32,073 nucleotides of DNA from Pseudobdellovibrionaceae bacterium (lineage in GTDB: Bacteria > Bdellovibrionota > Bdellovibrionia > Bdellovibrionales > Bdellovibrionaceae). The notes below the pieces were generated by a model. That model saw only the letters and a program-made list of their open reading frames with translations, had not been told where the DNA came from and made no database searches. This document shows, in pieces, positions 1 to 32,073 of this stretch. Made by a program: the position numbers and the translations under genes. The stretch lies in the NCBI GenBank assembly GCA_039810425.1, contig JBDHWW010000036.1, positions 1 through 32,073 of the forward strand, in the 5' to 3' direction. Position 1 is the first letter of the stretch. Each line of letters begins with the position of its first letter.

Positions 1-171
1 CAGGGCTTGTTTTAGCCAAAGAAATTTGGCGAAGGAAAAATATTGCCCAAAGGGGATTGCTTTCTTACAGAAGAAGTATTGAAGGCCAAAGGATTTAACG
101 AGCTAGCGGATTCTTTTTGATGAACCTAAGTCGATAAAGTTCTTACGGGAGTCTTTAATTTATAGCCGAGA

Positions 172-226
172 TTTGAAGCCAATGGTCCATGTTAGTCTTA
201 GGACTTCATGGGCCTTGGTGTTTAAA
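172..226. terminator. Long imperfect inverted repeat, probable terminator of the SDR operon
   Basis: TTTGAA-GCCAA-TGGTCCATG..AGTC/GACT..CATGGGCC-TTGG-TG-TTTAAA pairs as a long hairpin 4 bp past the stop codon of the minus-strand ORF ending at 231. Confidence 0.45.
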
Positions 227-230
227 AAGT

Positions 231-1112
231 TTATTCAGGAAGCCGTGAGGCATTAATCAAATCAGAAAACCAACTTGATAAATCAGGTAACAATATTCCC
301 TCATCACCTAATTTCTTGAGACTCATTGTCCAGTCTTGTTCGACTCCGTACGGAGAATGATTTTCGCTGTTTGGTTCGCTCGTGCGAAGATAGGGCTTAC
401 CCGTTTTTCGCTCTATCAGCCGCATAAACTCCCGAAGTTCAATATCCCCAGGGCAGGCGCAATTGACAGGACCGAGAAGATTCGATTCGGCTATTTTGAG
501 TAAAGTGCTGCCCGCTATGTCTGACCGAATAAAACCGAGACGTGCTTTTTCATTAGGAAAATAAATAGGCAATTCTTGGGAGCATCTTTTAATGTGCCAA
601 TCAAATCGCCCCGTATAATCGTCGGTGCCGATAACGAGAGGCATTCGGGCCATGACCGGATGAAGTTTAGAAAATTTGGCGAAGGCCCATTCGGACTGTC
701 TTTTTGCTTCGGCGTAATCCTCTTCCGCTGAGACTTCTTTCGAGAATGAATGAATAACGGGATCAAATTTACTTTCTGGAATTGAAAGACCGTAGCCATA
801 AACGGATTGGGAGGACGTGAAAAGAACCCGCTCCGTCAGTCCTTCAAGCAGTTCGCAAATGGTAAGGGCTTCTTTCGCAGTAAAGCAAACCTGGTCGAAA
901 ACCAAATCCCATGTCTGACCTTTCAACGCAGTTTCTAATTCACTTCGTTCAAGTCGATTGGCTTTAATTCTACGGACTTGGCTGCCCAAACCGTCGTCGT
1001 GCCGACCGCGATTTAAAAGTGTGACGTCATAGCCAGATTCGAGAAGCGAAAGAGTGAGGTGGCGTCCAAAAAAACGATTACCACCAATAACAAGCGCTCG
1101 CTTTTGAATCAT
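231..1112 (-). CDS. NAD(P)-dependent epimerase/dehydratase-like (atypical SDR) protein
   Basis: N-terminal Rossmann motif LVIGGNRFFG, TSSQSVY and YAEAK (YxxxK); start overlaps the upstream stop (ATGA). Confidence 0.85.
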   Translation of the reverse strand: MIQKRALVIGGNRFFGRHLTLSLLESGYDVTLLNRGRHDDGLGSQVRRIKANRLERSELETALKGQTWDLVFDQVCFTAKEALTICELLEGLTERVLFTSSQSVYGYGLSIPESKFDPVIHSFSKEVSAEEDYAEAKRQSEWAFAKFSKLHPVMARMPLVIGTDDYTGRFDWHIKRCSQELPIYFPNEKARLGFIRSDIAGSTLLKIAESNLLGPVNCACPGDIELREFMRLIERKTGKPYLRTSEPNSENHSPYGVEQDWTMSLKKLGDEGILLPDLSSWFSDLINASRLPE

Positions 1113-2434
1113 ACAGAACCTTGAACGCCCTGAAGAATCATGCCTGTTTGAATCTCGACCTGCTTCTTGACCGAAACGGGCACGAGCTGAAATGAGTTTT
1201 CGTACTTTTCGAAAAGTGAATCAAAGGCCTTCTGGTGTTCCTGGACGAGTTGAGAAGCCTTTTGATTTCCTTCAAGGCATTTAATAAATAAGCGATGACG
1301 TTTAAGTTCGTTTTCGATGGGCGTCAGCTTTTCAAAAGTTGTTACATCACACTTCTGTGCTTTTTCGCCTTCATACCGAGGGAGATTGCTTTCTTCATTG
1401 GCCATTCCCTCGGGCGCTACTTTTAAAGTGAAAAGTGCGGACTTATACCAAGGATTTTTTGGGTCCGGATTATATCTCGTGATAATATCCATATCTTGGA
1501 TTCTCTGCTGGTGGACAGCACGGTCTATTTCCAATCCACGTCGTTTTAAGTCAATCAGTGGGACATCGACGTCCTCAAGGGAAATAAAGTCTCCGCCCGC
1601 AAGAAACATCGGAAGTTCAGAAATCAGACCAAATTTTCCGCCACATTTACGCAAAACATATTCGTAGGTAGACATCTTCATCATGGCGAGGATTTGCGGA
1701 GCATTTTTATATTCTTCCGCATATGACTCAACCGAAGGTGCTCCGATAAATCCTGGTGCGATATAGGTTAAAGTGGCGTCTCCCTTTGGTTTGTAGTCCC
1801 AGATGGGTAACCGATGGGTTTCGCAAAGGCGAGAAAGTCCAGCAATAACTTTCTGATTTTGAAAGTCACGGTCTACAACAAAAAGCGAGCCGCCTAAAAC
1901 GTGGGTCGTATGAAGAGTTACGTAGTATTCAATCCGCCCCTTGTAACGGTCTATATTTTTTCTGAAGAAGGCCACCTCAGGGCGAATTTCTTGTGTTTCT
2001 GATACCGGAATTCCGTGCTCACAATCTTCAGACGGTTGATTATTGCGGTAGTTATTCAAAAAGTAAGATTTGTAAGTCAGGTCCTTGGCCCACGCTTCGT
2101 TAAGAGCACTTCCGTCAGGGTCAAGCATCGGAAAAATCGAAAAAGTAAAATTATTTAGAAGCTCATCAAAATGAGATGAAGATGTAAGCTCACGAATAAA
2201 ATTATAAGTTGTTGCGATACCAACTGGTTCATCAGAATGGGCTCCAGAGGTCACACCAATTACTTTGGGGCCTCGGCCAATAGCGCAGAATAAAAGTTGA
2301 CGTCCTTCGCGCGAAAGCCCTGTGGTGTCGACAAAGACGTCTTTTTTGCCACGGATGCTTTCAAGCAATTCAAGCACTTCTTTATGACTGGGAACCTGCT
2401 CCGCTCCTGTAAAATTGAACTTAGGGATATTCAT
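1109..2434 (-). CDS. M14-family zinc carboxypeptidase-like protein, cytoplasmic
   Basis: GAHSDEP (HxxE zinc ligands), PMLDPDG, VTLHT (third ligand) and a downstream ISELP; no signal peptide; AGGAG RBS. Confidence 0.8.
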   Translation of the reverse strand: MNIPKFNFTGAEQVPSHKEVLELLESIRGKKDVFVDTTGLSREGRQLLFCAIGRGPKVIGVTSGAHSDEPVGIATTYNFIRELTSSSHFDELLNNFTFSIFPMLDPDGSALNEAWAKDLTYKSYFLNNYRNNQPSEDCEHGIPVSETQEIRPEVAFFRKNIDRYKGRIEYYVTLHTTHVLGGSLFVVDRDFQNQKVIAGLSRLCETHRLPIWDYKPKGDATLTYIAPGFIGAPSVESYAEEYKNAPQILAMMKMSTYEYVLRKCGGKFGLISELPMFLAGGDFISLEDVDVPLIDLKRRGLEIDRAVHQQRIQDMDIITRYNPDPKNPWYKSALFTLKVAPEGMANEESNLPRYEGEKAQKCDVTTFEKLTPIENELKRHRLFIKCLEGNQKASQLVQEHQKAFDSLFEKYENSFQLVPVSVKKQVEIQTGMILQGVQGSV

Positions 2435-3240
2435 ACTTTTCTCCTGCGTGCGGATGCTTTTACTCGCTTTTTATTTTTCCGTCCTGGCGTTTTTTGACTT
2501 TTTTGAACTCGATGGGATTCGGGCGTTGCGCGAATATACTCTTTGAACTGCTTGTAAAATCGCCCCAAATCACCATAACCAGCCAAGGCTGCGGCTTCTG
2601 CCGCCGGTTTTCCCGCAAGCAGATGAAACATGGCGACCGTCACGCGAAGGCCACGCTTATAGGCCATAGGTGGAAAGCCATAAGAAGCGCGAAATTGTCT
2701 GGAAATAACTGCGCTGGAAGTTTTGAGCTGGCGCGAGATAGCCGCCATCGAAATATCATCGGCAAATTTTTGATCGAGAAGATTTTTAACCCGAACGGCG
2801 GTGCCACTTGGTTTGGGTTGTAGGGGGACTTCAACGTCAGGCATATGACTTCGCAAGAAAGAAGAGACTTCGGCAAATGTTTTAGGAGTTGGCTCTTTTG
2901 AATAGATAAGGCACGGGGTTTGGGGCCAATGAGGTTCAGGAGGTGTAGCCGAAAATAGGCCTTCTATTTCAACACGGGTTCCTGCCTCATCGTACTCACT
3001 TGTCCAATCATAGGGTGGTACATACAGGTAGACTACTTTTTTAGACGCGACGAATTTTGAGCCGGATTTCCACGAGGTTTTTCCACTCAGCGTCTTCACT
3101 CGGATGAGCATCCAAAAAGGACCGGTAATGTCCATTCCATGACCCGCGCTCTTAACGTCGTATCTCTTCTCTACAAGGAAAAGATTCTTTTCAAGTTCTG
3201 AGCAGCGGATGAAATTGATATTTGAACGTTCTTTTCCCAA
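2431..3240 (-). CDS. AraC-family transcriptional regulator
   Basis: C-terminal double HTH pattern (SRQFRASYGFPP...AALAGYGDLGRFYKQFK); TTG start with GGAG upstream; start uncertain. Confidence 0.85.
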   Translation of the reverse strand: MGKERSNINFIRCSELEKNLFLVEKRYDVKSAGHGMDITGPFWMLIRVKTLSGKTSWKSGSKFVASKKVVYLYVPPYDWTSEYDEAGTRVEIEGLFSATPPEPHWPQTPCLIYSKEPTPKTFAEVSSFLRSHMPDVEVPLQPKPSGTAVRVKNLLDQKFADDISMAAISRQLKTSSAVISRQFRASYGFPPMAYKRGLRVTVAMFHLLAGKPAAEAAALAGYGDLGRFYKQFKEYIRATPESHRVQKSQKTPGRKNKKRVKASARRRKV

Positions 3241-3265
3241 GCGACAGTGTCTCCATTAAATTTAT

Positions 3266-4465
3266 TCACGACACCTTTTTGAGTCGGGTTTGTTGATTCA
3301 TCAACTGGTGAATCATTTGAATGCCCTCTTCTTGAAGGGCGTAGCCAAGATAATATTTTTCGCAAACTAGAACGCTGTTGCCGAGAGCCTTCGCAATCAG
3401 GGAGATGGATACCCCTGAATTAAGCAGGTGAACGGCATAGCTGTGACGGCAGTCGTGAGTCTTAAGATTTTGTTTTTCGCTCTCTTTGGGAAATGTCAGA
3501 CGACCCGCTTTTTTAATCAGTCGACTGTATTCAATGTCCCTCAGTTTTTCCTTAGTGGCCCGGTCAAGGTCGGCCCATGCTTGGACTCTTTGAAAATTAT
3601 TTTGAACGACGTAGGCGACTCGTTCTTTTCCAGTTTTCGTGGATGTGACTTTTTTGGAGTCTTTCAGCATTTGAGAGTAAACGGCTAACTGATTGCCGTC
3701 TAAGAGGTTAAACTGTCGGCCTGTCTTGATGTCTTTTTGCCGCTTCCCAAAAAGAGCAAAGGCTTCGCCAGTGCGTAGTCCTGTATAAAATAATGTGAAG
3801 AAAAGATTTTTGATGTCTTCTTTGAATTCTAAAAACTCCGTAGGGATTTCTAAGTTTCCAACGAGATTCAAAAATTCCGATTCCGTGAAGATGGTCGGCA
3901 CTTCGTTGTATTCGGCGGCTTCGAGCCTTTCACGGCGACCGATGAAGCCAAGCAGTGAGTTAAGACGAGAGCAAACCCGACGGTGAATGTTATTACGGTC
4001 AATTTTGTTGACCGCTTTTTGAAGTTCTTTGCGAGTGGCGGTTTTAAGGGAAAGGTTCTCACGGTCAATAACTAAAACGGCACGGGTGAAGCCCTGTTCA
4101 TGTCCCTTGGGGTTTACGATTTTTCGGTCTTCAATTCGTTCAGCCACGAAGTCGGCAAGGATTTTTTGATTATCAATGTGTTTAACGAGCCTGACTTTTC
4201 CATCTCTGATTTGTTGGCTTTTGTGAACCTCTGAGCGGATTTCTTTTGCGAGTCTTAAAAGTTCATCTCGCTTGGTTTCTGTCTGTTTGGATTTTTCCCA
4301 GTCGTGATTGAGGGCCTTGATGCGGTCGTTAGTGATAGTCTCAGCTTTTTTCGTGCCGTCCTTGTAGTGGACGACCTTTAGAATGGCAAAAGTTCCACGA
4401 CCCTTAAAGTCAGGATATTTGATAGTAAAATTGATTCTTTGAATGGCATTCGTCATCTCCGTCAT
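3266..4465 (-). CDS. Tyrosine recombinase / integrase (~399 aa)
   Basis: YTGLRTGEA (Arg), TKTG (Lys), HDCRHSYA (HxxR), LGNS, EKYY (Tyr). Start moved to ATG 4465 because the longer ORF overlaps the tRNA. Confidence 0.9.
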   Translation of the reverse strand: MTEMTNAIQRINFTIKYPDFKGRGTFAILKVVHYKDGTKKAETITNDRIKALNHDWEKSKQTETKRDELLRLAKEIRSEVHKSQQIRDGKVRLVKHIDNQKILADFVAERIEDRKIVNPKGHEQGFTRAVLVIDRENLSLKTATRKELQKAVNKIDRNNIHRRVCSRLNSLLGFIGRRERLEAAEYNEVPTIFTESEFLNLVGNLEIPTEFLEFKEDIKNLFFTLFYTGLRTGEAFALFGKRQKDIKTGRQFNLLDGNQLAVYSQMLKDSKKVTSTKTGKERVAYVVQNNFQRVQAWADLDRATKEKLRDIEYSRLIKKAGRLTFPKESEKQNLKTHDCRHSYAVHLLNSGVSISLIAKALGNSVLVCEKYYLGYALQEEGIQMIHQLMNQQTRLKKVS

Positions 4466-4616
4466 TTTCGGTATTTCCCTAAAGTTTCTGAACGAGACGA
4501 ATGGACGAAAGGCGATGCCGTCGTCGTTTTTGTTCAGTTTAAAATTTAGGTGAATACGAAGATTTAAAAAGTAATTGTTTAGAAGTTTTAAATGTTGCGA
4601 ACCTTCGGTTCGACAA

Positions 4617-4972
4617 TGGTGGCCCCGGGGAGAATCGAACTCCCACGCCCTTGCGGGCACTGGATTTTCTTACCACTCTGGTTTTCACCAGCTCACTGAT
4701 ACTTTGAGGTTCAGGGAGTTTGTGGTCTGGACTATGCCTTGACCGTGAAGCCTTACGGCTTGTTAGGTCCCGCTCGTCTAGTCTCTACACCTTCCGAAGA
4801 GATTTCTCTCTAAGGCTTGGCTCGGCATTAGCAATCTCATTAAAGAGATAAGCCTTCACCGAATTTGGGCGGTTCTACTCCGAGGGTTTCCCCAAGGGCA
4901 CTCAAGTTATGCTGACTTTTTATGAGGTCAGCGGTCTGAGTCCAGCGCGTCTACCAATTCCACCACAGGGCC
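4617..4972 (-). tRNA. tRNA-Leu(CAA), intron-containing; exons 4938-4972 and 4617-4668, mature length 87 nt
   Basis: Acceptor stem GGCCCTG/CGGGGCC plus A-CCA; D arm GTGGAATTGGTAGACGC; anticodon stem CTGGA/TCCAG with loop CTC^AAAA; long variable arm GCCC-GCAA-GGGC; T arm GGGAG-TTCGATT-CTCCC. Confidence 0.95.
4669..4937 (-). ncRNA. Group I intron (IC3-like, 269 nt, no homing endonuclease ORF) between tRNA positions 34 and 35
   Basis: Core motifs AAAUUCGGUGAA (P4), AAUGCCGAGCCAAG (P4/P6), GAAGGUGUAGAGACUAGACG (P6/P7), AAGGCAUAGUCC (P7); P3 CCGCCC/GAGCGG; GAAA tetraloops in P2 and P9; terminal G. Closely resembles the Azoarcus tRNA-Ile intron core as I recall it. Confidence 0.95.
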
Positions 4973-5135
4973 GTTGTGAAAAGTGAAATACGTTCTAATG
5001 GAAATAGGCCGCTTCGGACAAGTGGTTTTTCACAGTTCATGAATCTATTGCGCACTGAGTTAGTTTCTGTGGCGGTCGGTGTTTTTCGAGAATATACTCC
5101 CGGAGCTTCAAAACAACAAATTTTGGGAGAGTTTC

Positions 5136-5462
5136 ATGAAAATGTTCGCGATTCTTTTTGCATTTTTGAGTCTCAATACGGCCATGGCCGCGGATCCTTT
5201 TGTTCAAGTTATCATCAACGGTCAGACTTATAACTGCTCGGGCGGTGATAGCTCGGAAACTGCCTGCTTGAAAGTGGTTGATGCTGCCAATGCCAAATTC
5301 AAGGCTTGTGTGGCGGCGGGGTATTCTGGCGGCAGTTGCTACAATTTAGCTTTTTCAGGCAAGAAAGTGAATGACTGTACGATGTGGTCTGATGCTTGTA
5401 ACGATGCCTGTAAGCAGGCTGGTTATTCAGCAGGTTCTTGCTATAATTCTTGCTTCCAATAA
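5136..5462 (+). CDS. Secreted cysteine-rich small protein (108 aa)
   Basis: GGAGA RBS before ATG 5136; Sec signal MKMFAILFAFLSLNTAMA; 9 Cys; internal repeat ACxxAGYSxGSCYN twice; followed by a terminator. Confidence 0.8.
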   Translation: MKMFAILFAFLSLNTAMAADPFVQVIINGQTYNCSGGDSSETACLKVVDAANAKFKACVAAGYSGGSCYNLAFSGKKVNDCTMWSDACNDACKQAGYSAGSCYNSCFQ

Positions 5463-5477
5463 GTACTGTTAAAAACG

Positions 5478-5512
5478 AAAAAAGCCATGGCTCAAAACCA
5501 TGGCTTTTTTTT
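5478..5512. terminator. Bidirectional intrinsic terminator
   Basis: AAAAAAGCCATGG-ctcaaaa-CCATGGCTTTTTTTT. Confidence 0.9.
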
Positions 5513-5531
5513 ATGTCTATTTTAGATCGTA

Positions 5532-5717
5532 CTAGAAAGCGTAGATAAGGCGGGCGTTAGTCGAAGTCAGTTGGTTCGGCACTTCGGACATGTCCTTTTT
5601 AAAGCCCTTTTCCACGTTGCCGGTGACCTTCTTTTTAATGTCGGCTTTCTTTGTCTTCGTTGTGGAAGTGCCTTGAGCAAGGGCCGGGCCATTTGAAATA
5701 ACTTCAGGCCCTGTCAC
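5532..5717 (-). pseudogene. Possible small CDS or gene remnant
   Basis: Open frame converges on the bidirectional terminator; contains PALAQ (like a signal-peptide end) and ends ARLIYAF; no convincing start or RBS. Confidence 0.25.
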
Positions 5718-5786
5718 TAATCTTGTCACAAAATGAGATTTTAGGGCCAAAATGCCCCTCACTCCACACTCGGGAAGGGGCTTTGA

Positions 5787-5799
5787 TATCAAATACTTA
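5787..5799 (+). promoter_or_regulatory. IHF binding site
   Basis: TATCAAATACTTA matches WATCAANNNNTTR exactly and lies just upstream of a sigma54 motif. Confidence 0.65.
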
Positions 5800-5825
5800 A
5801 GCGTAAACGACGAAAAGCGTCATTT

Positions 5826-5842
5826 TTGGCACAGGGGTTGCT
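5826..5842 (+). promoter_or_regulatory. Sigma54 (RpoN) -24/-12 promoter
   Basis: TTGGCAC-AGGGG-TTGCT with correct GG-N10-GC spacing, about 45 bp before ATG 5887. Confidence 0.75.
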
Positions 5843-5886
5843 TTGTCTTGCTTGGAATCAAAAAGCTAAACCACGAGGAGAACACT

Positions 5887-7104
5887 ATGACGAAGTATTT
5901 CTATATCCTTGCGGCTCTAAGTATCGTTCCGAATTTGAGTTTAGCTCAGGCGGGGAACTTCGATGCCGAGGTCGATCAAGAACTCGACCAAATGTATGCG
6001 AATAAGCAGGCAGCAGTTGCTACAAATCCAGCTCCGACAACGGCAGCAGTGGGAGGAGCAGCGGCTCAGGGCAGTCAACCGATTTATATCTTAAATCAAG
6101 CGACACCGACGTCCACGGCAACAGCTCAATCAGCCCAGGTGCAAAAGCAACCAGTCGCGGTGATTGAATCAACTCCACTCGTGGAATCAAAGGCAGAGAT
6201 GATGAGAAAATCTCGTCAGGATGCTGAGGTTCAAACGGAGCAGAAGATCGTTGAAAAACTCGAGGCATCTCGTCTTGATGATGAAAAACGTCGTGCGGAT
6301 GTTCTCTTTGGAAATAAATTTGACCAATTGCAAGGCGCTTCCACTCAGATCAAAGCGGAGAACTCCAACGTGACTGTGTCACAAGGTCAAGTTCAGGCGC
6401 AAACTCCAGTCGTTGTTCAAGCGGCTCCAGTTGTGACTCCTGTGGAGCCTAAAGAAAACATCCGTGACGTTGTTCGTGAGGAACTGGCGGCTTCTAAAAA
6501 TTCCTTGAAATTGGAAGAGGTTGCGCCAGCACCAACGGAAGTTCGTTACTTCAGCGGTATCGTTGGCATCGGTGACTATCCAGATGTTAAAAACGTGCGC
6601 GGTAACTATTCATTCGGTGCGGCGTTTGGTACGAAGTATGACTCTCTTCTTGTCGAGGGTTCTTTCTTGTACTCAAACTACACCGTGGAAAAGCTTGACT
6701 GTAATTGCGTGAGCTTCTTCCCGACGTTGGTTGATACGAACCAGTATCAAGCCGCAGTCTCAGCGAAGTATCAACTGTTGGATGGTATGGTCCGTCCGGT
6801 GTTGGGTGGTTTGATTGCTTACAGCTACCGTAAATACAACTGGAACAGCTTGCCAAACTACGCGCCCTACAACAACTACGGTACATCTTCGGATTCACAC
6901 GCCATTGACTTGGGTGTGACGGCCGGTGTTGACTTGGAGCTCAGCAAGAAATTCGCTCTCGGTTTCGAGTACCGTTATATGTTTAATTTGTCGAGCCGCG
7001 TGGACAATCAGTCCATCATCGCAGCTTCGCAAAATCAGTACGGCACACCGCTTGAAAAGCTGAGCTATTACACAATGGCTATTGCCGCTAAAGTGAACTT
7101 TTAA
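5887..7104 (+). CDS. Outer-membrane beta-barrel protein with N-terminal low-complexity/coiled-coil region
   Basis: GAGGAG RBS; signal peptide MTKYFYILAALSIVPNLSLA; helical E/K/R-rich segment; amphipathic strands; C-terminal AKVNF. Confidence 0.8.
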   Translation: MTKYFYILAALSIVPNLSLAQAGNFDAEVDQELDQMYANKQAAVATNPAPTTAAVGGAAAQGSQPIYILNQATPTSTATAQSAQVQKQPVAVIESTPLVESKAEMMRKSRQDAEVQTEQKIVEKLEASRLDDEKRRADVLFGNKFDQLQGASTQIKAENSNVTVSQGQVQAQTPVVVQAAPVVTPVEPKENIRDVVREELAASKNSLKLEEVAPAPTEVRYFSGIVGIGDYPDVKNVRGNYSFGAAFGTKYDSLLVEGSFLYSNYTVEKLDCNCVSFFPTLVDTNQYQAAVSAKYQLLDGMVRPVLGGLIAYSYRKYNWNSLPNYAPYNNYGTSSDSHAIDLGVTAGVDLELSKKFALGFEYRYMFNLSSRVDNQSIIAASQNQYGTPLEKLSYYTMAIAAKVNF

Positions 7105-7128
7105 TTTAAAACAATATTCCTAGTGGTT

Positions 7129-7168
7129 GAAGGCCCTTATGAGAAATCATAAGGGCTTTCTTTTTTTT
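7129..7168 (+). terminator. Intrinsic terminator
   Basis: GAAGGCCCTTATGA-gaaa-TCATAAGGGCTTTC followed by T8. Confidence 0.9.
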
Positions 7169-7191
7169 GATTCTAGTGTCATCCTAGTGTC

Positions 7192-7863
7192 ATGCAAATC
7201 ATGGCCGTTCTTTTCAGCGCATTCCTCTTGTTGCCGCCAGTTTTCGCGGCCCCGACTATTGTCTCGCAATCCGTGGGGCAAGTGGGGGACCGTATCGTCA
7301 CCAGCCGTGAGGTCCAGATAGCCGCGGTTCTTGATCGTATTTTATTCCCCTCCAAAGATAAAATAACGGGCGGGGCGTGGGAAGTCCGCCTTGGGGATCC
7401 GGGGATGATGAACGAAGTGACGGCGGTTTTACTTGAGGTCGTCGTTTACAAAGAGGCTGAAACCTTCTTTGTCGCGAAGGTGACTGACGATCAATTGCAG
7501 CAAGCGCTGCACAAGGTTGAAAAAGTGGTCGAAGGTAAAAGCTACTGGCAAAGTCTCGAAGTCACGCCGGCGGAGCTGAAGCGATTTGTTCTGCAAAAGT
7601 TGACGGCTAAAGCTTTCATCCAATTTAAAACAAGCACGATGGTCGGCATTGTCAGCGACTCTGAGGCGCTTGCCTATTATGAAAAAAACCGCTTGAAGTT
7701 TGGCGATGTGCCGTTTGCAACCTTCAAAGACACCATTAAAAATGTTTTGGCCCAGCAGCAACTCGAGGAAAGGACCCGAACTTGGTTTGAGCTGACAAAA
7801 CGTAAGTACAAAGTCCGCAACATTCTCGCGGAAAATATCAGCAACAAGGCGGGACCCAAGTGA
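7192..7863 (+). CDS. Exported hypothetical protein, SurA N-terminal-like chaperone fold possible
   Basis: Signal peptide; VGQVGDRIVTSREV resembles the SurA N-terminus; EALAYYEKN and KRKYKVR resemble foldase helices; no PPIase domain seen. Confidence 0.6.
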   Translation: MQIMAVLFSAFLLLPPVFAAPTIVSQSVGQVGDRIVTSREVQIAAVLDRILFPSKDKITGGAWEVRLGDPGMMNEVTAVLLEVVVYKEAETFFVAKVTDDQLQQALHKVEKVVEGKSYWQSLEVTPAELKRFVLQKLTAKAFIQFKTSTMVGIVSDSEALAYYEKNRLKFGDVPFATFKDTIKNVLAQQQLEERTRTWFELTKRKYKVRNILAENISNKAGPK

Positions 7864-8303
7864 GTTTTAAAATGCGGAAACTCGTCGGCGGGGACGAAGA
7901 CCGCGTGCTACAACTTGTGGCCGATCTTTACCGGGCCCAGCCGCACCTCGTAGGTTTTCAATGGCCTGCGGAAACCTTACGGGCTGAGTTTCGCTCCACC
8001 GACGGCTGGGGGATGTTCCAAGGAACCCGGCTGGTGGGTTTTGTTTTATACCGAACGACCCCGGTCGCCTGGGAAATTTCGGTCGTGGCCAGTCACCCAG
8101 AGTTCTGGAGGCAGGGCTTGACGCGAAGCCTCATTGGTCATGTGATCGTGACTAGGCCACCTGAGCGGGAATTGTGGCTGGAGGTTCACGAAGAGAATAC
8201 GCGGGCTTGGCGGCTTTATGAATCCCTGGGGTTTCAGAAGACGGGTGTGCGCCCAAATTACTACCCAAACAACGGCACTGCTTGGTTGTACACCTTGAGA
8301 TAA
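7860..8303 (+). CDS. GNAT acetyltransferase (RimI-like)
   Basis: HPEFWRQGL acetyl-CoA motif; WLEVHEENTRAWRLYESLGF...RPNYY. Confidence 0.85.
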   Translation: MSFKMRKLVGGDEDRVLQLVADLYRAQPHLVGFQWPAETLRAEFRSTDGWGMFQGTRLVGFVLYRTTPVAWEISVVASHPEFWRQGLTRSLIGHVIVTRPPERELWLEVHEENTRAWRLYESLGFQKTGVRPNYYPNNGTAWLYTLR

Positions 8304-8307
8304 ACCC

Positions 8308-8336
8308 TTGCATCGTTTAGTCTTTTTTGCTAGTTT
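8308..8336 (+). promoter_or_regulatory. Sigma70-type promoter of the rimP-nusA-infB operon
   Basis: TTGCAT-N17-TAGTTT. Confidence 0.55.
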
Positions 8337-8343
8337 CACACTC

Positions 8344-8370
8344 GAACGGGCCTTGAAGGGCCCGTTTTTT
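8344..8370 (+). terminator. rimP leader hairpin / attenuator-like terminator
   Basis: AACGGGCC-ttgaag-GGCCCGTT followed by a T tract, just after the predicted start site; resembles the widespread rimP-leader hairpin. Confidence 0.65.
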
Positions 8371-8456
8371 ATTTCGGCGGACGCCGAGGAGGCTCCGGGC
8401 TTCCTGCTCGAAGCTGAATTGAAAATCAGTAATTGCAACTAGGAAATCAAAACTTA

Positions 8457-9011
8457 ATGACCGATTCAAATCCATCTTGGATGGCAAAAGTAGAAGAAAT
8501 AGCGCAAGAAGTGACTTCGCGTGAAGGCTGCATTTTGTATGATATCGAATTTGTCGGTATCGGAAAGGGTCGTACACTCCGGTTGTACATCGATAAAGAA
8601 ACTCCGGCAGCGGCGGCGGCCGCGGAAGAAGGCCATGGGGTTAGCATCGACGATTGCGCCAATGTCTCTCGAGCCCTGAACGATATTTTGGATGCTCAAG
8701 AAGACCTCATTCCTGGCGAGGCTTACAACCTCGAAGTTTCAAGCCCAGGCGCGGATCGTATCTTGCGCAGGCAATGGCATTTCGAAAAAGCCGTTGGCAA
8801 AAAGATCTGGGTGAAAGTGGACAAAGCCCTTGAAAGCTTTGGCGTTAATGTCAAAGGGATGAAGAACGCAAAACAGATTGAAGAAGTATTAAAAGCATTT
8901 GACGGCGAGACTCTGAAATTCCAAATCAAAGACGAGGAAATAAATATTCCATACTCTGCCGTGGAAAAATCCAAAGTGCTTTTTGTTTTAACTAAGGGAC
9001 AAAAAAAATAA
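8457..9011 (+). CDS. rimP: Ribosome maturation factor RimP
   Basis: LRLYIDK, SIDDCANVSR, YNLEVSSPG; position before nusA. Confidence 0.95.
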   Translation: MTDSNPSWMAKVEEIAQEVTSREGCILYDIEFVGIGKGRTLRLYIDKETPAAAAAAEEGHGVSIDDCANVSRALNDILDAQEDLIPGEAYNLEVSSPGADRILRRQWHFEKAVGKKIWVKVDKALESFGVNVKGMKNAKQIEEVLKAFDGETLKFQIKDEEINIPYSAVEKSKVLFVLTKGQKK

Positions 9012-9030
9012 CTTAGAAGAGGTGAAGTCA

Positions 9031-10422
9031 ATGGCTGACAACATGTTTACAGATCTCAGTCGGGTAATCGAACAAGTCGGTAAAGACAAAGGCATCGACA
9101 AGCAGGTCGTGGTCGAAGCGATCACTCAAGGGATGCTTGTTGCTGCCCGTAAAAAATACGGCACTTACCGCGAGATCGAAGCCACCTACAACGAAGACAC
9201 GGGTGAAGTGGAGTTGTTCCAGTTCAAAGAAGTGGTTCCTCGTGAAAAATACATCGACGAAGAAGTTGAAATCCCAATGGATGAAGCTTTGAAGCTCGAT
9301 CCCCAAGCGCAAGAAGGCGATTCTATCGGTATCAAAATGGATGCCGGGGAACTCGGCCGTATTGCGGCGCAAACTGCAAAACAAATCATCATGCAAAAAG
9401 TGCGTGATGCGGAACGCTCCATCATCTTCAATGAGTTTGAAGAAAGAAAAGGCGAAATCGCCTCCGGGATCGCACGCCGCGTGGAAAAAGGCGCTATCGT
9501 TGTCGACTTGGGTCGCACGGAAGCTTATATCCCACCACGTGAGCAAATCCCTGGTGAGTCTTACAAGCCGGGCGACCGCATCCAAGGTTACTTGTCAGAA
9601 GTTCGTCAAACCACTCGTGGTCCGCAAATCATCATGTCTCGCGCGGATGAACGCTATTTGATGAAACTTTTCGAAATGGAAGTTCCAGAAATCTATGACG
9701 GTGTGGTTGAGATCATGAGTGCCGCTCGTGAACCAGGACAGCGTGCGAAAATCGCCGTCCGCTCTAAAGACAACTCGGTAGACCCGGTCGGGGCCTGTGT
9801 GGGCATGAAGGGTTCTCGCGTACAAAATATCGTGCAGGAACTGCGTGGCGAGAAAATCGACATCGTTCCTTGGGATGAAGACGTCACCCGTTTTGCCTGC
9901 AACGCTTTGGCACCGGCTGAGATTTCACGCGTGTTTGTTGATGAAGCAAACAAAGAGATGGAAGTTGTTGTCCCGGACAGTCAATTAAGTTTGGCGATCG
10001 GTAAACGTGGACAAAATGTGCGTTTAGCTGCAAAATTGACCACTTGGAAATTAGATATCATCTCTGAGTCCGCGGCTTCGAACCGTACTGCTGAGTCCAT
10101 CTTCAATTTGATGTTGTTGCCAGGCATGAATCAAACCATGGCCCAAAACATCTTCCAATCTGGCTTCGGTTCATTCCAATCCGTAGCGAATGCGGCGGTT
10201 GAAGAGATCATGACGATTCCTGGTTACGACGATCCGGAGCGCGCGGAAAAATTGATCAATGAAGCTAAAAATTTGATTGCAAAGTACGAGAAGGAAGGAA
10301 CGCCAATCCCGACAGCTCCGGTAGCCGCGAAAGAAACCAAGGCTTCTGGATCTGCAAAAGAGCAGGCTGATGCACGATTGAAAGAAGAGCTTTCAAAACT
10401 GCAAGCTGGCGACAACGAATAG
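9031..10422 (+). CDS. nusA: Transcription termination factor NusA
   Basis: GRIAAQTAKQ, AREPGQRAKIAV, DPVGACVGMKGSRV, LAIGKRGQNVRLA. Confidence 0.98.
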   Translation: MADNMFTDLSRVIEQVGKDKGIDKQVVVEAITQGMLVAARKKYGTYREIEATYNEDTGEVELFQFKEVVPREKYIDEEVEIPMDEALKLDPQAQEGDSIGIKMDAGELGRIAAQTAKQIIMQKVRDAERSIIFNEFEERKGEIASGIARRVEKGAIVVDLGRTEAYIPPREQIPGESYKPGDRIQGYLSEVRQTTRGPQIIMSRADERYLMKLFEMEVPEIYDGVVEIMSAAREPGQRAKIAVRSKDNSVDPVGACVGMKGSRVQNIVQELRGEKIDIVPWDEDVTRFACNALAPAEISRVFVDEANKEMEVVVPDSQLSLAIGKRGQNVRLAAKLTTWKLDIISESAASNRTAESIFNLMLLPGMNQTMAQNIFQSGFGSFQSVANAAVEEIMTIPGYDDPERAEKLINEAKNLIAKYEKEGTPIPTAPVAAKETKASGSAKEQADARLKEELSKLQAGDNE

Positions 10423-10514
10423 CGCGCCGGCGGATGCCGAAATGGCGCGACCCGGGATGGAGCGTGCTGGACTGAGCCTTTTGTTTTTTTGAGAGTAAAT
10501 AAGTAGGAGAATAC

Positions 10515-13388
10515 GTGAGTAATCCAAAAGTTTTTGAATTTGCCAAAGAAATCGGGCTGACGCCCTTGGCCTTGATGGATAAGATCCGCGAGTGGCAGAT
10601 CCCCGTGAAAAGCCACATGTCGGAGCTTGAACCAGAAGTTCTTGAGCAAATTAAAATTAAACTCGCCGGCGGTGGCAGAGCCACTGAAGAGGTGAAGCCT
10701 AAAAAAGCGACGACTCGCAAGGCTCCTGCGAAGAAAGTGGCGGCACCGGCAGCAGAAGCTGCCTCGGCAACGGCCGCCCCTGCGAAATCAACTGTCGTTC
10801 GTCGTAAGGCCACGAAGGAAGCTGAAGAAGCAGAACTCAAAGCAAAAGAAGAGGCCGCAGCAGCGGAAGAAGCGGCGAAAGCGGCGACTAAAGTTGTTCG
10901 TAAAAAAGCAGCGGCTCCAGTTGAAGAAGTTGAAGAGGCGGTAGCCGCTCCGGCGCCTGAGGCTCCAGTTGCGGTTGTCGCGAAAAAGTCTGAGCCGTCC
11001 CAGGAACCGACAGTCGCGGCTCCAATAGAAGAGACTCCAACTCCGGCGGCGCCAGTTCCCGCTGCGGGCGTTGCGCGTAAAAAAGAAGTGACGGTGGGTA
11101 GCAGTGGCGTGGCGAGCGCCGCAACGGCGGCGCCAAGTATTGGCCGTAAAAACATCATCGGCCGCATGGATCTTTCACGCGTAGCTCAACAGGCGCAGCA
11201 AAGGCCCCAAGGTGATCGTCCAGGTGGCGACCGTCCAGGCGGTGGCTTCAATCGCGGTCCTGCTGGCGTTGGCGGCGGCGGTGGTTTCGGTGGGGCACCC
11301 CGTCCTGGCCAAAACCGTAACATCCGGGCGGGCTTCATTGCTCAAGCGGCCCCTGAGATCCCAACAGAGGATCAAGACAGCCGCCATGGTCGTTTCGATG
11401 ACAAGAAGAAAACGAGATTCGCTCCGGCGGCTCCAGCCGCAGGCCCTGCCGCAGCCGGGCCTTCCGCAAAAGAGCGTGAGCAAGAAGAACAAATGGCGAA
11501 TTTCAACGCCGTTGAGTTCCGTAAACGTGAAATGGTGTTTCAACCTAAAAAGAAAAAGGGAATGTTGGATCGCGCGGGTATGAAGACTCAGATCACAACG
11601 CCAAAAGCTCTGAAGCGCCTCCTCAAGGTGAATAACACTATGAAGTTGAGCGACATGGCGATGGAAATGGGTGTAAAAGCCCCTCAATTGATCAAAGTAC
11701 TCATGACAAACGGTGTGATGGCGAACATGAACACCGCCTTGGATTTCGATACGATCGCGTTGATCGTTCCGGAGTTTGGTTGGGAAGCGCAAAACGTATT
11801 TAAAACGGCGGATGAAGTTGCAAAGGAAATGGCATTCGGTAATTTGGAAGCCACGACCGTGACTCGCCCTCCGGTAGTAACAATTATGGGTCACGTGGAC
11901 CATGGTAAGACAAGCTTGCTCGATGCGATTCGTAAGGCGAACGTTGCGGCAGGTGAGGCCGGCGGTATCACTCAGCACATCGGTGCTTATAATGTGACTC
12001 TCGAAGACGGCGCGAAAATCACGTTCTTGGATACTCCAGGCCACGAAGCCTTTACGGCGATGCGTGCGCGCGGTGCCAACGCAACGGATATCGCGGTGAT
12101 CGTGGTTGCCGCAGATGACGGTATGATGCCACAAACAGCCGAGGCGATTAATCACGCCAAAGCAGCCGGTGTTCCTATCATCGTGGCGGTGAACAAGATC
12201 GATAAGCCGGGGGCAAATCCTGAAAAAATTAAGCAACAACTGACAGAGCTTGAAATCGTTCCTGAAGAGTGGGGCGGTACGACGATCTTCGTGGAAGTTT
12301 CTGCTTTGAAAAAGACGGGTATCAAAGAATTGCTGGAGAATATCCACTTGGTTGCCGAGCTTCAAGACTTGAAAGCAAACCCTGAGCGTTCTGGGACGGG
12401 CCTTGTGATCGAAGCCAAAATGGAAAAAGGCAAAGGCAATGTTGCCACGATCCTTGTGAAGGACGGAACTGTGAAAGTGGGTCAGTACATTGTCGCGGGC
12501 TTCCAAAAGGGCCGCGTGCGCTCACTGACGAATGACCGTGGCGAGCGCGTTCAAGAAGCAGGGCCTGGTGAACCCGTGGAGGTTCTTGGTCTGGAAGGAA
12601 CACCTGCCGCCGGGGACCGTTTCGATATCGTTGCGGATGAAGACACGGCCGTGGAGGTTTCTGAGTTGCGCCGTGATCAAGCGAAGAAGGCCGAAGTCAC
12701 ACCGGCTGCGAAGATGTCTCTAGAAGACATCTTCGCTAAGGTTACAAGAGGTGACGTGAAAGAGCTCGCCATCGTATTGAAAGCGGATGTTCATGGTTCT
12801 CTGGAGGCTATCAATGGCATGATCGCTAAACTTTCAACCGCGGAAGTTAAGACCCGAGTGATCCACTCTGCAGTCGGTGGTGTGAGCGAATCTGACGTGT
12901 TGTTGGCCAATACGGCGAAAGGGATTATCATCGGTTTCAACGTACGCCCTGATGGCGGCGCTCAAGCAGCGGCGAAGCGTATGGGTGTTGATATCCGTAC
13001 TTATTCGATCGTTTACGAATTGGTGGACGATCTGAAGAAAGCCATGTCGGGTCTTTTGACTCCGGATATTGTTGAGAAAGTGATGGGCCGCGCGGAAGTT
13101 CGTAATACATTCACTGTTCCTAAAGTGGGCACGATTGCCGGTTGCTTCGTCGTGGACGGTAAAGTCCAAAGATCGAACATGGCTCGCCTTGTCCGTGATG
13201 GTAAGATCGTTTACGAAGGAAAAATTTCTTCGCTTAAACGCTTCAAAGATGACGCCAAAGAAGTGGCAACGGGCTTTGAGTGCGGTATCGGCATCGAGAA
13301 CTTCAATGATGTTAAAGTCGGTGACAGTATCGAGGCCTTCGTTAAAGAAGAAGTTGCTCGCGAGTTGACTTACGAGGCCAACGTATAA
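10515..13388 (+). CDS. infB: Translation initiation factor IF-2
   Basis: [35 protein letters not shown]; long A/E/K-rich N-terminal region. Confidence 0.99.
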
Positions 13389-13819
13389 TGAAGAATACGG
13401 GTGACGGACGCAGAGTGGCTCGAGTCGAGCGCGAGGTTCAGCAGAGCGTCGCCCAGTTTTTGATTTCCGGGTTTAAACTCCCACTTCCGGGAATCGTGAC
13501 CGTCGCCCGCGTGAGAATGCCGGGTGATCTGCGCACAGCAAAAGTTTATATCAGTATTCTTGGTGATCCGAAGCTTCTGGATGAGGCGGTGGATTTGCTT
13601 CAGGATCGCGCGTTTGAAATCCAAAATTATCTCGGTAAAGAACTCAAAATGCGCTATTGTCCAAAGCTCACGTTCTATCCTGATCACGAGACTGAGGAGA
13701 TTCTGAAGGTTGAAAAGATCCTTCAGGATCTCGATAAAGAGCGCAAATCAAAGGCGGGTATTGCGCGGCCGACGGCCGCAGAATCCACAGACACAGACGA
13801 TTCTAGCGAAGAAGGCTAA
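13388..13819 (+). CDS. rbfA: 30S ribosome-binding factor RbfA
   Basis: DLRTAKVYIS, LKMRYCPKLTFYPD; follows infB. Confidence 0.95.
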   Translation: MKNTGDGRRVARVEREVQQSVAQFLISGFKLPLPGIVTVARVRMPGDLRTAKVYISILGDPKLLDEAVDLLQDRAFEIQNYLGKELKMRYCPKLTFYPDHETEEILKVEKILQDLDKERKSKAGIARPTAAESTDTDDSSEEG

Positions 13820-14731
13820 GTGAGCACATTTCATGGGTTAGTACTGGTCAGAAAACCCTCTGGGGTGACAAGCCATGATGTGGTTTCGCGTCTGCGGCGG
13901 ATCTTGGGAACAAAATCCGTAGGTCATGCCGGAACTTTAGACCCCTTAGCCGAGGGGTTGATGGTGGCTCTCGTCGGCGAGGCCACGAAACTCAGCCAGT
14001 ACATTCTCGAGGGCGACAAAGCCTACCAATTGAGAGCACGTCTTGGTGTTGAAACTGATACGCTCGATATTACTGGCCAGACCCTGAAAACGGCTCCGGT
14101 GAATGTGTCGTTGGAGCAAGTTCGTGATGTCGGCCTTTCTCTTGCCGGTGAGATGAGTTTAAAAGTGCCGATTTATTCAGCTATCAAGATTCAGGGGCAA
14201 AAACTATACGATTATGCCCGTAATGAGCAGGCGGTTGAAGTTCCTCACAAAGACATGAAATTCTGGAATCTCGAGTTCCTGGGGTTTGACGGAGTGGAGG
14301 CGGAGTTCCGCTTCCATTGTTCTAAGGGGACCTATGTCCGTTCGTGGATTGATCTTTTGGGGAGGAAGTTGGGTTGTGGAGCGACAATGAGTGCGCTGAC
14401 CCGGTTCTGGTCGGATCCTTATGCTTTAGAACAATCCATCACTTTGGAAGACCTCGAGACCCAATTGCAAGCCGGCCGGGAAGTGGCGGCCATGGTACCG
14501 ATGGAGCGGGCTTTGGCAGGGGTCAAACGCGTGCGAATCAAAGGCTATGATCAGACGCTGTTGAGTAACGGTCAAATCAGCCATGAACTCCGTTCTTTCC
14601 TAATTACGATGTTTGACTCTCAAAAGGACGATATTATTCAGGTTTTATCCCTGGCCTCAGGGAAACTTTTAGCTCTTGTAGGTATCGAAAAAGACCGGGG
14701 ATTTGTGATAAAAAGGGTGATTAAGTATTGA
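13820..14731 (+). CDS. truB: tRNA pseudouridine(55) synthase TruB
   Basis: KPSGVTSHDVV, GHAGTLDPLAEG, CSKGTYVRS. Confidence 0.97.
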   Translation: MSTFHGLVLVRKPSGVTSHDVVSRLRRILGTKSVGHAGTLDPLAEGLMVALVGEATKLSQYILEGDKAYQLRARLGVETDTLDITGQTLKTAPVNVSLEQVRDVGLSLAGEMSLKVPIYSAIKIQGQKLYDYARNEQAVEVPHKDMKFWNLEFLGFDGVEAEFRFHCSKGTYVRSWIDLLGRKLGCGATMSALTRFWSDPYALEQSITLEDLETQLQAGREVAAMVPMERALAGVKRVRIKGYDQTLLSNGQISHELRSFLITMFDSQKDDIIQVLSLASGKLLALVGIEKDRGFVIKRVIKY

Positions 14732-14890
14732 CCCTTTCCCCAGTTCATGGGAGAACCTAGCCTTCGAAATCACACTCGCCGGGCGACAGCCATGACGCTC
14801 GATTGCTGGTGAGCAAGGCCCTCAGGGGACTTGCTATTTAAACAAGAACAAGGACGCACGTCGGCCTTGTTACTATAAAAGGAGACTTTA

Positions 14891-15160
14891 ATGGCAGTCG
14901 CAAAAGAAACAAAAGCGCAAATTGTTAAGAAGTTCAAACGTGCAGACTTGGATACAGGTTCTTCTGAAATCCAAATCGCTCTTTTGACAGCGAAAATCAA
15001 CGAATTGACAGCTCACTTTGAAATCCATAAAAAAGATCACCACGGGCGCCGTGGTTTGGTGACTGCGGTAAATCAAAGAAGAAAACTGTTGGATTACCTC
15101 CGTCGTACTGATGTTAAAAAGTACGAAACGGTGTTGAAACAACTCGATATCCGTAAGTAG
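14891..15160 (+). CDS. rpsO: 30S ribosomal protein S15
   Basis: DTGSSEIQIALLT, HKKDHHGRRGL; AAGGAG RBS. Confidence 0.98.
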   Translation: MAVAKETKAQIVKKFKRADLDTGSSEIQIALLTAKINELTAHFEIHKKDHHGRRGLVTAVNQRRKLLDYLRRTDVKKYETVLKQLDIRK

Positions 15161-15167
15161 TCGGATC

Positions 15168-15200
15168 GAAAAAAGGCTCGGGAAACCCGGGCCTTTTTTT
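15168..15200 (+). terminator. Intrinsic terminator after rpsO
   Basis: AAAAAAAGGCTCGG-gaaac-CCGGGCCTTTTTTT. Confidence 0.9.
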
Positions 15201-15374
15201 ATTTCGAGCCCGCGGTCCAGGCCCGAAGGGCGGCGAAGCCCACGCGCAGGGTCGGAGACCCCGAGCTGGACTTATCCAAAAATAAAAGACAAAATACGCT
15301 TAGCAAAAAGAACAATGGCCACAACGGCCCATCCCACCAAAAAGAAAAAAGTGGGAGTATAAAAAGGAGAATCA

Positions 15375-17468
15375 ATGAAAACGACTGTTACTACTTCGGT
15401 GGGCGGAAAACAGATTACCATCGAAACAGGCCGTTTGGCGAAACAAGCTGATGGAGCTGCTCTTGTTACATGCGGTAACAACATGGTCCTTGTCACAGCT
15501 GTTTCCAGCAAGAAACAATCCACTCTCGACTTCTTCCCGTTGACTGTGGAATACATCGAGAAGTTCTACGCGACCGGAAAAATTCCTGGTGGCTACTTCA
15601 AACGTGAAGGTAAACCAACAAATGATGCGGTCTTGACCGCGCGTTTGATCGACCGTCCAATCCGTCCGCTCTTTCCAGAAGGCTACAGATTCGAGACTCA
15701 AGTAGTTGGTACTGTGCTTTCCGCTGACGGCGCATTCCCGATCGAAATTTTGGCGAGCTTAGGCGCCTCTGCAGCTTTACATGTATCAAACATTCCATTC
15801 GGTGGCCCAACTGCGGCGATCCAAGTGGGGCGTGTTGATGGGGAGCTCATCGCCAATCCGACACCTCAGCAGATGGAAAAATCGGATATGAACATCGTTG
15901 TTGCGGGAACTCGCAATGGCCTGTTGATGGTGGAAGGGGAAACGAAATTCATTTCTGAAGCGGACGCTTTGGCGGCTTTGAAGTTCGGTCATCAATCCAT
16001 GATGCCACTTTTGAATGCGCAGGATGAATTGCGTGAAAAAATGGGCTCTCCGGCTAAACGTGAATTCACGGCTCCGCAAATTGATCCTGAATTCCGGATG
16101 AAGGCGGAGGAGATGTTGAAAGATCAAATCGCGAAAGCTTTGACGATCAAAGAAAAGCAAGATCGTTATGCAGCTGGCGATAAAGCTCATGCAGAAGCAA
16201 AGGAAGCTTTGCTTGCAACAATCACCGACAAAGACTTGCTGACAACTCGCTCAAAAGAGTTGGCGTCTATCGTGGAGGATTTGAAGTACAAATCAGCCCG
16301 CAGCATGATCTTAGACAAAGCGGTTCGCATTGATGGCCGTGATGTGAAGACCGTTCGCCCGATCACAAACGAAGTGGCATTGTTGCCACGAGCTCACGGT
16401 TCTGGCCTTTTCACCCGTGGTGAAACCCAGTGTTTGGCGACAGTCACTTTGGGGACTGCTGATGACGAACAAATGATCGATGCATTGCTCGGTACTGAAA
16501 AGCGTCGTTTTATGCTTCACTACAATTTCCCTCCGTATTCAGTTGGTGAAACCGGCCGTTTCGGTGGCCAAGGCCGCCGCGAAATTGGTCACGGAAACCT
16601 GGCTGAGCGTGCGTTGAAGGCGGTTCTTCCGGATCACGAGAAATTCCCATATACAATCCGTGTAGTTTCTGAAGTTTTGGAGTCTAACGGCTCCAGCTCG
16701 ATGGGTTCCGTTTGTGCGGGGACTATGGCGCTTCTGGATGCCGGCGTTCAGATCAAAGGTAACGTGGCAGGTATCGCAATGGGCTTGATCAAAGAAGGTG
16801 ATCGCGTAGCCGTTTTGACGGACATCTTGGGTGATGAAGATCACTTGGGAGACATGGACTTCAAAGTAGCTGGCACCGCAACCGGGATCACGGCTCTACA
16901 AATGGATATCAAAATTGACTCTGTCTCGTTTGCAGTGATGGAACAAGCTTTGGCGCAGGCTAAAGATGGCCGCGTTCACATTCTGGGCGAAATGGAAAAA
17001 GTGATGAAGCTTGCGCGTGGTCAGATCTCTGAGTTTGCTCCGCGTATCGAAACAATCAAAATTAAGCCAGATAAGATCCGTGAGGTGATCGGTACTGGTG
17101 GTAAAGTGATTCGTGGAATCACTGAAGCAACAGGTGTTAAGATTGAAATCCAGGACGACGGTACTATCAACATCGCGTCTGCGGATCCAGAAGCCACTAA
17201 AGCAGCTATCAAAATGATCAACGAGATCGTTGCGGAAGCCGAGGTAGGCAAGGCTTATAAAGGCCGTGTTGTTAAAATTGCTGAATTCGGGGCGTTTGTT
17301 GAAATCCTTCCGAATACGCAAGGGCTCTTGCACATCTCTGAAATCGCCAACGAAAGAATTCGCAGCGTAACAGATGTGTTGAAAGAGGGCGACATGATAG
17401 ACGTGAAAGTTCTTGAGGTAGACCGTGCGGGTCGCATCAAGCTTTCTCGTAGGGCATTGTTGAATTAA
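15375..17468 (+). CDS. pnp: Polyribonucleotide nucleotidyltransferase
   Basis: RLIDRPIRPLF, RREIGHGNLAERA, DHLGDMDFKVAG; KH and S1 domains. Confidence 0.99.
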   Translation: MKTTVTTSVGGKQITIETGRLAKQADGAALVTCGNNMVLVTAVSSKKQSTLDFFPLTVEYIEKFYATGKIPGGYFKREGKPTNDAVLTARLIDRPIRPLFPEGYRFETQVVGTVLSADGAFPIEILASLGASAALHVSNIPFGGPTAAIQVGRVDGELIANPTPQQMEKSDMNIVVAGTRNGLLMVEGETKFISEADALAALKFGHQSMMPLLNAQDELREKMGSPAKREFTAPQIDPEFRMKAEEMLKDQIAKALTIKEKQDRYAAGDKAHAEAKEALLATITDKDLLTTRSKELASIVEDLKYKSARSMILDKAVRIDGRDVKTVRPITNEVALLPRAHGSGLFTRGETQCLATVTLGTADDEQMIDALLGTEKRRFMLHYNFPPYSVGETGRFGGQGRREIGHGNLAERALKAVLPDHEKFPYTIRVVSEVLESNGSSSMGSVCAGTMALLDAGVQIKGNVAGIAMGLIKEGDRVAVLTDILGDEDHLGDMDFKVAGTATGITALQMDIKIDSVSFAVMEQALAQAKDGRVHILGEMEKVMKLARGQISEFAPRIETIKIKPDKIREVIGTGGKVIRGITEATGVKIEIQDDGTINIASADPEATKAAIKMINEIVAEAEVGKAYKGRVVKIAEFGAFVEILPNTQGLLHISEIANERIRSVTDVLKEGDMIDVKVLEVDRAGRIKLSRRALLN

Positions 17469-18733
17469 TGATTCCTTTCCATAAAAGTGAGTTAGACAAC
17501 GGAATCCGAGTGCTCAGTGAGCAGCACTTGGATTCGCGTGCGGTGTCCATCGGGATCTGGATTCTGACGGGCACTCGTGACGAGGCCGCTGATGAGGGCG
17601 GGATCTCGCATCTCCTTGAGCATCTTGTTTTTAAAGGAACGAAGACCCGCTCCGCTTATCAAATCGCAAAATCTTTAGAAGCTCTTGGCGGGGATCTCAA
17701 CGCGTACACGACACGTGAGTACACTTGCTATCATGCGCTTGTTTTGAAAGACCATTGGGAGAAGGCTCTCGATGTGTTATGTGATTTAGTCAGCAATATG
17801 CAGATCTCTGCCAAGGATTATAAGCTTGAAAAGGGCGTGATCCTGCAAGAGATCGCGATGACTGACGATACTCCGGAAGAACTCATCTACGATATTCTTT
17901 TTGAAAAAGTTTATGCGGGAAATCCGTTGGCGGCACCAATCTTAGGAACGGTAAAGTCCGTGGCAAGCATGACGCAAAAGAAGGTCATGGACTATTACAA
18001 GTCCCGCTACACTGGTCGCAATATCATAGTGACGGCGGCGGGGAATTTGGATCATCAGGTTTTCTTTGAAGCTGTTGAAAAGAAGTTGGCGAAGAAGCAA
18101 AAGGCGAAATTCACGGCGAATCGTGAACGACCTCGTTGGAAGAAAGGCCGGGTCGTCTCGGAAAAGTCTTCTGAGCAAACCCATATGTTGATGGGGTTGC
18201 CGACGGTGAGTTTTAAGGACGCTCAGCGTTTTGAGTCTTATATCGTGAACACTCTTTTGGGGGGTGGCATGACTTCGAAGCTGTACCAAAGCGTTCGCGA
18301 GAAAAAGGGTCTGGTCTATTCAATTCATAGCATGCTCAATACCTACGTGGACTCAGGTTCACTGTTGATTTATGCGGGAACTGACTTAAAGAGTGTTCGA
18401 AAAGTAGCTGAAATCGTTTCCCGTGAGCTGAGAAAGCTCAAGAGGTCGGGCATTTCAGCGGCGGATGTCGAACTCTTTAAGACCCAAGTCATTGGTAGCA
18501 TTTTGCTGGGATCTGATGATATTGAAAGTCGTATGTCCTCCATCGCGGTGAACGAGATGGTTTTTGGTGAATACCGTTCTGTGGACTCGGTCGTTCAGCA
18601 AATCCAGAAAGTCACGCGCGGTTCCGTGAATGAGTTCATTCGCGAGAAGTTTGATATCGACAAGATTTCAGGCGTCTTGATGGGCTCCGGAGTCGATGAG
18701 CTCAACAAGTGGTGGAAAGATTTTAGTTTTTAA
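17468..18733 (+). CDS. M16-family (pitrilysin-like) zinc peptidase
   Basis: HLLEH (HxxEH), LNAYTTREYTCY, REKKGLVYS; usual position between pnp and dut. Confidence 0.93.
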   Translation: MIPFHKSELDNGIRVLSEQHLDSRAVSIGIWILTGTRDEAADEGGISHLLEHLVFKGTKTRSAYQIAKSLEALGGDLNAYTTREYTCYHALVLKDHWEKALDVLCDLVSNMQISAKDYKLEKGVILQEIAMTDDTPEELIYDILFEKVYAGNPLAAPILGTVKSVASMTQKKVMDYYKSRYTGRNIIVTAAGNLDHQVFFEAVEKKLAKKQKAKFTANRERPRWKKGRVVSEKSSEQTHMLMGLPTVSFKDAQRFESYIVNTLLGGGMTSKLYQSVREKKGLVYSIHSMLNTYVDSGSLLIYAGTDLKSVRKVAEIVSRELRKLKRSGISAADVELFKTQVIGSILLGSDDIESRMSSIAVNEMVFGEYRSVDSVVQQIQKVTRGSVNEFIREKFDIDKISGVLMGSGVDELNKWWKDFSF

Positions 18734-18743
18734 AAGGATATTT

Positions 18744-19193
18744 ATGAAAACATTAACAGTAAAAATTAGAAAATTAGAAAATTTCAAAGGCGAAATCCCT
18801 CAGTACCAATCTGCGGGTGCCAGCGGTGTTGACGTTCGTGCGCAATTGACGGCGCCGATGACTTTGAAACCCGGTGAGCGTGCGATGATCCCCACGGGGT
18901 TGAGTTTCGAGTGCCCGCTCGGTTTTGAAATCCAAGCGCGTCCCCGCAGCGGCTTTGCGGCGAAGCAAGGTGTGACGGTGCTTAACACGCCGGGAACGAT
19001 CGATGCGGACTATCGTGGTGAAGTTAAGATCATCGTGATCAACTTGGGCCAAGATAGTGTTTTGATCCAAGACCAAGAGCGCATTGCTCAGTTGGTCGTT
19101 GCTCCCGTGATTCAAGCGCACTTCGAGGTGGCGGACGAATTGTCCTTCACTGAACGTGGCGTGGGTGGCTTCGGTTCAACGGGCCGCGCTTAG
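18744..19193 (+). CDS. dut: dUTP diphosphatase
   Basis: RPRSG, GTIDADYRGE, RIAQLV, RGVGGFGSTG; AAGGA RBS before ATG 18744. Confidence 0.97.
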   Translation: MKTLTVKIRKLENFKGEIPQYQSAGASGVDVRAQLTAPMTLKPGERAMIPTGLSFECPLGFEIQARPRSGFAAKQGVTVLNTPGTIDADYRGEVKIIVINLGQDSVLIQDQERIAQLVVAPVIQAHFEVADELSFTERGVGGFGSTGRA

Positions 19194-19302
19194 TTTAATT
19201 TATATCCAGGATGGCTCTGGTTTGTTCTTTGGTCGAGGTTTGTGCTTTGCTCTGTGTTCCCCCGCGCTGGAATAGTAAGATGACAGAGTAAGGAGCTTAT
19301 CA

Positions 19303-20205
19303 ATGAAGAGCTTAGTTCCAGTTTTTATTTCCATCGTAAGTTTTATTTCACTTTCTGCCCACGCTGATATCAGCCCTGAACTTCTTAAGAAGTACTACTG
19401 GGGCGACTATATTTTTGATGGCAAAAAAGTCACGAACACTGCGAGAAGCGCGGTCAATTTCGATAACGAAAAAAAAACGGTAGATCAGAAATCTAAAAAT
19501 GGCGATGCCAAGTACGCCATGTCTTGGGGGACTGAGAATATCAATTACTCACAAGTTTTTACGGTGACGGAGGCAAGAGTGACTCCGTTGGAAGAGGGCG
19601 TTACAAGAGTTTATGCGAGATCGTCGACATTTTCAGCGGACAGACTTCGTTCCTCGACGTTCTGTTTTGGCTCGTCACTCAAGGCGAAAGTAATGAGCGG
19701 AGCGACGATGGTCAAAGTTAACAATATGAAGTGCGTGACGGCGACGCAGAAGTCCTGCAAACGTCTGATGGAGTCATACGCCACGGAAGCCGCAAAGTCT
19801 AATACGACTATGAAAAGCATGCAAGATGTGGCGGCGGCGACTCGCTATTGCAGCGCCACAATTGGCAGCTTTAAAAATATGGCGATGGCATTTGGAAGTG
19901 AACAAAGCGGCGATGTGATTAATTCAGATACGGCTCGGTTGAAGGGGTTTATCGATACGACCATGAAAAGTGGGACATGGGATCCAACAAACGTAGGCGC
20001 GGCGACGACGTCTTCAGAGCTTGCTAAAATGGCTGATGGCTACGCAAGCTCTATGAATGGGTTGGAGGTTTTAAGCACCGCCCTGCAAGTGTGTGCGGCG
20101 TCGAATGGCGATTTCCAAGAACCAGCCACGGCGTCCGCATCTTTCGGCGACAGCAGTTCTAGGGACGGGGGAGCTTCCACCGGGCCTGCGGGCGGCCGCC
20201 AGTAA
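19303..20205 (+). CDS. Secreted hypothetical protein
   Basis: AAGGAG RBS; signal peptide ending SAHA; S/T/A-rich; 5 Cys; no family recognised. Confidence 0.75.
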   Translation: MKSLVPVFISIVSFISLSAHADISPELLKKYYWGDYIFDGKKVTNTARSAVNFDNEKKTVDQKSKNGDAKYAMSWGTENINYSQVFTVTEARVTPLEEGVTRVYARSSTFSADRLRSSTFCFGSSLKAKVMSGATMVKVNNMKCVTATQKSCKRLMESYATEAAKSNTTMKSMQDVAAATRYCSATIGSFKNMAMAFGSEQSGDVINSDTARLKGFIDTTMKSGTWDPTNVGAATTSSELAKMADGYASSMNGLEVLSTALQVCAASNGDFQEPATASASFGDSSSRDGGASTGPAGGRQ

Positions 20206-20221
20206 TTACTTGGTACAAATT

Positions 20222-20809
20222 TTACTCTCCGGAAGATGACGGGGATTGTTGGGTTGCGGCACGATCCAGGCGAGCCATAGAGATTTTATTTACGGCCCAA
20301 ACAAGAAAGACCACGGCAAATAAGCCAACTGCCAAGCGAACGGCACGACGCTTTTCCACCTGGAAGTTCTCGGTGAGTCCGACTGCAATCAACATTGTTG
20401 AGAAGGCAAAGCCAATCAGGGTGATCGGTGGCAGCAAGCTCGAGCCAATTTGCAAAATAAAGAACGGAAGACTTGAGAACACTGAAAGGGTGAAAATTCT
20501 CAAAGCCGGAACCGTGCGTTTTTCAAAAACTTGGAAGTAGTAGTACAAGAAAGCCGTCAAAACGGAAACCATCATGGTTGCCACAAAAGGCGTCACGATG
20601 ATACCGGCAAGGATGCTGAAAAAACCGGGCTTTGTCAGGCCCGCGATAAAACCAGAAACCATCGCGCAGAGAATCTGCACCCAGATCAGAGTTTTCCACG
20701 GCCAGTTTGGAAGATGAGCAATTTCATGGATGGGATGTTTTAGAAACTGCAAAAGGTGCTTTACAGTCGCCTTGATACTTTGCCCCGTGGGCTCGCTCAC
20801 GTCTCTCAT
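20222..20809 (-). CDS. Yip1-like multi-pass membrane protein
   Basis: FLKHP..EI N-terminal motif followed by about five hydrophobic helices. Confidence 0.65.
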   Translation of the reverse strand: MRDVSEPTGQSIKATVKHLLQFLKHPIHEIAHLPNWPWKTLIWVQILCAMVSGFIAGLTKPGFFSILAGIIVTPFVATMMVSVLTAFLYYYFQVFEKRTVPALRIFTLSVFSSLPFFILQIGSSLLPPITLIGFAFSTMLIAVGLTENFQVEKRRAVRLAVGLFAVVFLVWAVNKISMARLDRAATQQSPSSSGE

Positions 20810-20855
20810 ACAAATATTGCAGCACTATTAACGACCTGTGGCAAGACGAAACTGT

Positions 20856-21452
20856 TTATGAGAGAAAGTCCTGTTCTCCCTTTTTTTGCATTTCTTGAAG
20901 CAGCCAGAGTGACGAGGTCGGATAGTGAAGACCAAGGTCCGCAGCACCGGGAAGTTGTTGTGAGCGATAGAAGGTAGAATGCAATTTGTAACCAAAACCT
21001 AACAGGAGGCTCTTGCGCGGGAGCTTGGTGATCGGCGCTTCTTGGTGGTCTTCAAGAACGGTGAAACTCGCAACGACCGGCGAAGTTTCAAACAGTTCTT
21101 TAAACTCATTAGCGGTGTAGTGATCACAGATGAAATGATACTGCCGCCGCAGCGCCGTTTGCCTGGCAAGATAATCGCGCGTGCGGGAAAGGCGTTCTTT
21201 GCCTCGCCAAGGAAGGGGGAGAGTGAAAACTTCGTAGCCGTGTTCAGCCAGAATCTCGGGATAGGCGTTCCAGTATTTACGGAAATAAAAAATACTGCGG
21301 GGGCCGGTGACAAAGACAACGGGTTTGCGGGTCAAGAGGCAATTGGGTTTTAATTCAAACGATTGCTTGCGGTGCTCGCGATACAGGTTGGTCAGTATCG
21401 CAAAGCACAGGGTGAGACAAGGGATCAAGATCAGCGGGAGGATGATTTCCAT
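20856..21452 (-). CDS. Membrane-anchored hypothetical protein with a partial alpha/beta-hydrolase-like start
   Basis: N-terminal TM helix; PVVFVTG...YWNAYPEILAEHGYEVF; no GxSxG. Confidence 0.65.
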   Translation of the reverse strand: MEIILPLILIPCLTLCFAILTNLYREHRKQSFELKPNCLLTRKPVVFVTGPRSIFYFRKYWNAYPEILAEHGYEVFTLPLPWRGKERLSRTRDYLARQTALRRQYHFICDHYTANEFKELFETSPVVASFTVLEDHQEAPITKLPRKSLLLGFGYKLHSTFYRSQQLPGAADLGLHYPTSSLWLLQEMQKKGEQDFLS

Positions 21453-21463
21453 CCCTTTTAGTT

Positions 21464-22120
21464 TTACAAAGAAGTATTCAGGCTCAAAGCAAAATCGACA
21501 GAATTCTTGTCGGTATTTCTGCCCAAGATTGAAGTGCGGCCGCCGACTTCCATGCCAAGGCGGATGTTTTTATGAATGTCAGCCAAAGCGCCGATACCCG
21601 CGGTGAAAGATGGAGTGAATTCGTTGACGGAATAATCTTTTCCCGTGTTGCTTGCTTGAATCATGCGGCCTGAGAGCCCACCAAAGAGGTTCATCTTCCA
21701 AGGGGCGGTGAGGGGGTTGATGTAGCCCAATCGACCATCGAATTGCAGGATCTGCAGATCCTCCTGGGCAATCGTGCTGCCGGAGAAGTTGCGGAAAACG
21801 CCCTCCGCGTAGAGGTTTGGAGAATCCAAATTCATGCTGGCAGACAGTTGCAAACCGTTTTGTGAACGACCGGTGTTGCTGCGATTGATATTTAGTTGGG
21901 TGTAGCTATGAACGTAACCGACACCGAGGTGAATCTCATTGAGGGGAGCTTTTTGCTTTTTCTCAACCGATGTTTTTTTGGTGTTGAGCTCGCTCACGAG
22001 TTCGTCGTAGGTGACTTCCTGGTAGCCCTCAGAGAGGTTGCCTCTTGCCCAGACCATGGTACTGGAAATTTGTACAAGGAAAGCCGTTGCGAGAATTCTA
22101 AAAAGATTTTTATGTGTCAT
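21464..22120 (-). CDS. Exported protein, probable small outer-membrane beta-barrel
   Basis: Signal peptide ending VWA; alternating amphipathic strands through to the C-terminus. Confidence 0.65.
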   Translation of the reverse strand: MTHKNLFRILATAFLVQISSTMVWARGNLSEGYQEVTYDELVSELNTKKTSVEKKQKAPLNEIHLGVGYVHSYTQLNINRSNTGRSQNGLQLSASMNLDSPNLYAEGVFRNFSGSTIAQEDLQILQFDGRLGYINPLTAPWKMNLFGGLSGRMIQASNTGKDYSVNEFTPSFTAGIGALADIHKNIRLGMEVGGRTSILGRNTDKNSVDFALSLNTSL

Positions 22121-22222
22121 ACACTCAGTCTAACAAAGAAAAAGAGTGATTTGCAAAAAAAGCCCCTGTCTCTGGACTTTCACAGAGTGAGCGGTTGTTG
22201 GAGAATAAAAACAGGAGCACTC

Positions 22223-22663
22223 TTGGGCATTTTAAAATCCAAACACAATTGCTTTTGCGCCTTCTGCAGGACGCCGCGAAGAATCTACAAGAAGCGCAAT
22301 ATAGGTTTCTTGAATATCGTCTACGCGGCGGTGAGCGCGTTGCTGTTGATGTATGCTTTCTGGGGAGCCTTTGACCCGCGTGTGTTGGTAATCCTAGCCG
22401 TGTTTCTTGCGGTGACGGAAACATTCATTCAAATCCGCTGGAGACTTTCAGTCGCATGCAAACAATGCGGCTTTGACCCGGTTTTGTATGTCAAAGAACC
22501 TGAGAAGGCCGCCCACAAAGTTTCAATGCATTTGCAAAAACGTCGCGAAGATCCAAAATATCTGCTCGCCAAGCCACTCAACTTGCCGACAATTACGCTA
22601 GAGAAGGCTGAAGCCCTTCGGCACAAGGATAAGAAGGGCCGTTTAGTCTCCCGCCAAGCGTAA
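22223..22663 (+). CDS. Hypothetical membrane protein with two CxxC motifs
   Basis: AGGAG RBS before TTG 22223; CAFC and CKQC flank two TM helices. Confidence 0.7.
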   Translation: MGILKSKHNCFCAFCRTPRRIYKKRNIGFLNIVYAAVSALLLMYAFWGAFDPRVLVILAVFLAVTETFIQIRWRLSVACKQCGFDPVLYVKEPEKAAHKVSMHLQKRREDPKYLLAKPLNLPTITLEKAEALRHKDKKGRLVSRQA

Positions 22664-22708
22664 AAAATGATTGAGTAATGGAGTCCAGCGGATTACTCTG
22701 GCTTCATT

Positions 22709-23404
22709 ATGAAGGCACTCATCATCATTCCCACGTACAATGAAAAAGAAAATATCCAGAACATCGTCAATGCGGTGTTTGCGCAAAACTTGGGCGTGGA
22801 TATTCTTGTGGTGGATGACAGTTCTCCAGATGGAACGGGGGTCATCGTTCAAGAGATGCAAAAATCCAATCCGAAACTTCATTTGCTCACTCGCCCGGGC
22901 AAACAGGGGTTGGGCCGCGCCTACATTGCGGGTTTCAATTGGGGGATGGATAGTGGCTTTGATATTTTGACGGAGATGGATGCGGATTTCTCGCACCGTC
23001 CGGAAGATCTCGGCCCCCTCTTGGCCAAGTTGAAAGACAATGACTTCGCGGTGGGCTCTCGTTACGTTGATGGTGGGCGCACGGTGAACTGGGGGATCTT
23101 GCGTAAGATTATTTCCCGTGGTGGCGGTATATACTCGAGGATTATTTTGGGTTTCCCTTTGAACGATTGGACCGGCGGCTTCAACGCTTGGAAAAAAGAA
23201 GTTTTGAAAGGGATTGATCTCAGCACCGTGACTTCGAACGGTTACAGCTTCCAAATCGAACTTAAGTACAAAGCAATGAAAAAAGGTTTTAAGGGCGCGG
23301 AGTCCCCGATCGTGTTTGAAGACCGTCGTGTGGGGCATAGCAAGATGTCGCTAAAAATTGTTATCGAAGCTTTTTACCGCGTTTGGTTGATGCGTCTTAA
23401 GTAG
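22709..23404 (+). CDS. Polyprenol monophosphomannose synthase-like GT2 glycosyltransferase
   Basis: IIPTYNE, VDDSSPDGTG, MDADFSH, GYSFQIE, FEDRRVGHSKMS. Confidence 0.92.
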   Translation: MKALIIIPTYNEKENIQNIVNAVFAQNLGVDILVVDDSSPDGTGVIVQEMQKSNPKLHLLTRPGKQGLGRAYIAGFNWGMDSGFDILTEMDADFSHRPEDLGPLLAKLKDNDFAVGSRYVDGGRTVNWGILRKIISRGGGIYSRIILGFPLNDWTGGFNAWKKEVLKGIDLSTVTSNGYSFQIELKYKAMKKGFKGAESPIVFEDRRVGHSKMSLKIVIEAFYRVWLMRLK

Positions 23405-23405
23405 T

Positions 23406-24275
23406 ATGAAATTTCTGAACGCCGTTCTTTTTTCATTTTTTTTCCTTGTGAGCTTCGGAGCTTTTGCTCAGTCGCAAAAAGCAAGAGTCGTCAACGATGG
23501 GGCTTTGGTTTACAAGAGTGCGGATTTTGATGCACCTGTTTTGACTCAGCTGAAAGCCGGTTCAGTCTATAGTATTTCTCTGAAAACAAAAGGTCCATTC
23601 TTTAAAATTCGTTTAAAACCAGGGGTTACGGGTTGGATTGCTGACACGGATGTGCGGACTGGGAAAGCGGCGGCGACTGCGGGAAAGCCACAAGATGCGG
23701 TCAAGAGACCTGCTGAGAAAAATGACAACAAAGATAATTTTCTTGAGAAAAGGCGCCAGCGCTCTTTCTATGCCAGTCGCTACCGCGGGCCTGTTTTGTC
23801 TTACCTGACTTATAATGAAAACACAATGGGCTCTCTGCGCGCTGAGAACATGCCTTTTTATGGTTTCAAGGTTGAGGGGCCGAATACAATGTTTACAGGT
23901 GATTTGCGAACAGACGCTGAATTCCTGTTTCACTTCTCAGCCCCTGGATACTACGAAAAGGTCACTGGCTATCCGGCGTCGGGCTGGATTTTTATTACTG
24001 ACTTCGTGTTTGAAACCGCTTACCCGCAAAGCAAGTGGCACATGCTGACGTTTGGTTTCGGGCCGATGTTTAAGTACTCTCACTATCAAGCCTCGTTGCT
24101 GCAAAATGGGAGACAGGTTTCCTATAGTCTGGATGATATGGCTTTGGGGGCTGTTTTTGACGGCGGTTTGGCGTTCCGTATCGCTGAAACTTATGCGCTG
24201 CGTTTTAATGTGAAGTACTACTGGGAAAAGACCAAGTATTGGGGCGGCAGCCTCACTTTTGGTTTTCCTTTTTAG
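23406..24275 (+). CDS. SH3-domain protein with C-terminal outer-membrane barrel
   Basis: Signal peptide; SH3b-like segment ending GVTGWI; beta-strand C-terminus ending in Phe. Confidence 0.7.
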   Translation: MKFLNAVLFSFFFLVSFGAFAQSQKARVVNDGALVYKSADFDAPVLTQLKAGSVYSISLKTKGPFFKIRLKPGVTGWIADTDVRTGKAAATAGKPQDAVKRPAEKNDNKDNFLEKRRQRSFYASRYRGPVLSYLTYNENTMGSLRAENMPFYGFKVEGPNTMFTGDLRTDAEFLFHFSAPGYYEKVTGYPASGWIFITDFVFETAYPQSKWHMLTFGFGPMFKYSHYQASLLQNGRQVSYSLDDMALGAVFDGGLAFRIAETYALRFNVKYYWEKTKYWGGSLTFGFPF

Positions 24276-24298
24276 GCCCCTCGGGGTAGCTAGTTTCA

Positions 24299-26146
24299 AT
24301 GTCCTCAATTCAAGTCCTACCTCCTGAAGTCGTTGACCAAATTGCCGCTGGTGAAGTGGTTGAAAGACCGTCACATCTTGTGAAGGAACTCGTTGAAAAC
24401 AGCATTGATGCGGGAGCGACGTCGGTCACTGTTGAGTTTTCGGACGGGGGCCGCTATGTCAAAGTCAAAGACAACGGGAGGGGGATCGCGCCGGAGCAAT
24501 TGCCAAAGGCACTCGAGCGCTTTGCAACCAGCAAAATTTCCAAGACCGATGATCTCTGGAGTTTGCGTACGTTTGGTTTCCGTGGTGAGGCCCTCGCGAG
24601 TATCTCCGCCGTCAGCCGATTGAACTTAACTTCCCGTCCTCCGGGCGCGGAGAAAGCGTTTCAGCTTTTAAGTGAGTTCGGAAAAATGACCACGGTGGAT
24701 CCGGTCGGTGGTTCAGAAGGCACCGCGATCACGATCCAAGAACTCTTTGGCAATGTGCCGGCGCGTTTGAAGTTTTTAAAATCCGATGCGGCTGAAGGCA
24801 CACAAATCAAGGTCACTTTGAAGGCTTTGGCTCTTGCCCATCACGGTGTCGAGTTCCGTATCTACGAAAAGAACGAATTGATCTTTTTCTGGCCGGCCTG
24901 CAAGACGCGTAAAGACCGTGTTGAACAAGTCCTCGAAATTAAGAAAATGTACGAAGGCCGCGCCGATCGTGAAAATGTTTCGGCCCATGCGGTTTTCGCG
25001 GACCCTCATCATGTGGCAAAGACCGGAAAGAATATCTGGCTCTTTGCCCAACATCGCTGGGTGCAGGACCGCAGCATGCAAGCCGCTGTCATGGAGGCGT
25101 ATCGCAACCTTCTCATGCATGGAGAATATCCCATTGCCGCAGTGTGGGTGGATGTTGATCCTGAATACATCGACGTGAATATTCACCCGACAAAATCTCA
25201 AGTGAAGTTTCATAACCCCTCGCTCGTGTTCCGGGCCGTGCAAGCCTCGGTGCGTGATGTCTTGGAGCAGGCGCCATGGGTACCCGTCGTAAACACGGGG
25301 GACAAGCCCATGGGACTTGGGGGTATCGAAACGGCCTTAGGTTTTGAGGCCGTGACTTCGAGTCCACAAGTGCAGTCCACATTCACCGGGCCGCATTTCG
25401 AGGTGACTCAATTCCAGAAAAAAGATTTTCCCCTGCAAATGGCGGCCCAGCAAGCCGATCTTCGTCGGGAAGCTGTTGAGAGTTTAGTGACGTCAAATAC
25501 GGATTCCGTGAATCCATTTGTAAGAGCAGTTTCGCCACCGGCGACCGCTTCTTCGGGAGGCTATTGGTCGTCACTTGAAGTTCTCGGCCAGGCAAACCTG
25601 ACTTATATTATTTGCCAGCACCGCGACAGGCTTGTGTTCGTTGACCAACATGCGGCACATGAGCGTGTTGTATTTGAGCGGCTGATGAATGCGTGGCGGG
25701 GGGGGAAGATGGAAGTGCAGGAATTCCTTTTTCCTCTGGCCGTGGATTTGACTCCGGATAAGGTGGAAGCTTTGCAAAATCTTTTCACGGATATTGAAAA
25801 GCTCGGCGTGTATGTTGAGGTGTTGGGTCCAACCACGGTGGGCGTGAGAGCGGCGCCGACACTCATTAAAGAATCTGTTTTGAGTTCGGTTCTTGACAGA
25901 ATGGCGACCGAAGCGCTGGATCTTGGCGGCAGTTTCCGTATGGAAAAAGTGGTCGGTGATATCTGTGCGACCATGGCTTGTCACTCGGTCGTGCGCGCGG
26001 GTCAGGCGCTGAGCACAGAGCAGATGAAGAACTTGCTTGTAGAAATGGATGATTTCCCGCTTTCAAGTTTTTGCCCTCATGGCCGTCCGGTGTCTGTGGA
26101 GTATTCTTACGCGAAACTTGAAAAAGACTTTGGGCGTATCGTTTAA
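24299..26146 (+). CDS. mutL: DNA mismatch repair endonuclease MutL
   Basis: IAAGEVVERP, GFRGEALASI, DVNIHPTK; endonuclease motifs DQHAAHER, ACH and CPHGRP. Confidence 0.98.
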   Translation: MSSIQVLPPEVVDQIAAGEVVERPSHLVKELVENSIDAGATSVTVEFSDGGRYVKVKDNGRGIAPEQLPKALERFATSKISKTDDLWSLRTFGFRGEALASISAVSRLNLTSRPPGAEKAFQLLSEFGKMTTVDPVGGSEGTAITIQELFGNVPARLKFLKSDAAEGTQIKVTLKALALAHHGVEFRIYEKNELIFFWPACKTRKDRVEQVLEIKKMYEGRADRENVSAHAVFADPHHVAKTGKNIWLFAQHRWVQDRSMQAAVMEAYRNLLMHGEYPIAAVWVDVDPEYIDVNIHPTKSQVKFHNPSLVFRAVQASVRDVLEQAPWVPVVNTGDKPMGLGGIETALGFEAVTSSPQVQSTFTGPHFEVTQFQKKDFPLQMAAQQADLRREAVESLVTSNTDSVNPFVRAVSPPATASSGGYWSSLEVLGQANLTYIICQHRDRLVFVDQHAAHERVVFERLMNAWRGGKMEVQEFLFPLAVDLTPDKVEALQNLFTDIEKLGVYVEVLGPTTVGVRAAPTLIKESVLSSVLDRMATEALDLGGSFRMEKVVGDICATMACHSVVRAGQALSTEQMKNLLVEMDDFPLSSFCPHGRPVSVEYSYAKLEKDFGRIV

Positions 26147-27108
26147 TGAAATCTTCGAAGCCAGTTGTATTTATCGTTGGCGCCACGGCCTCTGGCAAAA
26201 GCCAATGGGCTTTGGACATGGCTCAAGATCTTTCCGGTTTGATCGTCAATTGCGACAGCATTCAGCTCTATAGGTCTCTTGATATTGGCGCGGCGAAGCC
26301 TTCAGGTGCAGAGCTGGCGATGGTGCCACATTATTTGTACGACTATGTTCCTGAGGGTGCTACGATGACAGCTGGAAATTACAGCCGGGACTTTTTTTCA
26401 TGTGTGGAGAAGCTGCCGCAGGAAAAACCGGTCTTTGTTGTCGGAGGAACAGGCTTTTATTTTCAAGCCATCGAAAAAGGCATGTACCCGGTTCGGCAAA
26501 CGCCACCGGCGATTCAGCAAGAGATTGCTGAAATTCTTAAAACTAAAGAGGGCGCTGCGAAACTTTATGATGAGTTTCAGCGGATTGATCCGGAAGCCGC
26601 TCAGAAAATTCACGCACGCGATTTCTATCGTCTCGGGCGGGCGATGGAACTCATTCGCGCCGAAGGCAAGACCGTCACGCAAATCCAAAAAGAATTCGCC
26701 GAGTCTCAAGCGCCGTTTCCTTTTCCGCTTTTAAAAGTCGGCCTTCGCTGGGACCGCGAAGTATTGCGTGAGCGGGTGAAACGGCGTACGCAAAAGATGC
26801 TCGAAGACGGCCTTGTTCAAGAGGTCGAATCGTTGCTTGCGCGGGGGCTGGGTGAATGGTCCGCGCTCCAAAGTGTCGGTTACAAGGAGGTCCTCCAATA
26901 CCTTCGTGAGAAAAAGTCTAGCCACTGGCTTTTTGAAACCATCGTGCAAAATACCATGGGTCTGGCAAAGCGCCAGCGCACGTGGTTTCAGCGTGATACC
27001 GGGATTCATTGGTTCGATGGCGCTACTGGCTATGCCGGGGCTTCAGATCTTGTAAAGAAATTCACGAAAGACCATCAGACGGGCTTGTTGAAAGAAAGCC
27101 GGGGTTGA
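26146..27108 (+). CDS. miaA: tRNA dimethylallyltransferase
   Basis: GATASGKS, DSIQLY...DIGAAKP, VGGTGFY, AKRQRTWF. Confidence 0.97.
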   Translation: MKSSKPVVFIVGATASGKSQWALDMAQDLSGLIVNCDSIQLYRSLDIGAAKPSGAELAMVPHYLYDYVPEGATMTAGNYSRDFFSCVEKLPQEKPVFVVGGTGFYFQAIEKGMYPVRQTPPAIQQEIAEILKTKEGAAKLYDEFQRIDPEAAQKIHARDFYRLGRAMELIRAEGKTVTQIQKEFAESQAPFPFPLLKVGLRWDREVLRERVKRRTQKMLEDGLVQEVESLLARGLGEWSALQSVGYKEVLQYLREKKSSHWLFETIVQNTMGLAKRQRTWFQRDTGIHWFDGATGYAGASDLVKKFTKDHQTGLLKESRG

Positions 27109-27286
27109 GGCGCTGAAGGGTGTTGCGTGCGCAAGACTATGGAAGACCTCTGGTATCACTAAGTCGTTTCATTTCCTGAGGAAAAAGAATTGCTCCCAAG
27201 GAAAAAAATGTGCAAATATAAACTTACACATTTTCCATAAGTCCGTTTTTGCTTCATTGTGATTGCTTTTTGAGGCTCGAGTTTTC

Positions 27287-27315
27287 TTGACGGCAGTGAC
27301 GACGGTTTTCATACT
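27287..27315 (+). promoter_or_regulatory. Sigma70-type promoter for yicC-gmk
   Basis: TTGACG-N17-CATACT. Confidence 0.55.
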
Positions 27316-27324
27316 GGAGTGAAT

Positions 27325-28203
27325 ATGAAAAGCATGACTGGTTATGGCACCTCTAAGGCACAGCAAAAGGATCTCAACATTGAAGTGAGCATTCGTACGG
27401 TGAATGGCCGCTTTCTCGATACGAGGTTCCATTTGCCGCGCGAATTCGTGCCTTTTGAAGCGGATCTTAGAAAAATTTTGAATGAAAAAATTCTTCGAGG
27501 AACGGTGGATATTTTTGTCAGCCGCCGTAACAAAGGTGCACAGGAAGCCGCCGAAGTGCGCGTGAATGAAGAGCTTGCAAAAAAATATCTCAGTGCTTTT
27601 CAGAAAATTTCAAAAGCGACGAAGCTCCCGGCGAATTTGCATCTGGAAGTTCTGGCACGCATGCCGGATGTGATTCAGCTTGAAGATAAATCTGAAGTGA
27701 CAACTCACGAAGAAAAGTTGTTAAAATCCGTTTTCACGAAAGCCTGCGGCGATTGCGTGAAAGAGCGGGAGCGGGAAGGCAAGTTTTTGCAAAAAGAACT
27801 TGAAAAGCTCGTCAATGATCTTGAAAAGCAGGTAGCGATTGTGGCGGGGCTTCGCGAAGACGCCAACCGTCAGTTGCAGGAGCGTTTTGAACAAAAAATC
27901 GGCAGCCGTCTGAAGGGTCAAGAGGTGGATCCCCAGCGGTTGACTCAGGAAATTGTGATCCAGCTTGAAAAAGCGGATATCAACGAGGAGTTGGTGCGCC
28001 TGACGGAGCATCTTAAAAACTATAAAGACCTGTTAAAAAGTGCTCAGGCGGAGGGCAAAAAGCTTGATTTCTACACCCAGGAATTGCTTCGTGAGGTGAA
28101 CACGATCGGCTCAAAGTCTCAGGTAGCCAAGATCACTCAGGCTGTGGTAGAAGCGAAAACACTCATTGAAAGACTCAGGGAACAGGTTCAGAACGTAGAG
28201 TAA
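27325..28203 (+). CDS. yicC: YicC/YloC-family endoribonuclease
   Basis: MKSMTGYG, KADINEELVRL, GKKLDFYTQELLREVNTIGSK, REQVQNVE. Confidence 0.95.
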   Translation: MKSMTGYGTSKAQQKDLNIEVSIRTVNGRFLDTRFHLPREFVPFEADLRKILNEKILRGTVDIFVSRRNKGAQEAAEVRVNEELAKKYLSAFQKISKATKLPANLHLEVLARMPDVIQLEDKSEVTTHEEKLLKSVFTKACGDCVKEREREGKFLQKELEKLVNDLEKQVAIVAGLREDANRQLQERFEQKIGSRLKGQEVDPQRLTQEIVIQLEKADINEELVRLTEHLKNYKDLLKSAQAEGKKLDFYTQELLREVNTIGSKSQVAKITQAVVEAKTLIERLREQVQNVE

Positions 28204-28241
28204 TAATTGGCTCGTAGAGCGAGACGGTGCCTAGGCGGGTT

Positions 28242-28799
28242 ATGAAAACGAGAATGATCATTGTCGCAGCTCCGAGCGGGGCCGGCAAAAGCAGCTTTGT
28301 AGAACGTGCATGTCGCGAGTTGCCTCGTCTTGAGGACACAGTGACATACACGACTCGAGGCATGCGTAAAGGCGAGAGCCAAGGTCATCCCTACAACTTT
28401 GTCACCCGGGAAGAGTTCGAAGCTAAAATCAAAGAAAACTTCTTCGTGGAGTGGGCTACGGTACACACTAACCTCTATGGGACTCCTTATTATCAGCTCG
28501 AAAACGCCTGGATTCAGGGTAAATGCATCATCATGGATGTGGATGTTCAGGGGGCTGATACTTTTAAGGCGAAGTATCCAGATGCGGTTTCGGTTTTCAT
28601 TCTCCCCCCAAGTATCGACGAGTTGCGTCGTAGAATTGAGAAGCGCGATGGAAGGGTGCCGTCGGATATCGAGATTCGCATGGCGAACGCGGAAAAGGAA
28701 GTCCAACAGGCCTCCAGGTTCGATTATCAGATCGTGAATGATCAATTTGATCACTCCTACGCTCAATTTAAAAAAATCGTTGAAGAATTGCTGTCTTAG
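28242..28799 (+). CDS. gmk: Guanylate kinase
   Basis: APSGAGKS, TTRGMRKGE, NLYGT, DVDVQGA, FILPPS. Confidence 0.97.
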   Translation: MKTRMIIVAAPSGAGKSSFVERACRELPRLEDTVTYTTRGMRKGESQGHPYNFVTREEFEAKIKENFFVEWATVHTNLYGTPYYQLENAWIQGKCIIMDVDVQGADTFKAKYPDAVSVFILPPSIDELRRRIEKRDGRVPSDIEIRMANAEKEVQQASRFDYQIVNDQFDHSYAQFKKIVEELLS

Positions 28800-28808
28800 G
28801 GATAACTT
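28780..28808 (+). promoter_or_regulatory. Possible internal promoter for rpoZ
   Basis: TTGAAG-N17-TAACTT upstream of a GGAGG RBS. Confidence 0.4.
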
Positions 28809-28829
28809 AGCCCCTTTCGGGAGGCATGA

Positions 28830-29072
28830 ATGGCGCGCGTTACGGTAGAAGACTGCTTAAACAAGGTTCCTAATCGTTTTGCTTTGGTTTTGATGGTTTC
28901 AAAAAGAGCTAAGCAACTACTCAAAGGTTCTGAGTGCACAGTGGCAGCTCGTAGTAACAAGTATATCGTGAGTGCTCTTCGTGAGGTTGCTGCGGGTAAT
29001 GTTGGTTACGATGACAATCACTCTGATCCGGTGGGTTTGCTTGCTGAGATTGAAAGGGACCTCAACAAATAA
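28830..29072 (+). CDS. rpoZ: RNA polymerase omega subunit
   Basis: [10 protein letters not shown]...NRFALVL...KRAKQL...ALREV. Confidence 0.97.
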
Positions 29073-29177
29073 GACTTGGTCTAAAGTCTTAAATATCTGA
29101 AAATACGAGTCAATTTCGCAATCGCCAGGAGGAATCTTCCTGGTGTCCTAAGGCCCTCTGAGATATGATCGATAGGT

Positions 29178-31394
29178 ATGTCAGAGAGCCACGTGGAAGG
29201 CGGTCTTTCCCAAAGACCCACAAAAACCCTAGAAGAACTTTTAAATAAAATCAGATCCTATTTTCCACAGGCTGATCTCAAGATTATTGAGAAAGCATAT
29301 TACTTTTCTGAAAAAGCTCATGAAGGTCAAATTCGTCGGTCGGGTGAGCCTTATATTTCGCATCCATTGGCTGTCGGTGGGATTCTTGCCGACTTACATT
29401 TAGATTTAGACTCGATCGCGACGGGGCTTTTACACGACACGGTTGAAGACACGCATGCGACTCTTGAAGACATTCGCCGTGAGTTTGGCGATTCTGTGGC
29501 CCAGCTCGTGGATGGCGTCACGAAGATCTCGCAGATGAAGTTTAAAAACAGCTATGAGAAGCAGGGCGAGAACATTCGCAAGATGATCGTAGCGATGGGG
29601 CGCGACGTGCGTGTGCTTCTGGTGAAGCTCTGTGATCGTTTGCACAATATGCGCACGATGAATTTCATGCCGTTTGAAAAGCAAGAGCGTATCGCCATGG
29701 AGACGCTCGAAATCTATTGCCCCCTGGCGGGCCGTATGGGTATCAGCTCCCTGAAAATTGAACTCGAAGACCTGTGCTTCCGCTACTATCGTCCGGACAT
29801 GTACTACGAGCTTGTGCAAAAAGTCCGTAAGACTGAGGCGGAGCAAAATCGCTATATTGAAGATGTGAAAAACGTGATCAGTAAAGATCTCGAAAAGGCG
29901 GGCTTTAAGTTTGAGGTGTTTGGCCGGTCGAAGCACTTGTGGTCGATCTACAAGAAAATGCAAAGCCGTAATATCGACTACGAACAGCTCTATGACGTGC
30001 TGGCCTTCCGTGTGATTGTAGAAAGTGTGGCGGAGTGCTATGGCGTGCTGGGGCTTGTCCACTCGTTGTGGAAACCCATTCCTGGGCGTTTTAAAGACTT
30101 CATTGCCATGCCAAAGACGAATAATTACCAATCACTGCATACGACGGTGATTGGTCCCGGCGGGGAGCGTATCGAAATTCAAATCCGCACGCGTGAAATG
30201 CATCTCGTCGCTGAGCGTGGTATCGCGGCCCACTGGAAATACAAAGAGCGTGGCAAGGCGGCGGAGGATAGCGAATTCCAACAAGTGAATTGGCTGAAAG
30301 ACCTCGTCAACTCTCATCAACAAGTTAAAAACGCGGATGAGTTCCTCGATAGCGTGAAGACTGATCTTTTTGATTCTGAAATTTACGTTTTCACTCCGAA
30401 AGGGGACGTGCGTGAGTTCCCTGAAGGTGCAACTCCATTAGATTTCGCCTATGCGGTTCATACTGAGCTCGGGAATAAGTGTACCGGCGCCCGTATCAAT
30501 GGCAAGATGGTGCCTTTGAGATATCAATTGCAGAACGGGGACACGGTTGAAATCGTGACTTCAAAAACGCAAGAGCCCTCGAAAGACTGGCTCAAGTTCG
30601 CAGTCACCAATAAAGCAAAACAAAAAATCCGCCAATATGTCAAAGAAGAGCAACGCCGTCGTTCTCTGGCTTTGGGGAAAGATCTTATCGAGAAAGAATT
30701 CCGTAAGTTCGGTATGGCGGCTGTGAAGCACCTCAAAGGCCTTGAGTACGAGACTTTCTTAAAGGAAAACGGGCTTAAGGATTTGGAGGAGCTGTATGTG
30801 AAAGTCGGTTATGGGCGTTTGGAGCCTCGGCATCTGGTGAACCGTGTGTCGCCGGCGACGATTGCGAAAGAAGCGGCGAAGACTGAAGAGACGACGTTCA
30901 TGGAGAAGGTGGTTAAGGCCGCCGCCCAGAAAACACGTAAGAGTAATTCGCTTGTCAGTGTCGATGGGATGGATGACGTGCTCGTGCATTTTGCAAAGTG
31001 CTGTCATCCGATTCCAGGCGATCCCATCAGTGGATTTATTTCGCGTGGTAGGGGCGTCACGGTCCACCGCGCGGATTGTCCGAAGGCCTTTGAACTCGAT
31101 CAATTTCGTAAAGTCGATGTTGCGTGGACTAGCACGCAGGCCAGTGACGGCCAAGAGCGTATGGTGCGTGTTCGGGTTATCAGCCACGACGTGCCGGGTT
31201 TGCTAAAATCCATGTCCGAGGTTTTTGCGGTTCAAGGGATCAATATAGAATCGGCGCAGATCCGTACAACCAAAGACAAAAAGGCGGTCTGTAACTTCGA
31301 AGTCAGTGTGAAAGACGCCAGCCAGCTCAACAACGCAATCTACGAACTGCAAAAAATCAAAGGCATCCTCGGCGTCACCCGCGTCTTCCACTAA
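29178..31394 (+). CDS. rel: Bifunctional (p)ppGpp synthetase/hydrolase (long RSH)
   Basis: Intact HD motif LLHDTVED; synthetase RFKD and YQSLHT; TGS, AKCC and ACT regions. Confidence 0.96.
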   Translation: MSESHVEGGLSQRPTKTLEELLNKIRSYFPQADLKIIEKAYYFSEKAHEGQIRRSGEPYISHPLAVGGILADLHLDLDSIATGLLHDTVEDTHATLEDIRREFGDSVAQLVDGVTKISQMKFKNSYEKQGENIRKMIVAMGRDVRVLLVKLCDRLHNMRTMNFMPFEKQERIAMETLEIYCPLAGRMGISSLKIELEDLCFRYYRPDMYYELVQKVRKTEAEQNRYIEDVKNVISKDLEKAGFKFEVFGRSKHLWSIYKKMQSRNIDYEQLYDVLAFRVIVESVAECYGVLGLVHSLWKPIPGRFKDFIAMPKTNNYQSLHTTVIGPGGERIEIQIRTREMHLVAERGIAAHWKYKERGKAAEDSEFQQVNWLKDLVNSHQQVKNADEFLDSVKTDLFDSEIYVFTPKGDVREFPEGATPLDFAYAVHTELGNKCTGARINGKMVPLRYQLQNGDTVEIVTSKTQEPSKDWLKFAVTNKAKQKIRQYVKEEQRRRSLALGKDLIEKEFRKFGMAAVKHLKGLEYETFLKENGLKDLEELYVKVGYGRLEPRHLVNRVSPATIAKEAAKTEETTFMEKVVKAAAQKTRKSNSLVSVDGMDDVLVHFAKCCHPIPGDPISGFISRGRGVTVHRADCPKAFELDQFRKVDVAWTSTQASDGQERMVRVRVISHDVPGLLKSMSEVFAVQGINIESAQIRTTKDKKAVCNFEVSVKDASQLNNAIYELQKIKGILGVTRVFH

Positions 31395-31413
31395 AAGGTA
31401 CCAGGTCGCTTTT
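31393..31413. repeat. REP-like imperfect palindrome next to the RAYT gene
   Basis: AAAAG-GT-ACCAGGT-CG-CTTTT between the convergent rel and transposase stops; only one copy in the window. Confidence 0.4.
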
Positions 31414-31426
31414 CGGAATTGACTTT

Positions 31427-31987
31427 CTAAAAAAGACTTTCTTCGAGACGGTGCGGCTGCTTGTTGGACGGGTTTCTTGGTAAGAAAAACTCTTTTCTTT
31501 TCAGAGCTCTCGTCAGCGTTTTCACGTCGCTGGCTAGGGGCGCGTCGTTTAGCCATTTTAAGGTGGTTAAATTAAGTTCAAAATCCGAGAAAAGAAAGTG
31601 ATCTTCTTCAAGTGGGATAGTCATTTTCCTTTTACCAAGGAGCCCCTGGAGAGTGCTGAACTCATAATCTTCACATGCTTGGCTTAGGCCGGCTTGGACT
31701 GGATTTCGGTAAACATATTTGTACACATTATTCCAATAATGGACCTTTTTGATAAGAGTTCTATAGTAGCGACTACCATAGAATTGATCTTCTCTTTTAA
31801 GAGTTCGATTAAATTCTTTACTTGTTTCCCGCATAAAGTAATTCATGGCCTCGCTGAGATTTCCAAGTGGAGTTGTGACAATAAGATGAAAATGATTACT
31901 CATAAGAACAAATGAGTGAATTCTAAGATTGTATGCATGCTTTATGAAAAAGAGGTGGTTGCTCATAATTTCCCAGGCGATAGGCAT
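31427..31987 (-). CDS. REP-associated tyrosine transposase (RAYT, HUH/Y1), N-terminus possibly truncated
   Basis: FVLMSNHFHL (HUH), YVYRNPVQAGL (catalytic Tyr plus NP), YEFST; more AT-rich than neighbours. Confidence 0.85.
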   Translation of the reverse strand: MPIAWEIMSNHLFFIKHAYNLRIHSFVLMSNHFHLIVTTPLGNLSEAMNYFMRETSKEFNRTLKREDQFYGSRYYRTLIKKVHYWNNVYKYVYRNPVQAGLSQACEDYEFSTLQGLLGKRKMTIPLEEDHFLFSDFELNLTTLKWLNDAPLASDVKTLTRALKRKEFFLPRNPSNKQPHRLEESLF

Positions 31988-32073
31988 ATCGATAGGGATA
32001 TTAACCAGAGCAATACATAGTTTGCATTTTTCCCAGAAAAATTGTAGTCTGAGGAGATGGGCAAAGACGGACG

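Follow-up and report, generated by a model that had tools for sequence, protein, structure and literature searches.

The window, that is, the whole stretch of 32,073 nucleotides analysed here, carries on its reverse strand a tRNA-Leu(CAA) gene whose anticodon loop is interrupted by a 269-nt group I intron. Our reading, to which we give a probability of about 0.75 from sequence comparisons, is that this intron is a working IC3-type ribozyme of the Leu.3Cg class, brought to its place by an integrase element. The textbook mark of the 5' splice site of a group I intron is a U.G wobble pair; here the site holds a C-G pair, and no shifted register yields U.G.

When introns are allowed, ARAGORN finds the gene at c[4617,4972], with the intron after exon base 35. 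The 5' exon (35 nt; 4938-4972, minus strand) ends with C34 at 4938, which is position -1 of the 5' splice site; the IC3-like intron covers 4669-4937 (minus) and closes with a G at 4669; the 3' exon (52 nt; 4617-4668, minus) holds the long variable arm and an encoded CCA. The preliminary description had recognized two tRNA-Leu halves 269 nt apart and the terminal G, and had stated that only these junctions give both a CAA loop and a G-ended intron; both statements hold, and the ARAGORN run with introns that it proposed returns this very gene. The junctions 4938/4937 and 4669/4668 are correct, as shifting the cut makes plain: one base toward the 3' side leaves the tRNA unchanged but makes the intron end in A, while one base toward the 5' side produces a GAA loop and, again, an intron ending in A. 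Among 30 related loci ARAGORN called 19 Leu(CAA) genes without an intron (the remainder being 7 genes with an intron and 4 loci without a tRNA call), and 6 of the 19 have exactly the sequence of the spliced product of 87 nt; in 5 of 13 intron-bearing genes the joined exons are the same as the common allele that lacks the intron. Directly after the CCA lies a 24-base hairpin-like insert (4593-4616, minus), which is also present in locus L261 and is absent from L005, L163, L165 and L166.

Such a gene easily escapes default annotation, as had been expected. ARAGORN without its intron option reports no tRNA gene in the window, and an Rfam scan at the default cut-off gives no match to the intron there. 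The proposed search with covariance models had a mixed outcome: Intron_gpI (RF00028) does match 4719-4918 (minus), with 30.3 bits and an E-value of 1.2e-5, but this score is below the gathering score of 50; nine related introns obtain 24-48 bits against the same group I model, all under this cut-off. Because default annotation misses these genes, the genomes that carry them appear to lack Leu(CAA). Folding of 4945-4669 gives z = -4.33, and none of 200 shuffles folds as well. Runs of ARAGORN at low score returned mostly false split genes and were set aside.

The full ribozyme core that had been claimed is there, and all of its helices can be placed: P2, P3, P4-P6, P7 with a G-C guanosine site, P8, P9.0 and a last hairpin capped by GAAA, with P3 to P9 forming a group I core that includes the P3/P7 pseudoknot. 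The internal guide sequence (4900-4906, minus) pairs, from 4906 to 4900, with exon bases 31-34 and intron bases +1 and +2, giving in order A-U, C-G, U-A, C34-G, A-U and G.U; the G that faces C34 in Watson-Crick fashion is at 4903. The last two pairs, A+1-U and G+2.U, are the P1 extension, and the same two U can form P10 with the 3' exon; P10, P9.0 and the G at 4669 make up a group I 3' end. The 5' strand of P3 is followed by P4, J4/5 (GAA), P5 and J5/4 (AAU) within 4822-4872 (minus). The 5' strand of P7, with its guanosine-site G at 4783, and the 3' strand of P3 occupy 4770-4785 (minus), and J8/7, the 3' strand of P7, with the guanosine-site C at 4730, and the 5' strand of P9.0 occupy 4722-4741 (minus). 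P3 contains one C.A mismatch in 16 of the 17 introns of the window's clade, and a lineage-specific extra hairpin (4911-4932, minus) is found in loop L1. There is no homing endonuclease ORF, no frame of at least 80 aa lying within the 269 nt; the introns of genome relatives measure 254-280 nt. The layout (compact, with P2 and an IC3-type core, and without P5abc or a large P7.1 insert) fits subgroup IC3, as judged without a subgroup-specific model, and in the tree the intron groups among the 34/35 introns of Leu(UAA), which Williams cites as IC3. The intron is, as had been described, a compact IC3-like one at position 34/35 of tRNA-Leu(CAA).

How, then, should the C-G pair be regarded? It marks a known class of exceptions, so that it bars the label Leu.3Ug but not that of group I intron. 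A survey that raised the classes of bacterial tRNA introns from 4 to 21 lists 72 Leu.3Cg introns with a Watson-Crick C:G pair, from Proteobacteria in the taxonomy of 2017, and says that their splicing needs testing (Williams 2020, 10.1101/2020.01.27.920355). By site, -1 base and pair, the features used for the assignment, the window intron is a member of Leu.3Cg, and it would act as the Leu(UAA) IC3 intron does, minus the wobble. The class is known, and the pairing of intron and host tRNA, put forward as possibly new, is already in print; the preliminary description had the intron and its site right and overlooked both the C-G pair and the adjoining integrase. In the literature searched, which included few subscription journals, the name Leu.3Cg was found only in that survey, and among the papers listed on C-G splice sites no splicing test of the class was found. 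Later surveys may cover this class as well as the D-loop site discussed below. Hur and Waring are said to have described natural C-G introns in fungal mitochondria in 1995. In the available part of PMC11915505, C occupies position -1 in 15 tmRNA introns, where it is paired with A, and the available part of PMC3984707 does not contain the term CAA.

For comparison, 210 unique introns at 34/35 were gathered, here called C-type or U-type after the base at position 34: 13 C-type and 8 U-type from genomes, 100 C-type from metagenomes (at least 120 matches, 110 of them complete among the matches listed), and 88 U-type and one C-type from viral scans. After removal of seven (one not ending in G, six longer than 330 nt), 113 C-type and 90 U-type introns were left. 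Because the guide and the P4-J4/5 motif were set by the scan pattern, invariance in these parts is partly circular; the P3 pairing, P6, P7 and P9.0 lay outside the pattern. The C34-G pair is present in all 113 C-type introns among the matches listed, a count partly forced by the pattern for the 100 metagenome introns, and in 13 of 13 genome introns found by BLAST. Terminal G is kept in 113 of 114 unique C-type introns among the matches listed, and the A-U pairs of P10 and all six pairs of P7 in 113 of 113. Two of the P7 pairs are swapped on both sides, being C-G and U-A in the window's clade (17 introns) and G-C and C-G in a distant group (96 among the matches listed). Across 15 close relatives identity is 95-99.7% in the core segments and 31-76% in the variable peripheral ones, intron positions 3-32 in the L1 region standing at 76%. 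This contrast is the pattern to be expected of a ribozyme under selection and, with the compensatory P7 pairs, it argues that the intron splices.

Within P1, the clearest class-linked feature of these alignments is G+2.U, seen in 102 of 113 C-type introns (among the matches listed) vs 7 of 90 U-type; after thinning, G stands at +2 in 23 of 29 C-type introns, among the matches listed, vs 4 of 32 U-type. Does it compensate for the C-G pair? The C-G pair inactivates the Tetrahymena intron according to Williams 2020 (10.1101/2020.01.27.920355), and in the available part of PMC1891724 it raises undocking of P1 in Tetrahymena ~80-fold and makes the adjacent pair ninefold stiffer, with the suggestion that activity benefits from a weak pair on that side; compensation by G+2.U is therefore plausible. 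The C-G pair would probably dock less well than U-G; what might make it tolerable is that P1 is held in place by the tRNA stem and that the weak G+2.U lies beside the site. G+2 may equally be inherited by shared ancestry, since a single origin of the C-type is not rejected after eight rows are dropped from the tree. With all 69 thinned rows a single C-type clade is rejected (p-AU 1.6e-60); without the eight (seven long branches and a single U-type intron that falls inside the distant C group) it is not (p-AU 0.144), and a claim of two independent origins of the C-G type was given up on this account. A compensating change in the wobble receptor was also sought and none was found: J4/5 is GAA in all rows, as the pattern forces it to be, and the first base of J5/4 varies in the distant C-type group only. 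The receptor that would dock P1 (J4/5 GAA, J5/4 AAU) looks unchanged from that of U-type introns. Three U-type introns of viral contigs (L340, L342 and L380) are nested in the distant C-type group and lack G at +2; they likely record a move back from CAA to UAA.

As for splicing, the pre-tRNA would be made from the native promoter, the guide would pair with exon bases 31-34, and a free guanosine bound in P7 would attack after C34; the terminal G would then occupy the site, and the exons would join to give the loop CU-CAA-AA. We consider it quite probable that this occurs accurately in vivo. RNA data consist of contigs from 4 of the 23 listed RNA runs, from four studies and all of other strains. 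Contigs in these four sets span the unspliced form of close relatives, and no spliced joint is found among them, contigs of this kind being unable to show short mature tRNAs and possibly derived from DNA. One unspliced contig, of depth 195, continues into sequence that by eye matches the spacer of the element, and another, with the 5' exon and no intron, was discarded as the gene of another organism, its anticodon stem being different. Indirect support for splicing comes also from the intact exons and from the need for the tRNA: among Leu codons UUG is used most (28.8% of 40,666 counted; long ORFs, first 60 contigs out of 149), and 11 of the 13 intron-positive genomes have no intron-less CAA match; G195 has two, which may be incomplete. 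Leu(UAA) tRNA is present in carrier genomes and could read UUG by wobble, so that essentiality does not force the splicing of Leu(CAA). In addition, the assembly is without tRNAs for Asn, Asp, Glu and Lys, and with a tRNA set this incomplete a second copy of Leu(CAA) could be unassembled.

Two other readings of the intron deserve attention here. It may splice poorly or not by itself, either because a host factor is needed or because it is a near-silent recent passenger covered by Leu(UAA). The UAA isoacceptor is indeed present, docking is weakened by C-G in Tetrahymena (available part of PMC1891724), and unspliced precursors appear in RNA libraries, one at depth 195; however, such contigs can show neither the mature tRNA nor the RNA level and may be DNA, and a dead sequence does not fit the core-to-periphery contrast and the compensatory P7 changes; we find poor splicing distinctly improbable. 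Protein-assisted splicing is compatible with all of the results. Could C34 instead become U by deamination at the precursor stage, which would bring back the wobble and give a mature tRNA that reads as Leu(UAA)? This would explain why the wobble receptor is unchanged (J4/5 GAA with J5/4 AAU or AAC in 17 of 17 introns of the window's clade), but the exons do not differ from those of normal CAA genes that lack an intron, Leu(UAA) has a gene of its own, the RNA-library contigs that cover 4938 (from other strains) have no listed change from C to U there, and we know of no such bacterial enzyme; editing of this sort is hardly credible.

The surroundings of the gene bear on how the intron arrived. 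Its upstream region (4978-5048, minus) is native, with 82-86% identity to genomes G005 and G001, and together with an outer-membrane gene it matches intron-less relatives of the same genus; it is likely the tRNA promoter, and a sigma-70 scan made no call upstream of tRNA-Leu(CAA). On the other side come an element-derived flank (4463-4592, minus) and an open frame of 398 aa for a tyrosine integrase (3266-4462, minus; PF00589, E 3e-8), the DNA from 4592 into the integrase being 71-83% identical to the loci of four relatives. The tRNA gene is directly upstream of the integrase gene, which is the adjacency by which a tRNA-integrated island is recognized. Integrase homologues, 74-88% identical, are directly downstream of the intron-bearing tRNA in G003, G118, G123 and G126, and a homologue occurs in 6 of the 13 intron-positive genomes. 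Three of those four relatives display a fuller layout, made of the host 5' half, 174 nt, the complete intron-bearing tRNA and the integrase. Where enough flank is present, 3 of 14 close relatives have a 5' stump that ends at the anticodon loop, at a distance of 174 nt upstream, and 12 of 65 loci of the distant C-type group have stumps 187-196 nt upstream; none of 62 U-type loci, mostly viral, has one upstream, the counts for the distant group and for the U-type being among the matches listed. Five loci have 3' stumps starting at the same anticodon loop. In G126 the order is intron tRNA, integrase and, 9.9 kb away, a 3' stump; in G002 the intron gene sits at the native promoter, the integrase is absent, and the far arm with its 3' stump is kept, 86-88% identical to that of G126. 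The present assembly, whose contig ends 4.6 kb downstream, yielded neither a 5' nor a 3' stump of Leu(CAA). A similar stump layout at L024 has an intron-less spare tRNA gene, and spare genes of this kind mean that the element does not require the intron. The G126 element, of ~10 kb, also encodes an alternative-type valine-tRNA ligase (L430 1978-4557; NF000540 above the cut-off).

These layouts make it probable that the intron came with an integrative element that carries a replacement tRNA. A tyrosine-integrase element would cut the host Leu(CAA) in its 7-base anticodon loop and bring a complete replacement tRNA gene; in the window's genome the 5' stump and spacer would then have been lost, the simplest route being recombination between the 5' halves, which are identical; after this collapse the intron-bearing gene would occupy the native locus and be followed by the integrase. 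The main competitor is a jump from Leu(UAA) to the near-identical Leu(CAA) site, independent of any element and by reverse splicing or an endonuclease acting in trans, the integrase being merely a common neighbour of tRNA genes. One guide sequence fits both targets, U-type introns exist in the same genomes, 7 of 13 carriers are without a close integrase homologue, and a site switch must have occurred at least once. Yet in the tree the CAA intron lies far from the UAA intron of the same genome, the order of stump, spacer, full gene and integrase recurs in two distant C-type groups, and G002 retains the element's far arm despite having lost the integrase, which makes such a jump unlikely in our view. 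If arrival on the element is accepted, what would the intron do for it? One tentative idea, against which we would put the odds, is that it shields the spare tRNA gene from the element's own integrase, breaking the integrase target in DNA, with splicing restoring the tRNA in RNA; the C-type would then be natural, efficient ribozymes free of the wobble. Such a shield, if true, would explain why a handicapped C-G ribozyme is kept, and also why an unrelated intron is found in the D-loop of the same tRNA, in the same layout, in two other genomes.

This D-loop intron is a different group I intron, 212 nt long (43.8 bits in Rfam), with U.G in P1 and a terminal G, and on its removal ARAGORN calls tRNA-Leu(CAA). 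It is located at L031 ~620-918 (G057:C200, same order), at L436 (G023:C49, cut by the contig end) and at the viral loci L438, L450 and L460, which amounts to 2 of 301 genomes of the order and 3 of 36 viral pattern matches with a group I core. Both G057 and G023 have an upstream 5' stump, and downstream in G057 there is an integrase of 43% identity. The D-loop intron may be the newer lead, and its site may be unreported, given that Williams 2020 covered the anticodon loop only.

The named matches of RbfA are nearly all Bdellovibrio, Bdellovibrionaceae or Bdellovibrionales, and the host is Bdellovibrionaceae-like, in agreement with the Bdellovibrionota-like genome first supposed. The proposed survey of relatives found the C-type intron in 12 of 182 genomes of the family, a patchy distribution, and in none of the 44 genomes of its largest genus. 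In a phylum sample of 401 genomes it occurs once outside the family, with 94% identity, which points to recent transfer.

Other introns and tRNA fragments were seen along the way. The window's genome (G000) has a second intron, U-type and 272 nt long, in a tRNA-Leu(UAA) gene (C28 19335-21238, L034) that follows a host Leu(UAA) 5' stump and an integrase in which there is one internal stop. Contig C121 holds a Leu(UAA) gene without an intron; with 70% GC vs 49% for the genome it is a likely contaminant and was left out. C121, C136 and C145 are small, tRNA-carrying contigs of 64-70% GC vs 49% and are likely foreign. Should C121 be contamination, group I splicing is needed for both of the tRNAs that serve UUA/UUG codons. 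A 17-base fragment of a tRNA-Leu D-arm (C37 28784-28800), ~140 bases upstream of tRNA-Leu(GAG), is possibly another stump. In PLSDB, 1253 plasmid records, mostly from Enterobacteriaceae, match the intron at ~70%, and L473 (2464-2760) and L474 are intact U-type Leu(UAA) intron genes that are absent from the plasmid feature tables. Agrobacterium phage Atu_ph07 has an unannotated Leu(UAA) gene with a 278-nt intron (L475 528-889), and in viral contigs the U-type pattern gave at least 120 matches vs 1 for the C-type pattern.

What is added here to a class already described is the contrast in conservation, the compensatory P7 pairs and a likely integrase-element vehicle for C-type introns. A large natural family without the U.G wobble offers a cheap experiment on how a ribozyme chooses its cut site, and the window copy is short and protein-free, with identical intron-less alleles and with U-type controls, one of them in the same genome. 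The link with integrase elements is also a possible route by which tRNA introns without endonucleases move between bacteria.

Several known systems can be set beside this one. With the Leu.3Cg introns it shares the Leu tRNA, loop position 3 (34/35), the C at -1 paired with a G of P1 and the terminal G; the 17 introns of the window's clade differ in two P7 pairs from 96 metagenome C-type introns (among the matches listed), and integrases and stumps, both seen here, are not mentioned in the paper that describes the class (Williams 2020). The Leu.3Ug introns, that is, the IC3 introns of cyanobacterial and plastid tRNA-Leu(UAA), have the same insertion site, guide sequence and core, the nearest U-type introns being 72-75% identical and from viral contigs (among the matches listed); they differ in having U34.G instead of C34-G and usually A or U instead of G at +2, and the window intron has the added L1 hairpin. 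Another relative in kind is the IC3 ribozyme of Azoarcus pre-tRNA-Ile, whose core motifs are probably similar. It is also a compact tRNA intron with a guanosine-initiated mechanism of two steps (available part of PMC4201826), but it resides in another tRNA at another site and uses a G.U wobble. Closest to the element are the Islander-type tRNA islands, which, in the part of PMC4383910 available, likewise combine a tyrosine integrase, a crossover in the anticodon loop and displaced tRNA fragments that mark the ends; the word 'intron' is absent from that text. There the split gene is restored from a partial copy, whereas in the relatives described here the host gene is left as two stumps and a complete second gene is supplied, often with an intron.

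Follow-up and report, generated by a model that had tools for sequence, protein, structure and literature searches.

How does a group I intron recognize its 5' splice site when the base pair marking this site is C-G instead of U-G? Few features of group I introns are as constant as the U-G wobble at this site, and work on the Tetrahymena intron established it as a recognition element. The window, by which we mean the whole analysed stretch of 32,073 nucleotides of a Pseudobdellovibrionaceae contig, contains a tRNA-Leu(CAA) gene whose intron departs from this rule.

With introns allowed, ARAGORN calls this gene on the minus strand (4617..4972, 356 nt including the intron) and predicts a mature tRNA-Leu(CAA) of 87 nt in which CCA is encoded. 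The call and our own reading of the strand give a 5' exon of 35 nt with C34 (4938) as its last base (4938..4972), an intron of 269 nt (4669..4937) and a 3' exon of 52 nt (4617..4668). ARAGORN places the intron between anticodon positions 34 and 35, and by its fold and its match to the Rfam family Intron_gpI it is a group I intron similar to the IC3 introns of bacterial tRNA genes. After removal of the intron the exons form a cloverleaf with a long variable arm and the anticodon CAA, as in a class II tRNA-Leu(CAA), and both halves match the intron-free CAA genes of sister genomes with 100% identity.

The 5' exon ends with A4941 C4940 U4939 C4938, and the intron opens with A4937 G4936. This stretch (ACUC|AG, 4936..4941, splice site 3' of C4938) is the 5' strand of P1 and pairs with the internal guide UUGAGU (4900..4905) through A4941-U4900, C4940-G4901, U4939-A4902, C4938-G4903, A4937-U4904 and G4936.U4905. 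The pair at the 5' splice site is thus the Watson-Crick pair between C34 and G4903, where a group I intron would have a U.G wobble in P1, and A4941 doubles as the last base of the anticodon stem. Since a match of six base pairs could be due to chance, we accept the pairing because of its homology in related genes. C34 could not revert to U, because the anticodon would change. The guide G has stayed the same in all 12 homologous copies described below. At the other end G4669 is the last intron base (omega) and is followed by AAAAUCC; this is the single possible choice of splice sites that gives a 7-nt anticodon loop (CUCAAAA) with G at omega. The preliminary description had given the same coordinates and the same C34-G4903 pair, which are correct to the base when the minus strand is read. 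It had also reported no register that gives U-G, and here too no shifted pairing of the guide brings U opposite G.

Within the intron, the Rfam alignment places J4/5 at 4855..4856 and J5/4 at 4828-4829, both reading AA on the minus strand. J4/5 forms a side of the wobble receptor in which the splice-site pair docks. The strands of P7 (5' strand 4779-4785, 3' strand 4729-4734) enclose the 3' strand of P3, P8 and J8/7 (4729..4785 in total, minus strand). A weakly supported 6-bp hairpin can be drawn within the loop of P1 (4911..4932). Furthermore, CUGGACU in the 5' exon (4938-4945) is complementary to AGUCCAG (4727-4733), which comprises the 3' strand of P7 and the following bases. The minimum-energy fold has this pairing in place of P1, which could reflect a competing precursor structure or chance alone.

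Run without introns, ARAGORN finds no tRNA gene in the window, and at gathering scores Rfam gives no match in it. At an E-value threshold Intron_gpI (RF00028) aligns to 4719-4918 of the minus strand with 30.3 bits (E 8e-6) against a gathering score of 50. The alignment spans model positions 1-253, i.e. the whole model, and the core helices P3-P9 with their junctions are all present. Both tRNA-Leu(UAA) introns of the same genome likewise stay below the gathering score (24.4 and 32.6 bits). None of the 12 sequences in the Intron_gpI seed is bacterial, and a cut-off of 18-20 bits was used by Williams (2020, bioRxiv, doi 10.1101/2020.01.27.920355). The other intron calls of ARAGORN in this genome (C1, C4, C22, C53, C86) were not taken up; no group I core was seen in C1, C4 and C53, the three that were read.

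A search of the family recovered the intron-bearing gene in 12 of 182 genomes, belonging to 6 of 41 genera. All 12 copies have GGACTC|AGA and the guide TTGAG, all six pairs of P1 and six pairs of P7 are invariant, and every copy ends in GGTAAG before AAAATCC. The exons form a proper cloverleaf in 11 of the 12. The intron-bearing gene is present in 7 of 61 related genomes; most of the others have an intron-free gene, both halves of which match the exons, often at 100%. Thirty loci were examined by ARAGORN, with 7 calls of an intron-bearing gene, 19 of an intron-free tRNA-Leu(CAA) gene and 4 loci without a call; the intron-free genes called read CAA in 19/19 cases. Of 401 genomes sampled across the phylum, 4 contain the intron-bearing gene, one of them from another family. 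In addition it was found on seven metagenome contigs, each with C at the splice site (7/7), although the search pattern itself demands C. Base 4938 had earlier been recommended for a check of read support: contigs of three RNA-library runs, representing the unspliced gene of close relatives, keep C at this position and show no other letter.

The copy from the other family (L317, G287:C28:29285-29643) is 96% identical to the window gene and closer to it than any copy from the family of the window genome. The similarity stops at most 3 bases outside the gene, and the flanks are unrelated. Its high identity and the confinement of the similarity to the gene point to horizontal transfer. One of the 12 family copies (L181, G195:C116:35295-35657) looks degenerate: it has a mismatch in the acceptor stem, mismatches in P2 and P3 and a shortened P5, and ARAGORN makes no call. 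When viral contigs were searched with a loose pattern, at least 118 loci were returned. We regard these as chance matches because the core motif of group I introns was found downstream in 0 of the 118 matches listed; a stricter pattern gave no match in viral contigs.

An artefact, be it a sequencing error at 4938 hiding a true UAA anticodon, as considered earlier, or an alternative splice register giving U-G, has next to no chance of being correct and is refuted by conservation, because the C-G pair and the guide are identical in all 12 homologues, which come from separate assemblies, and C recurs in the metagenome contigs (7/7, with a pattern requiring it), while a cut after U33 would leave a loop of 6 nt and only 4669 combines omega G with a loop of 7 nt.

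The wobble could also be restored at the RNA level. It had been proposed that C34 is edited to U before splicing, so that U-G is regained and a tRNA-Leu(UAA) is made from a CAA gene. We hold this to be very improbable. The proposal had been coupled to a search for a separate tRNA-Leu(UAA) gene, and the genome has two, one with a U-G intron (C28:20881-21238) and one free of introns (C121:1386-1471); with these at hand the editing idea is unneeded. The orthologous intron-free genes with CAA indicate that the locus encodes the CAA isoacceptor, and the RNA-library contigs hold C at 4938, although contigs hide rare variants. We know of no C-to-U editing at tRNA position 34 in bacteria.

The tRNA-Leu(UAA) gene on C28 (within the region G000:C28:19671-21238) is a second intron-split gene of this genome, with a group I intron of 272 nt and the canonical U-G pair. 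A paralogous integrase (24% identity) lies immediately upstream of it. About 16 kb downstream, at about 37190-37560 of C28, there is a 5'-truncated copy of tRNA-Leu(UAA) with a different intron (Rfam score 32.6 bits).

Where does an intron with a C-G splice site come from? A scan of named genomes with an 18-base core motif gave at least 120 loci. ARAGORN was applied to the matches listed and to three loci from relatives, which resulted in 102 intron calls. Among these matches and loci, 47 calls are in Leu(UAA) and 17 in Arg(UCU), all with U at position -1 and G at omega, and one is in Leu(CAA), with C at -1 and G at omega. ARAGORN often misplaces group I introns: 37 of the 102 calls had other placements and were set aside unchecked, bar two 'caa' calls that were read by eye and rejected. 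The two labels, both in named public records (L101 and L144), belong to class-I tRNAs of 76 nt with a CAU anticodon by eye and an intron 3' of U33. The single Leu(CAA) call among the matches listed is the record of a Pseudobdellovibrionaceae genome, a group that is now placed in Bdellovibrionota and was filed under Deltaproteobacteria in 2017.

We built a tree from 77 introns and 212 columns; besides the 12 introns of CAA genes it included 47 from Leu(UAA) and 17 from Arg(UCU), plus one stump copy. In this tree the CAA introns are monophyletic (support 100/99) within a Leu(UAA) clade (100/99), and their sister is a UAA intron (L124, support 98/91). The two introns on C28 (L155 and L172) both group with the Arg(UCU) introns, apart from the other Leu introns; we therefore rejected the genome's own tRNA-Leu(UAA) introns as donors. 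The parts that read the splice site are common to both sides of the change of host. The guide TTGAGT of all 12 CAA introns occupies the same alignment columns in 38 of the 46 Leu(UAA)-clade introns sampled, where it lies opposite U34. J4/5 is AA in 12/12 CAA introns and in 45/46 of the Leu(UAA)-clade introns sampled; for J5/4 the corresponding numbers are 12/12 and 34/46. These data support an origin of the C-G pair by transfer of an intron from a UAA gene to a CAA gene: the pair would have arisen because a Leu(UAA)-type intron moved into a CAA gene with its splice-site-reading parts unaltered.

This transfer was one half of an earlier suggestion, and the nested clade and the common guide hexamer speak for it. 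The other half, a U34C anticodon switch in an intron-bearing UAA gene, does not stand. Upstream of the tRNA gene lies an outer-membrane beta-barrel gene (5752..7104, plus strand; Pfam PF13505), homologues of which flank intron-free and intron-bearing genes alike, with 92.7% identity in the intron-free G005, and the promoter region is common to the intron-free G001 and G005. The beta-barrel gene thus identifies this as the resident tRNA-Leu(CAA) locus, and since exons, upstream gene and promoter all belong to it, a switch of the anticodon is out.

A ribozyme adapted to C-G, which had been put forward as well, likewise finds little in the alignment: the guide and the AA of both junctions are as in the U-G relatives, including J4/5, where a comparison of homologous introns for compensatory changes had been recommended and where the alignment now shows none. 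The only changes that could fit are candidates nearby. Substitutions specific to the CAA clade are a P4 pair adjoining J4/5 (G-C to U.G, U4858.G4826 in the window), one base of J8/7 (G to C, C4736 in the window), one pair of P3 (U.G to C/A) and one pair of P9a. Those near the reader of the splice site may compensate for the C-G pair, and we treat them as leads only.

Introns of this kind have been described before. Williams (2020, doi 10.1101/2020.01.27.920355) reported 72 introns termed 'Leu.3Cg', all filed under Proteobacteria by the taxonomy of 2017, in which C at -1 forms a Watson-Crick pair with G in P1; the preprint states that C-G at the splice site inactivates the Tetrahymena intron and that splicing of the Leu.3Cg introns needs testing. 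A literature search for the term Leu.3Cg yields this preprint alone. The window intron has the defining features, i.e. a tRNA-Leu host, insertion 3' of the third loop base, C at -1 and G at omega (CUC|...g|AAAA), and with host, insertion site, C(-1):G pair and omega G alike we see no difference of kind. The C-G type in tRNA-Leu has therefore been in print since 2020, and the window gene is a further member. The main text of the preprint gives no anticodon, genus, origin or genomic context for Leu.3Cg. New here are the nesting of the CAA clade in the UAA introns, the compensatory changes in the fold, the status as the only CAA gene found and the link to an integrase.

The classical tRNA-Leu(UAA) intron (Leu.3Ug) has the same insertion site (34/35), AA in J4/5 and the same core motifs including the 18-mer; it differs in its host, whose anticodon is UAA and not CAA, so that U-G becomes C-G in the window intron. 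Leu.3Ug introns are found in cyanobacteria, plastids and many Alphaproteobacteria. For the ribozyme of the Azoarcus tRNA-Ile(CAU) intron, which like the window intron is small and derived from a bacterial tRNA, C at -1 has been tried: according to a report in NAR 2008 (PMC2241849), CAC (C at -1) impaired the ribozyme least among four mutant triplets, and with C-G the activity was lowered and not lost at 100 mM MgCl2. To judge by its title, the paper of Hur and Waring (1995) deals with group I introns that naturally have C-G where U-G is usual. The Azoarcus case is a laboratory mutant in a trans self-assembly assay, whereas the window intron is natural, would act in cis and is described from its sequence. 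The introns of Hur and Waring are reportedly fungal mitochondrial ones in protein genes.

In the order we also came across a different arrangement, in which the D-loop of tRNA-Leu(CAA) is split by a group I intron. It occurs in 2 of 301 genomes, from two families (L151, at about 420-735 of G057:C200:1900-2800, and G023:C49:1-167). In L151 the intron has about 220 nt, scores 43.8 bits with Rfam Intron_gpI (E 1e-9) and by eye has U-G at its 5' site and G at omega; a 5' stump of an intron-free gene lies about 200 nt upstream. The survey of Williams (doi 10.1101/2020.01.27.920355) covers anticodon-loop sites only, and our search of the literature for group I introns in tRNA D-loops found nothing pertinent among the titles listed.

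Whether the C-G clade maintains its fold can be read from the changes among its members. For the P1-P9 structure, drawn manually with the Rfam alignment and visual inspection as guides, pairs were counted on the 12 CAA-intron sequences. In this structure 95.9% of the cells are paired. A total of 23 pairs have changed on both sides, whereas shuffles yield 13.0 ± 1.8, none of the 500 reaching 23, and slid partners yield 1-7. The compensatory changes are located in P2, P5, P5a, P6a, P8a, P9, P9a, one pair of the acceptor stem and the variable arm of the tRNA, where 3 of 4 pairs have them among the 12 copies. P1, P4, P7 and P9.0 are invariant; P3 is invariant in 4 of 5 pairs, and one cell is unpaired in one copy. 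Folded as a single sequence the intron has a z-score of -4.24. Judged by these substitutions, the fold is under selection inside the C-G clade.

For the hairpin in the P1 loop, whose sequence varies among copies, the support is weak since 68.2% of the cells pair and 2 of 6 pairs are double-changed (MAFFT columns). One P3 pair had been drawn one base off and is actually an opposition of C and A: at window positions 4868/4774 C stands opposite A in 12/12 CAA introns, both sides having changed. In the Leu(UAA) introns sampled the same pair is mostly U.G (T in 39/46, G in 43/46). C.A, when protonated, takes the shape of a wobble.

The tRNA gene is adjoined on its downstream side by the ORF of a tyrosine integrase (3266..4660, minus strand; Pfam PF00589, 34.7 bits at a cut-off of 27.1). 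Its listed GTG start overlaps the tRNA, and its first ATG is at 4465. Homologues of this integrase follow the intron-bearing gene at 5 of 12 genome loci and on 4 of 7 metagenome contigs. The integrase gene is full-length in the window genome (G000), G123 and G126, G118 has a fragment, and in G003 the contig breaks off within it. None was found at the 23 loci that lack the intron, of which 19 have a called intron-free gene and 4 have no call. Other recombinases lie beside some intron-free genes, which makes the locus a general spot for integration.

The arrangement is most complete in G123. There the order is a first stump of the resident gene (positions 1-39), a spacer of 175 nt, the whole intron-bearing gene, the integrase and, 8.85 kb further downstream, a second stump (positions 26-87). 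Repeated tRNA fragments in this way enclose about 9.4 kb. G003, G118, L304 and L307 share the upstream stump with its spacer, and G002 has a downstream stump with the same element end as G123. The two stumps overlap over the anticodon stem-loop, and the splice site lies inside the overlap. In the window genome we found neither a tRNA stump nor an element end of the G123 type; its contig ends 3.2 kb past the integrase, and the upstream side of the gene is host-like.

In the relatives, then, an element with a tyrosine integrase has inserted into the resident tRNA-Leu(CAA) gene, in the region of its anticodon stem-loop, has left it as stumps and has brought the intron-split copy as a replacement gene. 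There the intron-bearing gene travels with this element; in the window gene and integrase are seen, and that the element is carried at this locus too is suggested by the adjoining integrase together with the relatives. A deletion between the upstream stump and the identical 5' exon would be one route to the window arrangement. As in tRNA-targeting genomic islands, the integrase of G123 adjoins a tRNA gene and tRNA fragments stand at both ends. The usual island restores the tRNA gene by its own copy of the 3' part. Unlike such islands, the element splits the resident gene into two stumps that overlap and brings along a complete replacement, whose anticodon loop, the region of crossover, is split by the intron.

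These observations bear on the question of whether the precursor splices at all. The genome is 99.88% complete by marker genes, and within it no second CAA gene was found. UUG is the commonest leucine codon (27.3% of leucine codons in 1081 long ORFs, three times UUA). Because the split gene is the only CAA gene found and UUG the commonest leucine codon, splicing of the C-G precursor appears likely. G123 counts for splicing as well, as its resident gene is cut in two and the intron-split copy is the sole whole one. So does the relative tolerance of the Azoarcus ribozyme for C at -1. The precursor would self-splice by the usual group I route: an external G would attack 3' of C34, and then omega G (4669) would replace the external G and the exons be joined to give the loop CUCAAAA. 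Docking of P1 is probably weaker than in the U-G relatives.

The serious rival is that the intron is dead for splicing or badly crippled, i.e. that the gene is a silenced copy which a mobile element has brought in, with UUG left to tRNA-Leu(UAA). We judge this unlikely, yet it has to be weighed. C-G at the splice site harms, according to the work cited above, the Tetrahymena and Azoarcus ribozymes, and guide and J4/5 are without a compensating change. A tRNA-Leu(UAA) with modified U34 can in principle read UUG; as the genome has two tRNA-Leu(UAA) genes, the CAA gene is perhaps dispensable. The degenerate-looking copy of G195 (1 of 12) would fit a dead intron. A contig joining the exons was not seen over 4400-5200 in one DNA and three RNA-library runs, which is a weak test given that only contigs were searched and tRNAs are poorly caught. 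Against this rival, the peripheral helices are kept paired by compensatory changes within the C-G clade and the core is almost invariant. The exons retain a proper cloverleaf in 11 of 12 copies, the codon UUG is in heavy use with no other CAA gene found, and the type persists in six genera and a second family. On balance we consider the locus to be probably a tRNA-Leu(CAA) gene split by an intron of the Leu(UAA) lineage with a C-G splice site, predicted to self-splice and to travel with an integrase element.

Loose contig ends at 4668 and 4937 stem from other organisms, whose tRNA-Leu(CAA) genes are free of introns and differ in the D or the variable arm. In the metatranscriptome run X17 a contig of 542 nt spans the unspliced gene of a close relative (window 4622-4972). 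Its word depth is 195, compared with about 3-16 in the four other contigs of this run on the stretch; it ends 5 bases before the 3' end of the tRNA, extends 191 nt into a different upstream flank and may be carry-over of DNA.

The natural clade of C-G introns and its close U-G sisters make a clean pair of substrates for assessing the need for the wobble in a small tRNA-intron ribozyme, with three nearby substitutions named as candidates for compensation. The link to an integrase element suggests why such an intron might persist in a CAA gene. A tentative and rather doubtful extension is that the intron serves as a shield: the element would destroy the only tRNA-Leu(CAA) gene and supply a replacement whose crossover sequence is split by the intron at 34/35, which would prevent recombination of the replacement gene with the element's own integrase and with rival elements. 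This design works only if the ribozyme splices well without the U-G wobble. Were it true, the locus would be a natural system in which to test how the 5' splice site is recognized without the wobble, and the C-G site would be the price of the shield.
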